Positions 1 through 64,000 of a stretch of DNA of 64,000 nucleotides are shown one piece after another; within the stretch, counting starts at the first letter, position 1, and every line of letters starts with the position of its first letter. Under the pieces are notes generated by a model. That model had not been told where the DNA came from and did not search any database. It worked only from the letters and a program-made list of their open reading frames with translations. The position numbers were made by a program, and so were the translations under genes. The stretch covers positions 1,568,001 to 1,632,000 of the forward strand of contig OZ219791.1 of the NCBI GenBank assembly GCA_964291215.2. Direction: 5' to 3'. This DNA comes from Alphaproteobacteria bacterium. Its GTDB lineage: Bacteria > Pseudomonadota > Alphaproteobacteria > MPNO01 > UBA830.

Positions 1-559
1 GCTGGGTCGAGACATCGGTCGCGCAGCCGATGCGGTCCGGTGCCTTCACCATCCCCCTGTAGATGCCGAGATTGTAGCTTCGGTCCTCGGGGTCGCGGGT
101 TATCCAGACCGCACCGGTGAGGAACGGCGCCGGATCAAAGCCGGGCGTCGAGACAAGGTGCGGAAATATGTCGATCCCCGCGCCGAAGCTGTCGCCGGCC
201 AGGACGACCTCCTTGACCGCCGCTTCGGCGCGGGGCACCTCTTCGGGCGGCAGATGGTTGCCGTGGGCAGCGGCCCACTTCCCGCCGATACCGTCGGGCC
301 CGGTTCCGAGCGCGGCGCCGTAGATCGCCCGCGATGCGCCGAGCGAGCCGATGGCGACCGAGGCATCGAAATCGCGGCCTCTGGAATCGGTGACGTTGGT
401 GAACAGGAAGGCCTTGCGCTGCGCCTCCGGAAGGCCCCTGAACTGCAGGCGAACCAGCGGGACCAGCTCCGTGTCCTTGCAGATCCGGCTGTCGATCACC
501 TGCAGCAGGCCGCGATCGCGCAGCGTGTCGAGATAGTCCCGCAGATTGCGGTAGGCCAT
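1..559 (-). CDS. UbiD-family (prFMN-dependent) decarboxylase, N-terminal part (runs off the window start)
   Basis: Own translation from ATG at 559: MAYRNLRDYLDTLRDRGLLQVIDSRICKDTELVPLVRLQFRGLPEAQRKAFLFTNV...TRDPEDRSYNLGIYRG. N-terminus and NxGxYR motif are typical of UbiD. Not in the ORF track. Confidence 0.8.
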   Translation of the reverse strand, partial: MAYRNLRDYLDTLRDRGLLQVIDSRICKDTELVPLVRLQFRGLPEAQRKAFLFTNVTDSRGRDFDASVAIGSLGASRAIYGAALGTGPDGIGGKWAAAHGNHLPPEEVPRAEAAVKEVVLAGDSFGAGIDIFPHLVSTPGFDPAPFLTGAVWITRDPEDRSYNLGIYRGMVKAPDRIGCATDVSTQ

Positions 560-566
560 AGCGGTG

Positions 567-1577
567 TCAGGCCCGAAGGCGGGGATAGACGCGCCGCGCG
601 TTATCCTCGAAGACCTGCCTGCGTCCGTCGTCGTCGAGATTGGGCGTGGCTTCGATATAGCGCCGGGTGTGATCGTAGTGAAAGCCGGTCTCCGGATCGA
701 TACCGCGCACGGCGCCGACCATCTCGGAGGCGAACAGGATGTTCCGGGTCGGGATTACCCGGGTGAGCAGGTCTATGCCGGGCTGATGGTAGACGCAAGT
801 GTCGAAATAGACGTTCTCAAGCAGCAGCACGTCGAGCGGCGGCCGCCCCATGTCCTGTGCCAGGCCGCGGTACCGTCCCCAGTGGAACGGTACGGCGCCG
901 CCGCCATGAGGGATGACGAAGCGGAGCGTCGGAAAGTCCGTGAACAGGTCCGACATCAGGAACTGCATGAAGACCGTCGTGTCGCCGCACAGATAATGGG
1001 AGCCGGTATGGTGGAAGTTCGGGTTGCAGGATCCGCTGACGTGGATCATCGCCGGCACGTCGAGCTCGACGAGCTTCTCGTACAGCGGATACCACCAGCG
1101 GTCGGTCATCGGCGGATCGGTCCACATGGCACCCGAGGGGTCCGGATTGAGGTTGCAGCCGATGAAGCCCATCTCGTTGACGCAGCGCTCAAGCTCGGGG
1201 ATGGATTTCACGGGCTCGACGCCGGGATATTGCGGCAGCTGGCACACCGGCACGAAGTTCTCCGGATAGAGGTTGCAGACCCTGCGCACCATGTCATTGC
1301 ATATCCGGGCCCAGTAATAGGCTGTCTGCTCAGTGCCGAGATGATGGCCCATGCCCACGGCGCGCGGTGAGAAGATGGTCATGTCGATGCCGCGCTCGCG
1401 CATGAAACTGAGCTGTGCGGGCTCCAGCCTCTCGCGGATCTGGTCGTCGGTGATCTCGAAATCCGCCGGCGACGGAACGTAGGACGGATCGCTCTGAAGC
1501 GCCGCGAGCTGCTCCGACCGGTAACCGACCAGCGCTTCCGGCTCGGTCGTGTAGTGCCCGTGGCAGTCTATGATCAT
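567..1577 (-). CDS. ligJ: Amidohydrolase-2 family, 4-oxalomesaconate hydratase (LigJ-like)
   Basis: MIIDCHGHYTT, IFSPRA, CQLPQ, NLNPDPSG, IPHGGGAVPFHWGRYRG, FDTCVYHQPG, LFASEMVGAVRG motifs. Confidence 0.85.
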   Translation of the reverse strand: MIIDCHGHYTTEPEALVGYRSEQLAALQSDPSYVPSPADFEITDDQIRERLEPAQLSFMRERGIDMTIFSPRAVGMGHHLGTEQTAYYWARICNDMVRRVCNLYPENFVPVCQLPQYPGVEPVKSIPELERCVNEMGFIGCNLNPDPSGAMWTDPPMTDRWWYPLYEKLVELDVPAMIHVSGSCNPNFHHTGSHYLCGDTTVFMQFLMSDLFTDFPTLRFVIPHGGGAVPFHWGRYRGLAQDMGRPPLDVLLLENVYFDTCVYHQPGIDLLTRVIPTRNILFASEMVGAVRGIDPETGFHYDHTRRYIEATPNLDDDGRRQVFEDNARRVYPRLRA

Positions 1578-1635
1578 GGAGCCGCACTCCCTTCTTCGCC
1601 CGAGCCCGACGCACCGTCCGGCGCGGCGCCGGACG

Positions 1636-3027
1636 CTATTTCTTCAGGGTTCTCAGTACCTCGTCAATGCTGTCCTTGGCATCCCCGAACAGCATGAGGG
1701 TGTTCTCCTTGTGGAACAGCGGATTGTCGACGCCGGCGTAGCCGGTCGCCATCGAGCGTTTGAGCACGACGGCGGTCTGCGCCTTCCACACCTCCAGCAC
1801 CGGCATCCCGGCGATCGGGCTTTCCGGATCCTCCTGGGCGCCCGGGTTGACGATGTCGTTCGCGCCGATCACCAGCGCGACATCGGTATCCGGAAAATCG
1901 TCATTGAGATCGTCCATCTCGAAGACGATGTCGTAGGGCACCTTGGACTCGGCAAGGAGCACGTTCATATGCCCCGGCAGGCGGCCGGCAACCGGGTGAA
2001 TCCCGAAGCGGACATTGACGCCGGCGGCGCGGAGAAAGCTCGTGACCTCGCTGACGGCCTGCTGCGCCTGGGCTACCGCCATGCCGTAGCCCGGCACGAT
2101 GATGACGTTCCGTGCATCGAGCAGCATCGCCGCCGTCTCCTCGACCGTCGTCGCAACGACCTTGCCCTCGGCGGCAGCAGCCGCAGTGCCGCCCGCAACC
2201 CCGAACCCGCCGAGGATCACCCCGAGGAAATGGCGGTTCATGGCGCGGCACATGATGTAGCTGAGGATCGCCCCGCTCGAGCCCACGAGCGCGCCGACCA
2301 CGATCAGGAGATCGTTCGAGAGCATGAATCCCGTCGCCGCCGCGGCCCATCCCGAGTAGCTGTTCAACATCGAGACGACCACCGGCATGTCGGCACCGCC
2401 GATCGCCATGACAAGATGCGCCCCGATCGTGAACGCGATCGCCGTCATGGCGAGGAGCGGGATCACCCCGGCCCCGTGATCGGCCGCGCCGAGAAACTCG
2501 TATCCGAGCCAGAGGCACACGGCGATGCCGACAAGGTTGAGGGCATGGCGCGCCGGCAGCAGCAGCGGCCGCCCGGAGATGCTGCCCTGGAGCTTGCCGA
2601 AGGCGATGACCGAGCCGGTAAAGGTGATCGCGCCGATGAAGACGCCGAGGAAGATCTCGATCTCATGAATTGTCTTCTCGACATCGACGAAGGCGGCCCG
2701 CGGATCGACATAGCTTGCTATGCCGACGAGGACCGCGGCGAGGCCCACGAAGCTGTGCAGGATCGCGACCAGCTGCGGCATCTGCGTCATGGCGACGCGC
2801 GACGCCACCAGTATTCCGATCGCCGCACCGATCACGACCGCCGCGACCAGGACCGTGTAGTCGTCGATGTTGACCGCAAAGACGGTCGCGGCAACCGCGA
2901 TCGCCATTCCGACGATGCCGTAGACGTTCCCTCGCCTCGCCGTCTCCTGGTGGCTGAGACCGCCGAGGCTGAGAATAAACAGTATGCTCGCGCCGATATA
3001 GGCGACGGTGACGAGTCCGGCGGTCAT
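1636..3027 (-). CDS. pntB: NAD(P) transhydrogenase beta subunit
   Basis: [71 protein letters not shown]. Confidence 0.97.
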
Positions 3028-3037
3028 GTCAGCCCTT

Positions 3038-4597
3038 TCAGCTCCTGCGGAACATGCGAAGCATGCGCTGGGTCACCAGGAAGCCGCCGGCAATGTTGAT
3101 GGTAGCGATCAGCACTGCGATGGCAGCGAGGACGACAACCAGCCCCGACGGATTCGAGATCTGCAGGAGTGCGCCGATGACGATGATTCCGCTGATCGCG
3201 TTGGTCACGCTCATAAGAGGCGTGTGAAGCGCCGGCGTCACGTTCCATATGACCTGCCAGCCGACGAAGCAGGCCAGCACGAACACGGTCAGGTGGCCCA
3301 TGAAGCTCGGCGGCGCGACAATGCCGAGGCCGAGCAGCGCAAGCCCGCCCGCGACGAGCACCGCGGCCGAACGGTAACCGGGACGGCGCGGGGCGGCGGG
3401 CTCCTTCGGCGACGGCGTGGCCGCGGCGGGCTCTGGAGGAGCGGACGGCGGCGCCTGGGGCGGTGGCGGCGGCGACACGACTTCGCCCGCCTTCACGAGG
3501 GTGACGTGCCGGGTCACCTCGTCTTCCATGTCGAGAACCACGGCACCGTCGCCGGAGGGGGCGAGTTCGGACAGCAGATGGAACAGGTTCATGCCATAGA
3601 GTTGGCTCGCCTGGTTCGCCATACGGCTCGGAAGATCGGTGTAACCGATCACGGTAACTCCGTGTTCGACCACCTGCCGGTCGGGTTCGGTAAGTTCGCA
3701 GTTCCCGCCCTGCTCGGCCGCGAGGTCGACGACGACGGAGCCCGGGTGCATGGTTTCGACCATCTCGGAGGTGATGAGCACGGGCGCCTTCTGGCCAGGA
3801 ATAAGCGCGGTGGTAATGATGATGTCGACCTTCTTCGCCTGTGCCGCGAACAGCGCCATCTCGGCCTTGATGAAGGCCTCGCTCATCACCTTGGCGTAGC
3901 CGCCGGCCCCCGCGCCCTCCTCCTCGATCTCGACCTCGAGAAACTCGGCGCCCATGCTCTCGATCTGCTGGCGAACCTCGGACCGGGTGTCGAAGGCGCG
4001 CACCACCGCACCCATCGAGCGCGCCGCCCCGATGGCGGCAAGCCCGGCAACGCCAGCCCCGATCACGAGCACGCGCGCCGGCGGCACCTTGCCGGCGGCG
4101 GTGATCTGACCGGTGAAGAAGCGCCCGAAGCTGTTCGCCGCCTCGAGAACCGCACGATAGCCCGCAATATTGGCCATCGACGACAGAGCATCGAGTTTCT
4201 GGGCCCGGGAGATACGGGGCACCGCGTCCATGGCGATCACCGTCGCCTGCCGCTCCTTCAGCCGTGCGATCACCTCGCCATGCTGCGTCGGAAAGATCAA
4301 GCCGATCAGGGTCGCGCCCGTCGGCAGGAGATCGGCCTCGTGCTCGCCCAGATCGGAATGCATCTCGGGCGGGCGCACCTTGAGAATGATGTCGGATCCG
4401 GCCCACAGCGCTCTCGTGTCCTCGACCACCGCGACGCCGGCAGCGCGATAGGCGTTGTCATCGAACCCCGCCGCGGCCCCCGCCCCCCGTTCGATACAGA
4501 GATCGAATCCCAGCTTGCCGATGCGTGCGGCGGTATCGGGTGTAAGCGCGACCCGTCTTTCCCCAGCATGAATTTCTCTGGGAACGCCAATTTTCAT
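3038..4597 (-). CDS. pntA: NAD(P) transhydrogenase alpha subunit (unsplit)
   Basis: [60 protein letters not shown]. Confidence 0.97.
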
Positions 4598-4793
4598 CTG
4601 CGGAATTTCCCCGGAAGGACTCTGGCCATGTCCACGTTTCGGACTGACGATGTCCGGCAGGGTTCACCGAAATCGCGGCCAGATGAAAGTCCAAACTAAC
4701 CTATTGGCTTGCGGGATTCGATACAAGGTGAAGTGAGTCGGAAAATGCCGCCTTCGCCATAATCGACGCCCGCCACAGGGCTCTCGTCGATGC

Positions 4794-5348
4794 TCAGCGG
4801 TCAAGCGGCTCCGGATCGCCCTCGGGCGCTTCGACATCGAAGGCGGTAATGACCACCGACACCGCATGGTAAAAGCCGATCAGCGTGACCAGCTCGACCA
4901 TGCCATCCTCGCCGAATTCGCGCTGGCCGCGCGCAAAGCTGTCGTCGCCGAGCCTCCGAGTGTCGACAAGCTCGCGCACGAGATTGTAGACCAGCTCCTC
5001 GTCGTCCCTGAGATGCCGTGGCATGCGGCGGCGGCGGATATCGTCGATCGCGCGCTCGTCGATGCCGTAGCCGGCGGCGCGCGGCGCGTGGATGAACCAT
5101 TCATACTGCGCCGTGAAGCCACGGGCGATAACGATGATCGCAAGCTCCTTGAGGCGCAACGGGATGCGCGATGTCGACTCGGAGAGCGAGAGGTCGACGA
5201 GATTGGCAAACGGCTCAGCAAGTTCGGGAGTCCGCAAAAGGACAGCGAACGGTCCGCGGACCGGCGCCTTGCGCTGTGCCGAGATCAGCTCCGATACACG
5301 CTTCTGGTCGGGTGATTGCCTTTCGGCCGGTATCGGATCGACGCGCAT
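4794..5348 (-). CDS. Carboxymuconolactone decarboxylase/AhpD-like family protein
   Basis: RGPFAVLLRTPELA, RLKELAIIVIAR..AQYEWFIH, GMVELVTLIGFY; start taken at MRVDPIP. Confidence 0.8.
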   Translation of the reverse strand: MRVDPIPAERQSPDQKRVSELISAQRKAPVRGPFAVLLRTPELAEPFANLVDLSLSESTSRIPLRLKELAIIVIARGFTAQYEWFIHAPRAAGYGIDERAIDDIRRRRMPRHLRDDEELVYNLVRELVDTRRLGDDSFARGQREFGEDGMVELVTLIGFYHAVSVVITAFDVEAPEGDPEPLDR

Positions 5349-5462
5349 AAGTCCTGCCCCTCCATCTGGCGGCCTCATGACGTTCCGGACGGGACACCCG
5401 GCGCCGGCGGCCACTGCACCTCAACATGCCGCCGCGGCCGCGCACAATCAAGGCGGCTGGGC

Positions 5463-6266
5463 TCAGTGCGACAGTATCTGGCTGAGGAACAGCTGCGTGC
5501 GCTCGTTGCGCGGGTTGTTGAAGAACGCCTCTGGCGCGTTCTCCTCCACGATCTGGCCCTCATCCATGAAGATGACGCGATCGGCGACGCGGTTGGCAAA
5601 GCCCATCTCGTGAGTGACCACGAGCATTGTCATGCCGGTACCGGCAAGCTCGATCATGGTATCGAGAACTTCCTTGATCATCTCGGGGTCGAGCGCCGAT
5701 GTCGGCTCGTCGAACAGCATGATCCTCGGCTGCATGCAAAGCGCGCGGGCGATCGCGACACGCTGCTGCTGGCCGCCGGACAGCTGCCCGGGATACTTGT
5801 CCGCCTGTTCCGGAATCTGCACCCGCTCGAGATACTGGCGGGCGATGTCCTCGGCCTCGCGCTTCGGCATCCGGCGCACCCAGATCGGTGCCAGCGTGCA
5901 ATTCTCGAGCACGGTGAGGTGCGGGAACAGGTTGAAGTGCTGAAACACCATGCCGACCTCCGAGCGAATCCGCTCGATGTTCTTGAGATCGCGGGTGAGT
6001 TCGACGCCGTCGACGACGATCCTGCCCTGCTGGTGGCTTTCCAGCCGGTTGATGCACCGGATGAGGGTGGATTTCCCGGATCCCGACGGCCCGCAGATGA
6101 CGATGCGCTCGCCAACCATGACGCTGAGATTGATCTCCTTGAGCACATGAAAGGCGCCGAACCACTTGTTCATGCCCTCGATCTCGATCATCGCCTGCGA
6201 CCGGTCGATAGCGGAATCCATAGGAACGCCGGCCGCACGGGCCTCGGTTGGCGGAATCTCGGTCAT
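5463..6266 (-). CDS. aapP: General L-amino-acid ABC transporter ATP-binding protein
   Basis: [37 protein letters not shown]; last gene of the operon. Confidence 0.9.
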
Positions 6267-6276
6267 GGCTCCTCCA

Positions 6277-7380
6277 TCACCGGTCTCCGGTGCTCAGGCG
6301 CTTCTCCAGCCACAGCGAGTATCGCGACATGGCAAAGCAACTGAGGAAGAAAAACAGGGCGATGAACAGATAGGTCTCGTTGGAAAGGCCGTTCCACTTG
6401 GCATCGGCGAGGATCGCCCGGGTCACGCCGAGCGGATCGAGAAGGCCAATGATCACGACCAGGGTGCTGTCCTTGTAGAGGCCGATGAAGACATTGACGA
6501 TCCCCGGAATCGAGATCTTGAGCGCCTGCGGAAGCGTGATCAGCCAGGTTGTCTTCCAGTAGGACAGTCCGAGCGCGTCGGCTGCCTCATACTGGCCGCG
6601 CGACAACGCCTGCAGGCCGCCGCGCACTGCTTCGGCGATATAGGCGGCGGCGAACAGCGAGACCATGATCAGCACGCGCACGAGGAGGTTGAAACTCGTC
6701 CCCGGCGGCAGGAAATAGTTGAGCATCGTCGACGCTACGAATAGGAGCGTGATCAGCGGGACGCCCCGGAACACCTCGATGAAGGCGGTGCAAATCACGC
6801 GTATGGCAAGGATCCGCGACTGGCGTCCGAGCGCAAGTACGATCCCGATCGGCAGCGATGCGACGATTCCGGTCACCCCGAGAATCATTGTCAGGAGGAA
6901 TCCGCCATAGGTGTCGGTATGGACCACCTCAAGGCCAAGACCGCCATAGATCAGCCAGGCAGCTAGCGCCGGATAGGCCATCGAGAACCAGAACAGTGGA
7001 CGGCGCCACGGAATGCGGTCGAACAGCACCGGCGCCAGCGCCACGAAGAGGAAGACGAAAGCAAGATTGGGACGCCAGCGCTGGGCTTCGGGATAGAACC
7101 CGTAGACGAACTGGTCGATCCGCGTCAAGATCACCGCCCAGCAGGCGCCTTGCCCCAGTTCGCGACACTGCCTGCGCGAGCCGGCATCGACGACCGCGTC
7201 AAAAATGAACCAGTCGATGGCCGCACTTACCAACTCATAGATCAGCCACAGCGTGACCAGCGTCATCACGCTGTTGAACAGGGATGAGAACAGGTTGGCG
7301 CGCAGCCAGCCGACAACGCCCGTCGACCCGCGCGGCGGCGGCAGGGCGGCAAGGGGGACGAAGCGCTCGGTCGCAGCCAT
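6277..7380 (-). CDS. aapM: Amino-acid ABC transporter permease
   Basis: [36 protein letters not shown]. Confidence 0.88.
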
Positions 7381-7382
7381 GA

Positions 7383-8564
7383 TCAGCGCTCCACCAGCCG
7401 GACGCGCTCGTTGTACCAGTTCATGAACAGCGAAATGGCGAGCGAGAGCGCGAGGAAGATCAGCATCACGAGCATCATGGTTTCCATCTCGCGGCCAGTC
7501 TGGTTGAGGGTGATGCCGCCCAGCGTCGCGACGAGGTCCATGTAGCCGATGGCGATGGCAAGCGACGAGTTCTTCGTCAGGTCAAGATAGGACGATGTGA
7601 GCGGGGGGATGATGACCCGGAGCGCCTGCGGCAGAATCACGAGAGACAGCACCCGGTTGGGTCGCAGGCCGAGCGACTGCGCGGCCTCGGTCTGGCCGCG
7701 ATCGATGGCAAGAATTCCGGCGCGCACGTTCTCGGCGATGAAGCCCGAGGTGTAGAAGGCGAGCGCCCAGGTCAGCGCGACAAACTCGGGAATCAGGTAG
7801 AGGCCGCCGCTGAAATTGAACCCGCGCAGTTCCGGCACGTCGAAAGACAGCGGCGCGCCGGCGGCAGCAAAGGCGGCACCGGGAATAAGGATTATGGCCG
7901 CCGCCGAGATCCAGCCGGCCGGCAGCTGCCGCCCCGTCGCGTTCTGCACGCGGCGGGCATGGGCGAACACCGCGAAGGCGAAGGCGATACCGATCAGGAG
8001 TGCCACCGCAACGGTCCACGAACCGTCCTGAAAGACCGGGCGGGGAACGTAGAATCCGCGATTGGAGAGGAAGACGGCATCGCCGATGGTCAGCGCCTGG
8101 CGCGGGTGCGGAAACGTGTTGATGATGATGCCGTGCCAGAGAAGGATCAGCAGCAGGACCGGCGAGTTCCGCGTGAACTCGACATAGACGTAGGCCAGCC
8201 GCGAAACCAGCCAGTTGTCCGAGAGCCGCAGCGCGCCGACCACGAACCCGAGCACGGTCGCGAGAGCGATGCCGACAATGGCGACGAGGCCGGTATTGAG
8301 GAGTCCGACGAACGCGGCCCGCAGATGGGTGTCGCGGTTGCTGTACTCTATAAGGGTCTGATTGATGTCGTAGTTTGCCGGCAGTTCCCAGAGAAAGTCG
8401 AACCCAAAAGTCTTGTCGATGGCGGCAAAGTTGGCGACGACATTGCTGATCAGCCAGGCGACGACGGCAAAGAAGCCGAACACCACCAGGATCTGGATGG
8501 CGACGCCGCGGATTTCCTCGTCGCGCCACAGCAACGAAAGCCGTAGGGTTCGTGGCGGTGTCAT
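7383..8564 (-). CDS. aapQ: Amino-acid ABC transporter permease
   Basis: FGFDFL, VGLLNT, YVEFTRNSPVLL, GQTEAAQSLGL, KNSSLAIAIGY; start uncertain (8564-8579). Confidence 0.88.
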   Translation of the reverse strand: MTPPRTLRLSLLWRDEEIRGVAIQILVVFGFFAVVAWLISNVVANFAAIDKTFGFDFLWELPANYDINQTLIEYSNRDTHLRAAFVGLLNTGLVAIVGIALATVLGFVVGALRLSDNWLVSRLAYVYVEFTRNSPVLLLILLWHGIIINTFPHPRQALTIGDAVFLSNRGFYVPRPVFQDGSWTVAVALLIGIAFAFAVFAHARRVQNATGRQLPAGWISAAAIILIPGAAFAAAGAPLSFDVPELRGFNFSGGLYLIPEFVALTWALAFYTSGFIAENVRAGILAIDRGQTEAAQSLGLRPNRVLSLVILPQALRVIIPPLTSSYLDLTKNSSLAIAIGYMDLVATLGGITLNQTGREMETMMLVMLIFLALSLAISLFMNWYNERVRLVER

Positions 8565-8642
8565 ACCGGATGTCCGCAAACGCGATCAGCCTGCAACCGC
8601 GCCGCGGACGCGGTCAGGCTCACCGGTTGCCGGCCGGTCGGA

Positions 8643-8669
8643 GCGCCCCGCCCAGAGGGGGCGGGGCGC
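8643..8669 (-). terminator. GC-rich hairpin between aapJ and aapQ (mRNA-stabilising or partial terminator)
   Basis: Perfect 11-bp stem gcgccccgccc/gggcggggcgc, 5-nt loop, no U-tract. Confidence 0.5.
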
Positions 8670-8677
8670 GCGGGACC

Positions 8678-9697
8678 TCACCGGAAGGGCGGAGAGTAAA
8701 GCAGGCCTCCATCCGTCCACAGCGCGTTAACGCCGCGGGAAAGGCCGAGGGCCGTCTTCTCGCCGAGATTGGCCTCGAAGACCTCGCCGTAATTGCCGAC
8801 CTGGGAAAGCAGATTGACTGCCCAGTCCGGGCTCAGGCCGAGCGCCTCCCGGCCCTGGAGGTTCTCCGTGCCGAGCAGACGGTTGACTTCCGGATTGTTG
8901 GTGCGGGCGGCGGCCATCTTCTTCACGTTCTTCGAGGTCACACCGAGCTCTTCCGCCGTAATCATTGCGTTGAGCGTCCAGCGAACGATATCCGCCCACT
9001 GGTCGTCGCCCTGACGCACGGCGGGGCCGAGCGGCTCCTTGGAGATGATCTCGGGCAGAACCAAATGATCGTCAGGATTGTCGAACGTGGCGCGAGTTGC
9101 CGCGAGACCGGAGGCGTCCGTGGTATAGGCGTCGCAGCGCCCGGCTAGATAGTTGATCCGGGCCTCGGGGTTGGTCTCGATCGGAACCGGCTCGTAATTC
9201 ATCTTGTTGACGCGGAAAAAGTCGGCGAGATTGAGTTCGGTCGTCGTTCCGGTCTGAATGCACACCGAAGCGCCGCCGAGTTCCTTCGCGGACTTGACGC
9301 CGAGTTTCTTGTTCACGATGAAGCCTTGGCCGTCGTAGTAGTTGACGCCGACGAAGGTCAGCTGCAGATCGACATCGCGGCTGAACGTCCAGGTCGTGTT
9401 GCGCGACAGCATGTCGATCTCGCCGGAGCGCAACGCGGTAAAGCGGGTCTTGCCGGTCAGGTTGGTGTACCTGATCTTGCCTGCGTCACCGAAAACGGCG
9501 GCCGCAACAGCGCGGCACAGATCGACATCGAAGCCTCGCCACACGCCCTTGTCATCGGGAGCAGCGAAGCCGACAAGTCCGGTATTGATTCCACACTGCA
9601 GGTGCCCACGCTTGCGGACGTCATCAAGCGTCCCTGCCTGCGCGGACACAGCCGCGACCACAACACCAGCCGCAACTGTCAGGATCAGTTTTTTCAT
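8678..9697 (-). CDS. aapJ: Amino-acid ABC transporter substrate-binding protein
   Basis: Signal peptide MKKLILTVAAG after RBS gaggaag; GFDVDLCRAVAAA, SRNTTWT, YYDGQGF, ISKEPLGP, GGLLYSPPFR. Confidence 0.92.
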   Translation of the reverse strand: MKKLILTVAAGVVVAAVSAQAGTLDDVRKRGHLQCGINTGLVGFAAPDDKGVWRGFDVDLCRAVAAAVFGDAGKIRYTNLTGKTRFTALRSGEIDMLSRNTTWTFSRDVDLQLTFVGVNYYDGQGFIVNKKLGVKSAKELGGASVCIQTGTTTELNLADFFRVNKMNYEPVPIETNPEARINYLAGRCDAYTTDASGLAATRATFDNPDDHLVLPEIISKEPLGPAVRQGDDQWADIVRWTLNAMITAEELGVTSKNVKKMAAARTNNPEVNRLLGTENLQGREALGLSPDWAVNLLSQVGNYGEVFEANLGEKTALGLSRGVNALWTDGGLLYSPPFR

Positions 9698-9880
9698 AAT
9701 TTCTTCCTCGCTGTAATAGGGGCTCGGCAATGCCCCCGTAAAAATGACCTCCGACGGCAGGGGCAGGGCACACCGCACCTCCCGATTCCGAAAGCGAGGC
9801 ATTCCGGTATGGCGCCGACCGTCGCACGATAACTTAATATAATGCCGCCATACCGGTTTCAAGGCAAGGCGGACCGGCAT

Positions 9881-10083
9881 CACGACGATCCCACGCTGCC
9901 AATCCAGCGGCGACCGGCGAGATTTTTCGGTCTGCGTCGCGTTCCAATCGTGCCGCCAAGGCTCAATGAGACCTTCTCGGCGCGAAAAATTGCGATCAAG
10001 GGGCGATCTGTGATGACGCCAGCCCCAACGCACTCGGATTTCGCGTATCGGAATCAGCATGGGATCGCCGTGGGATCACCGTG
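9881..10083. mobile_element. MITE family A, copy 1 (with an 11-bp duplication at the right end)
   Basis: Ends cacgacgatcccacgct / agcatgggatcgccgtgggatcaccgtg; 9-bp TSD gaccggcat/ggccggcat; colinear with copies at 12007, 19355 and 49455. Confidence 0.9.
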
Positions 10084-10376
10084 GGCCGGCATGGCCGCCG
10101 AAGCTTCCCCGGATGCAACGATTTCCGCAGGGTGAACTCAAGGTCCGGCGGCCGGATCGCAAGGCCGGTCGAGGCCCGGGGCCAGTGTGTTCCGGATACC
10201 GTGGTGCGGCACCGAGCCGCACCGCCTTGCCGACAACCTCCACCTGTCCGACGGATTCCGACCGGCAAGGACGCATCTCCGGCATGCCGGCCAATGCGAT
10301 TGATGCGCAGGCAGCGGAACAGCCGGGCAACCGCGGGGTTCGGATACCAGACGCCGCCCGGCAGCGTCCCGTACCG

Positions 10377-10994
10377 TCAGATCTGGTGGCTGAAAATGCG
10401 CCGCCCGTAGGTCCTCTCGACATGACGCCCGAACCGGAACTTGATTTCCGGTCCGTCCATGGGAGGAGCTTCGAGCCGCGCGTCTTCCGGAGTCATCGGC
10501 TTAAGTTCGAGCACGACGAAGCTGTGCCCCCCGCGATTGCCGCGAAAGGCCTGGTCAAATCCGTCGTCGAGCGCCTCCAGCGTATCGAAGGCAAAGGTGT
10601 GCTGAAGCCCCATTGCCTGTGCCATGCCGGTGTAGTCGTTCATCTGCCTGTTCGGCAGATCGATGTCTGACGTGCCACCATAGACCCGGTTGGAGACGAC
10701 GATATGGGTGAGGTTCGGCAAGTCGAGATCGCGTTCGACCATCAGCATACCTGGATTCATGCAGAAGGCGCCGTCGCCCATGAATGCCCAGACCTGAGCT
10801 TCCGGCACGCCGTAGGCGATCCCCGAACCAAACAATGTCGAAAGGCTCATCGAGGCGTCGAGATAGAAGACCTGTTCGGTATTCTTCGTGAGGTTCCACC
10901 ACATCTGGTTGGAATTGCCTGCCGACGGGATGACAAGCTCGTCGGTCCAGCGCGACACCAGATACTCGAAACCCGCCCTGAAGGGTATGGCCAC
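10377..10994 (-). CDS. TPP-binding subunit, sulfopyruvate/phosphonopyruvate decarboxylase beta-like
   Basis: GDGAFCMNPG...VVSNRVYGGT (GDG-x~25-N TPP motif). Confidence 0.8.
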   Translation of the reverse strand: MAIPFRAGFEYLVSRWTDELVIPSAGNSNQMWWNLTKNTEQVFYLDASMSLSTLFGSGIAYGVPEAQVWAFMGDGAFCMNPGMLMVERDLDLPNLTHIVVSNRVYGGTSDIDLPNRQMNDYTGMAQAMGLQHTFAFDTLEALDDGFDQAFRGNRGGHSFVVLELKPMTPEDARLEAPPMDGPEIKFRFGRHVERTYGRRIFSHQI

Positions 10995-10997
10995 GGT

Positions 10998-11510
10998 TCA
11001 GGCCTCGCCGCGCAGCACGTCGCGGGTCAGGATCGTGGCGCTCGCCCGGCTGAACGTGCGCGAATGCTCGTACATCGTCGAGATATGGCGAAGACCGTCG
11101 CGGGAATCGATTATCATGTAGGGCAGGTCGACGGCATCGAGCACCGGCAGAAGGTAAAGGCCGTTCGACACATGGTGCTTGTGGGTGTCGCCCGGCGCAC
11201 CGCGCAGCGTGATCATGAAGAACACGGGGATCTCGTATGTGTAGTTGATCTTGGTGATGGCGTAGATCAGCGTCATCATTCCCGACGCGCCCATCAGCGC
11301 GACCGATCCCACGCCCGACATGAACGCGCCGGCGCACAGCCCGACGGCCGATTCTTCGCGGTTGACCGGGACATGGCGAAACCGCTCGTCGGCATCGAAG
11401 CCCCTGATCACTTCCGCCAGCCAGTTGTCGGGCAGACTGGCAACGAGTTCGATGCCGCAGGCCGCCGTCCGATCGACGATGATGCCGGCAACTTCCTCTC
11501 GATCATCCAT
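10998..11510 (-). CDS. Sulfopyruvate decarboxylase alpha-subunit-like (ComD-like)
   Basis: VASLPDNWL, HVPVNREESAVGLCAGA, ITLRG. Confidence 0.8.
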   Translation of the reverse strand: MDDREEVAGIIVDRTAACGIELVASLPDNWLAEVIRGFDADERFRHVPVNREESAVGLCAGAFMSGVGSVALMGASGMMTLIYAITKINYTYEIPVFFMITLRGAPGDTHKHHVSNGLYLLPVLDAVDLPYMIIDSRDGLRHISTMYEHSRTFSRASATILTRDVLRGEA

Positions 11511-12006
11511 TCGACTGCCTCCGAACGCCGCCGGACCGCTTTCCCGCGAGCCGCACCGCATCAAGCTAGCATCGCGGTATCGTCGAAAAAAGTGCCGGAC
11601 GCGGCGAGGCCGGGACTTTCCTCACGCTGTGGTTGATGTTTTGAATGACCGCTGAACGGGGCACAAATTTCCGCATTCTTGGCATGTTTTCCGGCTGCGG
11701 CGACCCGTGGACGGCCCCGCGGCCAGAAAACCCGGCAGGCTGTGCAACCTCACTCCATCAGCAGTCGGCAAGATCGAATGCAGCGTGGGAAAGTCCTGGC
11801 AGCGAGGCACGATGATCCATGCGGGGAAGTGGAATCCGGGTGCATCGAGGTTCGCGTTTTCGCAGATTCGGTTTCCCTGACCGCAACCTCTCCCGCCGGG
11901 CGGGCCTCAGGGAGCCACGAAGCCGGTCGCAACGCGGCCGGGGCTCGGGAACCACCGCCGATCATCGCGGGCTTCCAAGCATGGAATCGCTGCGGCCAAT
12001 CGCTGT

Positions 12007-12530
12007 CACGATGATCCCATGCTAATTCGTGCCTGCCTAAAAATGTACAACCGAAAGATTCTATTGGCGAAATCGTGATATAGAGGGGGCGGAGAATCTC
12101 GCTTTGGGGCAGGAATTGACCGATCAGACCGGGAATCCGCCGGATTTTCGGAAAACTTCACGAGAATTGCCACGCGAAACGTTATCCGCCCGCAGCTGGA
12201 GTTGGACCAGGTCGCGCTGGATTCTCGGCTGGAAAGGCCCTGTGCCGAATCGGCAGCCCCCCTGGAAACGGAGCAACCGGAGGCCGCGGGAGTGGATCAA
12301 ACCCGAAATTTCGCCGGAAGGTCAGTCAAAACGGTCATTTCCGCGCGGGCACTGATTCGGAGACGCGAAATCCGAATGCGTTGGGGCTCGCGTCATCACG
12401 GATCGCCTCCTTGATCGCAATTTTCGTGTCGAGAAGACCCCATCGAATCTTGGCGGAACGACTGCAGCGCGAGGCAAACTGAAAAAAATCTCGCCAGTCG
12501 TCGCTGGATTAGCAGCGTGGGATCATCGTG
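12007..12530. mobile_element. MITE family A, copy 2 (inverted), interrupted by a second small element
   Basis: TIR cacgatgatccca(t/c)gct at both ends; perfect 9-bp TSD aatcgctgt (11998-12006, 12531-12539). Confidence 0.92.
12029..12352. mobile_element. Non-coding MITE-like element (family B) nested in MITE A copy 2
   Basis: Imperfect TIR gtgcctgcctaaaaatg / rc gtgcccgcgcggaaatg; 6-bp duplication taattc/tgattc; removing it restores MITE A. Confidence 0.7.
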
Positions 12531-12619
12531 AATCGCTGTGACAGCCCGTTGCAAATCGGGCAGGTTCCGGATACCATGCGACGGTTCCCAACGAACCTCA
12601 ACCTGCAAGGAGGTCTGTC

Positions 12620-13927
12620 ATGAAGGAAAACAGTCTGCAAGACACACACGCTGACATCTTCGAACTCTACGCAGAGGATCCCGAAAGGGCGGATCGCGTC
12701 GTGTTCGGACGCGAACCGCACGGTGACCGCCGAGGATTCCTGAGAGGCGCCGGACTCGCCACCATGGGAGCGGTCATAGGTTCCGCCATCCCGTTTCACC
12801 GCAACATGCCGTCAGGCTTCATTCCCGAGGCCATCGCCGCCAATCCGGTGAAGATCGCCGGCAAGGACGGGCTTACCGTGCTCAACGACCGGCCGGTCAA
12901 CGCGGAGACCCCGGCGCACCTGCTCGACGACGAGGTAACTCCGACGGCCCGCCATTTCATCCGCAACAACGGTATCGTCCCGACGGACATGGATCCTGCA
13001 AAATGGCAGCTGCGGATCGACGGGCTGGTGAACACCCCGATGACCCTCGGCATCGAGGATCTGAAGAAGAGGTTCGAGGTCGTGACGCAGCGCCTGACCA
13101 TCGAGTGCGGTGGCAACGGCCGGGCATTCTTCGATCCGCCGGCGCGCGGCAACCAGTGGACGCTCGGCGCGGTCGCGTGCTCGGAATGGACCGGGGTCCG
13201 CCTCGCCGATGTCCTGAAGGCAGCGGGCGTGAAGGAAAATGTCGTCTACACCGCCCATGTTGGCGCCGATACGCACCTGTCGGGGACGGAAGGCAAGCTT
13301 CCGATCTCGCGCGGCGTGCCGATCGATAAGGCAATGAACCCGAGCAACCTCATCGCATTCGCGATGAACGGGGGCGCGCTCCACTCGATGAACGGCGCGC
13401 CGCTTCGGCTGGTGATTCCGGGATGGCCGGGGTCGTGCTCGCAGAAGTGGATCAAACGGATCTGGTTGAGGGATGTCGTGCATGACGGGCCCAAGATGAC
13501 CGGCTCTGCCTACCGGGTCCCCGACTACCCGGTTGCGCCCGGCGAAAAGGTGCCGAAAAACGCCATGAAGATCATCCACGCGATGCCGGTCAAATCCCTG
13601 ATCACGACGCCGAAGACGGGACTGTCCATCACCGGACGAAAGCTCGCGGTTGCGGGCCACGCGTGGGCCGGCGACAACGAGGTGACGCGGGTCGACGTCT
13701 CGATCGATTTCGGAGCGTCCTGGCAGCCCGCCGATCTCAGGCCCCCGGCCAATCCCTACGCCTGGCAGCGGTGGTCGGCGGAACTGTCGTTTCCGGAAAA
13801 GGGCTACTACGAGGTCTGGGCGCGGGCGATCGACGACGAGGGCACGAGCCAGCCGTTCGCCATTGCATGGAATCCCAAAGGGTATCTCAACAACTCGATG
13901 CACAGGATCTCCGTGCGCGTCAGCTGA
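12620..13927 (+). CDS. Tat-exported molybdopterin sulfite oxidase-family enzyme (SorA/SoxC-like)
   Basis: RRGFL Tat motif; NAETP, HFIRNNG, IECGGNGR (Mo-ligating Cys), WTGVRL, NGAPLRLVIPGW, HAWAG. Confidence 0.92.
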   Translation: MKENSLQDTHADIFELYAEDPERADRVVFGREPHGDRRGFLRGAGLATMGAVIGSAIPFHRNMPSGFIPEAIAANPVKIAGKDGLTVLNDRPVNAETPAHLLDDEVTPTARHFIRNNGIVPTDMDPAKWQLRIDGLVNTPMTLGIEDLKKRFEVVTQRLTIECGGNGRAFFDPPARGNQWTLGAVACSEWTGVRLADVLKAAGVKENVVYTAHVGADTHLSGTEGKLPISRGVPIDKAMNPSNLIAFAMNGGALHSMNGAPLRLVIPGWPGSCSQKWIKRIWLRDVVHDGPKMTGSAYRVPDYPVAPGEKVPKNAMKIIHAMPVKSLITTPKTGLSITGRKLAVAGHAWAGDNEVTRVDVSIDFGASWQPADLRPPANPYAWQRWSAELSFPEKGYYEVWARAIDDEGTSQPFAIAWNPKGYLNNSMHRISVRVS

Positions 13928-13932
13928 CCGCC

Positions 13933-14382
13933 ATGGCGCTACTCGCGTACGCCGCAGCATTCGCCGCTGCAGCCTGGACCGCGTTCATCCTGTTCGTTGC
14001 CGTCCTGTCGGGGACGGGAGTGCAGATGGCACAGCCTGGCGCCACGGCGCTCCCCGCTCCGCAGGCGTCTGCGACCGTACAGGTCGCCACGCCTGCGGCT
14101 GACGTCGACGAATACCAGGGGCTGCCTCCGGGCATCGGCCGCGACGAGGTGCTCGGCCTCTGCGGCGCCTGCCATTCAATGAAGCTCGTCACCCAGCAGG
14201 GCCTGTCGCGTTCGACATGGTCCGAAGTCCTTGAGTTCATGGTCGAGGAACAGGAGATGGCCGAGCTCGAGCCGGACGACGAGAAGCTGGTGCTCGATTA
14301 TCTCGAAAAGTTCTACGGCCCGGACCGGCTGGCACTGCAACTGAAACGCGAGGCCGGCGCGGCACCATCCGGAGGCAACTGA
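13933..14382 (+). CDS. Monoheme cytochrome c, probable SorB-like partner
   Basis: N-terminal hydrophobic segment; CGACH heme motif followed by SMKLVTQQG; adjacent to the sulfite oxidase. Confidence 0.82.
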   Translation: MALLAYAAAFAAAAWTAFILFVAVLSGTGVQMAQPGATALPAPQASATVQVATPAADVDEYQGLPPGIGRDEVLGLCGACHSMKLVTQQGLSRSTWSEVLEFMVEEQEMAELEPDDEKLVLDYLEKFYGPDRLALQLKREAGAAPSGGN

Positions 14383-14459
14383 CGGCCAGCACGGGAGAAC
14401 ATGAGGGACGCGGGACCGCCGAATTGCCAGTTTCGACATGAAAACGCATTATACGGCAC

Positions 14460-16811
14460 ATGCAGAACACCCGACCAATCGCGTCCGGGATCGGCAGCCT
14501 CGTAGGCACACCGGCAATTCGCCTCGAAGATGACGCGCTGCTGCGGGGCAGCGCCAGGTTTCTCGGTGACATCCACCTGCCCGGCGAGACCCACGCGGCA
14601 TTCCTGCGCTCGACAGAGCCGCATGCCGACATCCGTGACATCGACATCTCGGAGACCCTTCTCCAGCCCGGCGTGATCGCCGTGCTCACGGGCCGGGATC
14701 TCGCCGCCGACGGCATCGGCGGCATCCCCTGGGAGGTCGTTCCGCCGGCAGCGACGATGGACGGGCGCAAGGTGCCGCCCGGGGATCCTTCGATCGCGCG
14801 GCCGCAACCGGCGATGCCCGCCGACCGGGTCCTCTACGCGGGACAGATCATCGCCATGGTCGTTGCCGAAACCGCGGACGCCGCGCGCGACGGTCTCGAA
14901 TCGATTGCCGTGGACTACGAGCCGCTAGCCGCCGCCATCGACATTGAGGACGCTCTGGCCGAGGACGCTCCCGTCATCGATCCGCAGTTCCCGGACAATA
15001 TCTGCTTCCGCGTGGCCTACGGCGACAGGAAAGCGACAGACGCAGCGTTCGCCCGGGCATCGCATGTGACGCGCATCCAGCACGTGCATAACCGTGGGGT
15101 GGGCGCCCCGATCGAGACCAGGGGCTATATCGGCAGTTGGAATCCGGAGCCCGGAAAATTCACGCTTCACGCTACGGCCGGCAAGCCGCATCCGATCCGC
15201 GACACGCTGGCCAGGTTCTGCTTCTTTTGCGATCCGGACAAGATCCGCGTCGTCGTGCCGCGCCTCGGCGGCGGATTCGGCGCCAAGAATGTCCTTCACA
15301 GCGAACAGGTTCTGGTTCTCTGGGCGGCGCGCCGGATCAGGCGCCCGGTGCGGTGGATATCCGACCGTTCGGAGTCCTTTCTTGGCGACGTTCACAGCCG
15401 CGACCTCTTCGGACACGCCGAGTACGCATTCGATTCGCGGCACCGGCTTCTGGCCATGCGGGTCACCAACAATGCCGCACTCGGCGCCTACTTGGCACCG
15501 CGCGCCGTCAACCCGGTCCGCAACTCAGTCAAGATCGCACCGTCGGTCTATGACGTGCCGACCGGATATCTCGAAGCACGCGCCGTGTTGACCAATACCG
15601 TGCCAACCTGCCCCATACGCGGCGCCGGCGAGCCCGAGGGCCAGTACATTCCAGAGCGGTTGATGGACGCCTCGGCGCGGGAACTCGGCCTCGACCGAAC
15701 CGCCCTCCGCCGCGCCAACCTGATCGCGTCGGACGCCCTGCCCTACAGGACGGTGACCGAATTCACGTATGACAGCGGCGAGTTCGAGGCCAATCTCGAC
15801 CGCGCGCTGGAGCTCGCCGACCGCGAGGGGTACGACGCCCGCCGCGCCGGCTCGCACGGGCGCGGACTGCTGCGCGGCTTCGCCGTGTGCAACACCATCG
15901 AGGCGCTGGCCTCGGGACTCGACGAGGAATCCGACATCAGGTGCCGTCCCGACGGCCTCGTCGAACTGCGCATAGGGTCGATGTGCAACGGCCAAGGCCA
16001 CGACACCGTCTATGCCCAAATCGCCGCCGGCATGCTCGGCATCGCGATGGATAGGGTACGGGTCATCCAGGGCGACACCGACGACATCGCCTACGGGACC
16101 GGAACCGGAGCCTGCCGCTCGCTGGTCATTGGCGGTTCCGCGGTAGTGCAGTCGGCCGACAAGCTCATAGAACTCGGCCGGGAGGCCGCGGCGCGCCGGC
16201 TCGAAGCGGCGCCCGAGGATATCGAGTTCACCGACGGGACCTTCTCCGTGGCAGGGACGGACCGGACACTGGCTTTCGACCGGATCGTGGAAGGTGAGGA
16301 CGGTCTCGCGGCATCCAGCCGTTTCGTGCCCGAAAACTTCTCCTATCCCACCGGCGCCCATTGTTGCGAGGTCGAGATCGACTCCGAAACCGGCGCCGTT
16401 CATATCGACCGCTATGTCATGGTCCATGACTGCGGCACGCCGGTGAACCCGACGCTCGTCAAGGCGCAGCTCCGCGGCGGCGTGGTCCACGGCCTCGGCC
16501 AGGCGTTTTCCGAGCATGTCGTCTACGACCGCCGGAGCGGCCAGATACTGTCGGGATCGTTCCTCGATTACGGCCTTCCGCGCGCCGACGACATTCCGAG
16601 TTCATGCTTTGTCTGCGAACTCAGGCCGGTCCCGGCTCCGACCAATCCGCTGGGCGCCAAGTCGATCGGCGAGGCCGGCGTCGCGATATCGCCGATTCTC
16701 GCGGTCAACGCCGTGGTCGACGCCCTAGGGCCGCTCGGCGTGACCGACATTTCGATGCCCATGACGCCGGCGCGGGTGCGTGCCGCCATCGGCGGGGCTG
16801 CAACAAACTGA
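14460..16811 (+). CDS. Xanthine dehydrogenase-family molybdopterin-binding large subunit (CoxL-like, not form I CODH)
   Basis: RLEDDALLRG, LGGGFGAK, RGAGEPE, NGQGHDT, NPLGAKSIGEAG. Confidence 0.9.
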   Translation: MQNTRPIASGIGSLVGTPAIRLEDDALLRGSARFLGDIHLPGETHAAFLRSTEPHADIRDIDISETLLQPGVIAVLTGRDLAADGIGGIPWEVVPPAATMDGRKVPPGDPSIARPQPAMPADRVLYAGQIIAMVVAETADAARDGLESIAVDYEPLAAAIDIEDALAEDAPVIDPQFPDNICFRVAYGDRKATDAAFARASHVTRIQHVHNRGVGAPIETRGYIGSWNPEPGKFTLHATAGKPHPIRDTLARFCFFCDPDKIRVVVPRLGGGFGAKNVLHSEQVLVLWAARRIRRPVRWISDRSESFLGDVHSRDLFGHAEYAFDSRHRLLAMRVTNNAALGAYLAPRAVNPVRNSVKIAPSVYDVPTGYLEARAVLTNTVPTCPIRGAGEPEGQYIPERLMDASARELGLDRTALRRANLIASDALPYRTVTEFTYDSGEFEANLDRALELADREGYDARRAGSHGRGLLRGFAVCNTIEALASGLDEESDIRCRPDGLVELRIGSMCNGQGHDTVYAQIAAGMLGIAMDRVRVIQGDTDDIAYGTGTGACRSLVIGGSAVVQSADKLIELGREAAARRLEAAPEDIEFTDGTFSVAGTDRTLAFDRIVEGEDGLAASSRFVPENFSYPTGAHCCEVEIDSETGAVHIDRYVMVHDCGTPVNPTLVKAQLRGGVVHGLGQAFSEHVVYDRRSGQILSGSFLDYGLPRADDIPSSCFVCELRPVPAPTNPLGAKSIGEAGVAISPILAVNAVVDALGPLGVTDISMPMTPARVRAAIGGAATN

Positions 16812-16827
16812 TGACCGGAGGACCGAC

Positions 16828-17898
16828 ATGCCGCTCCTGATTAACAATGACGTCACCTCCCGGGTTCTCGTCACCGGGGAGGCCATCGACGTCATGGAGG
16901 ATGCCTTCCGCCAGTACGCCGAGGGCATGGCGATGTTCCAGACCCGGACCGACATGTGGTCGCCGACGGCCGCCCAGGGGGACTATTATCGCTGGGGCTC
17001 CCTGATCGGCGCGATTTCCGACCCGCCGACGTTGGCGTTCCGCTTCAAGTCCGACATCCTGACCTGGCGCGAATACGGCGGTGCAGTCACCGAGGAATGG
17101 CACTGCGTCGAGCCCGGCAGCTATTGCGGCTTCATCCTGCTGATCGACACATCGAACGGCGAACTCATCGGCATGCTCAATGACGGCATTATCCAGCATG
17201 AGCGCGTTGGCGCCACCACCGGGGTCGGCGTCAAGTACCTCGCACGCGAGGATTCCAGAGTTGTCGGCATGCTCGGATCGGGCGGCATGGCGCGGTCCTA
17301 CCTGCGCGCGATCCGCGAGGTCCGGAACATAGAGGAATGCCGGGTCTATAGCCCGGCACCAGAGAACAGGAAGCGCTTCGCGGCCGAGATGTGCGCGGAG
17401 CTGGGCATCCGGGTGATGGCGGTCGAGGATCGCGAGACGGCGCTCGCCGATGCCGACATCGCGACGCTCTGCACGGATTCCCGCGTACCGATCTTCACCG
17501 GCAACATGGTCGGGCTGCTGCGGCCCGGCGCCCTGATCGTCAATGTCCGCCACGACGAGATCGACGCCGAGACCTACGATGCCTGTGATCGCGTCGTAAT
17601 CACCTCGAACACAAGGCTCAACGATTTCGTGATGGGATCGGAGGAGGACCGCAACCGGCGGCCGATGGATGTCCATTACCGCCGCCGCTATCGGAACACG
17701 GAGTTCGAAGAGCTGCCGCCGATCACCGCCGGACAGAAGCCGGGCCGGCAGGACGAGTCCGAACTGATCTTCTTCCACAACATCTCCGCCGGCATACAGT
17801 TCGCCGCCGTCGGCCGGCTGGTCTACGAGCGCGCGCGCGAACGCGGGCTCGGCACGCCGCTGCCGATCGAATGGTTCCTCCAGGATATCCGCAACTGA
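16828..17898 (+). CDS. Ornithine cyclodeaminase/mu-crystallin family protein
   Basis: RVGATTGVGVKYLARED, GMLGSGGMA, GIQFAAVGRLVYERA; RBS ggagg. Confidence 0.88.
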   Translation: MPLLINNDVTSRVLVTGEAIDVMEDAFRQYAEGMAMFQTRTDMWSPTAAQGDYYRWGSLIGAISDPPTLAFRFKSDILTWREYGGAVTEEWHCVEPGSYCGFILLIDTSNGELIGMLNDGIIQHERVGATTGVGVKYLAREDSRVVGMLGSGGMARSYLRAIREVRNIEECRVYSPAPENRKRFAAEMCAELGIRVMAVEDRETALADADIATLCTDSRVPIFTGNMVGLLRPGALIVNVRHDEIDAETYDACDRVVITSNTRLNDFVMGSEEDRNRRPMDVHYRRRYRNTEFEELPPITAGQKPGRQDESELIFFHNISAGIQFAAVGRLVYERARERGLGTPLPIEWFLQDIRN

Positions 17899-17920
17899 CC
17901 CGGCGGCGGACGACAAGCCC

Positions 17921-18484
17921 ATGCCTGCGGGCGAGCGGTCCGCCGCCGGGGCACGCGGCGATGCCGTCACGCCATCCCCGACCATGACGGACGACCTCCA
18001 GGCCGCGATGGCGGATCTCCTGCTCCTGCGGGAGATCGAGGCCTTCCTCATCCGCGAGGCGGCGCTCCTCGACGAACGCAGGCTCGGCGAATGGGCAGCG
18101 CTGTTCTCCGAGGACGGCTACTACTGGGCACCGGCGTCGCCCGGCCAGGGGGATCCGCACGACGCTCCGTCGCTGTTCTTCGATGACGCGCCGGCGCTCA
18201 GGGCGCGTTACGGAGAGGCGGGCGGCGGCCTTCCGCCGTCGCGCACGAACCATCTGGTCTCGAACGTGACCATCGAATCGCAGAACCGCAGGCTCGACGC
18301 CTTCGAGGTCGGTGCACGCTTCGTCTTGATCGAGGTCCAGCCCGGACAGCCGGCGCGCCTGTTCAGTGGCCGCGCCGAGTACGCGCTCTTGCGCAAGGCG
18401 CCCCCGGTCTTCGAGATCGCGGCGAAAAAGGCGACGATCGTCAATTCGGAAGGCATCGCCTTCGCGATCGCCTTGCCCTTCTGA
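17921..18484 (+). CDS. Aromatic-ring-hydroxylating dioxygenase beta-subunit-like (NTF2 fold)
   Basis: IEAFLIREAALLDERRLGEWAALF..DGYYWAP, SRTNHLVSNV; alternative start at 17984. Confidence 0.8.
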   Translation: MPAGERSAAGARGDAVTPSPTMTDDLQAAMADLLLLREIEAFLIREAALLDERRLGEWAALFSEDGYYWAPASPGQGDPHDAPSLFFDDAPALRARYGEAGGGLPPSRTNHLVSNVTIESQNRRLDAFEVGARFVLIEVQPGQPARLFSGRAEYALLRKAPPVFEIAAKKATIVNSEGIAFAIALPF

Positions 18485-18635
18485 CCCGCCGCGCGCGTCG
18501 GAACGGAAGAGGAATACTCACCCGCCGCCCCAAACCGACTGCGCGCAACACTCAAAGCGCCGCGCCAGCCTCCACGCCGGAACTTTCAAGCAGCCGTCGT
18601 TAACTCGCCGTTCATGAGGCCTTATATAGCGGCCC

Positions 18636-19075
18636 ATGAGAATTGGCTTTCGATTTCTATCCGCGGCAACGGTTGATTGGCTGAAGGCGGCGTCGGTTGC
18701 CGAGGGCGGCACGCGCTCGTCACTGGCGCAGGAATTGTGCGAGCGTGAGGACTGGCGCAACGCGAAGGGCGGGCTGTGCCTTGCCACGGCGCGTGCGGCT
18801 CTGCCTGATCTTGCCTCGACGCTCGGCATCGTTCTTCCTGCACCACGGCCTCACGGCCTCAACACCGGCATCCTTGATCGGGCCTATCCCGACAAGCCAC
18901 TCGCATGTTCTCTGGAGGAGCGAGGTCACCGTGGAGCCGGTCGGCGACGGCGAGGACAAGCGCATGGCCCGGTCGATGAGGGCGAGGTGCGCGGCGCCCG
19001 GAGTGAGCTACTGGATCACCTTGTCGCGTCACGGCCGCCTCGGCGGCCTGGTGTTCCGTGCCGCCAGTTGGTGTT
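18636..19075 (+). pseudogene. N-terminal remnant of a DUF4338-type transposase-associated protein
   Basis: TRSSLAQELCEREDWRNAKGGLCLATAR, then a frameshift to SYWITLSRHGRLGGLVFRAASW; truncated by an AT-richer IS-end-like segment. Confidence 0.55.
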
Positions 19076-19354
19076 GTCGGTTGCATAAAACGGCGGGATT
19101 TCGGCGATTCGCCGCGCTTTTCAGGATCGTGTTTCTTTCTTGTTGTTATGTCCTGTTGTCGCGGTTTCAGTGTTTGTCTGTTTGTCACAGTATCAGGCTG
19201 AAAGACGCCGGAAACACTCCCCCTGCGACAAAAACCCGATCAAAGCCTGCGCACGTTCATCGGTACCTTCAAAACCATCGCCTCGCACTGTTGAATACCA
19301 CACCGGACCCCGTCCATCCCTACAATGAACTGCGCCTGCCAGTAGCTCATAACT

Positions 19355-19551
19355 CACGCTGATCCCACGCTGCTGATCCAGCGACGACTAGCGAAATTCT
19401 TCAATCTGCGTCGCGCTGCAATCGTGCCACCAAGGCTCGATGAGCCCTTCGCGGCACAAAAGATTGCAATCAAGGGGGGGGGCGATTTGTGATGACGCGA
19501 GCCTCAACGTACTCGGATTTCGCGCCTCCGAATTAGCATGGGATCATCGTG
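19355..19551. mobile_element. MITE family A, copy 3
   Basis: cacgctgatcccacgct ... agcatgggatcatcgtg; 9-bp TSD ctcataact/ctcatagct. Confidence 0.9.
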
Positions 19552-19647
19552 CTCATAGCTTTGGCCGGCTTGACTATCGCACACGGTGACGCTATTGCAG
19601 GCACCGTGCACCAACCTGATCGAATTCAACAGACACGGGAGGACCAG

Positions 19648-20685
19648 ATGATCCAAGGAATTGTGCGCGGCATTCTTCCAGCCGCCGCGGTCGTTGCGCT
19701 CGGAATAGCGCCAGCGGTGGCAAAGGACATGAGAGCCGTCACCTCACTTCAGCAGACCAACACACTGACCAAGAGTTTCCTTCAGACAATGGTCGGGCCG
19801 CACAACGCGGCGGCGGATCAGACACTGAAGATCGTCTATATCGGCGGCCAGGAAATCGTCCCACCGCGCAAGGCCGCGAACGCGCTTAAGCGGGGGCAGT
19901 TCGACATGCTGCATTCGCCGACCGCTTACTACATCGGCACCGTGCCGGAAGGCTACGCGATTCTCGCCGCCAACCAGGGGCCGTCGGCGCTCCGCAAGAA
20001 CGGCGCGTGGAAGATTCTTGAGGAGATCTACATGAAGAAGGCTGGCGCGCACCTGCTGGCCTGGGGCGAAAGCATGACTTCGTATCACATGTATCTCGCC
20101 AAGAAGCCGCCGATGAAGGACGGCATACCGGACCTCACCGGCATGAAGATGCGTGCGACGGGAACCTACCGCCCGCTCTTCCGCGCTCTCGGCGCGTCGA
20201 CCATCAACATCAAGGGCAGCGAGATCTTCACTGCGATGCAGCGCGGCACGGTCGTAGGCTTCGGGTTCACGGATGTGTCGGTGGTTGCGAACGGCTACCA
20301 CAAGGTGACCAAGTTCCGGGTCATACCGAACTTCTACCAGACCAACACGGTCGTGACCGTGAACGCCGCTGTGTGGAAGGGCCTCAGCGACGCGGAGAAG
20401 ACGGCGCTCAACAAGTCGGCTATCGAGTACGAGACGGCCTCGATCCATCTCGTAGAGAAGTGGCGCCACGAGGAGGAAAAAACCCTCAAGGAATCCGGGG
20501 TCCAGGACATCGTGCTGAAGGGCGATGCTGCGGCGCGCTATCTCGACATCGCGCACCAGGAGATTTGGAAGGAACTCAAGAAGCGGTCGGAGTATCATGA
20601 CGCGCTCAAGCCCCTGATGTATATCCCCGGCAAGCCCAACCGGCAGGTCGACCTCATGAGCGCGACCAAGCGTCTCCGCCAATAG
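19648..20685 (+). CDS. dctP: TRAP transporter substrate-binding protein
   Basis: Signal peptide after RBS ggagg; DLTGMKMRA, EIFTAMQRGTVVG; followed by small and large permeases. Confidence 0.88.
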   Translation: MIQGIVRGILPAAAVVALGIAPAVAKDMRAVTSLQQTNTLTKSFLQTMVGPHNAAADQTLKIVYIGGQEIVPPRKAANALKRGQFDMLHSPTAYYIGTVPEGYAILAANQGPSALRKNGAWKILEEIYMKKAGAHLLAWGESMTSYHMYLAKKPPMKDGIPDLTGMKMRATGTYRPLFRALGASTINIKGSEIFTAMQRGTVVGFGFTDVSVVANGYHKVTKFRVIPNFYQTNTVVTVNAAVWKGLSDAEKTALNKSAIEYETASIHLVEKWRHEEEKTLKESGVQDIVLKGDAAARYLDIAHQEIWKELKKRSEYHDALKPLMYIPGKPNRQVDLMSATKRLRQ

Positions 20686-20698
20686 TCCCGTCCATTCG

Positions 20699-21214
20699 AT
20701 GGACGCATTCGACGAGGTCCTCGGAAAGGTCTCGACGGCGCTGGCATGGGTTGCCAGCGCCGTCATACCCTGCCTGTTCACGATGATCGTTATCGACGTG
20801 TCGCTGCGCACGGTCGGCGTTACGCCGCCACTGTTCACGTCGTCGGTGGTCGAATACGCCCTCCTCTACATCGCGATGTTATCGGCGCCGTGGCTGGTGC
20901 GCCAGAAGGGGCATGTCGCGATCGAAGCATTCGTCTCCATACTGCCGCCCGTGATACGGGAGCCGCTGGCCCGTGTCGTCTATGTCATCTGCTTCCTCGC
21001 CGCACTCCTGTTCACGTGGTTCGCGTGGGGGCTCTTCATCGAGACCGCCGAGTCGGGACAGCTCGATGTGCGCGGCGTCGACATGCCCTACTGGGGGCAG
21101 TTCCTGCCGATGATGATCGGCTTCGCTCTCGTCGCCCTCGAATTCCTGATGTATGTCGCCGGCCGCCGCCACTACTACTCCTACGACCTCGGCGAAGTGA
21201 AGGACAGCGTCTAG
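20699..21214 (+). CDS. dctQ: TRAP transporter small permease
   Basis: Four TM segments, DVSLR, LSAPWLVRQKGHVAIE. Confidence 0.88.
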   Translation: MDAFDEVLGKVSTALAWVASAVIPCLFTMIVIDVSLRTVGVTPPLFTSSVVEYALLYIAMLSAPWLVRQKGHVAIEAFVSILPPVIREPLARVVYVICFLAALLFTWFAWGLFIETAESGQLDVRGVDMPYWGQFLPMMIGFALVALEFLMYVAGRRHYYSYDLGEVKDSV

Positions 21215-22561
21215 ATGGAATGGTACTGGGCCGGGACGATTCTTCTGGGGTGCGTTATCAGCGGAATGGCCCTCGGATTTCCGGTGGCCTTCACATTCCT
21301 GATCACCAACATCATCGGCACCTGCATCTTCGTCATCCGTGCGCCGATCTGGGATATCGGCGCCTTCCTGCAGGAAGCCGGCATCAAGCTGCCGCAGATC
21401 GTCGACAACGCGCCGCAGCTGATCACGACTTTCACCCTGTCGCCGATCCCCATGTTCATCCTCATGGGATCGTTGTTCTTCCACACCGGACTTGCTATCC
21501 GGGTATTCGACGCCCTCGACACACTGCTCGGCAGGATACCCGGGCGGTTGTGCTACCTGACGGTTATCGGCGGATCCCTGTTCTCGACGCTGACTGGGTC
21601 GACGATGGCGAACACCGCCATGCTCGGCTCGCTGCTGGTCCCCGAGATGCAGCGTCGAGGCTACAACAAGCACATGTCGATGGGACCGATCCTCGGCACC
21701 GGCGGCCTAGCGATGATCATTCCGCCTTCGTCGCTCGGGGTTCTGCTGGCGAGCATCGCCGGCGTCGATGTCGGCGCACTCCTGATCGCCGGGCTCCTGC
21801 CCGGCTTCCTGCTTGCCGGCCTCTATGCCGGAATGATCACGCTGATGCTGATCATCAACCCCGACGCTGCGCCGAGCTACGATGTCGAGCCCACTACCTG
21901 GGCGCAGAAAGTCTTCCAGATCTCCGTCAACATCCTGCCGATGGGCTTCGTTGTCTTCCTCGTCATCGGCTTCATCGTGCTCGGCTGGGCCACGCCATCC
22001 GAATCAGCATCGTTTGGTGTCGTCGGCGTCTGCATCCTGGCCCTGGTGCGCCGCGTCTTCACTTGGGGGGCCTTCAAGACGTCGCTGATTGGCACCATCC
22101 GGGTCGTCGGCATGGTGTTCTTCATCCTCATGAACTCCACCGTGTTCAGCCAGCTCCTGTCGTTCTCCGGCGCGAGCCGGGGTTTCGTGTCGTGGGCCAC
22201 GGGGTTTGAGGTTGCGCCGCTGGTTATCCTCATGGCGATGTTCCTGGTCCTGATTCTGCTCGGCATGTTCATGGACCAAGTCTCGATGATGCTGATCACG
22301 GTGCCGATCTTCTATCCGATCGCGACCCAGCTTGGATACGACCCGATCTGGTTCTCGCTGATCGTGCTGATGTCGCTGGAGATGAGCGCGACGACGCCGC
22401 CGTTCGGACTACTGCTCTTCATAATGATGGGCATGGTAAGAGGCACCACGCTGGGACAGGTTGCGCTCGCGGCCGCGCCCTACCTCTTCTGCGACCTCGT
22501 GCTCATCGTGATCCTCATCATCGCACCCGGCATCGCGCTCTACTTGCCAAGCCTGATGTGA
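21215..22561 (+). CDS. dctM: TRAP transporter large permease
   Basis: IPMFILMG, GGLAMIIPPS, ATPSES, TTPPFGLLLF. Confidence 0.92.
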   Translation: MEWYWAGTILLGCVISGMALGFPVAFTFLITNIIGTCIFVIRAPIWDIGAFLQEAGIKLPQIVDNAPQLITTFTLSPIPMFILMGSLFFHTGLAIRVFDALDTLLGRIPGRLCYLTVIGGSLFSTLTGSTMANTAMLGSLLVPEMQRRGYNKHMSMGPILGTGGLAMIIPPSSLGVLLASIAGVDVGALLIAGLLPGFLLAGLYAGMITLMLIINPDAAPSYDVEPTTWAQKVFQISVNILPMGFVVFLVIGFIVLGWATPSESASFGVVGVCILALVRRVFTWGAFKTSLIGTIRVVGMVFFILMNSTVFSQLLSFSGASRGFVSWATGFEVAPLVILMAMFLVLILLGMFMDQVSMMLITVPIFYPIATQLGYDPIWFSLIVLMSLEMSATTPPFGLLLFIMMGMVRGTTLGQVALAAAPYLFCDLVLIVILIIAPGIALYLPSLM

Positions 22562-22673
22562 GGCTGGCAATGGACTCGTCCGCTAGGTGCATGTTGCACG
22601 CGCCGGGTTGACAGGGCAGGGCTGACCGGTCAGTCTCCCCAAGAGGCACCACACAGGCATCCGGAGAACCTCC

Positions 22674-22841
22674 ATGGCCAAGGCCAACACGATCCTCGTC
22701 AAGCTCGTGAGCACCGCCGACACGGGCTATTTCTATGTCGCCAAAAAGAACCCGAGGACCCGGACGGAGAAGCTTGAATTCCGCAAGTTCGACCCGGTCG
22801 CGCGCAAGCATGTGGTCTTCAAGGAAGCGCGGATCAAGTAA
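22674..22841 (+). CDS. rpmG: 50S ribosomal protein L33 (Zn-free type)
   Basis: Own translation [55 protein letters not shown]; below the ORF-track length cutoff. Confidence 0.97.
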
Positions 22842-22913
22842 CCGCCCGGATCCGCGCTGCCCGGCAGGGTGCCGGCGCGAACCATCCCGCATTTCCCTCG
22901 CGTCGTCCGGCAG

Positions 22914-24932
22914 TCACGCCGAACCTGTCTTCCGTTCCCGTCGCCTGCCGTCCAAAACCGAAAACACCATCGACCCAGTAAGGCCGTTCGCCTCCTCGAG
23001 GCGCACGGCGATGCGGTCTCCGACAGCGTGGACAGCGCCGGTCCGGCGTCCAACGAGTCCCTTCTCTTCGAACATGTCGAACCGTTCGTCCCCAAGCATC
23101 GACATCGGCACGAAACCGGAGGCGCCTGTCCGTTCGAGGGTGACGAACAGCCCTGCGCGGTGAATGCCGCTGACGACGGCTGCAAACTCCGCCAGATCCC
23201 GCCCTTCCATGTGCATTGCGGCGTAGCGATCGGCAACGCCGCGTTCGGCGTCGGCGGCGCGGCGTTCTGTCATCGAGAGATGCTGGCCAAGCTCCTCCAG
23301 GCGGACAACGGACCCCGAAGTCTCCGGTTCGTCTTCGAAATCGAGCGCACAGAGCAGCGACCTGTGCACCACGAGATCGGCGTAGCGTCGAATCGGCGAC
23401 GTGAAGTGCGCGTACCGCCTGAGCCCGAGCCCGAAATGCCCGATATTCTCGGGGCCGTACTCGGCCTGGCTCTGGCTTCGGAGGATCGCCATGTTGACCA
23501 GGGGCGCGGCAGACGTGCCGGCCACCCGGTCAAGGATGTGACGAAATACGGGCGGCTGCCGGACCTGCCGGGCCACAACGATGCCCAATGGCCGGAGCAT
23601 CCGCGCCAGCTCCTCGAGTTTCCGTTTCGACGGCTGGTCGTGAACGCGGTATATGCAGGGCGCCCTGAGGCTTTCCAGGGTTTCCGCAGCGGCGACATTG
23701 GCCGCAATCATGAATTCCTCGATCAGCCGGTGGCTATCGAGCCGGACCTCGGGCGCAATCTCCCGCACATTGCCGTCCCCATCCAGTTCGACCCGAAACC
23801 CGGGCACGTCGAGATCCAGCGCGCCACGGGCGTCCCTGGCCTTCGAGAGCGCGCCGAAGGCGCCATAAAGAGACGTGATCAGATCTTCCGAGATCGGCAA
23901 TCCGGCCAGCCCTTCTCCCCGCCGCGCCGCATCTACCTGCTCGTAGGTCAGACGCGCGATAGAGCGCATGACCGCACGGCGGAATGTGTGGTCGAGCAGT
24001 CGGCCTTCGGCATCTATCCGGATGTCGGCTGCGATGCAGCCGCGATCCTCACCGGGGACGAGCGAGCAGAGCCCGTTGGAGAGGGCCTCGGGAAGCATCG
24101 GTACCACGCGGTCGGGAAAGTACACCGAATTGCCGCGCTCCCTTGCAGAGACATCCAGCGCGGTACCGGGACGCACGTACCATGCGACATCGGCGATCGC
24201 GACGACAATGCGCCAACCGCCGGGATTGTCGGGATCGTCATCGGGTGCAGCCCATACCGCGTCGTCGAAATCCCGGGCATCGCTGCCGTCTATGGTAACC
24301 AGAGGCAGCGCCCTGAGATCCATCCTGCCGTCGTTCGGCACCGGCGTTGCGGCTGCCGCTGCCGCGAGGGCCGCTTCGGAGAACTCCGTCGGGATCCCCC
24401 TGGCGTGGATCTCGATCAGGCTCGGTGGCACCGGGCCGCCGCCGGGCGCCGCGCACTCGACGATCCTCGCCTTCGGCCGGCAGTGGCGGCCTGCCGCCGG
24501 TTCGACCCAGACCAGGGCACCGTCCCCGATTCCGACTGCTGAATTCGGCGCCACGGCATACTCCGTGCGATGCCGCCGTTCGACCGGCCAGACCCAGCCG
24601 GCCCGTCCGTCCGGGCTGCATTCGAAGATCCCGAGCAGCCGGTCTTGGGCGGTTCCGAACCTCCTGATGATCCGGGCTGTATAGATTCCGTCGCCGTCCG
24701 GGAACAGGCGGGCGAGCATGCGGTCGCCGACGCCGGGCGCCGGAGGCGGTTCCCGGGGATCAAGCCGGATCACGGGCGCAGGGTCCCGCCGATCCCACTT
24801 CACCGGCCGGGCGATCGGCTCGCCATCCTCGTCGAGCCTGTCGATCTCGATGACCGTGACCGGGGGCGGGCCGCCGCGGCTTTCTGACCTCGAGGCCCCA
24901 GAGCGACGATTTACCAATGAGTGCCTGCGCAT
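22914..24932 (-). CDS. rnr: Ribonuclease R (N-terminus apparently shortened)
   Basis: VTIDGSDARDFDDAV, VAIADV, RGNSVYFP, LIEEFMIAAN, HFTSPIRRYADL, C-terminal S1 domain; start uncertain. Confidence 0.92.
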   Translation of the reverse strand: MRRHSLVNRRSGASRSESRGGPPPVTVIEIDRLDEDGEPIARPVKWDRRDPAPVIRLDPREPPPAPGVGDRMLARLFPDGDGIYTARIIRRFGTAQDRLLGIFECSPDGRAGWVWPVERRHRTEYAVAPNSAVGIGDGALVWVEPAAGRHCRPKARIVECAAPGGGPVPPSLIEIHARGIPTEFSEAALAAAAAATPVPNDGRMDLRALPLVTIDGSDARDFDDAVWAAPDDDPDNPGGWRIVVAIADVAWYVRPGTALDVSARERGNSVYFPDRVVPMLPEALSNGLCSLVPGEDRGCIAADIRIDAEGRLLDHTFRRAVMRSIARLTYEQVDAARRGEGLAGLPISEDLITSLYGAFGALSKARDARGALDLDVPGFRVELDGDGNVREIAPEVRLDSHRLIEEFMIAANVAAAETLESLRAPCIYRVHDQPSKRKLEELARMLRPLGIVVARQVRQPPVFRHILDRVAGTSAAPLVNMAILRSQSQAEYGPENIGHFGLGLRRYAHFTSPIRRYADLVVHRSLLCALDFEDEPETSGSVVRLEELGQHLSMTERRAADAERGVADRYAAMHMEGRDLAEFAAVVSGIHRAGLFVTLERTGASGFVPMSMLGDERFDMFEEKGLVGRRTGAVHAVGDRIAVRLEEANGLTGSMVFSVLDGRRRERKTGSA

Positions 24933-24988
24933 GAGGGTCCTGTCCGATCGGACAACGTGGGAACGGCGCGAGAGTGCAGAGCCCCCGG

Positions 24989-27619
24989 TCAGGCTTCTTT
25001 CGACCGGGTGCGCGAAGCAGTCTTCCCGCGGCTGCCGGTACGGCGGCCGGCTTTCGTGCCTGCGCGAAATGCGTGGCCGTTTCCGGCCTTGGCCGTGGCC
25101 CGCGCCGCCAGCCATTCGACGGCCTGTTCGAGGGTCACGGATTCGGGTTCGACGCCCAAGGGCAACGAGGCATTGATCTTGCCGTGCTTGACATACGGTC
25201 CGTAGCGGCCGTCCCGCAGCTCCACCGGCTTGCCGTCGTCCGGATGGTCGCCGATCGGGGTTCCGGCGGATTTGCGCGGGCCCTTTTTCGGCGTTTCGGC
25301 ACAGATCGTCACCGCCCGGTTGAGGCCGATCGAGAGCACGTCGTCGTCGCCTCCAAGCTTCACGTAGCTGTCGCCGTGCTTGAGATAGGGACCGTACCGT
25401 CCGAAACCGGCGACGATCATCTGCCCGGTTTCCGGGTGTTTGCCGACTTCGCGGGGCAGGCTCAGAAGGGCCAGCGCATGGGCGAGGTCGACATCGGCAG
25501 GCTGGGTTCCCGGCATCAGGGACTGGCGCTTCGGCTTCTTCTTCGATCCCTTCACGGCCTCGCCGGCCTGGATGTAGAGCCCATAGGGCCCGTTCCGCAG
25601 CGTTACCGGCAGCCCGGTTTCGGGATCGTCGCCGAGATGCCTCGGGCCCTCATGTCCCGCGACGGCCTCGGGATTACCCGTGTACACCGCCAGCACGGCC
25701 GTGTATTGGCATTCGGGATAGTTCGAACATCCGATGAAGCCGCCCTTGGCACTCGGTTTCAGCCCGAGACGGCCATCCTCGCAGACCGGGCATTTCCGGG
25801 GGTTGTCGCCCCCCTCGGGCACAGGGAAGAAATGCGCGCCGAGCTCCTCATCGAGCTTGTCGATCACTTCGCTGATGCGCAGCCCCGACGTGTCGTTGAC
25901 GGCGGCCTCGAAAGCGGTCCAGAACTCACGGAGCAGGTTCTTCCACTCCACGTTGCCGTTCGAGACATCGTCGAGCCGGTTTTCGAGATCTGCCGTGAAA
26001 TCGTACTCGACATAGCGGCGGAAGAACTCTGTCAGAAACGCCGTCACCAGCCGCCCGCGGTCGCTGGGAACGAATCTCCGATTTTCCAGTTCGACATAAT
26101 CCCGGTCCTGCAGGACCTGAAGTATGGTGGCGTAGGTCGAGGGGCGCCCGATGCCGAGCTCCTCAAGACGCTTGACCAGGCTCGCCTCGCCATAGCGCGG
26201 CGGCGGCTTTGTAAAATGCTGTTCCGGTGCCACCTCGCCGCGCGCGACCGGGTCGCCTTCGGACATCGGCGGCAGGATGCGTTCCTTGTCGCCGTCGTCC
26301 CCCTTCTGCCCGTCGGATTCCCGATCCCCGGTCCCTTCCAGATAGAGCTTCATGAAGCCGTCGAACTTCACGACCATGCCGTTGGCGCGCAGGACCATGT
26401 CGTCGCCCGGCGACGCGATGTCGACGGCTGTCTGTTCGAGGACGGCATTCTTCATCTGGCTCGCGATAGTGCGTTTCCAGATGAGCTCGTAGAGTCTGGC
26501 CTCGTCGTCGGGGAGACGACCGGAAATCTGCGACGGGTGGCGCCCGCAATTCGTTGGCCGGATCGCCTCGTGCGCCTCCTGTGCGTTCCGCGCCCTATTG
26601 CGGTAGCGATTGGGTTCCTCGGGGATGTAGTTATGGCCGTATTCGCTGCCGATCACGGCGCGGGCGGAGAGTATCGCCTCCTGTGACAGGTTCACGCTGT
26701 CCGTGCGCATGTAGCTGATGAGCCCAACTGTCTCGCCGCCGAGCGGCACGCCTTCATAGAGGCGCTGGGCCGTGCGCATGGTCCGCGTCGCGCCGAAACC
26801 GAGCTTGCGCGACGCCTCCTGCTGCAGGGTCGAGGTGGTGAACGGCGGCGCGGCGCGGCGCTGGACGATCTTGCGCTCGATCCTGCCGACGGAAAACTCC
26901 CGGCTCATGATCCGCTTGACCGCGGCCTGCGCCGCCGCTTCGTCGGCGAGGTCGTAGCGGTCGAGTTTCCTACCGTCGAGATGGGTTAGCCGCGCCGTCA
27001 CCGGATTTCCGTCGACCGTCCGGAAGACGGCTTCGACCGTCCAGTACTCGCGCGCCTTGAAAACCTCTATCTCGCCTTCACGCTCGCAGATTAGTCGCAG
27101 CGCAACAGACTGAACTCGACCCGCGGATTTCGATCCGGGCAGCTTGCGCCACAGCACTGGCGACAGTGTGAAACCCACCAGGTAGTCGAGCGCCCGGCGC
27201 GCCAGATAGGCGTCTATGAGGGCCTGGTTGAGTTCCCGCGGATTTGCCACCGCATTGGTCACCGCGTTCCGCGTAACCTCGTGAAACACCACGCGCTTGA
27301 CGTCGACGCCGTCGAGGATGTTGCGCTCGTCGAGAATTCGGTGGACATGCCAGGAAATCGCCTCTCCTTCCCGGTCGGGATCGGTGGCGAGATAGAGATG
27401 TTCGGCACCTTTTGCGGCATCGGCAATGGCCCCGAGGGTCTTTTCCGCACCGGGATTGATGCGCCAGTGCATCCGGAAGTCCTCGTCGGGCAGGACCGAT
27501 CCGTCGGTCGGCGAGAGATCGCGCACATGCCCATAGGTGGCCAGCACGGTGTAGTTCCGTCCCAGGTACCTGTTGATGGTCTTGGCCTTGGCGGGGGATT
27601 CTACGAGAACGACATCCAT
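24989..27619 (-). CDS. topA: DNA topoisomerase I
   Basis: VESPAKAKTI, ATDPDREGEAI, SAGRVQS, ISYMRTDS, GIGRPSTY, Zn ribbon and C-terminal repeats. Confidence 0.98.
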   Translation of the reverse strand: MDVVLVESPAKAKTINRYLGRNYTVLATYGHVRDLSPTDGSVLPDEDFRMHWRINPGAEKTLGAIADAAKGAEHLYLATDPDREGEAISWHVHRILDERNILDGVDVKRVVFHEVTRNAVTNAVANPRELNQALIDAYLARRALDYLVGFTLSPVLWRKLPGSKSAGRVQSVALRLICEREGEIEVFKAREYWTVEAVFRTVDGNPVTARLTHLDGRKLDRYDLADEAAAQAAVKRIMSREFSVGRIERKIVQRRAAPPFTTSTLQQEASRKLGFGATRTMRTAQRLYEGVPLGGETVGLISYMRTDSVNLSQEAILSARAVIGSEYGHNYIPEEPNRYRNRARNAQEAHEAIRPTNCGRHPSQISGRLPDDEARLYELIWKRTIASQMKNAVLEQTAVDIASPGDDMVLRANGMVVKFDGFMKLYLEGTGDRESDGQKGDDGDKERILPPMSEGDPVARGEVAPEQHFTKPPPRYGEASLVKRLEELGIGRPSTYATILQVLQDRDYVELENRRFVPSDRGRLVTAFLTEFFRRYVEYDFTADLENRLDDVSNGNVEWKNLLREFWTAFEAAVNDTSGLRISEVIDKLDEELGAHFFPVPEGGDNPRKCPVCEDGRLGLKPSAKGGFIGCSNYPECQYTAVLAVYTGNPEAVAGHEGPRHLGDDPETGLPVTLRNGPYGLYIQAGEAVKGSKKKPKRQSLMPGTQPADVDLAHALALLSLPREVGKHPETGQMIVAGFGRYGPYLKHGDSYVKLGGDDDVLSIGLNRAVTICAETPKKGPRKSAGTPIGDHPDDGKPVELRDGRYGPYVKHGKINASLPLGVEPESVTLEQAVEWLAARATAKAGNGHAFRAGTKAGRRTGSRGKTASRTRSKEA

Positions 27620-27901
27620 TGCGGCGAACCAGACAGTTGGAGAACGGCGAGCGATCCGGGAAAGTCCTGGACGCGATTCCCGGATGCAAGGCTCGGGCAG
27701 CGGACTGCGACATCCGCATCTGACGGGAATCTTGCCGAGCGAACCGGGCGGTCAATACAGGGAAAATGGGAAGTTTGCAACAATGGACAGGGCGGATACA
27801 CGGTGATCCCACGCTAGGTTTGTTGGAAGGGTCGGTTTTGCTTGTTCAGGATGATTCGCATTTTCGCTGGCTTTTTGTGAAGCGGCGTAGTATCCGTTGT
27901 C

Positions 27902-30652
27902 GTGGAGGCAGCGGATTTTTTTGAGACGGCTCCGGAGGGTTTTGTGCTCCGGGATGTGGTTGTGCGCCTTGCGCGGCCTGGTGCCGCTGGAATCGTGTCG
28001 TTGACCGTATCTTGGTTTCAAGCAGTTTGCCGGTCGAGGTCTGCGCTACGTGTTCACCTGGCGCGGGCGGTGGATTGGTGCTGCGGGCTGGCAGACGGGC
28101 ACCCTCAGCTGCGCACCCGTTGGATTGGCTGGCGCCGCGAGGAACAGTTCAGGCGGTTGCCGGGAACAACACGAGGTTTGTTGTTCCTGGTGGTCGTTTC
28201 CGGGCCTTGCCTCGTTTGCGTTGTCGCGGATGGTGCGGCGGCGACTGGGAGGCTGCCGTTGCTTGTTGCGGAGAAGTTTGTCTCGCCGACGAAGTTCAGC
28301 GGCACCATGTACAAGGTGGCGAACCGGGAGTGCGCTGGCAGGAGCCATGCGCGCGCCAGCGGGCGCCATGCCGACCGGCACGGGGAGGCGAAGGATCCTT
28401 ACGTATTTCCGCTGCGTCGTGACGCGGGATCGTTCGCTGCTTCCTGCGGCGTGGGAGTTGCGGGCGCCGCTGGTCGGCGCAGGAGTTGCGCTCGATTTAT
28501 CAGCACTTCGGGGCGCTTTCCGGCGCGCGCAGGGGCATCGCCTCGGTACTGTGCGTGATGGCGCGGCTTGCGAACCGGCGCGGTGGCGCACTACGACGCA
28601 GAAGAAGCTGGAGCAGCGTGGAAGAACAGGGACAAGCCGGTCTCCACCGTGCACCGGGTGCTACCGACCCGGGATGGATTGAGGACGCGGCGCGCAGCCG
28701 CAGGTCGGCAACGCGGTCGACGGCAAGCGCACCGGCGAGGATCATTACGAGACGGTCTCGCTGGCCGGTATTCGATCCTCAACTGTCACGGCGGGGAGAT
28801 CGCTGCCGTCCACGCCGCGACGGCCGTCTGCTCACCCTCGACGCGCTCCACACCACCCGCGAGGCTGATCATCGAGACCCATCGCGCGGACTGATGGTCA
28901 AGGGCAACGCACCTTCGAGAGCATCAACTGGAAGACCGCCAACGCTACAACGAAAAGCCCGCGCATGGCCGCCAGCGCACCATTTTCACCCCGCTGGCGA
29001 AGATGATCAACTAGTCAAGCAGATCTTCCGCGTCACCCGGCGCGTCGAATTCAGGAAAACCGAACACGCCATATGACTAGGTTTTGTCCCCTTGATGATG
29101 AAATCATCCACAGCGTTGGGGGCGGGAAAATGTGGATCTGTGGGAGAGCTATGGTTGCAGAGAGATTACGCTCCCCTGAGCGAACATGCACAGGGGAGCG
29201 GGGATCAAAGGATCTCCGCGGAGGTTGCCGTTTTGACCCTTGACAGAGCCGCGTCCGAGTTTGGCAACCTCCCTTGACGTCCCTCGCTGGATGCTTGGGT
29301 TTGAACCCGTATCATCGTAAGGCGAGGAGCGATGGTCAAGGTAGTAGCAGGGGTCAGCCAGTCTGGACATCTGGCGCATTGTTTTGCGAACGACGCCACG
29401 GGCAGGTGGCTTCGCGGCCTCGGGGTGAGCCGGGTGGTGGGCGACAGGCCGCTATCACCACAAGGTTCACCAGTGTCTTCATGACCGGGGCTTCGAGGTT
29501 ATTCTCGTCAACCCGTTGCGGGCGCTTCGCCGAGGCGATGGGCCAACCGCGTCGACGCCAAGATCGGCTGGGCGATCTTGAGCCTGTGGCTCCGCCTTCC
29601 TCAAGAGCCTGGAGGATCTCCTGGTGCCGCGCTTGTCGACGCCAAGCAGGTGGCAGATGAGGTGGATGGCGAGACCGTCACAAGGGCCTCAGCGGCCGAT
29701 CTCGATGACCGCATTGCCGGCGCGGCGATCAAAGCGGTGATCGCCGGTGATCCCGAGCAGAGGTACCCTGACCTCGATCCCCGGTCCGGTGACCGCCGCG
29801 GCCCTTCTGGATGCCCGAACTCGGCAGCGTCGGCAGCCTTGATCGGGGTGGCGCCAACGACCACGGTGCTCGGCATATCCGAGGCGGGCGCCGAAGGCCA
29901 CATGATCTCCTGTTCATGGCCGCGACCGGCCCGCTTCAACGCGGACCTGGTGCGCCTCAAGACTGCCGGCAAGCAAGGTCGCGATTGTCGCCGTGATGCG
30001 CAAGCTCTGGCGAACACCTTGCTGCGACAACAGCGTTGCCTGAAGCACCGGTGAGTGAGCGAAGGAGACACGGCCCTGCCGAGAGCGCGATCGGGACTGT
30101 ATCGACAGTCTCCCTCTACGACACGACTTGGGGAGAATGTCTGCAGATCATCGTCGAGGCCGACATCGAGGAGATCGAACCGCCTTGGGACACCTGGAAC
30201 CCGGACGGTCACGTGCCCGGGGACGGCAAGGTAGCCGCGTTCACGTGACCAATGGACGGCAACCCGCCGCCGGGACCACAAGCTTCATGTCGCCTCGCTC
30301 GCAGAGCAAATCCCATACCGCTTGTGGACAACCACAGAAAACATCACCACAGACACCCGCAAAAACCTTGCCAAGAAACATGGATGCTCGGTCGAACGCG
30401 CCTCGCCGCAACAGTTGCTCGCATGGAATCGCGGACACTGGGTAGTCGAGAGCCATCATCATGTCCGCGATGCCACCTTCCGCGAAGACGACTCCATGCT
30501 CCGAACGCGTTCGCAAACAACGCGATCACCCTCGCAATCGCCGTCATCATCCACAACAAGCGCAAGCTGACCAAACCCTTCAACAGCTTCGTCGACACAA
30601 CCATGCGGACAAGCGCAAGCAGGTCCTGCACGCAATCACGAGACCAGGCTGA
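27902..30652 (+). pseudogene. Fragmented DUF4338 + ISAs1-type DDE transposase (interrupted at 29079-30388)
   Basis: YLGFKQFAGRGLRYV, RWIGWRREEQFRRL, NNTR, FSGTMYKVAN; then AVDGKR, GGEIAAV, LTLDALHT, MVKGN, WNRGHWVVESHHHVRDATFRED. Confidence 0.8.
29079..30388 (+). mobile_element. Insertion containing an IS110-family transposase remnant (~29330-30045)
   Basis: VNP..RFAEAMG..RVDA, AALIGVAP, RHIRGGR, DLLFMAA, KVAIVAVMRKL; bounded by CT dinucleotides (29077-78, 30387-88), no longer TSD. Confidence 0.7.
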
Positions 30653-30892
30653 CCGCGCCTCTCTCCCCGACAGAAACCGCAAGCTTTCGAGCCCGACAAC
30701 CAAGGCCTCTCGCTTGCCCCGGATACGTCGACCAATCGCACCCCGCGCCGCAACAGCGCGTCAGCAAATCTCAAAATCGCAGCCTCGAACGCGTCGACCC
30801 GCGCCGCGATCAGGACTCCGATCACATCACATCAACAAGCATGGGATCATTTTGGGGCGGATACGCGGCGGGGCCTTGCGACGGGGGCCGCC

Positions 30893-32821
30893 TCAGATCG
30901 AGCCGATCGGCCAGGGAAGATTCACGAAGAGATGCTGCAGCAGTCCCCAGGGAAGATCGAGCGTCATCAGCCACGACAGGAACATCAGGACCGCGTCGGC
31001 CGCCAGCGTGAACAGGATCGTGCGCTGCCAGGTCGCCCTCGCCTCGATTCGCAGGAACGCGACGAAGAACACGTTGAGCGCAATGAAGAACCCGGTGATC
31101 GCGGTCAGCAGCATCAGGGCGATCACAGGGACGAGATAGTACCAGATCCCTTTCTCGGGCGGAGCGAATGACCCGATGCCCGGCCGTTCCTCGTCATGGT
31201 TGAAGGTCGTCTCGCGGCCGCCGCTCCGCCAGATGCCAGCGAGGACGAAGCCGCTCAAGACCAGCATAACGACGGCGACGCCCATGGGAAACACGGCGCC
31301 CAGCATGCTGTGCCGCACCGAATCATAGAGCGCCCAGACAAAGACGAGGCCGACGAAACCGGCAAAGAGGAGCTGGGGGGTGAGTACCGCGGCATGAACC
31401 GCGACAGCGTTTCCGGCATCCTTCGGCTGCGGCTTGCTGCGGGCTCCGAGAACGACGGAAACCACAATAATCGCCGCGATCACCAGGACGCCCGGACGGG
31501 TGAGGAAGCCCCACTCATGGAACTGGATCGCTTGGTAGAGATAGGTCTCCGCCTGGTCCGCGAGGACGAATCCGATGAGGAGCGCCGGGCGGGACCACCC
31601 GAATCGCTTCAGGCCGACGCCGAGGAAACCGATGAGGATCAGAAACACGAAATCCATCAGGTCGCGGCTCGCCTGGAATGCCGCGAACGAGATCACCATC
31701 AGCATGAAGGGTGCGAGCAGGTGGTAGCGGATGGTCGTCAGCCGCGCGATCGCCGGTGACAGGAACAGGCACAGCCCGGCACCGACGACGTTGGCAAGCG
31801 CCAGCGTCCACACGATCGTGTAGGTGGTCGGAAGCTCTGCGGTCAGCAGCCGCGGCCCAGGCTCGAGCCCGATCAGGACGAGCCCGCCTATGAATACCGC
31901 CATCGACCCGGAGCCCGGGATGCCGAACAGCAGCGTGGGGATGAGGCCGCCGCCTTCCTTCGCGTTGTTGGCGGACTCCGGAGCGAGGACGCCGCGAATG
32001 TCGCCGGTGCCGAACTGCGACTTGTCGCGCGCGGTCTGGACGACATGGCCGTAAGCGATCCAGTCGACCACGGATCCGCCCAGGCCCGGAATGGCTCCGA
32101 TCAGCGTGCCGATGCCGGCGCAACGCAGGCACAGCCACCGGTGCCGGATCATGTCCTTCAGACCGTCAAGCCAGCCCCGGCCCAGCGCCGCGCCGCTCGC
32201 GATTGTTCCAGACCTGCGAAGGAGGTCGATGACCTCGGGGAATGCGAAGATACCGAGGCCGATCACGACCAGCGGGATGCCGTCCGCCAGATAGTCGACG
32301 CCGAGTGTCATCCGCCACTCACCGGTTGCCGGCGCGCCGCCGATCACGCCCATGACGAGACCGAGACCGCAGGACGCGACGCCCTTCCAGAGATTCCGGC
32401 CGGAAAGGACGCCGACCATCGAGATGCCGAGCACCGCCAGCATGAACAGTTCCGCCGAGGTAAAGAATAGGATGACGGGCTTGGCGACGAGCACGAAGAA
32501 GGTCAGAATCAGGGCGCCGAACAGCCCACCGAACAGCGAAGCCGAGAAGGCCGCGCCGAGGGCGCGGGCGGCCTCGCCCTTCTTGGCAAGCGGAAACCCG
32601 TCCAGCACCGTCGCCTGGGAGGCGGACGAGCCGGGTATGCCCATCAGCACCGAGGTGAAGGTGTCGGAGGTCGGAATGACCGCAACGAGACCGACCAGCA
32701 TGGCGAGCGCCGAGACCGCGTCCATGCCGTAGAGGAACGGGATCAGCAACGACAGGCCGACGATCCCGCCGAGCCCCGGAAACACGCCAACCACGAGCCC
32801 GAGAAGCACGCCCACCACCAT
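30893..32821 (-). CDS. tctA: Tripartite tricarboxylate transporter TctA with fused C-terminal TctB-like region
   Basis: GVFPGLGG, MGIPGSSAS, APESANNAKEGG, LFGIPGSG; extra C-terminal TM segments; the frame stays open ~20 codons upstream of 32821. Confidence 0.88.
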   Translation of the reverse strand: MVVGVLLGLVVGVFPGLGGIVGLSLLIPFLYGMDAVSALAMLVGLVAVIPTSDTFTSVLMGIPGSSASQATVLDGFPLAKKGEAARALGAAFSASLFGGLFGALILTFFVLVAKPVILFFTSAELFMLAVLGISMVGVLSGRNLWKGVASCGLGLVMGVIGGAPATGEWRMTLGVDYLADGIPLVVIGLGIFAFPEVIDLLRRSGTIASGAALGRGWLDGLKDMIRHRWLCLRCAGIGTLIGAIPGLGGSVVDWIAYGHVVQTARDKSQFGTGDIRGVLAPESANNAKEGGGLIPTLLFGIPGSGSMAVFIGGLVLIGLEPGPRLLTAELPTTYTIVWTLALANVVGAGLCLFLSPAIARLTTIRYHLLAPFMLMVISFAAFQASRDLMDFVFLILIGFLGVGLKRFGWSRPALLIGFVLADQAETYLYQAIQFHEWGFLTRPGVLVIAAIIVVSVVLGARSKPQPKDAGNAVAVHAAVLTPQLLFAGFVGLVFVWALYDSVRHSMLGAVFPMGVAVVMLVLSGFVLAGIWRSGGRETTFNHDEERPGIGSFAPPEKGIWYYLVPVIALMLLTAITGFFIALNVFFVAFLRIEARATWQRTILFTLAADAVLMFLSWLMTLDLPWGLLQHLFVNLPWPIGSI

Positions 32822-32902
32822 GAAGATCAGGTGCTGGGCGGTGAACAGGACCGTGAAGGCTTCGGCAAGCGCCTCGAAGATGGGACCCGTATCTCCGTGA
32901 GA

Positions 32903-32930
32903 GCCGGCGGCGGGTTACCCCGCCGCCGGC
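32903..32930 (-). terminator. GC-rich hairpin between tctC and tctA
   Basis: Perfect 12-bp stem gccggcggcggg/cccgccgccggc, no U-tract. Confidence 0.5.
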
Positions 32931-32940
32931 CGATGGAACG

Positions 32941-34023
32941 CTAGAACTTGACGTTGTACTTCGTCGTCAGCCAATCGCGCACCCAGGCCTTTGCTGCCGG
33001 GGGCACGTGGGTCGCCGACTTGTAGCGGACCTCGGCCTCCGCCCCGGTGACCTGGGCGTACTTGCCGATCTTCTTGTCCTTGGTGCCGACATATTCGGGA
33101 TCCGCGAACATGCGCTTGAACGCGTCCTGATAAGCTTTGACCATGTCCGTTGGCGTTTCCTTCGGGACGACCATGAACTTCTGCGCCGGGAAGCCGGCGA
33201 TGAAGAAGGCCTTCCAGGCCTCGAAAGCAGGTCCGGATGGCTTCTTGCCCTTCACCTGCTCATACACCTCGGCGAAGTGCGGGAGATCGGGGAAGGTCGG
33301 ATCACGGATGAGGTTGCCGTCGGCATCAAGGAAGCCCCAACTCATGATCGGAGCGGCGTTGCCCTCCTTGACCAGGGGCGTGACCTTGGACAGGTAGGCG
33401 GCCGATGTTTGGTAGTCGATCTGGGTCTCGCCCGTCATGAAGGCCTTGCGGCCTGCCGACCGGCCCTTCATCCCGAAGACCGCCTTCACGTTCAGGCCCA
33501 GCATCTCGAAGGCGAGAAGCGGCACCAGATCAAGCGAGGTCGCGCCCTGGGAGCCGTATTTGAGCGCCGGGTTCTTCTTCGCCAGATCGGCCGCCGACTT
33601 CGCGCCGAGTTTCGGGCTGATATAGACGACGCCGCCGGTCGCGTAGGCGAGAAGCGGACGCCACTTCGCGTAGTCGTACTTCACGCGCCTGTCCCCAAGG
33701 AGAAACGGAAACTGTGTCGAGCCGGAGGTGCCGAACAGTTCGAGCCCGTTGGCGCGCGCGCGAGACGCGTAGAGATTGGCGCCCTTCGTGGATCCGCCGC
33801 CGGGGACGAACTTGAGCTGGATGGTGGCCCCGATCTGCTTTTCGAGGAGCGGCGCGACGTAGCGCGCCCAGCGCCCGGACCCGCCGCCTTCTTTGAACGG
33901 GATCATCCACGAGATGGTCTTGCCCTTGAGGTCGGCAGCGACCGCGGGTGCGGCCGGCAGGGCCAGCCCGGCCGCTGCCGTGATAGCAAGACCGGAGAGC
34001 GTTCCCTTGATCAGATGTTTCAT
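32941..34023 (-). CDS. tctC: Tripartite tricarboxylate transporter substrate-binding protein
   Basis: Signal peptide; GKTISWMIPFKEGGGSG, PGGGSTKGAN, RDPTFPDLP. Confidence 0.85.
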   Translation of the reverse strand: MKHLIKGTLSGLAITAAAGLALPAAPAVAADLKGKTISWMIPFKEGGGSGRWARYVAPLLEKQIGATIQLKFVPGGGSTKGANLYASRARANGLELFGTSGSTQFPFLLGDRRVKYDYAKWRPLLAYATGGVVYISPKLGAKSAADLAKKNPALKYGSQGATSLDLVPLLAFEMLGLNVKAVFGMKGRSAGRKAFMTGETQIDYQTSAAYLSKVTPLVKEGNAAPIMSWGFLDADGNLIRDPTFPDLPHFAEVYEQVKGKKPSGPAFEAWKAFFIAGFPAQKFMVVPKETPTDMVKAYQDAFKRMFADPEYVGTKDKKIGKYAQVTGAEAEVRYKSATHVPPAAKAWVRDWLTTKYNVKF

Positions 34024-34597
34024 TTGGCTTCTTTCCTTTTCGGGAATCGTCATTACACGATGGCGTTATATAGGAAGCGCCGCGCCGCGGCCACAACTGG
34101 ATCTTTTCGCGGAGCATCGCCGCGCAACTGCCCGGAACCGCCAAGAAAACGGCCAAGCGCGAACCGGTCTCGGATACGCAGTGTATCAAATGCAAGATCC
34201 CGGGCGCATGCCGGAAGTAGCTGGCAGAGGCAGATCCTGAGTGTGCGGAACAGGCGCCATCGATCGATAACCGGTCGTCAATGTCCTTGTCGATGCCGGG
34301 AAGATGTCCGCGGCTTCGACGGGCAGGATTCGGGCAGTCGGTGGCGTCCCGGGAACTCGGTGCGGAACACCAGCCGGCTGTTTCCGGAACAGCCGCTACC
34401 CGCCGGAAAAGTGCAACCCGGCTCCGCAATGGTGTATGTCTGTACGCCTCCCCCCCCCCCCCGAACGTCGGGCGGGGGCTTTCGAAGGGCGGTATCGGCA
34501 ATGGAGCGCGGCAAGCCATGATGACGGTTTCTGGTCCGAACGCGGTTTTGCGGACCTCCATCCATCGCCCGTGCACCTCGCGTCGGCAGCAGCCGGC

Positions 34598-36169
34598 ATG
34601 ACGTCTCTGCCGCAACTCGACATCGCGTTCCGTACGCTCGGCGCGGCGTTCGAGGATTTCGCGGCGCGCCACCCGCACAAGCTCGCAATACACTCAATCG
34701 ACCAGGACATCTCCCTGGATTTCGCGGCCCTCGACGAGTTCGTCGAACGCACCGCCGCAAGAATGGTCGAGTTCGGCATCTCGCGGGGCAGCCGCGTCGC
34801 AATCCTGTCGGGCGAATGCGTGGAAAAGCTCATCCTCATGTTCGCGGCGTGGCGCTGCGGCGCGTCCGCGTGCCCGTTTCACACGGAAATCCCGGCTGGC
34901 CATCTCGGTTCCATTCTTGCGGCCATCGAGCCGTCCCTCGTCGTCTGGCATTGCGACCTGGACGGCCCTGCAATCCTCGGCGGCCTCTCTTGCCCGCAGG
35001 TGTCTTTCAGTCGCATCGGCGAATGCGAAGGGTTTCTCGCACGGCCGGGAACCGGTCCGCTGCCGCAACGGGGTGAAGAGTACGGTCCCACGGACGAGGG
35101 ATGCATCTTCGCGACCTCGGGCACGACCGACCGGCCCAAATGCGTGGTCTGGGATCACCTGGGGCTCTGGATGTGCGGGCTGTCGACCATCGACTTCACC
35201 GGCATGACGGCAGAGGACCGCATTCTCGAGTACCGCACCTTCAGCTGGTTGTCTCCCCAGATTGTCACCTTCATGCCCTTCGTGTCGCTGGGGCTGACGA
35301 TCGTGATCGCGGACGGATTTTCGAGGGCCCGCTTCTTCGACTGGATCCGCGATCATGCGATCACGGTCGCGGCCGGCGTCCCGACGGTCATCAACATGCT
35401 GCTCGACGACCCCGTCAACGTGCCGCCCGGAGACCTGGCGTCGCTGCGGCTGATGACAGCCAGTTCGGCACCGCTCGCCCCGGACCGCTGGCGGCGTTTC
35501 GAGGACCGCTACGGCATTACGGTGCTCCAGTTCTACGGCGCCTCGGAAGGCGGCTGGCTGTGCGGCAACCGGCATGACCGCAGGCGGGTCGGAACCGCGG
35601 GGCCCTCTGCCCGGTACATGGATCTCGCAATCGTTGACGACGACGGAGGAATCTGCCCGCCGGGTGTCGCCGGCGAGATCACCATTCGCGGCCCCCAGAC
35701 TGCCACCGCCGCCATCTCGTCAAACGGTGAGTGGGAGGACCGGACGGGCTTCCGTCTGTCGGAACGCACGAGGACCGGAGATCTCGGTGTCATGGACGGC
35801 GATGGCTTCGTAAGTGTTACCGGACGGGTGAAGGATGTCATTCTTCGCGGCGGAGTCTCAATCGCGCCGCTCGAGATCGACGCAGCGATGGTCCGAAATC
35901 CCGGCATCAGCGAGGCCGCAGCCATCGGCATACCCGATCCGGTCTGGGGGGAGGAGATCGCCTGCTATGTGGTCCTGGCCCCCGGCGCAAAGCTCGATGA
36001 CGCCTCGATTCTGGCACACGCGGAGACAGTCCTTCCTCCTTCGCGACAACCCCGGCGCGTAGTAATTGTCGACCAGCTGCCCAGAAACGACCGTGCCAAG
36101 GTCAAACGGGACGCGCTCAAACGGATGTGGATCGAGACCGGGGAGCCAGAGGGGCAGGACGAAGGCTGA
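34598..36169 (+). CDS. Class I adenylate-forming enzyme (acyl-CoA synthetase family)
   Basis: ATSGTTDRPK, QFYGASEGG, RTGDLG, TGRVKDVILRGG, LPRNDRAKV. Confidence 0.9.
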   Translation: MTSLPQLDIAFRTLGAAFEDFAARHPHKLAIHSIDQDISLDFAALDEFVERTAARMVEFGISRGSRVAILSGECVEKLILMFAAWRCGASACPFHTEIPAGHLGSILAAIEPSLVVWHCDLDGPAILGGLSCPQVSFSRIGECEGFLARPGTGPLPQRGEEYGPTDEGCIFATSGTTDRPKCVVWDHLGLWMCGLSTIDFTGMTAEDRILEYRTFSWLSPQIVTFMPFVSLGLTIVIADGFSRARFFDWIRDHAITVAAGVPTVINMLLDDPVNVPPGDLASLRLMTASSAPLAPDRWRRFEDRYGITVLQFYGASEGGWLCGNRHDRRRVGTAGPSARYMDLAIVDDDGGICPPGVAGEITIRGPQTATAAISSNGEWEDRTGFRLSERTRTGDLGVMDGDGFVSVTGRVKDVILRGGVSIAPLEIDAAMVRNPGISEAAAIGIPDPVWGEEIACYVVLAPGAKLDDASILAHAETVLPPSRQPRRVVIVDQLPRNDRAKVKRDALKRMWIETGEPEGQDEG

Positions 36170-36225
36170 CAGGTACTAGTGCCGAAGAACGCTCGCCGAG
36201 ATCGAGGCGAACACCAAGATCGGCT

Positions 36226-36292
36226 GTAACTGTTCACCCCCTGGTTCCGGCTTGATGTCGGGGTAGAGCAACGCGGAATGGATCGGGTCATT
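36226..36292 (+). mobile_element. Left end of an IS66-type element (same family as 36631), truncated by a group II intron
   Basis: gtaactgttcaccccctggttccggcttgatgtcggggtagagcaacg, one mismatch from the start of 36631. Confidence 0.8.
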
Positions 36293-36630
36293 GTGCAGCG
36301 GTCTAGCTGCTGATCTTGCGGGTGCAAGTCCCGCCGACGCAATTCCCAGTTTGGCACCGTAGCATATCCCACTGGTTCAGGGGTAACCCTAGGCCAGCGA
36401 GCTGGGATGTAGAAGCCGTTGTGGGCTGGCTGGAACACAATGTCCGGCCGGTCTGGTCAGCCAGAGCGGTGAGCGAACCGGAGGGCGAAAGCGAACGATG
36501 AAGCCTCGAAAAGGAAATTCCCACACGAATCTGATTTGTGGGGCAATCGGGAATGCCAAGGGCCTGTCTCCTGCCTAGTGGCTAGTGTCGATGCGGAAGA
36601 GCTGGGTGCGCCAGGCTAGGTTGTGGACTC

Positions 36631-38145
36631 GTAACTGCTCACCCCCTGGTTCCGGCTTGATGTCGGGGTAGAGCAACGAACGGGTTTTCGTGGAGATTTG
36701 ACACTGCATGCCGATTCGCTTAGTGGTGGTCATCGAGAACGACGGGGACCGCCAGTGGGCTACTTTGGATCGAAGGCGACGAGCGGGCTGTGCCAGTTGC
36801 TTCCGGGGCTCCAGCCTCCGCATGATCTGTATGTGGAAACGCATCTCGGAAGCGGCGCGCTGATGAAGCGCAAGGCCGGGTGATGGCGACGGTCAACGCG
36901 GCGCGCGAGGAGTTCGAAGCGGCCAAGACCGCGGCGCTGCCGGCAAGGTGGCGGAAGAGGCCGTGATCCGCGTCCTCGTCATCCTGCTCGACATCCTCAT
37001 CGTCGTCCTTCTGGAGAAGACCACGCACGAGCCGGAACTCCGGTCTGCCGCCGTCACAGACGGACAAGAGCGTGCCGGAAGCAACGGCAAGGGCCCGAAG
37101 CCGAACCGGCAGATGGGCGACAACCTGCGCAAGACCATCGTCGAGGAAACGGTCGCGGCCTGCGACGCCTGCGGCGCCGACGGCCCCGTCGATCGGGAGC
37201 GCCGCACGACATCGTGTTCGAGGTCGTCGAGCGCCGCGTCGACACCGAGGAATGCCCGAAGTGCAAGGGCCGGTTCCCCGACAACATCCCGTGCAGTACG
37301 GCATCGGCATCCAAGCCCTCGTCATCAACCTGCTGGTCGCCCAGATGCTGTCCCTGCGCCGTGCCGTCGCGTTCGTGCAGTCGATCTCCGGCATCAAGCT
37401 CTCCGAGGCAACCTGCCTCGGCTATGCTTTCACGATGCGTCATGGGAGGAGGCCGCCGTGGCGCACCTCCTGCAACGCCCGATGTCGACGATTTCGGATC
37501 AACAGCAAGTGGCTCCATGTCGTGGGACCCTGACGTGCAAGTTCCCGCACCGCAAGCGCGGCCGGGAGGCAAGAGATCGGCCCGTGCTACAAGGGCGTCC
37601 TGGGCCTCGTACATGGGCCAGTGTAGCCACCAGCGGCAGCCACCTGCTGCGCGAACTGACCTTTGTCGTCGAGGCTACCGCGCGACTGATGAAGAGCCTG
37701 TTCCGCGAGGTCTGCCACAAGGTCAACAAGAGCGCATCCAAAACCCTGAACGACGCCGGGCGCAAGCGCTACCGCACCATCAGGGCGCCAGGGAACTGCC
37801 CGATATCCCGACGAAAGGAAAACGTGGACGCAAGTCCGACGCGCACAACCTGCACGAACGTCTCGTGAAACACGAAAACCTGCGCTTCACAGACGACCCC
37901 GACGTCAGCTTCACCAACAATGCCGGAGAACAGAAAATCAGGATGGCAAAGGTCAAGGTGTCCGGATGCTTCCGCACCATGCTCGACGCAAAAGCATGGT
38001 GCCGGGGCTCAAGCTACCTCACCTCCATGGCCGCACTCGGCTACAATCATCACGTTGCCACCCAGATCGCCCTCGACGGAAAAGCCGCAGACATCATCAA
38101 CGAGCACCACGACCAATCAGAACCCAACTAGGGGTGAGTAGATAC
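36631..38145 (+). mobile_element. IS66-family single-transposase (ISBst12-like) element 1 with methyltransferase remnant
   Basis: TIRs gtaactgctcacccc / ggggtgagtagatac; 8-bp TSD gtggactc; PVQYG, HLLREL, DVSFTNNAGEQKIRMAKV. Confidence 0.92.
36755..36883 (+). pseudogene. N-terminal remnant of an adenine DNA methyltransferase
   Basis: VGYFGSKATSGLCQLLPGLQPPHDLYVETHLGSGALMKRK, homologous to 45102-45761. Confidence 0.85.
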
Positions 38146-39953
38146 GTGGACTCAAATAATTGGTTTGCGATTCTGCGGAGCAAGAATCGGCTGGCAGCCA
38201 GTTGCACGGCGGAGAGGAAGTTCCTTGTCATAACGGGTGGCGACTCGTCGGAACTCCTTGATCTTGCCGAAAAACCGCTCGATCAGGTTGCGAATCCTGT
38301 AGATCTCGCGGTCGAGCGGCCGTGGCGATGTCCGGTTGGATTTCATGACCGCGGTTGCTCCTGCCGTCTCGATCAGATGGCGTCGGTGTCGTAGGCCTTG
38401 TCGCCGACCACCGTCTCGCTCGAGGTCGGCGAGAAGCGCCTCCGCCTGCGCGCAGTCGGCCGCTTGGCCCGGGGTCAGGAACACGGTCTTCACCCTCTCG
38501 TTCTCGCCAAGATGGACCTTCGTCGTTCGTCCGCCACGGCCCGATTTGCGAAGGCTCGTCGTCCCGGGACGCCTCAGCTTGTGAACGCGCACCGACAAGG
38601 AGTCGACCATGCGCAGGTGAACCGAGCCGGGCGGGCCATCGTCGCTCCCGTCACCATCGCTCGTAAGCCTTTGAAGCTTCTCCATGCCCAAGTGCCGTTC
38701 TTGCTCCACCGGTTGAAGCGGTTGAAGCAGACGGACCGTAGCGCAGGTCGCGCCACGGCGTACCGGTGCGAAGCACGAAGAATATCCCGTTCATGACCCT
38801 CCGGTCATGCACCCGCTCCGGGCCCTGGTGCTTGTCAGGAAGCACCGAGCGGAGAACTTTTCATTCCGCGTCGCTCATGTCGTGTCGGTCGCCGCTCATC
38901 CTTCACTCTCCTTGTGAATCGCTTTCGACAAGAATAAGGCAGATCATGCAAAATGTCAACATTTGGGTACACAACCTAACTGGTGGAATGTTGCCGGGTG
39001 CAAGTCCCGGCAGGAAGAGAGGCTAACCACCACTTTCTCCGTGAACCATGCGTCGTGAGGCGAAGCGTTGGTGAGCGGCAGGCCGGGCTATTGAGCCACG
39101 AGATTCTGTGAAACCGGAGTGCCGAGGTCGTGGCCGAAGGCAACACCCTGTGTGCCGTATTGGTGAGGCAGACGGGGGCTCCGCGGGGTCTGAGAACCAT
39201 GGCCGAAGCAGGGACCTGGGAGGTCTTTCAATTGTCCCTCTGTCGTGGAGGGGCCGCAGAGGAAAGGAACTAATCCGTAAACCGATGATGAACGAGAAGT
39301 CAGATTCGGCCATAGTACCGTTGAAGGCGGCGAACAAGGGTTCTTCGGAGCCTGCGGAGTTGTTTGAGGGAAGGGCAATGCGGTTGGCCCGCGCCGCGCG
39401 CAGAAGCGGGGGTCACAGGCGGCTGAACGCAGGTAGCGAAGAGGAACCCGGAAGAGCGTCTTTACTCCACCACGTGACGGTCGACATTCTGCACGATGCG
39501 TTCCATTCCTTGAGGAAGGACGCGGCGGCGGGCGTGGACGGCGTTGTGTGGCAAGCGTACGCGGAGGGTTTGGAAGACCGTCTGGTTGACCTGCACGCCC
39601 GTGTGCACAGGGGTGCGTACCGGGCGCCTCCAGGGTCTACATACCCAAGGAGGATGGAGGGCAACGACCGCTTGCCTCGCTGGAGGACAAGATTCTTCAG
39701 CGGGCGGTGTGATTCTGGTGCCGCGAGACGGAGTTCCTCGGGTTCAGTTACGGCTTCCGGCCGGGGCGCACAACGCGCTCGATGCAGTCACGGTGGAACG
39801 GCGGAAGGTCAACTGGATCGTTGACGCCCCTTCGACAACCGCGACCACCTGGTCGCGATGCTCGAGAGACGGATCGGGGGGTCTGATCATCAAGTGACGC
39901 CGGCATCATGGAAGGGACCGACTGGCAAGGGGACACCGCAGGGGGGCGATTGT

Positions 39954-41940
39954 AACGCCCCAAACGCAAAAGGCAACTTCCGCTTTGAGCGCGAAATTGT
40001 GCATTGGCGCGACCGCCCTTTGATTGATTTGAGACGCAAACGGTAATATCGTTATGACAAATGGCGCGATCATCGCGATCCCAAAAGGTCGAGCGGCACC
40101 GCGTACACCTTGCTCGCCCAAGGCGTGACGGCAAGCGAAGCGGTGCCTGTCTCAGCGCTTCGGTTTGTCACGGCGTATCGCTACCTCCAGGAGGCGTGCG
40201 CCATGAGCCAGCCGGTCGAGCCGGCCGAGGCGGTGATCCCGATCACCATCAAGATTCCAGGCACGGAGGCTTTGCGGGCGCATTCCAGGAGCAGCGGCGA
40301 TTCGATAGGGGAGATTGTCGCGCGGGCTTTGAGACGCTCGGACATGGGTCGTCATTGCTGAACGCCGCTCAAGCTCTCGGCCCGCCGTTCACCTTGACTT
40401 TGATCGTCTGCTCGCCGCCAAGCTCCAGAACGCCTACGCGATCCTGGTGCCCGGCCCACAAGATCCCAACCCACGACGTAGGAGACGATCATGAAGATTG
40501 CAGCCCTGTGGGTCTCGGGCGAGCAGGGATAGCAACACGATCGCCAGCCAGGCCTTGGTTGCCTACACGCCATGGCTACTGCGTGGCGCCCGACATGGTC
40601 ATCGAGGATGACGGCTATACCGGCGCGGTTCTCGAACGCTGGAGCGTGTCAGGGACCTCGCCGCGGAGGGGCGCGCCGTCCTGGTCCATGCCCCGGATCG
40701 CTTGAGCCGCCGCCTATCAGGTTCTGATCATCGAGGAGCTGGCCCGGCGTTGAGACCGTGTTCCTGAACGCGCCGTCGATGGAAACCCCCGAAGACCATC
40801 TCCTCGTCTAGGGAATGATCGCGGAATACGAGCGCGCGCAGATTCTGGAGCGTTCCCGTCGCGGCAAGCGTCGTCGGGCGCGGCGAGGTCGCCGGCGCAC
40901 CCTATGGCTACCACAAGAAAACCCAGGACAGCGACGCTTTCTACGAAATCACCGAACCGCAGGCGTCCGTGATCTACCGCCATTACACCGAAGATCACGT
41001 CAGCATCGGCGCGATCGCTCGCACACTCAACAAGTGTCCCCACGTCTTCCGGGCGCTGGGAACGCTCGGTGGTGATCCTGCGGAGTACAAGGGAAGAGCG
41101 TGCAAGACCCGGGTTGCGCCGCAGCGTGCGGCCTCTGCGCCGCCGCGACAGCAACACTGCCGGTCACGAACGGCCGCGACTGGATCGAGATCCCGGTGCC
41201 AGCGATCGTCAGCGAAGAGACCTTCGCCCTCGCCGAAGAGCAACGCAACAAGGTCTTCTCCAGGCGTAGGACCAAAACGCCCAGCGTCTCGCAGGGGCGT
41301 GCGGCAAATGCGGCTACGTCGGCCCGAACCACTGCCCGCAAGATCTCCTACTACCGCTGCCTGGGTTCCGACGCCTGGCGCCATCTCAACGGCCCGCTGT
41401 GCAACAGCCGTCCCGTGCATCTGCTCGATGACATCGTATGGCTGGTCCGCTTGCTCGAAGATCCGGCGCTCGTGAAAGCAGAGATCGGACTGGAGGCAGC
41501 CCGTGTCTCCGATCCAAGCCAGCAGCGCGAGGCCGACCTTCGGCATCGGCTGGGTCCGCAAGGCCATCGACCGCTTCGTCACGGCCTATCAGGAGGAGTT
41601 GATCACCATCGACGAGTTGCGCAACAGAACGCCCGAGCTCCGCCGTCAGGAACAAGCGCTGCATCGCGAACTGCAATCCACCGTCGATCGCGCCAAGGAT
41701 CGAGAGACTTATCTTCGGCTCGCCGAGACTCTGACCGGCTTTCTGGCGCGGCTGCGTTCGTCAGCCGAAACTCTGGACATCGCCGAACGGCAGCGTATCG
41801 TCCCGCTCCTCGTGAAGGAGATACTTGTCACCGAGGACAAAATCACTATCCGCCATTCCATCTCGCCGGGCGCGGACCCGTCGAGACCCGACAACGGCGG
41901 ACCCGAAGGCGAGAGTTACCTTTTGCGTTCGGGGCGTCGT
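39954..41940 (+). mobile_element. Minimal large-serine-recombinase element (two small ORFs + decayed LSR)
   Basis: 25-bp inverted arms (22/25) with GT at both junctions; EDDGYTG, PDRLSRR, MIAEYERAQILERSRRGK, APYGY, YYRC..C Zn ribbon, coiled coil. Confidence 0.88.
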
Positions 41941-42782
41941 CAGCCCCTGCCTGGCGAACGTTTACCTGCACTACGTGACTGGTTCCAGAACCATTGGCGC
42001 AAACGGATGACTGACACGATCATCGTGCGCTATGCGGATGATTTTGTGTGCGGCTTTCAGGATCAGGGCGATGCGAAGCGCTGGGACCTCGGGGAGAGGT
42101 TGGCTCACTTGAACTGCACCCGGACAATCATCGAGTTCGGTCGGTTTGCGAGAGCGAACCGCCGGAAGCGGGGGCAAGGCGTTCGACTTCCTCGGTATGA
42201 CGCACTATTGCGAGCAGACGAGGAAGGGCAAGTTCAGGGTCGGCCGCAAACTATCCCAGAAACGGGCACCCTGCGGCGGATCAAGGAGGCGCTGCGCAAG
42301 CGGTGGCACGACAATCGGCACAAGACGGCCAAGTGGCGAGTGATCAAAGGCTGCTACTACGCCGTTCCGGGAAGCAGCCTGCGGGAGTTCATATACCAAT
42401 GCAAACTGCTGCGTGCCCTTCGGCGACGCTCCCAAAAGGACCGCACCGATTGGAGGGTCTTGGACACCCTTATCGCTGCCCACTGAGCCAGCATCCGCCA
42501 CCCGTGGCCAAACCAGCGCCTTGTCGTCAGGACCTGAGGGAGGAGCCGGATGCGAACAGCGCACGTCCGGATCCGTGCGGGGGGACCGGGGTAACCCGGT
42601 TCCCTACCGCGATGGAGCACGCATCGGGTTTCCCGGGGTAGAGACGGCGGCAATTCGGGACGGTACAGCAGTGAAAGACCGGAAGGTGAGGAGGACAGAC
42701 AGGATGGTGTGAGCCTTGAATGTCAAGGACCGCGTCCATGACCGCGAACCGGGAAAGGACGCGGAGTCCTCCTGACTGGCGG

Positions 42783-42796
42783 GTGCGCCAGGCTAA
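42783..42796 (+). ncRNA. 5' end of a second copy of the inner group II intron
   Basis: gtgcgccaggctaa identical to the reconstructed 5' end at 36606. Confidence 0.6.
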
Positions 42797-43447
42797 CCCG
42801 AAGTTCCAGAAAATTCCGGCTGAAATGCACGTCAAATCATTGATGCAGCGTGGTTTATCGGATTTTTCGTGCGTCATATTGTACCCATGTAATACTGTGT
42901 TGGATGCTTGAGATCCATGAATCTGCCGCCTATATGCAGTAGCCATGTATATCGAATCCATCCCCAACCGCTCGTCCCCGCCCGCCATCCTGCTCCGCGA
43001 GTCCTGTCGCGAAGCCGGAACGGTCAAGAAGCGCACTCTCGCCAACCTTTCCAGGTGGTCGCCCGCTCTCATCGAGGGATTGCGCATTCTGCTCAAGGGA
43101 GGAACCGCAGGTCTCGACGACGCCTCGTCCGCTCTCTTCCCCATGGTCATGTGGCCGCAGTGCTGGGAACCCTGAAGAAACTGGACCGGCGGATCGACAT
43201 GAAGCCTTCTCCCGAGCGCGATCAGGTTCTCGCCATGATCGTGGCACGCATCCTTGAGCCCGCCTCGAAGCTGGCCAGGGGGCTGGCCGAGGCCACCGCG
43301 GTCAGCGCCTTGGGTGAGCTCCTCGATGCGGAGTTGGACGAGAATGCCCTCTACGGCGCCGGCTCCTGGAACGTCAGGAGAGGATTAAGCGATCCCTGGC
43401 GGCACCTCGAAGAAGGCTGTCTGGTGCTGTATGACCTGACTTCAGTG
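42797..43447 (+). mobile_element. IS1634-family element, 5' part, decayed
   Basis: MYIESIPNRSSPPAILLRES, KKRTLANLS, PHGHVAAVLG, PASKL, LVLYDLTS. Confidence 0.88.
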
Positions 43448-43630
43448 GATTACGCAACCTGATGTCTGGAAATTGTCGTGAAGCTCTCAGTCATCGAGCT
43501 GTTCCCATTTGATCTTGGTTTCGGTTTCCCATTTGTAACTGCCCAGGTCTGCTTCCGGCGATCAGCCACGGGTTATGGACTGAATCTTCCGGTCTGCTGC
43601 CGCGGACGCGGAGGCGAGCGGCGGGGGATT

Positions 43631-45033
43631 TCAGAGGCGCAGTCTCGGGATCAGCTGCATGGGATCGGGATGCGCCAGGGTTTCGAGGACATTCCAGCGT
43701 TGCTTTCGGGCTGTTGCGATGACGGAACGCAGGCTGGCGAAGTCGCGGGCGCCTTGCATTGATCGGAAGCCGCCCGAGATTTTCTGGCGCAGCTTGCCCA
43801 TGCGGAGGTCGCGCTCGGCCTGGTTGTTCGAGAAGGGGGTTCTCGGGTCGGTGAGGAAGCGCAGGCAGCCCTCCTTGTATTTCTGGAGCCGGAGGGCGAG
43901 GTTGTGACCGATGCGGCGCTTTTGTCGTCCGTGCTTTCCGCTCTGGAGGGGCGCCATCTCTTCGTGAGAGGCGATGGCCTGCTCAAGGATGCGGTCCCAG
44001 GCTCGGGAGATGCGGGCCACCAGTGAAGCGGGCAGGTCGCGGTCATTCTTGCGGGCGAAGCGGGCGGCTCTGTTGGCACGGCTGAGGAGCGGGTGCGTGG
44101 TGGCTGCCCAGTTCTCGATCTCGATCAGGGCTTGGAGTTCGCGCAGGTGATGGGCATTGCAGGCCCCGTGGCGCACGCCTTGGAGAGCGAAGTAGGTGGC
44201 GTAGTCGTCATGGATGACGATGCCGTTGAGCTTCTCGTCGATGTGGCTGCGCCCGGCGGCGATGCGCAGGATGGTCAGCAACGGGGTGCACAGTACGTGG
44301 AGCCATTGGGTCCGGGCGGCGATGCGGATGCCGGTCTCGTCGAGGTGTTTGACCGGGGCCGCGGTGCGGATGATCTCGCCGACACGGTCGAGGAAGCCCT
44401 CGAAGCGCCGGGCGGTGCGTCTGCCCATGGCGGCGATGGTGGCGGTTGAGAGCCTGACCGCGAAGAGGTCGCTCATGACTTCGGCGACGCGCTTCTCCGG
44501 AATGAACTGCGCGTGCAGCAGGTAGGTCACCCACGCGGTGATACGCGGCCCGTACTGGACCGGGGCGCCGTTCGGGAAGACGGCTGTCGTCACGGTGCCG
44601 CAGGCGGCACAGAGGCAGCGGTGCTCGGTGACCTGCGGTTCGGGCACATCGAAGACCTGCCGGCAGACGGGGGCTCGGTGACGCTCAGCGGCCGACAGCG
44701 GCGCGCCGCAGCCCGCACAGGCGCAGGGATCATGATCGACGACGTGGTCGGGCGTCGCGGTCCGCTCCAGAGTGGTTCCCTTGTGGCTGGCCGCCGCCTG
44801 TCGGACGTGCCGCTCCGGGTGCGCTGGGGTCCGCTCTTCTTCTTCAGACCGTCGCTGGCCGGCGACCGGGAGCTGGTGGTGCTGTCGAGCGCGGCACTGC
44901 GCTCGAGTTCGGCAATCCGCTCGCGCAAGTGGGCGTTCTCCCGCTCCAGCGCGTCGTTCTCCCTGACCAGCGCCGCGCTCAGGCGCAGCAGCCCCTGGCC
45001 CGGATGGCTTTGATGACCGTCATCGCCAGGCAT
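43631..45033 (-). pseudogene. IS66-family transposase with frameshifts and small deletions
   Basis: LDSTTSSRSPASDG, APVQYGPRI, HLDETG, CNAHHLREL, FSNNQAERDLRMGKLRQKISGGFRS. Confidence 0.9.
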
Positions 45034-45101
45034 TGTGGGGTGAAAAGGTCCTGCAGGCACGCAAAAGCCTCGTCGTGGCCGGCGAGGTCCTCGCGCCACC
45101 G

Positions 45102-45761
45102 TCACGGGACCTCGACGGCCATGATCGCGGCCAGCACCGCCAGGCGTTCGCCCGCCGGCATGGCCTCGTAGAGCCGGCCCCAGTTGGCCGCCTTGCGCTT
45201 GATGCGCTGGCGGTCGGTGAAGTTCCGGCCGGCGAAGCGCGCCCAGTGCACCCGGTCGGGCGCGAAGTTGAACCACACCACCTCGGTCCGCACCCGGGCC
45301 TGGGTCGTCACCTGCAGCGCCAGCCGGCGCCAGCCCGACAGCAGGTCGTCATAGAGCGCAGACGGGTGGCCCGAGACCATCACCTGGCAGGGCAGACCCT
45401 TGAGCAGCTCAAGCAGCGCGACGTGGTCGGCCTCCGCATACTCGAAGCGGTAGCGCTGCGACGAACGCCGGGTCGCGTGCAGATAGGGCGGATCGCTGTA
45501 GACCAGCTCCGGGCCCAGAAACGCAAACGACGCCAGAAAGGAGTGGGCGCAGCCATGCACCAACTCCACCGGGTAGTCGCAGCCAAAGGCCTCAAGCGCC
45601 CGCTCATCGAGGTCGATCCCGATCGAGCGCACGGCAGCAGGCTTGCGCTTCATCAGCGCACCGCCCCCCAGGTGACTCTCGATATAGACAGAGTGCGGCG
45701 GCATCAGCGCAATCAGCGCCTGGCTCAGACCCGTCGTCGCCTTCGATCCGAAATACCCCAC
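45102..45761 (-). CDS. D12/Dam-class N6-adenine DNA methyltransferase, apparently intact
   Basis: GTG start after RBS gggaggag; YFGSK, YIESHLGGGA (motif I), GIDLD, YSDPPY (motif IV), VMVSG, TEVVWFNF. Confidence 0.9.
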   Translation of the reverse strand: MGYFGSKATTGLSQALIALMPPHSVYIESHLGGGALMKRKPAAVRSIGIDLDERALEAFGCDYPVELVHGCAHSFLASFAFLGPELVYSDPPYLHATRRSSQRYRFEYAEADHVALLELLKGLPCQVMVSGHPSALYDDLLSGWRRLALQVTTQARVRTEVVWFNFAPDRVHWARFAGRNFTDRQRIKRKAANWGRLYEAMPAGERLAVLAAIMAVEVP

Positions 45762-46231
45762 CAGCCGCTCCTCCCATGCGAGAGGGCAACCCATAGGCGC
45801 GCGCGCCTATGCAGTCAAGGCCGAGAGCAGCGACACGGCGAACAAAATCAGCAAGCTCTCACACTTGGCAGGGTACCTGGGTAGTTACTCCCATTTTTCG
45901 TCGATGAGGACCGCGGTTAAGAGGCGCTCCAACGAGGCGAGGTTCGGAAAGACCCTGACTTTGGAGGTGCGCCGCTTGAGCTCTTGCTGGATCGGCCGCT
46001 CGATACCGTTCGAGGTTCGCATGCGCTTGCGGTGAGCATCGGGCAAGGTGAAGACAGCGAGCCCCGCATTCTTTTCCAGCCAGGAAGCTTGGATGCTTGT
46101 CGCGATAGCTGGCCACGAGGGCGCCCAGTTCAGCCTCGGCGGTTTGGAGTGAGGAGGCGTTCCAGACGGTTCCGAGCTGTTTTCCAATACGTTTCCTGAT
46201 GTCGTTGTTCGGTGCACGGCGTTTTGCGCTA

Positions 46232-47350
46232 GTGTCTTGTCATTCGTCAAATATCGGATAAAGGCGTTTGAGTTTCACGCGGGCATCGTCGGTGGTGAAC
46301 TGCCAATCCACCTTGGCCTGGATGCGGTCGCCTGCCAAGCGGCAACTTCCCGGCGTAGCACCTCGATGCAGTCGATGCGGCGGTTCAGGCGGATCATGAC
46401 GTTGAGTTCCACCACGTTCAGCCAACTGCCATGCTTGGGGGTGTAGACGAACTCGAAGCGGTCCCACAGGGCCTTGGCCTCGTCCGGCGGGTAGGCCTCG
46501 TAGAGGGCGCCGGGGAGTGTTGAGATTGTCCATCACCAGGGTGATGGTGGTGGCATCTTGGTAGCGCCCGGCGATGTCGGCCAGGAACTGCGCCCAATCG
46601 ATCTTGCGCTCGGTTACCTTGGTCATGCGCTTGCCGGCCAGGGGTTCCATGAAGACGTTGCAGGTACCGCAACGTCGATACTCGTAGTCGTTACGCGCTG
46701 GCTGTCCCGGCGCCATGGCGATCGGTTGCCGTGTCTCGCCGGTCGGGGCGTTTCGTCCATGCAGACCACGGGGAAAGCGGCGGGACGGCGATCGAGTACC
46801 TTCGCTGCGGCGAAGTCGGCGTTCCCTTGAGGAGGAATCACCCACCCGCTGCCATGGCTTGAGGCAGTTTTTTTAGAACACGCCGCACCGTCTCGTGTGA
46901 CACGGTGTAACCAAGCTCGACAACGCGGTCGGCCAGCAGCCGCAACGACCATTGCGCGTAACCCTCAGGCGGTTCACCACAACTCAGGGCCACCAAGCGC
47001 GCCTCGAAGACGCCGTCGGCTTTTCGCATGTAGGTAGGACGGCGTCCTTGCCGGCCACCCAATGCCGCCTCCAACCCCTCGAAACGCTTCTTTACTCGGT
47101 CTACTTTGCGCATGCTGATGCGCAGAATCTCAGCAATGACCTTCCCAGTCATCTGGCATTCATTGAACGCGCTCTCGTCGCAGTTAAGCAGGGCGTTGAT
47201 TACCTTTTGCGACAGGTGCGAGCCCTTGATCTCCGAAAGTTCTGCCCGTTCGTCCAGGGTCACCACGTAGCGTTTCATACTCCGACCTCCATCCCGAATG
47301 GACGGACAGTCTAGCACCAAATGTACGACATATCATTGCTGACATAACAC
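46232..47350 (-). mobile_element. IS630-family element, decayed
   Basis: TIRs gtgtcttgtca / rc gtgttatgtca, TA duplicated; WSLRLLADR, VVCMDETP, DYEYRRCGT, LVMDNLNT. Confidence 0.9.
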
Positions 47351-47804
47351 TAGGTGGAACTGGCAGCGCTGCCACGTCGCCGTGCCCAGCACCGCGCGTC
47401 GTGCCGCTTTCAGCCCGGCATCCGAGACGATGAAGGTCGTACCATGCAGGGCTAGCAAGCTTTCCAGGAAGGCTCTCCAATGGACCTCGGCCTCGGAGAG
47501 CGCCACAGAGAGCCCCAGAACGTGCCTGCAGCCCCTATTCCGATGGCCGAGAGCACTGCAACATCGCGCACAACGCCGTCATGGCGGGCTTTTTCATAGC
47601 GCGCATCCAGGATCAGGTATTTCATCAGGGGCCGGTTGCGCGGCGAGTTCTTCATCGAGCAACCTGGTGGCCCGGCTGACCTGAGAAGAGGACAGGCTCC
47701 CGAACTCGCGCATTACATCCTGCCGCGTGGAAACACCTTTGATGTACATCTCGGCTACGGCGCGAGAAGATCGCTGGCCGCGTTCAAGCGACTGGGGACG
47801 GGTC

Positions 47805-49057
47805 GATTACGCAACCTGATGTCTGGAAATTGTCGTGAAGCTCTCAGTCATCGAGCTGTTCCCATTTGATGTATGCCTTGGTTTCGGTTTCCCATTTTTC
47901 GTCGATGAGGACCGCGGTTGAGAGGCGCTCCAACAAGGCGAGGTTCGGAAAGACCCTGACTTTGGAGGTGCGCCGCTTGAGTTCTTGCTGGATCGGTCGC
48001 TCGATGCCGTTCGAGGTTCGCATGCGCTTGCGGTGAGCATCGGGCAAGGTGAAGACAGCGAGCCCCTCGGGCGCATTCTTTGATGCTTGTCGCGATAGCT
48101 GGCCACGAGGGCGCCCAGTTCAGCCTCGGCGGTTTGGAGTGAGGACGCATGGCTCCGAGCTGTTTTCCAATACGTTTCCTGATGTCGTTGTTCGGTGCAC
48201 GGCGTTTTGCGCCAAGTGGAACTGGCAGCGCTGCCACGTCGCCGCGCCCAGCACCGCGCGTCGTGCCGCTTTCAACCCAGCATGGTCATCCGAGACGATG
48301 AAAGTCGTGCTATGCAGGGCTAGCAAGCTTTCCAGGAAGGCTCTCCAATGGACCTCGGCCTCGGAGAGCGCCACAGAGAGCCCCGGAACGTGCCTGCAGC
48401 CCCTATTCCAATGGCCGAGAGTACCGCGACATCGCGCACAACGCCGTCATGGCGGGCTTTTTCGTAGCGCGCATCCAGGTATTTCATCAGGGGCCGGTTG
48501 CGCGGCGAGTTCTTCATCGAGCAACTTGGTGGCCCGGCTGACCTGAGAAGAGGATAGGCTCCCGAACTCGCGCATTACATCTTCGGCTTGCCGCGTGGAA
48601 ACACCCTTGATGTACATCTCGGCTACGGCCAGCATGACGGCGCGAGAAGATCGCTGGCCGCGTTCAAGCGACTGGGGGGTCGTCCCCGTGACCGGCCGTC
48701 TTTGGCACCTGAACGGTAACAGTGGGGGTGTCGATCCGCTTGTAGCCGTTGGCATAGCCCTGTCGTTCCGGTGTCCGGTGGCCCGCTTTCAAGTGCTGCT
48801 CGCGCTCGATTTGCATCGCAAGCTCGAAGAGCTGACCAAAGATCCGCCCCAGATCCGTTGCTCCGTTTGCGATCAGATGTTCCAAAACAGTCCCGATCGT
48901 CGTAGTGTGTCGCAGGTCCATTCGCTTCCTCCATGAATGTTTACAGCTCCATGGGATAGCACGATGGCGCCGCGTTTCACTGGGGGGCTAGCCCCCCCAG
49001 TGAAACGCCTCAAAGCGCAAACCTCAGACAAATTTCCAGACATCAAGTTACAGTACC
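47805..49057 (-). mobile_element. IS256-family copy B, both ends present, decayed
   Basis: IRs gattacgcaacctgatgtctggaaatt / rc ggtactgtaacttgatgtctggaaatt; AEMYIKGVSTR, VSDDHAGL. Confidence 0.9.
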
Positions 49058-49086
49058 ACGACCCACGACTCTACCACGACTCTTTC

Positions 49087-49444
49087 TCTCCATGCTCCGA
49101 ACGCGCCCGCAAACAACGCGATCACCCTCGCAATCATCATCCGCAACAAGCGCAAGCTGCGCAAACCCTTCAACAGCTTCGTCGACACCACCATGCGGAC
49201 AAGCGCAAGCAGGTCCTGCACGCAATCACAAGACCAGGCTGACCGCGCCTCTCTCCCCGACAGAAACTGCAAGCTTTCGAGCCCGGCAACCAAGGCCTCT
49301 CGCCCGCCCCGGATACGCCGACCAATCGCGCCCCGCGCCGTAACAGCGCGTCAGCAAATCTCAAAATCGCAGCCTCGAACGCGTCGACCCGTGCCGCGAT
49401 CAGGACTCCGATCACATCACATCAACAAGCATGGGATCACCTTG
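49087..49444 (+). mobile_element. Right-end fragment of a second DUF4338-ISAs1-like copy
   Basis: Colinear with 30492-30854; ends in agcatgggatcaccttg. Confidence 0.88.
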
Positions 49445-49454
49445 GGCTTCCACC

Positions 49455-49647
49455 CACGACGATCCCATGCTAATTCGGAGACGCGAAATCCGAATACGTT
49501 GGGGCTCGGCTCATCACAAATCGCCTCCTTGATCGCAATTTTCGTGCTGAGAAGGCCCCATCGAGCCTTGGCGGCACGATTGCAGCGCGACGCAAACTGT
49601 AAAAATCTCGCCAGTCGTCGCCGGATTAGCAGCGTGGGATCACCGTG
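49455..49647. mobile_element. MITE family A, copy 4
   Basis: cacgacgatcccatgct ... agcgtgggatcaccgtg; perfect 9-bp TSD gcttccacc. Confidence 0.92.
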
Positions 49648-49728
49648 GCTTCCACCGGTTGGTTGCATCCCGTCCGAAGTGATAAACAAGGGTTCGGGCT
49701 GCCATCTGTTCCGCTTGGAGGATGCTAA

Positions 49729-49876
49729 GAGTTTGTTCCTAAAGTCGTGGGTGGCCCTGAGCCATGGTATTTTATCAAGCTACAACCCACAGATGGAGGG
49801 TATCATGGCTTCCGGGGCGGCGCGGCCTCCATCCAACCAGAATCTTGGGGTTGTCCGCGACTTTAGGAACAAACTC
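49729..49876. mobile_element. 148-bp IS5-family (IS1031-like) MITE
   Basis: Perfect 19-bp TIR gagtttgttcctaaagtcg; TAA duplicated on both sides. Confidence 0.88.
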
Positions 49877-49887
49877 TAAGTCCGCCG

Positions 49888-52083
49888 ATGTCGAACCTGG
49901 GCAAACCACTGGATGAACGCGGTGAACCCGAGGTACTTGCGGGTCTCGTCGAACGTGTGACCTTTCACAATGACGAGAACGGTTTCAGCGTTCTTCGCGT
50001 CAAGGTCAGGGGCCGCCGCGATCTCGAAACGGTGATCGGCCATGCCCCGGCGATCGGAGCCGGGGAATGGATCACGGCTTCCGGCGAGTGGGTGGAAGAC
50101 CGCAGCTACGGCCGTCAGTTCAAGGCACGCTTTCTCCGAACGTCGCAGCCGACCTCTATCGAGGGGGTCCGGAGGTATCTGGCCTCCGGCATGATCCACG
50201 GTATCGGCAAGGTCTACGCGGCGAAGCTGGTGCAGGCGTTTGGAGAGGATGTCTTTGACGTCATCGAGAACCGTCCCGAGAGACTACGGGAAGTGAGCGG
50301 GATCGGTCCGGTACGGGCTGCCCGCATCGTCGAGGCGTGGGCGGAGCAGAAGGTCGTGCGCGAGATCATGGTGTTCCTCCATGAGCACGGCGTCAGCACC
50401 GCTCGTGCAGTCCGCATCTTCAAGACATACGGCGTCGACTCGGTGCAGGTGATGTCCGAAAACCCGTACCGTCTCGCGCGCGACATCCGCGGCATCGGAT
50501 TCAGGACGGCCGACGTGATCGCGATGCAGCTCGGCATCGAGAAGACGGCGATGATCCGGATCCGTTCAGGAATTTCCTTCGCTCTTGCCGAAGCGATGAA
50601 TGACGGCCATTGCGGATTACCGCGCGACAGGCTGATTGCGGATACCGCCAGCCTTCTGGAAGTTGCTCCGGACCTCGTCGCCGATGCACTGGAGCAGGAG
50701 ATTGGCGACGGTTTCGTGGTGGTCGACAGGGTCGGGGACACGGAATGCGTCTTTCTGCTTGCGCTGTACCGCGCCGAGGCTTATATCGCGCGCCGGCTTC
50801 ATGCGTTGCGTCGCGGCGACCGCCCGTGGCCGGAGATAGACGGCGACAGGGCTATCCCGTGGGTGCAGCAGCATACCGGCCTCAAGCTCGCCGACAGCCA
50901 GAAGGAAGCGGTGCGCACGGCGCTTCTTTCAAAGGTCATGGTCGTCACCGGCGGGCCCGGTGTTGGCAAGACGACGATCGTCAACGCGATATTACGGATT
51001 CTCGCCGCCAAGCAGGTCCGGATTGCGCTGTGTGCGCCGACGGGCCGCGCCGCTAAACGCATGGCCGAGGCCACCGGACGCGAGGCAAAGACGATTCACC
51101 GGCTGCTCGAGGTGGATCCGCGCTACGGTACCTTCCGGCGAACCGAGGAAAACCCGCTTGAGTGCGACCTCCTGGTTGTCGACGAGGCCTCGATGGTCGA
51201 TGTCATGCTGATGTACGCGTTGCTGAGCGCTCTGCCGGGGAACGCGGCGTTGCTCGTGGTCGGCGACGTGGACCAGTTGCCCTCGGTCGGGCCGGGACAG
51301 GTGCTTGCGGACGTGATCGGAAGCGGCATGCTGCCGGTCGCCCGCCTTACCGAAGTCTTCCGGCAGGCGGCGGAGAGCCGGATAATCGTCAATGCCCACC
51401 GCATAAACGAGGGCGAGATCCCCGAACTTGGCCGGCCCGACGGCGAAAGCGATTTCTATTTCGTGCGGGCGGATAAACCGGAAACCGCTCTGCAGCGCAT
51501 CATCGAGCTTGTCGGTACCCGCATACCGGGACGTTTCGGGCTCGATCCGGTCGAGGACATCCAGGTGCTGTGCCCGATGCAGCGCGGCGATGTCGGTGCC
51601 CGACGGCTCAACAAGGAGCTTCAGGAGACTCTCAACCCTTCGGAAGAGCGCAAGGTGGAGCGTTTCGGCTGGACCTTTTCTCGCGGCGATAAGGTGATGC
51701 AGACCGAAAACGATTACGACCGCGAGGTCTATAACGGCGATATCGGTTTCGTTCAGGATGTCGATCCGGAGGCTGCGGAGGTCACGGTCGAATTCGACGG
51801 CCGGACGCTAGCCTACGGATTCGGCGAGCTTGATGCGCTGGTGCCAGCCTATGCGACGACGATTCACAAGGCGCAGGGTTCCGAATATCCCGCCGTCGTC
51901 ATTCCTGTGACGACCCAGCATTACATCATGCTACAACGCAATCTCCTCTATACTGGCGTAACGCGTGGCAAGCGGCTGGTGGTTCTGGTCGGCCAGCACA
52001 AGGCCGTCGCCATAGCCGTCGGAGCGGCGTCGGGGCGGCGCAGATGGTCGAAGCTTCGCGAATGGCTTGAGGGCAACGCATAG
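49888..52083 (+). CDS. recD2: ATP-dependent RecD-like DNA helicase (RecD2)
   Basis: VERVTFHNDENG, HhH repeats, TGGPGVGKT, VDEASM, GDVDQLPSVG, TIHKAQGSEY, LLYTGVTR. Confidence 0.93.
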   Translation: MSNLGKPLDERGEPEVLAGLVERVTFHNDENGFSVLRVKVRGRRDLETVIGHAPAIGAGEWITASGEWVEDRSYGRQFKARFLRTSQPTSIEGVRRYLASGMIHGIGKVYAAKLVQAFGEDVFDVIENRPERLREVSGIGPVRAARIVEAWAEQKVVREIMVFLHEHGVSTARAVRIFKTYGVDSVQVMSENPYRLARDIRGIGFRTADVIAMQLGIEKTAMIRIRSGISFALAEAMNDGHCGLPRDRLIADTASLLEVAPDLVADALEQEIGDGFVVVDRVGDTECVFLLALYRAEAYIARRLHALRRGDRPWPEIDGDRAIPWVQQHTGLKLADSQKEAVRTALLSKVMVVTGGPGVGKTTIVNAILRILAAKQVRIALCAPTGRAAKRMAEATGREAKTIHRLLEVDPRYGTFRRTEENPLECDLLVVDEASMVDVMLMYALLSALPGNAALLVVGDVDQLPSVGPGQVLADVIGSGMLPVARLTEVFRQAAESRIIVNAHRINEGEIPELGRPDGESDFYFVRADKPETALQRIIELVGTRIPGRFGLDPVEDIQVLCPMQRGDVGARRLNKELQETLNPSEERKVERFGWTFSRGDKVMQTENDYDREVYNGDIGFVQDVDPEAAEVTVEFDGRTLAYGFGELDALVPAYATTIHKAQGSEYPAVVIPVTTQHYIMLQRNLLYTGVTRGKRLVVLVGQHKAVAIAVGAASGRRRWSKLREWLEGNA

Positions 52084-52197
52084 GAGGCGCTGGCGGACCA
52101 GCCGGCATTCGACGCGCTGGCATGAGTGCGGCGGCCGTCCGGCGCGGCAGAGGATGAGCGCGGGCCGCGGAGCGGGCCCGGATGATGATGTCGCGGA

Positions 52198-53412
52198 TCA
52201 GCCCGACGGTATCGAGAATCGCGGCCGCAGGAGCCAATACCGCCCGCTCGACTTCATGTGGCCCGCAATTTCGGCTGCCCGCGGTCCCGCGCCCCAGAAG
52301 ATGTCCGCGCGGACGGCGCCGCTGATCGCGCCGCCTGTGTCCTGCGAGACAACGAGCCGCCGGAATGGTTCCGCGCGCCCCCCGGGTAGGGTCGTTTCCA
52401 GCCATAGCGGCATCCCCAGCGGAATCCGGTGACGGTCGACGGCAACGCTTCTGCCGGGCGTCAGCGCCACGCCGGCGGTGCCGACCGGACCGGGGCCGGA
52501 CAGTTGCCGGAAGAACACGTAGGACCTGTTGGTGTGCATCAGCTTCCGACCGGCCTTCGGATTGGCCTTGAGCCATCGCCGGATGGCCTGCATCGACATC
52601 TTTTCCGCCGGAATGGCGCCGTTGCGGATGAGTGCGCGGCCGATCGCCGTGTAGGGCTGTCCGTTGAATCCGGCATAGCCCAGCCGCATGACGGTTCCAT
52701 CGTGCAGGCGTACCTGTCCCGAACCCTGGATCTGCAGGAAGAACGCGTCGATGGCGCTGTCGACCCAGACCAGTTCAAGGCCGCGGTTGTCGAGGGCGCC
52801 CCCGTCGATGCTGGCGCGGTCGTGATAGGGCTTGAGGGCGCCGTTGACCGCGAGGCCTGCAACCCGCCGGCCCTTGAGATCGTTCCGGAACCGGCTGAGG
52901 TCGACCGTTATCAGTTCCGGAGGACGCTTGTAGAGAGGGACGCTGTAGCGGGCGTCGCGCTTGCGAGATCCGCGGAGCTGGGGCTCGAAATAGCCGGTGA
53001 TCAGCCCATCCGGATTGCCGTCCCCGGCGGTAACCTGGACCGGGATGAAGTTGTGCTCGAAGAATCTCCTGGCGTCCGGGGCGCGCCCCGTGGAGGCCCG
53101 CGCTTCCCTGCACACCGCCTGCCAGTCGGCCGCGCGTCCGAACCGCCCCGTGCCGTGCCGGAGCAGCCATCTGCAGGATTTCAGGAAGGTAGCGAGTGCT
53201 GCCCGATGGTTGTCGTCGGCCCAGCCGCGCAGATCGGAGAACCGGGCGGGTTCGAAACGGACCCCGGCGCTTTCCTTGCGTTCCGCCGGGGCGCAGGCGC
53301 CGGCGGAGAGGACGAACAGCGCCAACGCGCATGTTCGCACCGGCCGCGGAGCGCCGCCTCGCTGTTGTCGGGCCGTTCGGGCCGACGCCATTGCCGCCGT
53401 GCCCGACATCAC
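52198..53412 (-). CDS. mltA: Membrane-bound lytic murein transglycosylase A
   Basis: Lipobox-like LSAGAC; ITGYFEP, FFLQIQGSG, NRSYVFF, QDTGGAISG, ADIFWG. Confidence 0.93.
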   Translation of the reverse strand: MMSGTAAMASARTARQQRGGAPRPVRTCALALFVLSAGACAPAERKESAGVRFEPARFSDLRGWADDNHRAALATFLKSCRWLLRHGTGRFGRAADWQAVCREARASTGRAPDARRFFEHNFIPVQVTAGDGNPDGLITGYFEPQLRGSRKRDARYSVPLYKRPPELITVDLSRFRNDLKGRRVAGLAVNGALKPYHDRASIDGGALDNRGLELVWVDSAIDAFFLQIQGSGQVRLHDGTVMRLGYAGFNGQPYTAIGRALIRNGAIPAEKMSMQAIRRWLKANPKAGRKLMHTNRSYVFFRQLSGPGPVGTAGVALTPGRSVAVDRHRIPLGMPLWLETTLPGGRAEPFRRLVVSQDTGGAISGAVRADIFWGAGPRAAEIAGHMKSSGRYWLLRPRFSIPSG

Positions 53413-54134
53413 TGCTGCGCGCCGGTCTCCACCAGCTTCCAGTTGGGATCGGCCGATTGCGTGTCGCGGCGGAAGGTCCAGATATCCTCGATCTCCGTAA
53501 CGTCGTTGGGATCGCCGTCAATGATCCTGTTCTCCGCGTCCCGTGTGACGTTGATCTGGCCCGACTGGAAACGGACGGTTACGACCGCATCCCGCCCTGC
53601 CATGCCGGCGTCGACGATGCTTGACGAGATACTCGTGATTTCCGTCTCAAGTGTCTCGTTTGCCCGGGTGCGTTCCTCGACGGCGTCCCTGAATTGTTCG
53701 AAGACATCTTCCGCAAGCAGGGACTGGAGTCTGTCGAGTTCGCCAGCGGAAAACGCTCTGACGATCATTTCGAACGCGTCGTTCGCGCCCTCAAGGAACC
53801 CGGCGGGATCGAAGAACCTGTCCACCTCGCGGATATTCTCGATGCCCGTCACCAATCTGTCGTCGTCGGCATCGTATGCGGGGTCCGGGCGGTGCGCCTG
53901 GGCGGCGGTCTCCTCATCGTCTTCAAAGTCGGGGTCCGCACCGTTGTCCGCGCGGCGATTGGGAAGTTCGACGACCTTGTCCCCCTTCATTTCCTGGCTG
54001 CGCTCGGCGAACGGGTTCTGCCGCCCCCGCTGATGCCCCGTCTTCTTGCCGAGCACATTCCGCAGCCTGAGCACCAGGAAAGCTGCAACCATGGCGAAGA
54101 GGATGATGTCCAGGAATTGAAATCCGTTGCCCAT
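53409..54134 (-). CDS. Tim44/TimA-family protein
   Basis: LDIILFAMVAAFLVLRLRNVLGKKTG, FDPAGFLEGA, DIWTFRRD..DPNWKLVET. Confidence 0.9.
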   Translation of the reverse strand: MGNGFQFLDIILFAMVAAFLVLRLRNVLGKKTGHQRGRQNPFAERSQEMKGDKVVELPNRRADNGADPDFEDDEETAAQAHRPDPAYDADDDRLVTGIENIREVDRFFDPAGFLEGANDAFEMIVRAFSAGELDRLQSLLAEDVFEQFRDAVEERTRANETLETEITSISSSIVDAGMAGRDAVVTVRFQSGQINVTRDAENRIIDGDPNDVTEIEDIWTFRRDTQSADPNWKLVETGAQQ

Positions 54135-54311
54135 TTGACCAGCTTTCTGCAGATGCCCCGAAATGGCCCCGGCCAAGTCTTCCGCCGCCAAGGCTGGCGG
54201 GCACACACAGGACATGATGACGCAACCGCGCTCCGGCATTGAACTTTCGTCCGAAAGCGTACACCCTGCCGTCAGTACTGTACATAAGACGTTAGCCCGG
54301 AAATCGCAAGC

Positions 54312-54818
54312 ATGGCAGTCATCTTACTGGCAGCGTTCATCGCCATTCCGGTTATCGAGATCGCCGCCTTCATCGAGATCGGCAGTTGGATCGGTCTGTG
54401 GTCGACGATCGGCGTGGTGATTGCCACGGCGGTTGCCGGTTCCGTGCTGCTGCGCCTGCAGGGCTTGGCCGTTCTGCGCCGTTTTCGCGAGAGCATGTTC
54501 CGCAACGAGATTCCCGTGGCCGAGGTCTTCGATGGCCTGTGCTTGCTCGTCGCCGGCGCATTCCTTCTCACGCCGGGGTTCTTTACCGACCTTGCCGGGT
54601 TCGCCCTCATGATTCCGTCCTTCCGGCGATGGGTTGCAAGAGGGCTGCTCAGGGGTCTCGCGAAGCGCGGGCATGTGATCTCGGCTGCCGCGAGCGTCGG
54701 TCCGGATGGCTGGTCCGGCGATTCCGGCGGGTGTGACGGGGCTGGTCCGGTAATCGACGGGGAGTTCGAGGAAATCGACAGGAAATCAGGAGCCCGGGAC
54801 AGGCGATTGACTCCCTGA
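54312..54818 (+). CDS. fxsA: FxsA family membrane protein
   Basis: FIAIPVIEIA, LLRLQG, AFLLTPGFFTD, VIDGEF. Confidence 0.92.
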   Translation: MAVILLAAFIAIPVIEIAAFIEIGSWIGLWSTIGVVIATAVAGSVLLRLQGLAVLRRFRESMFRNEIPVAEVFDGLCLLVAGAFLLTPGFFTDLAGFALMIPSFRRWVARGLLRGLAKRGHVISAAASVGPDGWSGDSGGCDGAGPVIDGEFEEIDRKSGARDRRLTP

Positions 54819-55057
54819 CGCGGCAGCTATCCGGTCATCCGGATCGGATCCCGGTCTGGTGGACGGTAGTGGAGCCAACTCTTTCCGGCCGCCGGCGCAC
54901 GGGAAGTCATTGCCCGCATGCGGCCGCGCAGGCGCGAAACCGCGCAGCCGCAGGTCTTGAAACGCGGTGGGAGATGCGAAGGGCTCTCGGGGCGGAACGC
55001 CGACCGGGCCTCCTCAGCGCGGCAAGACGCGTTGTGTCGGCTTGCGGCGCCAGATCG

Positions 55058-55642
55058 TCACGAGTTCCTTCGCTTGCTTTCGTCCGTTCCGCGCCCGGAC
55101 AGATCCCTGCGGGCGGGGATATCGAAGAGTCCCCGGTTCCGGTCCTCGCGGACCGCACCAGTTCGCGATCTGAGCAACGATGCCAGGCACGCGGCGTCGC
55201 TGCCGCCGCTGCGCAGGCGACGGAGTTCGATGTGGTCGAGCACATGCACGTTGTTCCGCCGGTAGAAATAGAGTTCGACAAGGCAGTCCGGTGTCCGGTA
55301 GCGCCGGAACTCTGCCGGCGGTTCGCTGCGAACGAAGGCCGGCCTGCCCAGCAGCCCGTCGATTTCGGCACGGGTCATGCCGAGCATCTGTTCTGGCTTG
55401 AGGGAAACCTGCTGCTCGTCGCCTGCGGTTCCGGGAGACGGCTCCGGCGTGCTGGCCGCTGACTTTGGTTCCCGCTCTGGCGCTGGCTCGGCGGCGGAAG
55501 TCCGGTCGCCGGTATAGGTCGCGGATGCGGCGGGAGGAGGAGATGCTGAGGACATATCCGCGAGATGGCATCCCGACATGCCGAGGCCGGCAGCCAGGGC
55601 GAGGCCGAGGAGTCCCGGGGACAAGCCGTGCCGCGAGCGCAT
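55058..55642 (-). CDS. Putative lipoprotein
   Basis: Signal ending GMSGC; PEQMLGM..EIDGLLGRPAFVR..RYRTPDCLVELYFY. Confidence 0.6.
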   Translation of the reverse strand: MRSRHGLSPGLLGLALAAGLGMSGCHLADMSSASPPPAASATYTGDRTSAAEPAPEREPKSAASTPEPSPGTAGDEQQVSLKPEQMLGMTRAEIDGLLGRPAFVRSEPPAEFRRYRTPDCLVELYFYRRNNVHVLDHIELRRLRSGGSDAACLASLLRSRTGAVREDRNRGLFDIPARRDLSGRGTDESKRRNS

Positions 55643-55732
55643 TGCGCCAGAGATCAGCCAACCGCGCGTTCGGTCGCGGAGGCGAGCCGCTCGGCCGGAT
55701 GACGACGGTGAAGGCGCCAACTGCCGTTCACC

Positions 55733-56227
55733 TTAGGACTTCCGGTCGGATACGGTCCCGATGTCGCCGACTATTTCTCCACCGGGCTCCACTTCGAGCT
55801 GGCCGAACCTGATGGTGCCTGCTACTCGCCCGCCCGAGCGGACGGAAAGCGTGTTGCGGACGGTAAGCTTGCCTTCGAATTTCCCGCTTATGACGGCCTT
55901 TTCCACATCGGCTTCGCCGCTGAAAGTTCCGTTGGAAGAGATCTCAATTTCCCGGCAATCCGTCAGCTCTGCCTCGACATCGCCCTCGACAATGATTCTC
56001 TCGCAGGAACCGATATTCCCAGTCAGCTTGATGTCGCGGCCAACGATGAGTTTCTTGTTGTCCGGCTCCGCCTGTCTTGGTGCAGCCCGGCCCGAGTGCA
56101 GGGGATCAGGAGCCCGCATCGGGTTCGCCGCTGCAGGGGGAAGCCGGGCGCCGGCCCGCACATCGGCCGGTTCCCCGTCCGCCTTCGGCGGGGCCTTAGG
56201 TTTGGTGGCTTCCTCGTTGCTGTCCAT
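55733..56227 (-). CDS. Bactofilin (polymer-forming cytoskeletal protein)
   Basis: KKLIVGRDIKLTGNIGSCERIIVEG...GRVAGTIRFGQLEVEPGGEIVG beta-helix repeats. Confidence 0.88.
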   Translation of the reverse strand: MDSNEEATKPKAPPKADGEPADVRAGARLPPAAANPMRAPDPLHSGRAAPRQAEPDNKKLIVGRDIKLTGNIGSCERIIVEGDVEAELTDCREIEISSNGTFSGEADVEKAVISGKFEGKLTVRNTLSVRSGGRVAGTIRFGQLEVEPGGEIVGDIGTVSDRKS

Positions 56228-56902
56228 GATGCCTTTCCTGTTGGCGACTCTTCGATTGCACCAAGATACTGCCGGTTGCGGGTGCGCTCTTCCGGCTGCC
56301 CATCCGTCCAAAAGCGATCAGGTCCTCCACCGCAACATCGTTTCGTGTGGCCGTGCGCGTCTGGACAACTCGCTGCAGAGCCGGTGGGTCTGCGCCACCG
56401 TGCCGTGGTGTTGCGACCTGTCCCGTGACCGTTGCAGCACAGCCTGTTCCGCCGACAGATGCACAGGGAGAGACACGGCTGCATTATAGTTCATCGTCCC
56501 CGGACATGACAATCGGGAATCGGCGGCGCCCTCCGGCCGGGAACTACGGTCACCGCTCATTATTCGGGCCGGATGCTCCGACACCGCGGCCTGCAGGCGA
56601 AGCCGGTTGCCGTCGGCAGGTCGCTTGCTGGGCCGCACCGGCCTTCGCTTCCGGGTGACTGTACTCACATCTCGAGCGGTTCGCCGAAGGAGTCCCGGCC
56701 TTGCTTGCTCTCGAAGGCGAGCCGGGACCGTTGCTGTCGTCGCCGATCGAGGCGGCGGGATCCGCAGGTTCTGACGGGTCCACCGACATGGAGTTGCGGG
56801 AACCTGCCGCCATGATCCCGTGATCCGGCGCGAGGATGTCTCGTGGCGCGATCCCGGCTATAAACGCCGCTGATCGTTGTCACTGTAGTACCGGAGCGTG
56901 AA

Positions 56903-57883
56903 ATGTATGATGTGGTTGGGGTCGGCAACGCTGTTGTCGACGTCATTGCTCGGGCCGACTTTGCCGACATCGAGCGGCTTGCCCTCAACAAGGGCGCGAT
57001 GACGCTTATCGAGTCCGGAGAGGCGGATCGCCTGATGGGCGAGATGACGACTGCGAAGCTGAGCTCCGGCGGCTCCGTCGCCAACAGCCTCGCCGCCATG
57101 GCCTCGCTCGGAAGCAGTGTCGCCTTTGTCGGCAAGGTGCAGGACGATGATTCCGGCCGGACGTTCCAGCGCGACATGGCGGCAATCGGGGTCGACTGCT
57201 GTCTGCCGCTCGCTGCCGAGGGCCCGGCGACCGCGCGCTGCCTGATCTTTGTCACGCCGGACGCTGACCGCACCATGCAGACATCGCTGGGCGTTAGCAG
57301 CCTGCTCGGTCCGGACGATATCGATCCCGCGGCCATCCGCGACGCGCAGATCACTTATCTCGAAGGCTACTTGTTCGACCTCGACCTGGCGAAGCAGGCG
57401 TTCGTGCGTGCCGCCGAACTCTCCCACGCGGCCGGCAACCGGGTTGCGCTGACGCTCTCGGATCCGTTCTGCGTTGCGCGCCATCGTGTCGCATTCCGTC
57501 AACTCGTCGCGGGCCATGTGGATATCCTGTTTGCCAACAGCGACGAAATCACCTCTCTGTACGAGGTGGAGTCCTTCGATGATGCGGCTGACTTGGTCTC
57601 GGCCCAGGTCGAGACCGCCGTGATCACGTGCGGCGAGGCGGGATCCGTGGTCATCGGCGGCGGAGAGAGGTTCCACGTCGACGCCGAGCCGGTTGCTGAC
57701 GTCGTCGATACGACAGGAGCCGGCGACCTCTATGCGGCCGGCGTGCTGTTCGGCCTGACGAGGGGGTACGAGCTCGATGTTGCGGGACGGATCGGAGCCA
57801 TCTGCGCCGCCGAGATTATTAGCCAGTACGGGGCGAGGCCCGAGACGTCGCTGAACGGCATCGTCAGAGAGGCGCTCGGCTAG
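56903..57883 (+). CDS. PfkB-family (adenosine kinase-like) kinase
   Basis: VGVGNAVVD, SGGSVANS, YLEGYLFD, VDTTGAGDLYAAG. Confidence 0.92.
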   Translation: MYDVVGVGNAVVDVIARADFADIERLALNKGAMTLIESGEADRLMGEMTTAKLSSGGSVANSLAAMASLGSSVAFVGKVQDDDSGRTFQRDMAAIGVDCCLPLAAEGPATARCLIFVTPDADRTMQTSLGVSSLLGPDDIDPAAIRDAQITYLEGYLFDLDLAKQAFVRAAELSHAAGNRVALTLSDPFCVARHRVAFRQLVAGHVDILFANSDEITSLYEVESFDDAADLVSAQVETAVITCGEAGSVVIGGGERFHVDAEPVADVVDTTGAGDLYAAGVLFGLTRGYELDVAGRIGAICAAEIISQYGARPETSLNGIVREALG

Positions 57884-57928
57884 GCTCCCGGCTCCATTCG
57901 ATTCGGAGTAGGCCCAGGCGGTTGAACG

Positions 57929-59767
57929 ATGACCGGACTTCGCAACATTGCGATCATTGCTCATGTCGATCATGGCAAGACCAGCCTGGTCGACCAGTTG
58001 CTGCGGCAGTCCGGGAGTTTCCGCGACGGACAGCAGGTTGCCGATCGCATCATGGATTCCGGCGCTCTCGAACGGGAACGCGGGATCACGATCCTTGCCA
58101 AATGCGGTTCGGTGACGTGGAACGGCGTGCGAATCAATCTTGTCGATACCCCCGGCCATGCGGATTTCGGGGGCGAGGTCGAGCGCATCCTGACCATGGT
58201 GGACGGAGTTCTGGTCCTCGTCGATGCCACGGAAGGACCGATGCCGCAGACCAAGTTCGTGACCGCGAAGGCTCTGGCGCTTGGCTTGCGGCCGATCGTG
58301 GTTATCAACAAGCTCGATCGTCCTGACCAGCGTGCGGAAGAGGTCGAGGTCGAAATCTTCGACCTGTTTGCCGCACTCGGCGCAAGCGATGAGCAGCTCG
58401 ACTTCACGACGCTCTACGCCTCGGCCAGGGAAGGCTGGTCGACGGCCTCTCCCGACGACCCGCGCGAAACGATGGCGCCGCTGTTCAACACCATCGTTGC
58501 CCATGTGCCGCCGCCCGCCGCCCGCGGAGATGCGTCGTTCGCCATGCTGGCGACTATTCTCGAGAACGATGCTTATCTCGGTCGCGTCCTGATCGGACGC
58601 GTCGAACGCGGCACGGCGCGAAACAACGCGCCGGTGGTTGCCGTCGGGCGCGACGGCGCGGCCTTGGAAACCGCGCGCCTGACCAAGCTCCTGGCGTTCC
58701 GCGGCGTCGAGCGGGTTCCGGTCGCCGAGGTCGCCGCCGGAGATATCGTCGCCGTCGCCGGTCTCCGGCACGCGTCCGTTGCCGACACGGTTTGTGATCC
58801 CGAACACCCCGAGCCGATTCCCGCGCGCCCCGTCGATCCGCCGACATTGTCGATGTATTTCTCGATCAATGATTCGCCCCTGGCCGGCAACGATGGCGAC
58901 AAGCTCACCTCGCGCATGCTCGGCGCGCGCCTCTATCGTGAGGCGGAAGGCAACGTCGCGATTTCAGTGGGGCACACGGAAGACGAGAATGTGTTCGAGG
59001 TCCGGGGCCGTGGCGAGCTGCAACTCGGCGTCCTCGTCGAGACGATGCGGCGCGAGGGGTACGAGCTGTCGCTGTCGCGTCCGCGCGTGCTCTTGCGCAC
59101 CGACGACGGGACCGGCGCGCGGGTCGAGCCGATCGAGGAGGTCGTCATCGATGTCGATGACGAATTCGTTGGTGTGGTGATCGGCGCCATGGGGGAGCGC
59201 CATGGCGAGATGATCGACATGGGGCCGTCGGGCGGCGGCAAGACGAGGCTGGTCTTCTACGCACCGTCGCGCGGACTGATCGGCTGGCACGGAAGATTCC
59301 TGAATGAAACCCGCGGGACTGGCGCCATGAGCCGGATCTTTCACGCCTACGGCCCCGTGAAGGGACCGGTTGCCGGCCGCCGCGCCGGCGTGCTCGTTGC
59401 CAACGGCGCTGGGCGGGCGGTGCCCTATGCGCTGGCAGCTCTTGAGGAACGCGGCGAACTGTTCATTGATCGCGGCGCTGATGTCTACGAAGGCATGATC
59501 GTCGGCGAGCACAGCCGGGATGTCGATCTTGTCGTAAACGTGTTCCGGACTAAGAAGCTGACCAATATCCGTGCTGTCGGGAACGACGACGCGATACGGC
59601 TGACGCCGCCGAGACGGTTCAGTCTTGAAGAGGCCATCGGCTATATCGAGGACGATGAACTCGTCGAAGTGACACCGGCCCACGTCAGGCTGCGCAAACG
59701 CGTGCTTGACGCCACTACGCGCAAGCGCGAGAGCCGCAGGCAGGCCTCCGGTGCCGGCCCTGCATAG
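57929..59767 (+). CDS. typA: Translational GTPase TypA/BipA
   Basis: [53 protein letters not shown]. Confidence 0.97.
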
Positions 59768-59788
59768 GCCTGCCGGGGCCTGCGGATC

Positions 59789-61138
59789 ATGCCTAGCCGT
59801 GCCGTTGCGGCCGGGGAGACTCCCAGACTCCTGCAGGACGGCATGAAGTATCTCCTTGATTCCCGGTTTCGGACGATCTTCCTGTTCGGGATGGCAAGCG
59901 GGCTGCCGGCGCCGCTGGTGTTTGCGACGCTGTCCATATGGTTGCGCGAGGAAGGCCTTTCGCGAACATCGATCGGCTTGATCGGAGCGGTCACGACCCC
60001 CTATGCGATCAATTTCCTGTGGGCGCCGCTCGTCGACCGGCTGCGCCTGCCCCGCCTGCATCGCGCGCTCGGGCAGCGGCGGTCATGGCTGCTGGCCTGC
60101 CAGCTTGTCCTGGTACCGGCGGTGATCGCCATGGGACTGCAGAAGCCGGCGGAAGCAACCGCCGTCCTTGCCATTGCCGCCCTCATGATCTCGATCGTGT
60201 CCGCGACCCAGGATGTCGCCATCGACGCCTACCGGATCGAGATCCTCGAGCCCGAGGAGTATGGGGCCGGCGCGGCGGTCGCGATCTATGGCTGGTATGC
60301 CGGCGCGTTCATTACCGGCGCCGGGGCGCTCTATGCTGCCGCTTGGGGCGGCTGGACGACGGCCTACATGCTGTCGGCGCTGGCCATCGCAACGGTTGCA
60401 TCCGCCGTTTTCTTTGCGCGTGAGCCTGACCGTCTCCGTGAGCCGGCGCTTCCCTCGGCAGGCGTCGCTGACCGGCTGCGTCTTGCGGCCTTGGTGCCGC
60501 TGGCGGAGTTCTTCCGGCGGCTTGGCTGGCTGGCCGCCCTCGTCCTGGCCGTGATCGTGTTCTACAAGTTCGGAGACGCAATGCTCGGCCGCATGGCGGG
60601 CGTGTTCTATGTCGATTTCGGTTTCACGAGGGTCGAGATCGCGAACTACTCGAAATCCGTCGGTCTTGTCGCCACGCTGCTCGGCGTTGCCGTCGGCGGA
60701 TGGGCCTGCGTGCGCATCGGCGTGATGCGGGCGCTGTTCCTCGGCGCCTTCCTGATGATGGCCACCAATCTCGCGTTCGCCTTGCTCGCTTCGGGAGGCA
60801 AGGATTTCGGACTGTTCGCGGCAGTGGTCTTCCTGGACAACCTGACCGGAGGCATGGCGACGACCGCGTTCGTTGCCTATCTCTCGGGCCTGTGCAATCT
60901 GGCGTTCACCGCCACGCAGTACGCGCTGCTCGCGTCGATCGGCAATTTCGCGCGCATTCAGCTCGGCTCGGTTTCGGGCTGGGCGGTGGACGCCCTCGGC
61001 GGCGACTGGACTCTGTTCTTCGTCGGTGTCGGCGCAGCGTCCCTGCCCGCGATCCTGCTCCTGTGGTGGCTGGTGCGCGCCATGCGGAAGCGCGAAGGCG
61101 AGCAGCCGGCCGGAGAGACGGGCGCCGCGTCCGGCTAG
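59789..61138 (+). CDS. ampG: AmpG-family muropeptide MFS permease
   Basis: GMASGLP, FLWAPLVD, GQRRSW, SATQDVAIDAYRIE, FTATQYALL. Confidence 0.92.
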   Translation: MPSRAVAAGETPRLLQDGMKYLLDSRFRTIFLFGMASGLPAPLVFATLSIWLREEGLSRTSIGLIGAVTTPYAINFLWAPLVDRLRLPRLHRALGQRRSWLLACQLVLVPAVIAMGLQKPAEATAVLAIAALMISIVSATQDVAIDAYRIEILEPEEYGAGAAVAIYGWYAGAFITGAGALYAAAWGGWTTAYMLSALAIATVASAVFFAREPDRLREPALPSAGVADRLRLAALVPLAEFFRRLGWLAALVLAVIVFYKFGDAMLGRMAGVFYVDFGFTRVEIANYSKSVGLVATLLGVAVGGWACVRIGVMRALFLGAFLMMATNLAFALLASGGKDFGLFAAVVFLDNLTGGMATTAFVAYLSGLCNLAFTATQYALLASIGNFARIQLGSVSGWAVDALGGDWTLFFVGVGAASLPAILLLWWLVRAMRKREGEQPAGETGAASG

Positions 61139-61219
61139 GCGTAGCCATGCTGCTCCGTGGGCCTGTGTAGGTCATGGCCTGCGCGGCCGGCCGCGTCGGA
61201 GGAACACTCAGCGCTGGCG

Positions 61220-61906
61220 CTATCCCGCGTCGAGGGCGTAGCCGGCCGACCTGACGGTCCGGATCAGGTCCTTTTTGTTGTCCTTGTTGAGCGCCTTTCG
61301 CAACCGGCGGATATGCACGTCGACGGTTCTGGAATCGATGTAGAAATCGTGCCCCCAGATTGCGTCGATGAGCTGGTTGCGGGAGAACACGCGGCCCGGC
61401 CGTTCCATGAAATGGCGCAGCAGGCGGAACTCCGTCGGGCCGAGCGCGACCAGTTCGCTACCGCGCCGCACCTTGTACTCGGAAAGGCTCATTTCGACAT
61501 CTGCGTAGATCAGCTTCTCTTCGGTCAGAGCCGGGCGGGCGCGGCGGAGAACGGCGCGCATCCGTGCAAGCAGTTCGTCGGGTGCGACCGGCTTGGAAAT
61601 ATAGTCGTCGGCGCCGGTATCGAGGCCGCGTACGCGATCTGTTCGATCGCTGCGCGCAGTCAGCATGATGATCGGCAGGTCGCGGGTGGTGGTCCGGCGT
61701 CGCAGTTGGCGGCAGACCTCGATGCCGGACATGTGCGGCAGCATCCAGTCGAGAAGTACGATGTCTACGGGCCGTTCGTCGACGATCTCGAGAGCCCTTT
61801 CGCCGCTCTCAGTCGCCACGACATCGAACCCTCCGCGTTCGAGATTGTAGCGGAGGACATCCACAAGCGCGGTTTCGTCTTCGACGAGGAGCACTAGCGG
61901 CGTCAT
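61220..61906 (-). CDS. phoB: Phosphate regulon response regulator
   Basis: LLDWMLP, GLDTGADDY, LGPTEFRLL, RTVDVHIRRLRKALN, RTVRSAGY. Confidence 0.95.
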   Translation of the reverse strand: MTPLVLLVEDETALVDVLRYNLERGGFDVVATESGERALEIVDERPVDIVLLDWMLPHMSGIEVCRQLRRRTTTRDLPIIMLTARSDRTDRVRGLDTGADDYISKPVAPDELLARMRAVLRRARPALTEEKLIYADVEMSLSEYKVRRGSELVALGPTEFRLLRHFMERPGRVFSRNQLIDAIWGHDFYIDSRTVDVHIRRLRKALNKDNKKDLIRTVRSAGYALDAG

Positions 61907-62652
61907 TCCATCGCGTCCTCCGTCGTTCCCGAGAGTGGAAGTTCGAATGCTTCCGCTTCCCGGCCCCGCGGCCTCGCCGTGCGCAGCCGTTCTCCGTGCA
62001 CCAGGAAATAGATGGTTTCGGCGACGTTAGTGACGTGGTCGCCGATTCGCTCGACATTCTTGGCGATGAACAGGATCTGGGTGCAGACCGCGACGTGTTT
62101 GGGATTTTGGATTACCTGCAGCGCTTCGTGAAATACGCTGGCATAGGCGTTGTCCAGTGTTTCGTCGGCATGCCAGGCTTCGATGGCCCGGTCGGCGTCG
62201 CGGGCGATATAGGCGTCGAGCACGGTCTTGAGCATCTGCTGGGCAAGCTTGCTCATGCCCGGAATGGACTGGACCGGGCCAGCCGGCGGGGCTGCGGACA
62301 GCGTGATCGAGCGTTTCGCGATATTGGCCGCGTAGTCCCCGATCCGCTCGAGGTCGGATGAGATCTTGAGAGCGGCCACGATCTGGCGAAGATCTTGGGC
62401 CATCGGCTGGCGCAGCGCCAGCAGCCGCGTCGCCTTGATGTCGATCTCGTAGTTCAGATCGTCGATCAGGTCGTCGTCCGAGATGATCTCCTGCGCAAGG
62501 TCCGGATTGCGCTGCACGACAGCTTCCACCGCGCGGGTGATCTGCGATTCGGCGAGTCCGCCCATGTGGACGATGTCCTTGTCCAGATGTTCGAGTTCCT
62601 GAGCGTACGACTTGACGATGTGATCGCCGGGTGTCGGGGTACTGCTTGCCAT
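61903..62652 (-). CDS. phoU: Phosphate signalling protein PhoU
   Basis: HIVKSY, ALRQPMAQDLR, DLERIGDYAANIAKR, ERIGDHVTNVAE. Confidence 0.95.
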   Translation of the reverse strand: MASSTPTPGDHIVKSYAQELEHLDKDIVHMGGLAESQITRAVEAVVQRNPDLAQEIISDDDLIDDLNYEIDIKATRLLALRQPMAQDLRQIVAALKISSDLERIGDYAANIAKRSITLSAAPPAGPVQSIPGMSKLAQQMLKTVLDAYIARDADRAIEAWHADETLDNAYASVFHEALQVIQNPKHVAVCTQILFIAKNVERIGDHVTNVAETIYFLVHGERLRTARPRGREAEAFELPLSGTTEDAME

Positions 62653-62675
62653 GGCTGCGTCTCCGGATGCCCGCA

Positions 62676-63512
62676 TCAACCATATCTGCCGGTGATGTAG
62701 CCGTGCGTCCGTTCGTCTTTCGGGTTGGTGAACATGTTCTCGGTTTCGTCGACCTCGACGAGGCACCCGAGGTGGAAGAAGGCCGTTCTCTGGGAAACGC
62801 GGGCGGCTTGCTGCATCGAGTGCGTGACGATGACGATTGTGAAGCGTTCGCGCAACTCGTCGATCAACTCCTCGATGCGCGCGGTGGCAATCGGATCCAG
62901 GGCCGAGCACGGTTCGTCCATCAGGATGACGTCCGGGCTGACCGCGATGGCGCGGGCGATGCACAGGCGCTGCTGCTGACCGCCGGACAATCCGGTTCCG
63001 GGATCGCCGAGGCGGTCCTTTACCTCGTTGAGCAGGCCCGCCCGTTCCAGGCTGGAATGCACGACTTCGTCGAGATCGGTGCGGTTCGAGACGAGGCCGT
63101 GAATGCGCGGGCCGTAGGCGATGTTGTCGTAGATCGACTTGGGAAACGGGTTGGGCTTCTGGAACACCATGCCGACGCGCGCGCGAAGCTGCACGACATC
63201 CAGATTGCGGTCGTGGATGTCCTCGTTGTCGATCGCGATCTCTCCAGTAACGCGGCATCCCTCGATAACGTCGTTCATCCTGTTGAGGCAGCGCAGGAAG
63301 GTCGACTTGCCGCAACCCGACGGACCGATCAGCGCAATGACGCGGTTCTCGGGCACATCGAGATCGACATTGAACAGCGCCTGCTTTCCGCCATAGAAGA
63401 CCGACACGTCGCGCGCCCTGATCTTGATTGCCGGCGCCGCCGTCTCAAGCTCTTTGGTCATGTCCCCCGCCGCCAGCGCGGCCGATGCGATGTTCATGTC
63501 ATCCCTCATCAA
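62676..63512 (-). CDS. pstB: Phosphate ABC transporter ATP-binding protein
   Basis: [45 protein letters not shown]. Confidence 0.96.
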
Positions 63513-63521
63513 ATTCGCATG

Positions 63522-64000
63522 CTACCAGCGCCGTTCAAATTTCTTTCGGAGGAGAACGGCAAGCAGGTTCATGATCACCAGGAAGCCGAGCAGCACGATG
63601 ATTGCAGCGCCGGTTCTCTCGGCAAACGCCCGTTCCGGGAGATCGCTCCAGAGGAAAATCTGCACCGGCAGGACGGTCGAGGCGCTGAGCGGCCCGCCGG
63701 GAATGTCGACGATGAAGGCGACCATGCCGATCATCAAGAGCGGCGCCGTCTCTCCCAGGGCCTGGGCCATGCCGATGATGGTGCCGGTCAGGATGCCGGG
63801 CAGCGCCAGCGGCAGGACATGGTGGGTCACGGTCTGCACCTGTGAAGCGCCGACGCCGAGCGCCGCTTCGCGGATCGATGGCGGCACCGCCTTGAGAGCG
63901 GCGCGAGTGGCGATGATGATGGTCGGCAGCGTCATCAGCGCGAGCACGATGCCGCCGACCAGGGGGGCCGACCGCGGCAGGCCGAAGAAATTGAGAAAGA
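63522..64000 (-). CDS. pstA: Phosphate ABC transporter permease, C-terminal part (5' end outside the window)
   Basis: LALMTLPTIIIATR, SIREAALGVGAS, AQALGETAPL. Confidence 0.93.
   Translation of the reverse strand, partial: FLNFFGLPRSAPLVGGIVLALMTLPTIIIATRAALKAVPPSIREAALGVGASQVQTVTHHVLPLALPGILTGTIIGMAQALGETAPLLMIGMVAFIVDIPGGPLSASTVLPVQIFLWSDLPERAFAERTGAAIIVLLGFLVIMNLLAVLLRKKFERRW

Follow-up and report, generated by a model that had tools for sequence, protein, structure and literature searches.

The window, i.e., the whole 64,000-nt stretch of DNA analyzed, within which all positions are counted, contains two copies of an IS256-family element (A and B) together with other repeats (Table 1). 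Copy A has been broken up by nested insertions into three parts. Relative to the undeleted state of the family, each copy carries 13 deletions of 5-12 nt; this count excludes a 4-nt "junction" produced artefactually by an insertion in one copy, as well as a difference in poly-C length. The collapses of direct repeats reported in the preliminary description, CATggtCAT (48281-89) vs. CAT (47419-21), CAGGatCAGG (47608-17) vs. CAGG (48476-79), and 48625-41 vs. 47757-61, were all found again. The residues said to be missing from both copies (EFG^SLSS, LLA^LH, and QNAVH^) correspond to three of the seven deletions common to A and B. Since 57-71 of the 73 genomic copies have these seven, their sharing between A and B is to be expected; every deletion of copy B is also present in 32-72 of the 73. 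The tails once taken for ISAs1-like elements are the 3' halves of the two IS256 copies (PF00872 300-376; blast).

Table 1. Repeated elements of the window and their deletions.
Feature	Position	Strand	Remarks
High-copy repeat segment, 196 matches	36900..37500	.	10 blocks missing (5-12 nt)
Group II intron, domain I fragment	39001..39198	+	Intron family of 38 copies
Repeat segment, 33 matches	42790..43447	.	Lacks 5, 7, and 7 nt
IS256 copy A, 3' end and terminal repeat	43448..43531	-	1 deletion, after 43513
IS66 element, young, inserted in copy A	43535..45888	-	8-bp target duplication
Dam-like methyltransferase gene, open, within IS66 element	45102..45794	-	TIGR00571, below cut-off
IS256 copy A, C-terminal coding part	45889..46227	-	4 deletions, after 45900, 46064, 46083, 46212
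IS630-family element inserted in copy A	46230..47352	-	14 deletions (5-7 nt); mean of 13.5 in the family, which has 37 full copies
IS256 copy A, mid-gene part, 5' end absent	47353..47800	-	8 deletions, after 47416, 47448, 47528, 47626, 47639, 47697, 47718, 47756
IS256 copy B	47803..49057	-	PF00872; 13 deletions (5-8 nt) with junctions after 47901, 48150, 48195, 48316, 48396, 48475, 48488, 48501, 48559, 48676, 48723, 48737, 48777
Short high-copy repeat, 59 matches	49088..49445	.	Lacks 6, 6, 7, 7, and 8 nt

The nine full copies of the IS66 element are ~99.5% alike, with no 5-7 nt deletion segregating among them; its transposase (one copy aligned to intact relatives) has ~9 small gaps or frameshifts, and no intact helper was found. 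In the intron family, common deletions take out domain I helix arms and the start of domain V (24/38). The host DNA of the window, compared with genome G001 over 20.9 kb of alignment, lacks one 5-nt block and nothing more.

Size, polarity, and load of the deletions

The repeats of the source genome (G000) were found by k-mer tiling, and the size spectrum was taken from 20,409 repeat alignments (500 of 3,415 tiles). Gaps of 5-7 nt made up 68% of the total, with an echo at 11-14 nt. Alleles with at least two carriers numbered 90 at 5 nt, 229 at 6 nt, 138 at 7 nt, 25 at 8 nt, and 27 at 1-4 nt. The fixed deletion size, overlooked in the preliminary description, is the defining feature of the pattern. 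Re-cutting at one site was considered and rejected, as the number of 11-14 nt alleles (67 vs. 457) is, on a rough estimate, about that given by random adjacency. Footprints of target-site duplication were also rejected, as the blocks do not duplicate adjacent sequence and their presence restores residues that are conserved.

The undeleted IS256 family sequence aligns to P0001, an intact 393-aa IS256 transposase, with no gaps and 90% identity, and its long alleles bring back conserved residues. Against intact ORFs of other genomes, the high-copy families were missing blocks of 5-7 nt in 447 instances, with 0 instances of the reverse. In G000 itself, blocks of this size were missing in 34 instances vs. 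9 of the reverse over 56.6 kb of intergenic DNA, and in 37 vs. 4 over 594 kb of coding DNA, with 1-4 nt gaps near even. The rate in single-copy DNA is of the same order as that of IS256 origins per copy-kb (44 alleles in 73 x 1.25 kb).

The load of 5-7 nt deletions is ~13 per kb in high-copy families, ~20 times that of single-copy intergenic DNA (0.6 per kb). By copy number, it amounts to 0.03-0.14 (one copy), 0.2-0.4 (2-4), 1.4-3.0 (5-14), and 13.4 per kb (15 or more); the low-copy classes are mostly host genes under selection and therefore provide no neutral control for this gradient. Repeated DNA forms one third of the 6.15-Mb genome, and ~1.26 Mb lies in families of 15 or more copies, which at 13 per kb implies roughly 17,000 such deletions. 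Roughly 8% of the high-copy repeat DNA has been lost, while private SNPs are well under 1% (IS256 0.2%); an IS256 copy carries 17.7 deletions and 2.75 private SNPs. The SNP load is low, with C>T as the commonest class. The claim that substitutions are mostly synonymous and reflect a functional past agrees with the common IS256 SNPs (28 synonymous vs. 18 nonsynonymous, omega 0.27; singletons 0.58). The claim that mobile DNA in particular undergoes genuine deletion at a high rate, beyond drift, was likewise borne out, genome-wide.

An intact 8-copy host family with fibronectin-III domains has 35 six-nt and 9 three-nt gap alleles and none of 5 or 7 nt, all unpolarized. The process is thus tied to copy number and not to transposon identity, and single-copy DNA is also affected at a low rate. 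An atlas query gave a weak surface-lipoprotein lead.

Allele sharing, breakpoints, and gene inventory

The preliminary description held that the copies had suffered the same deletions independently, through microhomology-mediated joining (MMEJ) or slippage. The alleles support neither point. Over 303 sites, the commonest exact allele accounted for 92% of the deleted copies (93% at the 94 sites without microhomology), and distinct second alleles at shared sites were at chance (11 vs. 10.8), which indicates no hot-spot recurrence. The intron copy with the fewest deletions has eight, every one of them an allele carried by 18-37 copies; tandem intron units have 19-25 deletions in common, and the introns occupy one repeated host site. 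Singletons made up 7 of the 66 deletion alleles vs. 81 of the 190 SNPs of the intron family. The median copy frequency was 0.23-0.37 for alleles of 5-7 nt and 0.03-0.08 for those of 1-4 and 9-10 nt.

Four-gamete violations occurred in 83-97% of IS256 deletion pairs at least 20 bp apart, and IS256 SNP linkage was gone within about 20 bp. At distances of 10-20 and 20-40 bp, |D'| was 0.55 and 0.49 between deletions and SNPs vs. 0.81 and 0.73 between SNPs. Deletion-deletion linkage was positive at every distance, its pooled |D'| (0.37-0.56) lying between a drive model (about 0.25) and a master model (0.4-0.99). In simple simulations, load and spectrum were matched only by fully biased conversion with ~10 events per site (1 of 18 settings); together with the frequency spectrum, this points only indirectly to a bias towards the short allele. 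No relation was found between IS256 load and private SNPs, or between allele sharing and genomic distance. Interrupted copies were less deleted (1,625 vs. 1,826 expected), in calls that are not independent and with no difference in IS256 and the intron.

Junctional microhomology, also part of the earlier proposal, is modestly enriched in G000 (mean 1.72 vs. 0.83 by chance; 86 of the 624 sites reach 4 nt or more, compared with an expectation of about 18), but 190 of the 624 have none and 343 have 0-1 nt; allele frequency does not rise with it. Deletion ends prefer N-Y...R-N, in 55 of 92 cases at high frequency (23.5 expected) and 12 of 37 among singletons (9.6 expected), the motif being weak, symmetric, and strongest in congener G002. 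The target consensus of phage Mu is N-Y-S-R-N. Past ~5 nt from the breakpoints, no distant recognition motif (type IIS/III, PAM) was detected except weak codon periodicity, and hairpin centres gave no clear signal. There was no mod-6 phasing between deletions (23 pairs), no SNP excess within deleted intervals (shared SNP in 86 of 238 vs. 80.3 expected), and no R-M or phosphorothioate motif. A site-exclusion zone below 16 nt (26 vs. 82, filtered) is weaker in filter-free alignments (36 vs. 61) and was therefore not relied on.

G002 shows the same kind of 5-7 nt spectrum with a different size mode and with microhomology at chance (0.85). The pattern is absent from the sampled repeats of G003 and G004 (16.6 and 41 kb), and the repeats of G001 are collapsed (5 kb). 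Sponge metagenome run X4 contained only relatives below about 90% identity, which does not establish a sponge as the habitat. MutS, MutL, RecA, and RecJ frames are open in G000. Ku and ATP-dependent ligase were each matched in 0 of 5 genomes with positive controls, so that the repair-gene inventory once proposed as a check does not favour MMEJ. RtcB was likewise matched in 0 of 5 genomes, as was Piwi (PF02171; controls positive, divergent short forms could escape), and a pPIWI-RE search matched nothing anywhere. NucS (PF01939) had no G000 match and two weak ones in G002, Vsr none and eight, Mu-transpos_C none and one strong; Topo IB had no match in G000. An AEP-TOTE match (PF22548), in G000 only, extends over 35 of 230 positions. 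Of the five genomes, just two (G000 and G002) have type III-B RAMP genes; SspB is present in G000, G001, and G002. None of the 111 G000 spacers matches the genome's repeats, and none of 238 G002 spacers matches the sampled G002 element loci. Nested insertions were surveyed for target duplications, and the 40 events resolved out of 107 did not include a clear class of 5-7 bp. No candidate effector was found by Pfam/PADLOC among 107 of the 160 listed atypical genes of 20 regions (~0.36 Mb) and in the CRISPR loci, where ordinary defence genes were present.

Probable origin and spread of the deletions

On balance, the deletions of high-copy repeats probably arise once each and then spread by short-patch conversion favouring the shorter allele, a reading held with guarded confidence. 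The supply would come from the removal of 5-7 nt at random positions with little microhomology, as observed at a low rate in the single-copy DNA of the lineage, by a putative enzyme that takes out about half a helical turn. Spread would then proceed through RecA-made heteroduplexes between copies, in which MutS/MutL would deal with base mismatches and 1-4 nt loops, and 5-7 nt loops would mostly evade MutS/MutL and be removed by loop-directed repair with a patch of ~20 nt or less per side. One allele per site, the flat frequency spectrum, deletion-SNP linkage below SNP-SNP linkage, and an end preference that grows with allele frequency are consistent with such a spread. Its outcome would be what is seen: single-copy genes are clean, losses in the multicopy host family are nearly all in frame, and entire IS and intron families are broken together. 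Ordinary loop repair leaves unaccounted that 9-10 nt alleles do not spread and that the sampled G003 and G004 repeats are without the pattern. A point against drive is the young IS66 family, whose gaps are fixed and which also fits an amplified dead master.

Descent from dead master copies contributes to the sharing of deletions. As a full explanation, in which deletions arose while the elements were amplifying (by transposition in trans or when passing as foreign DNA), were inherited by daughter copies, and were later shuffled by unbiased conversion, it is unlikely, though to be taken seriously. It agrees with the IS66 gaps and the true target duplication at the window copy, with the lower load of interrupted copies, with the positive deletion-deletion linkage, and with introns that could ride as passengers in their host site. 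However, it predicts deletion-deletion |D'| of at least 0.9 below 20 bp and a load variance of 29-55, whereas 0.56 and 16 were observed in IS256. It also requires the master line to have gained several deletions for each SNP, yet private residues in the family consensus number just 11 (IS256) and 12 (IS66), within the range of intact relatives, and the model leaves unexplained the fibronectin 6-nt excess and the motif that grows with frequency. A rather improbable origin is a dedicated homology-sensing or guided nuclease, which would cut the long allele with a 5-7 nt stagger, the break then being repaired from a deleted copy and the scar spreading in a homing-like manner. The quantized size without microhomology, the weak Mu-like end motif, and the patchy occurrence in the genus, along with that of type III-B RAMP and SspB, would suit it; second alleles in no excess, spacers without matches, the unmatched Piwi, NucS, RtcB, and Topo IB in G000, and the lack of phasing, SNP excess, and modification motifs argue against it.

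The enrichment of microhomology in G000 is what speaks for independent recurrent MMEJ or slippage at hot spots. This account is very improbable in view of the 30% of sites without microhomology, the chance level in G002, identical breakpoints, frequencies that do not follow microhomology, the ~20 times lower single-copy intergenic load, and an enzyme inventory of just a 35-aa AEP fragment with no Ku and no ATP ligase. An assembly or polishing artefact that scrambled alleles among repeats could produce the short-range loss of IS256 SNP linkage. It is hardly credible, as both alleles are present in short-read contigs of three samples, the long allele brings back conserved residues, scrambling is not seen in low-copy repeats or in the young IS66 family, and G002 has the pattern with a different size mode.

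Relation to known systems

Type III RNA excision and religation is expected to show 6-nt phasing and an RtcB ligase, neither of which was found here (23 pairs; 0 of 5 genomes). NucS/EndoMS cleaves mismatches with a 5-nt overhang; PF01939 is unmatched in G000 and shared SNPs are in no excess within the deleted intervals. Ku/LigD end joining lacks its genes in all five genomes. Repeat-induced point mutation (RIP) of fungi damages DNA in proportion to copy number, hits host duplicates as well as transposons, and breaks whole families; a dedicated effector resembling a methyltransferase (RID) introduces fresh C-to-T changes. The copy-number-dependent damage to host duplicates and transposons is the same here; in contrast, deletions are probably copied between copies, there is no sexual cycle, and no RID-like effector was found. 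Of the RIP-like anti-transposon mechanism suggested earlier, the outcome stands; it is probably driven by gene conversion, which had been named as grounds for refutation. A bacterial counterpart of RIP, in which a lineage-specific enzyme system excises half-turn (5-7 nt) pieces and copy pairing drives the scars through families, so that IS and group II introns are silenced collectively and single-copy genes spared, is a possibility that we put forward only tentatively.

A close parallel to biased spread is deletion-biased nonallelic gene conversion, in which a deletion from one paralogue is copied to others, paralogues shrink together, and conversion outpaces mutation. Its copying feature, an identical indel allele in paralogues, is found here. 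The known case has a 3.4-fold bias and shrinkage over thousands of millions of years, whereas the present one concerns a bacterium, with a sharp 5-7 nt size, a sequence preference, heavy loss of repeat DNA, and patchy occurrence in one genus. According to excerpts of the source, bacterial MutS/MutL repair reaches a limit at 4 nt, and E. coli has mismatch repair-independent loop repair, whose proteins were listed as unidentified in 2008 (PMC2504288). At 5 nt, the smallest size that spreads is also the one where bacterial mismatch repair fades; however, loop repair as excerpted handles loops up to hundreds of bases, and here alleles of 9-10 nt and of at least 15 nt are rare (PMC2504288). SPDIR of Acinetobacter baylyi, in the part of the report drawn on, also makes short-patch templated changes from ectopic DNA, but it is very rare, spans 3-100 bp, and is suppressed by RecA, RecJ, and DprA, whereas here the size is quantized and recA and recJ frames are open (10.1101/2023.11.22.568220). 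IEE, an AEP polymerase with MMEJ activity, likewise removes IS DNA and leaves deletions; in the excerpted account it excises whole IS and joins ends with at least 4 bp of homology, unlike the internal 5-7 nt losses seen here, often without homology, in a genome (G000) whose AEP-TOTE match is 35 aa (PMC9943667).

The literature searched, in which subscription journals were thinly covered, reported deletion-biased conversion in animals only and described no bacterial mutational signature of 5-7 nt. If the copying account holds, the process described would be a repeat-erasing one not found in that literature. Bacterial loop repair can be approached directly through the narrow size class, the end motif, and the contrast between congeners (G000 and G002 vs. 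the sampled repeats of G003 and G004). Since damage is shared between copies, more copies would mean faster death of the family, and a bacterium would have a way to end an IS explosion while the elements stay in place.

Deletion size and its distribution in the repeats

The window spans C2:1568001-1632000 of the source genome (G000; 6.15 Mb in two contigs, C1 and C2, 64% GC), of which 33.6% is repeats. Its TypA shares 95% identity with the TypA of an Alphaproteobacteria MAG, and the fibronectin-repeat families of G000 make a sponge habitat plausible. In the window, IS256 copy A is broken by a young IS66, with an 8-bp target duplication and a methyltransferase gene inside, and by an IS630; copy B lies next to it. 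The collapses of short direct repeats quoted in the preliminary description were found in place, and its ISAs1-like tails proved to be 3' halves of IS256 copies. Each IS256 copy in the window carries 13 deletions; the 7 common to both are carried by 57-71 of the 73 near-full copies of the family. With the blocks restored, the family aligns gap-free (90%) to an intact 393-aa transposase and, against intact ORFs of other genomes, 5-7 nt blocks are missing from high-copy families 447 times and the reverse was observed 0 times. Therefore, the blocks are deletions. The common IS256 SNPs are largely synonymous, as had been stated of the SNPs (omega 0.27). Moreover, both alleles occur at several sites in short-read contigs of three samples.

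The defining signature is deletion size. In 20,409 alignments of 500 of the 3,415 repeat tiles, 68% of gaps were 5-7 nt long, with a second peak at 11-14 nt. Distinct alleles in 153 tiles numbered 174 (5 nt), 432 (6 nt), 247 (7 nt), 54 (8 nt) and 93 (1 nt), and 74 of 104 alleles of 10-14 nt contained a separately seen 5-7 nt allele. The load was 13.3 per kb (1,044 copy segments, 28 family tiles). Microhomology, which had been described as bounding the deletions, is only twice as frequent as by chance and is absent at 190 of 624 sites. In the sampled repeats of the congener G002, 193 of 239 distinct gap alleles were of 5-7 nt (mode 5-6), with microhomology at chance level; those of G004 (41 kb) and G003 (16.6 kb) showed ordinary spectra and no such signature.

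Coordinates of features in the window, in G000 and in G002
Location	Feature	Remarks
Window 43535-45888	IS66	Dam-like methyltransferase gene ahead of transposase; same cassette in ~20 further G000 elements (70-78% identity)
Window 48985-49000 (example)	CTAG in IS256 left end	Recurrent landing site of 1.2-kb and 2-kb elements; at least 9 events
Window 49888-52083	Open RecD2 helicase gene	Adjoins IS nest
C1:885026-886291; C2:3220137-3221402	Second IS256 type, two copies	Fully open, in contrast to the 73-copy family
C2:1319959-1324996; C2:123780-126933; C2:153802-157185	Group II introns	Head-to-tail arrays of 2-3 at one site in a repeated host element
L278:1-5625	Fibronectin-III protein gene, with 7 paralogues	1,300-2,000 aa; frames open, many 6-nt gaps
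C1:574247-599720 (L124, L269, L255)	96-repeat array, Cas4-Cas1 fusion, type I-G genes	Adjoins type III-B Cmr module with short Cas10 (632 aa)
C2:2063954-2069600	Type II-C Cas9 locus	Separate; 17 repeats
L238:9507-17862	SspABCD phosphorothioation cluster	With DndB
L246:7518-11007; L250:9795-13416	Three-integrase (RIT-like) elements	Two, near-identical, open, low GC
L266:18287-19999 (G002)	Druantia DruA domain fused to ISAs1-type DDE transposase	Multicopy in G002

Origin and spread of the shared deletions

Identical deletions had been attributed to independent recurrence, and the allele counts speak against this. At 303 sites, 92% of the deleted copies shared one exact allele, and 93% did so where microhomology to guide the join was absent. 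Distinct second alleles at shared sites numbered 11 (10.8 expected), and 138 rarer alleles were located elsewhere. Since second alleles are at chance level and one exact allele predominates, new deletions land randomly and the shared ones are copies. The IS256 copies are fine mosaics, in which SNP linkage falls to background in ~20-40 bp. In the least-deleted intron copy, all eight deletions are common alleles, and between this copy and its nearest neighbour there are 2 SNP differences but 27 deletion differences; tandem intron units have 19-25 alleles in common.

Several results are consistent with deletion-biased short-patch gene conversion. The median copy frequency was 0.23-0.37 for 5-7 nt alleles and 0.03-0.08 for alleles of 1-4 and 9-10 nt. 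Singletons made up 7 of 66 deletion alleles but 81 of 190 SNPs in the intron family, a count that omits a divergent copy together with the 8 alleles private to it; each IS256 copy has 17.7 deletions and 2.75 private SNPs. Neutral conversion never reproduced the observed load and spectrum in a fixed-size simulation. Full bias with ~10 conversions per site gave 30 alleles, a load of 17.6 and 62% at one quarter of copies or more, the observed values being 44, 17.7 and 50%. Linkage to nearby SNPs is weaker for deletions than for other SNPs, and deletions therefore travel in short patches of their own. The deleted segments prefer N-Y...R-N ends, with no preference in singletons (12 of 37, 9.6 expected) and a strong one in high-frequency alleles (55 of 92, 23.5 expected); as this preference rises with frequency, loop sequence seems to govern spread. 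The preference also exists in G002.

Inheritance of the deletions from an amplified dead element probably contributes to their sharing. The young IS66 family, which has no intact helper, carries about nine gaps or frameshifts, all fixed and none segregating, and interrupted copies have somewhat fewer deletions. The start of domain V is missing in 24 of 38 intron copies; the introns all occupy one repeated host site, and copies without this start may therefore have ridden as passengers. Pooled linkage between deletions is intermediate between simulations of biased conversion and of a dead master element, both of which are crude. However, short-range linkage is closer to biased conversion, as is the variance of the IS256 load (16, against 7-12 for conversion and 29-55 for the dead element).

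Dependence on copy number

From about 0.1 per kb at low copy number, the load increases to 13.4 per kb at high copy number, the low-copy classes being under selection. The erosion had been described for mobile-element genes, with host genes spared; the process is instead repeat-dependent, and a host fibronectin family is affected. In this open 8-copy fibronectin-III family, 35 gap alleles are six nt and 9 are three nt long, and gaps of 5 or 7 nt do not occur, a pattern that an active process combined with selection against frameshifts would produce. Surface proteins of RTX-repeat and TbpB-like families are also present. In single-copy DNA compared between G000 and G001, 5-7 nt losses were in one-sided excess in G000, with 34 vs 9 in intergenic (56.6 kb) and 37 vs 4 in coding sequence (594 kb), and 1-4 nt gaps were near even. 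This excess has a wider size range and more microhomology (mean 2.1), and therefore may be partly a different process.

Possible mechanism and relation to known systems

Rare excision of a half-turn piece by a putative enzyme would start each deletion. Heteroduplex would form between copies, where 5-7 nt loops would slip past MutS and be taken out by loop-directed short-patch repair, presumably through further enzymes. Loop recognition by bacterial MutS has a 4-nt limit according to PMC2504288. The frames of MutS, MutL, RecA and RecJ are open in 5/5 congeners, and G000 gave no match to Ku, ATP ligase, Topo IB, Piwi, NucS, RtcB, Vsr or Mu-type transposase; G002 has 8 Vsr matches. The CRISPR loci of G000 are of types I-G, III-B and II-C, with 0 spacers matching its repeats. 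Among five genomes, RAMP genes occur in G000 and G002 only, and SspB and reverse transcriptases in G000-G002; with this number of genomes, the distributions are only leads. Outside the SspABCD cluster of L238, BREX-like, CBASS-like, Thoeris-like TIR, Mrr and MmeI-like (2 copies) systems and five open hsdM copies were observed.

Fungal RIP has the same outcome, whereas the lesions in G000 are quantised deletions. Deletion-biased nonallelic conversion in animals (PMC3280953) works likewise, although the bias in G000 is deduced rather than directly polarised. As these two are defined, the process belongs to neither. SPDIR (10.1101/2023.11.22.568220) and IEE (PMC9943667) have unlike size spectra and requirements. 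The literature searched yielded no report of a 5-7 nt deletion signature in bacteria. A dedicated bacterial repeat-erasing system is a tentative reading, to which we give somewhat less than an even chance. The surprising phenomenon itself is real and genome-wide in two congeners, G000 and G002.

Follow-up and report, generated by a model that had tools for sequence, protein, structure and literature searches.

An IS66-family insertion sequence with an Upf31-family, Dam-like gene coupled to its transposase

Organization of element 1

The window, meaning the whole stretch of 64,000 nucleotides analyzed here (positions 1,568,001 to 1,632,000 of contig OZ219791.1 from an Alphaproteobacteria bacterium), contains an IS66-family insertion sequence of 2,354 bp at 43535-45888, termed element 1. 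It is bounded by 14-nt terminal inverted repeats (GTAACTGCCCAGGT / ACCTGGGTAGTTAC, 93% complementary) and flanked by two copies of the 8-bp target-site duplication TCCCATTT, located at 43527-43534 and 45889-45896. A third TCCCATTT at 43503 is a chance occurrence within the target DNA. On the minus strand, the element is composed of one end, a promoter, a methylase-like gene (45761..45102), an IS66 transposase gene (tnpC) and the other end. Its features are as follows.

43527..43534, unstranded: left copy of the 8-bp target-site duplication TCCCATTT (direct-repeat search; other genomic copies have different repeats)
43535..43548, plus strand: terminal inverted repeat at the transposase-distal end, GTAACTGCCCAGGT (14 nt with 93% complementarity; the same sequence in all 9 copies)
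43631..44785, minus strand: C-terminal part of tnpC with the zinc-finger region and DDE domain (PF03050, NF033517), in a frame different from that of the N-terminal part
44786..44800, minus strand: uncompensated 10-nt deficit (two 5-nt deletions) splitting tnpC into two frames, common to all copies (alignment with the intact relatives L031, L033, L049, L051 and L076)
44801..45105, minus strand: N-terminal part of tnpC, a leucine-zipper-like DUF6444 region (PF20042, E = 3.5e-6)
45102..45761, minus strand: Upf31-family, Dam-like gene of methyltransferase fold; 219 codons, DPPY motif, no target-recognition domain, basic helical C-terminus (profile, alignment and structure comparison)
45792..45811, minus strand: dyad CATAG-N10-CTATG over the spacer and -10 region of the predicted promoter, a candidate operator (conservation in genome and metagenome loci)
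45813..45818, minus strand: -35 box TTGACT of the predicted cassette promoter (read from the sequence; TTGAC is conserved; not called by the E. coli-rule scan)
45875..45888, minus strand: methylase-proximal terminal inverted repeat, reading GTAACTACCCAGGT on this strand (inverted-repeat search)
45889..45896, unstranded: right copy of the 8-bp target-site duplication (direct-repeat search)

Nine full-length copies of element 1 are present in the genome, sharing 97-100% identity, and eight of them are flanked by perfect 8-bp repeats. These eight lie in different surrounding DNA, and the repeats of the copies elsewhere in the genome have sequences unlike TCCCATTT. In addition, in silico excision of element 1 together with one repeat copy restores the C-terminal frame of a Mutator/IS256-type transposase remnant. 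Element 1 is confirmed as a real IS66-family element with inverted ends and a target duplication.

The element 1 transposase matches DDE_Tnp_IS66 (PF03050, E = 1.4e-38) and the NCBIfam model transpos_IS66 (NF033517, E = 4.5e-69; 233 bits against a cut-off of 180). In relatives from other assemblies tnpC is intact and forms one continuous ORF, whereas in the present genome it is broken in every copy of both IS66 lineages and lies in two frames in all copies of element 1. No IS66 tnpC ORF of the genome aligns over more than 425 residues. The contigs of runs X1 and X2 carry the deleted form of tnpC, and run X3 yields one contig with inserts that fill several of the small tnpC deletions, including a 5-nt insert at 44784. 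Programmed frameshifting behind the split gene is unsupported, since no slippery heptamer is found at 44786-44800 and the relatives have one continuous ORF. Element 1 is without an intact, autonomous transposase, and both IS66 lineages are relics in the present genome. The canonical IS66 accessory genes tnpA and tnpB are absent upstream of tnpC; element 1 is assigned to the tnpA/tnpB-less subgroup because the only ORF in that position is the Dam-like gene.

The methylase-like gene likely starts with the GTG at 45761, the ATG at 45794 falling within the predicted promoter. Its TGA stop overlaps the GTG start of tnpC at 45105-45103 (GTGA), and a start codon overlapping the TGA stop is found in all 12 junctions examined; in the metagenome loci, a simple overlap is present in only 15 of 79 junctions. 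Moreover, the gene has twice independently lost an internal segment (177 and about 190 codons), each time in frame and with start, stop and overlap kept.

Upstream of the gene lies a conserved sequence resembling a promoter, whose spacer and -10 region are occupied by the dyad YATAG-N10-CTATR. This dyad is found ahead of the gene at 62 of 76 genome loci (background, 4 matches in 588 kb of flanking DNA) and at 52 of 76 evaluable metagenome loci; the strict form is missing from the other 14 and 24 loci, respectively. Four of seven plasmid genes sharing the N-terminal type also have it, and Upf31-type genes have a different dyad at the same place in the promoter. Within the present genome (6.15 Mb), 12 of the 13 CATAG-N10-CTATG sites fall in copies of element 1. 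In the metagenome comparison, two loci with GTAG...CTAC have both arms altered symmetrically; the right arm is also seen to change with no corresponding change on the left, and the -10 box alone may account for part of the "dyad". The predicted -10 box, TATGGG, fits only a rhizobial-type consensus. A sigma-70 scan of 43400-46000 called no promoter under the E. coli rule. A hairpin in the leader, downstream of the -10 region and ahead of the start codon, was rejected as too weak: single sequences fold at -13.8 to -27.1 kcal/mol and the alignment fold reaches only -7.9, with 2 compensatory pairs of 13.

The Dam-like protein and its plasmid homologues

The methylase-like protein contains a catalytic fold with a SAM-binding motif and DPPY. 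Among 48,161 chains compared with VIA-align, the top four are DpnM (Z 16.0; rmsd 2.6, 147 of 258 residues aligned), E. coli Dam (15.6), Mcbe1 (15.3) and T4 Dam (14.7), and unrelated methyltransferases rank after the Dam family with Z 13.5 and below. Foldseek alone placed generic methyltransferases alongside Dam, and it was VIA-align that set the Dam family apart. In the profile search of solved structures, TPR-like repeat proteins came first (E = 5.7e-5) and were discarded as spurious repeat matches, with DpnM third. DPPY, GGG and D61 are invariant in the 14 sequences of the family alignment. The element 1 protein scores below the cut-offs of both PF02086 (14.1 bits against 22) and TIGR00571 (24.8 against 114.85); PF02086 matches 8 of the 14 family members (E <= 0.01).

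Only about 55 residues separate GGG (43-45) from DPPY (101-104), and the target-recognition domain is absent, so that the protein is a Dam/DpnM catalytic core without this domain. The C-terminal helices are highly conserved, and the gene is under purifying selection, with dN/dS of 0.23-0.29 in 11 pairs.

Over its full length of 219 residues, the element 1 protein shares 43% identity with Upf31 of plasmid pBP136 (E = 8e-63; residues 14-228 against 3-221). The 675-bp CDS at L131:25336-25336+674 was identified as upf31 from its length and from its location, with the trb region on one side and the tra region on the other. Upf31 represses its own 68-bp promoter region, from 4.76 to 0.09 XylE units (PMC11997246). 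The same report, the sole published study, gives no GATC methylation and no SMRT signal, and describes the C-terminal domain as essential for the phenotype and as predicted to contact KorB (PMC11997246). Given the missing target-recognition domain and the lack of a methylation signal for Upf31, general DNA methylation by the element 1 protein appears doubtful.

Homologues of 43-55% identity, annotated at the source as "DNA adenine methylase", stand alone on 196 plasmids (134 typed as conjugative) and occur in a chromosomal island in 2 of 400 sampled genomes. The methylase-like family is therefore not specific to IS66. It comprises 3,761 database matches at E <= 0.001.

Recurrence and exchange of the cassette

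The window contains a second IS66 element, element 2, with these features.

36623..36630, unstranded: left copy of the target-site duplication GTGGACTC (read from the sequence)
36631..38145, plus strand: element 2, non-autonomous and derived from another IS66 lineage (type B); its ends are GTAACTGCTCACCCC / GTATCTACTCACCCC (ends and genome copies)
36755..36883, plus strand: 42-codon mini-ORF, a relic of the methylase-like gene left by an in-frame 531-bp deletion (alignment with the full-length copy v75b)
36883..38131, plus strand: remnant of tnpC, frameshifted many times (one fragment matches PF03050, E = 0.0011; frameshifts are present in the family consensus as well)
38146..38153, unstranded: right copy of the target-site duplication (read from the sequence)

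The mini-ORF retains the original start, as well as the stop overlapping the tnpC start (TGATG). At least 100 end-to-end decayed copies of the element 2 family are present in the genome, 71 of them with a perfect 8-bp duplication, and the second lineage spread mostly as this form that lost the methylase-like gene through in-frame deletion. The burst could be taken as proof that the gene is a brake. This was rejected because the family consensus tnpC is already frameshifted and the family therefore spread as a non-autonomous element. The strict dyad was not found in the type-B lineage of the present genome.

The original prediction saw two elements with GTAAC-type inverted ends and 8-bp duplications, and ends, repeats and genome copies confirm both. 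It gave both the same methylase-transposase layout, which stands for element 1; in element 2 the 42-codon in-frame relic is not a gene. Both tnpC genes are broken in the present genome. The proposed homology of the methylase N-termini is substantiated by full-length type-B genes elsewhere in the genome, whose products are 75% identical to the element 1 protein, and the transposases of the two lineages are indeed clearly different (only about 30-32% identical). The DPPY motif, the basic C-terminal tail and the lack of a partner restriction gene were also correctly recognized, and the gene has a SAM-binding motif as well.

The methylase-like gene and the IS66 transposase form a real, recurrent module, as had been proposed, with the gene lying inside the IS ends. 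An IS66 transposase follows the gene in 73 of 76 genome loci (15 assemblies) and in 62 of 70 evaluable metagenome loci; in 6 of these 70, no transposase adjoins it. The pairing is common in environmental bacteria. In three loci (L097, L106 and L177), the cassette is followed by an IS701-family transposase. The same cassette precedes the transposases of two IS66 lineages and of IS701.

The methylase-like proteins are 64-93% identical across phyla. Those encoded beside transposases of about 30% identity, or beside IS701 transposases, are 75-83% identical (dS 0.46-0.67). A shared phylogeny of methylase and transposase, which had been put forward as a check, therefore fails: because the methylase genes are far less diverged than the adjoining transposases, the cassette has been exchanged between elements and is not a co-evolving pair. 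In the largely open-access literature searched on IS66 with methyltransferase or passenger genes and on ISBst12, no description of the module was found.

Possible function and comparison with known systems

Three roles had been suggested for the methylase: shielding the element from restriction, regulating transposition and rewriting the host methylome. The anatomy favors the second, and no support was found for the other two. We read element 1 as a tnpA/tnpB-less (ISBst12-like) IS66 element whose Upf31-family gene is a likely autoregulator, throttling itself and the transposase, and not a general methylase; the probability of this reading is roughly 0.5. The protein would bind the promoter dyad, probably via its basic C-terminal helices, and thereby shut off the single promoter. 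This shut-off would lower the synthesis of the translationally coupled transposase, resulting in negative feedback on transposition. The autoregulatory function would be carried over from one plasmid homologue, with 43% identity and a different operator sequence. The invariant DPPY and SAM-binding motifs would be needless in a pure repressor, which is an argument against one, and hint at a switch that involves binding of SAM, or transfer of a methyl group to the dyad itself.

A broader version of autoregulation, which we put forward only tentatively and regard as unlikely, is that the stripped-down Dam and its own dyad promoter constitute a portable governor of transposition. Unrelated IS families (the two IS66 lineages and IS701) would swap this cassette and place their transposase on its stop. 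The protein would read or methylate only its own dyad, and such a private circuit would limit copy number independently of the host Dam or CcrM.

The protein could instead have m6A methyltransferase activity directed solely at the adenines within its own dyad, with full, hemi- or no methylation setting the promoter and tying transposase synthesis to replication. Consistent with such a self-directed epigenetic switch, the DPPY and SAM-binding residues do not vary and are under purifying selection, both dyad arms contain adenines, and the dyad overlaps the -10 region. Outside the element the dyad is nearly absent (of 13 sites in the 6.15 Mb, 12 fall within its copies), and because of this confinement the negative SMRT motif search for Upf31 would miss a target occurring once or twice. 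The target-recognition domain is absent, however, and methylation by Upf31 was not detected in its study (PMC11997246), leaving the switch rather improbable to us. If the protein does methylate its own operator, element 1 would be the first transposon known to have its own Dam-like epigenetic switch.

That the gene is an orphan methyltransferase carried as cargo, methylating many host or element sites for anti-restriction or an altered host methylome and leaving the transposase unregulated, we consider distinctly unlikely. The annotation as "DNA adenine methylase", the conserved catalytic motifs and the stand-alone homologues on 196 plasmids, 134 conjugative, where anti-restriction functions are common, would fit such a role. 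Yet the target-recognition domain of about 100 residues of Dam, DpnM and T4 Dam is missing, and no methylation is reported for Upf31 in its study (PMC11997246). Furthermore, the gene is wired to the transposase through the stop/start overlap and one common promoter, the deletion derivatives preserve the reading frame and not the enzyme, and an IS confined to one genome gains nothing from protection against restriction.

These derivatives could also mean that the IS needs only a translated ORF ending on the tnpC start, with the methylase-like protein a selfish or neutral rider. The two independent in-frame deletions keep start, stop and overlap, and the protein-less form reached at least 100 copies. 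Because its consensus tnpC is broken and its spread was non-autonomous, however, the short form says little about a need in cis, and the dN/dS of 0.23-0.29 over the whole protein, together with 64-93% identity across phyla, indicates selection on the protein itself, so that a mere leader is very doubtful. Finally, the conserved C-terminal helices might bind the transposase to inhibit or target it, as the essential C-terminal domain of Upf31 is predicted to contact KorB (PMC11997246), but a single specific protein interface is highly improbable because transposases from unrelated families (types A and B of IS66, and IS701) are found behind one and the same cassette.

Little is known, to our knowledge, about self-control in the IS66 family. 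A conserved accessory gene, maintained by selection, coupled to the transposase and exchanged among IS families, would represent a new type of regulator built into an IS; the natural deletion forms in the present genome stay in frame, with the coupling kept. Autoregulation would also explain what a large family of "DNA adenine methylases" does; its sole studied member, Upf31, altered plasmid regulation and gave no methylation in its study (PMC11997246).

With its TnpC-type DDE transposase, 8-bp duplication and inverted repeats beginning GTAA, element 1 belongs to the IS66 family. An 8-bp duplication and ends starting with GTAA are the norm in this family, and in canonical IS66 elements (tnpA-tnpB-tnpC) the ORFs upstream of tnpC are joined through overlapping stop and start codons. 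Element 1 shares the transposase family and the duplication with them and differs in that a single Dam-like gene, without homology to tnpA or tnpB, replaces the two upstream genes. The transposition of IS10 and IS50 is controlled by host Dam. The control proposed for element 1 resembles theirs, by analogy only, in that a methylase-type factor at the transposase promoter would limit transposition. IS10 and IS50 depend on a host methylase acting at GATC, whereas element 1 encodes its own factor, with its own dyad as the candidate site.

The ISBst12 group (ISBst12, ISDge4) is similar in having a TnpC-type DDE transposase, no tnpA/tnpB and an 8-bp duplication. ISDge4 has ends GTAACTGCTCAGCA, an 8-bp repeat and a single ORF (PMC12898284), and the ends of element 1, which resemble those of ISDge4, begin GTAACTGCTCA / GTAACTACCCA. 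The ends and transposase of element 1 thus fit this group, but its gene content does not. Judged by published descriptions, members of the group have one ORF and element 1 has two genes, with a 219-codon gene under its own promoter added between the end and tnpC, and tnpC starting on its stop.

With the D12-class N6-adenine methyltransferases (DpnM, E. coli Dam and T4 Dam), the protein shares the catalytic Rossmann core (Z 14.7-16.0), the order of motif I (GGG) before motif IV (DPPY) and an N-terminal GxK motif. It differs from them in that only 138-147 of 241-258 residues align, the target-recognition domain is absent and the scores lie below the Pfam and TIGRFAM cut-offs; in addition, the studied homologue Upf31 showed no GATC activity (PMC11997246). 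Upf31 itself, encoded by pBP136, R751 and other IncP-1beta plasmids (Elg et al. 2025, PMC11997246), shares with the element 1 protein 43% full-length identity, a similar size (224 and 219 aa), a Dam-like core and a C-terminal helical domain, and a TTGAC promoter containing a dyad. Upf31, however, is a stand-alone plasmid gene with the dyad CATCGYCA-TTTC-TGACGAKR, unlike the IS-borne one, and its predicted partner KorB has no counterpart in the IS, whose methylase-like gene is coupled to a transposase.

Element 1 and its disrupted transposase gene

Element 1 is 2,354 bp long (window 43535-45888), with all its genes on the minus strand. Its ends are formed by 14-nt inverted repeats, GTAACTGCCCAGGT and ACCTGGGTAGTTAC, complementary at 13 of 14 positions, and copies of TCCCATTT are located on both sides. 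The genome of the window (6.15 Mb in two contigs) contains nine full-length copies at 97-100% identity, besides interrupted ones. Perfect 8-bp repeats border eight of the nine, and the flanking DNA differs. When element 1 and one repeat are excised in silico, a Mutator/IS256-type transposase remnant regains its C-terminal frame. The ends, the repeats in different flanks and the restored target frame together indicate that element 1 is real and has moved recently. The downstream gene, tnpC, encodes an IS66 DDE domain (PF03050, E 1.4e-38; NF033517, 233 bits against a cut-off of 180). Thus, the original prediction of IS66 ends and an 8-bp duplication enclosing a methyltransferase-like gene and an IS66 transposase is confirmed for this element. 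Its parts are as follows.

45794..45102, minus strand: Dam-like ORF as listed; likely start GTG 45761 behind GGAGG, 219 codons
45105..~44801, minus strand: N-terminal part of tnpC, in its own frame in all nine copies
44785..43631, minus strand: zinc-finger/DDE part of tnpC, in a frame other than that of the N-terminal part in all nine copies

In relatives, intact tnpC is a single ORF of 540-597 codons from stop to stop (L031, L033, L049, L051, L076 and L079; L-numbers denote loci from other assemblies, metagenomes or plasmids). Compared with these, the 5' third of element 1 tnpC is short by 8, 7, 6, 6, 5, 5, 9 and 9 nt. The 8- and 7-nt losses cancel each other, and the two 5-nt losses are uncompensated, which places the two parts of tnpC in different frames. 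No IS66 tnpC ORF aligning over more than 425 residues was found in the genome, despite more than 100 IS66-derived copies. Contigs from the public sequencing runs X1 and X2 carry the same deleted form. A contig from a third run with the same organism label, X3 (488 nt, with 2 other letters), has insertions of 9, 3+6 and 5 nt in tnpC and is otherwise ~99.5% identical to element 1, and insertions of 7 and 8 nt occur in other X3 contigs and one X5 contig. All of these insertions lie at the places of the element 1 deletions. The contigs therefore indicate that the losses are genuine and recent, and that an undeleted version exists elsewhere. Mobilisation in trans is our simplest guess as to how a broken element reached ~10 copies of 99.5-100% identity.

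The eight 5-9-nt deletions (window 44590-45105) are almost free of substitutions and common to all element 1 copies; copies of element 2, of a second IS66 lineage (type B), likewise vary chiefly through small indels (lengths 1425-1650). Both sets of alignments suggest a strongly deletion-biased mutation spectrum in this genome. Element 1 itself occurs as alleles of 2,354 bp (two copies) and 2,357 bp (six copies), differing by a 3-nt indel and four substitutions within 9 nt of tnpC (window 44634-44642); one further copy with the longer allele measures 2,302 bp through a 55-bp internal deletion. Other IS remnants are nested around element 1 (window 45885-47320), including the Mutator/IS256-type tail (PF00872, E 1e-11) and an adjoining IS630-like ORF pair (DDE_3 just below cut-off; HTH_32, E 7e-13).

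The Dam-like protein and its distribution

The Dam-like gene most likely starts at GTG 45761, which gives the length of its relatives (219-222 aa); ATG 45794 lies within the predicted -10 region. Sequence profiles make the protein only a marginal Dam relative: PF02086 scores 14.1 bits (E 0.04, cut-off 22) and matches 8 of 14 aligned relatives, and TIGR00571 (E 1.6e-5) remains far below its cut-off. When an AlphaFold model (pLDDT 77.5) was aligned against 48,161 solved chains, DpnM was the top match (Z 16.0, rmsd 2.6, 147 of 258 residues), followed by E. coli Dam (15.6), Mcbe1 (15.3) and T4 Dam (14.7), with generic methyltransferases at Z 13.5 and lower. The aligned part is the catalytic core alone (residues 17-179). 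The GGG motif (43-45) and DPPY (101-104) are only ~55 residues apart, indicating that the Dam target-recognition domain is absent. The basic C-terminal tail noticed earlier corresponds to three Arg/Lys-rich, nearly invariant helices (residues 181-228). DPPY, the glycine motif and D61 do not vary across 14 sequences, dN/dS is 0.23-0.29 across 11 gene pairs, and the ORF is complete in 10 genome loci at least 99% identical to that of the window.

A word-index search retrieved 3,761 related proteins at E <= 0.001; among the 120 matches listed, identity is 69-93% and length 187-264 aa. The genome collection yields 76 loci in 15 assemblies labelled Alphaproteobacteria, Rhodobacterales, Paracoccaceae, Dehalococcoidia, Binatia and Tectimicrobiota; many are copies inside one assembly and hence not independent. 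An IS66 tnpC match directly follows the gene on the same strand in 73 of the 76, including L078, where a 35-residue tnpC stub precedes another insertion. In L090 an IS21-like insertion cuts in right behind the gene, and the transposase in L097 and L106 belongs to the IS701 family instead (PF13546 in both; NF049999, E 7.6e-95, in L106). The metagenome collection has 80 loci, 70 of them evaluable (nine have <700 bp downstream and one runs off the contig end): 62 contain IS66 tnpC, one an IS701-like transposase and one a weak IS4-like match, and six have no transposase beside the gene. Searching for the gene beside IS66 transposases elsewhere, as the original prediction proposed, thus upholds the association.

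More distant relatives have other surroundings. In an even sample of 400 genomes from the window's phylum, two carry a full-length relative, in a chromosomal island and not in an IS. In PLSDB, relatives occur on 196 plasmids (134 typed conjugative), all below 60% identity; in the two inspected with 5-kb flanks, the gene stands alone, is labelled 'DNA adenine methylase' and is not directly followed by a transposase. The family is therefore one of mobile DNA generally, within which the clade of ~64-93% identity resides mostly in IS elements. Chromosomal relatives in L127 (G127:C56, 3142-4718), L128 (G337:C22, 3813-5335) and L205 (3164-4027) overlap a 257-aa ORF resembling a helix-hairpin-helix DNA glycosylase. 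Nearby ORFs read as QueC-type PP-loop enzyme-like, nitroreductase-like and a sugar-kinase/deoxyribosyltransferase-like fusion, and the neighbourhood could represent a DNA-modification or defence island.

The gene does not share the phylogeny of the transposases, as a co-phylogeny would require. The two IS66 transposase types are ~30-32% identical and IS701 is a different family, whereas the Dam-like genes ahead of them are 75-83% identical (dS 0.46-0.67), so the cassette was exchanged far more recently than the transposases diverged. Similarity between IS66- and IS701-linked versions extends from the TTGAC box as far as the stop codon.

Gene coupling, in-frame deletions and promoter dyads

Each of the 12 junctions inspected has a GTG or ATG start overlapping the TGA stop of the Dam-like gene (GTGA, ATGA or TGATG). 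This start reads into the transposase in 11, including L106; in L097 the GTG is out of frame with the IS701 ORF. Among 79 metagenome junctions scored by a simple rule, only 15 have such an overlap.

Element 2 (36631-38145; ends GTAACTGCTCACCCC and GTATCTACTCACCCC, duplication GTGGACTC) had been taken as a second methylase carrier, which it is not. Alignment with v75b, a full-length copy of the same lineage in the same genome (C2:872161-872811), reveals a clean in-frame deletion of 531 bp (177 codons), which leaves only a mini-ORF.

36755-36883: element 2 mini-ORF, 42 codons, with original start and stop kept; the stop overlaps the tnpC start as TGATG

This short form has 100 end-to-end copies in the genome, 71 with perfect 8-bp duplications. 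None of the 100 has an intact tnpC and their majority consensus has many frameshifts of its own, indicating spread as a non-autonomous element. By tblastn, the N-terminal methylase relic alone occurs at ~166 loci in the genome; matches over at least 181 query residues number 15, 10 of them element 1 copies. A type-A relative at C2:~731380-733200, with 82% identity to element 1, has undergone a second, independent deletion of the gene. The reading frame is again preserved, leaving a ~30-codon mini-ORF with start, stop and GTGA overlap kept. The chance of both being in frame is 1 in 9, and the two deletions fit a tnpC translation that would rely on translation of the upstream ORF.

The gene is preceded by a conserved promoter-like sequence, TTGAC-N2-YATAG-N10-CTATR, in which the right arm of the dyad forms the -10 region. 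Among genome loci, 62 of 76 carry the dyad; by comparison, 588 kb of flanking DNA contains four matches. It was also found in 52 of the 76 metagenome loci that could be evaluated and in four of seven plasmid genes with a GYxGSK N-terminus, three of which (X. oryzae, Photobacterium, Shewanella) have it as a tandem double. Between a fifth and a third of loci lack the dyad or have it one-sided. Sequence between the arms (10 nt) is freely variable. The arms change symmetrically to GTAG...CTAC in two loci, and other loci are altered in one arm only. CATAG-N10-CTATG has 13 sites in the 6.15-Mb genome, 12 of them within element 1 copies; the type-B lineage, including element 2, has a degenerate dyad. 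A scan with E. coli promoter rules called no promoter at element 1. In addition, a leader hairpin (window 45748-45797, minus strand, and homologues), spanning the -10 region to the start, can pair the Shine-Dalgarno sequence and start codon, with energies of -13.8 to -27.1 kcal/mol for individual sequences; covariation is weak (2 of 13 pairs).

Upf31-type genes (N-terminus RYPGGKG) have a different dyad at the same promoter place, CATCGYCA-TTTC-TGACGATG, overlapping the TTGACA box. It is found in pBP136 (L131, 25270-25300), two further IncP plasmids, a Synechocystis plasmid and two chromosomal copies (upstream of L138, L139, L137, L127 and L128). The pBP136 dyad lies no more than ~68 bp ahead of the CDS, a distance matching the length of the promoter region for which Elg et al. 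showed autorepression, and is a candidate Upf31 operator.

Proposed autorepression and comparison with known elements

Element 1 is a tnpA/tnpB-less IS66-family element in which one predicted promoter serves an Upf31-family Dam-fold gene and a coupled transposase. Aligned along its full length, the Dam-like protein shares 43% identity (E 8e-63) with the product of the 675-bp CDS of pBP136, taken to be upf31. The Upf31 study of Elg et al. (PMC11997246) reports that Upf31 represses its own 68-bp promoter region, that its phenotype requires the C-terminal domain, and that neither GATC methylation nor a SMRT kinetic signal was detected. Together with the coupling of the two genes and a dyad that is conserved and almost confined to the element, this experiment leads us to infer autorepression: the Dam-like protein would bind the dyad of its own promoter and repress the operon, exerting negative feedback on transposase supply.

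This reading leaves the invariant catalytic and SAM-binding residues unexplained. They would be explained if the protein were a switch needing SAM, or transferred methyl groups at the dyad itself. Methylation of the dyad only would also account for the negative SMRT result of Upf31, since a site occurring once is invisible to a motif search. General methylation, whether shielding the element from restriction or rewriting the methylome, is unlikely.

A search confined to published papers found no description of a Dam-like gene followed by IS66 tnpC. New features here are the two deletions that preserve the frame of the Dam-like gene, the rise to at least 100 copies of a form lacking it, a transposase broken in all element 1 copies alongside a Dam-like ORF that remains complete in 10 loci, the near-exclusivity of CATAG-N10-CTATG to element 1 within the genome, and two candidate operator classes tracking the N-terminal type of the protein (GYxGSK or RYPGGKG). 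By transposase, ends and duplication, element 1 fits the ISBst12 group, of which ISDge4 is described as having GTAACTGCTCAGCA, an 8-bp repeat and a single ORF (PMC12898284). Element 1 differs from this group in its extra coupled gene.
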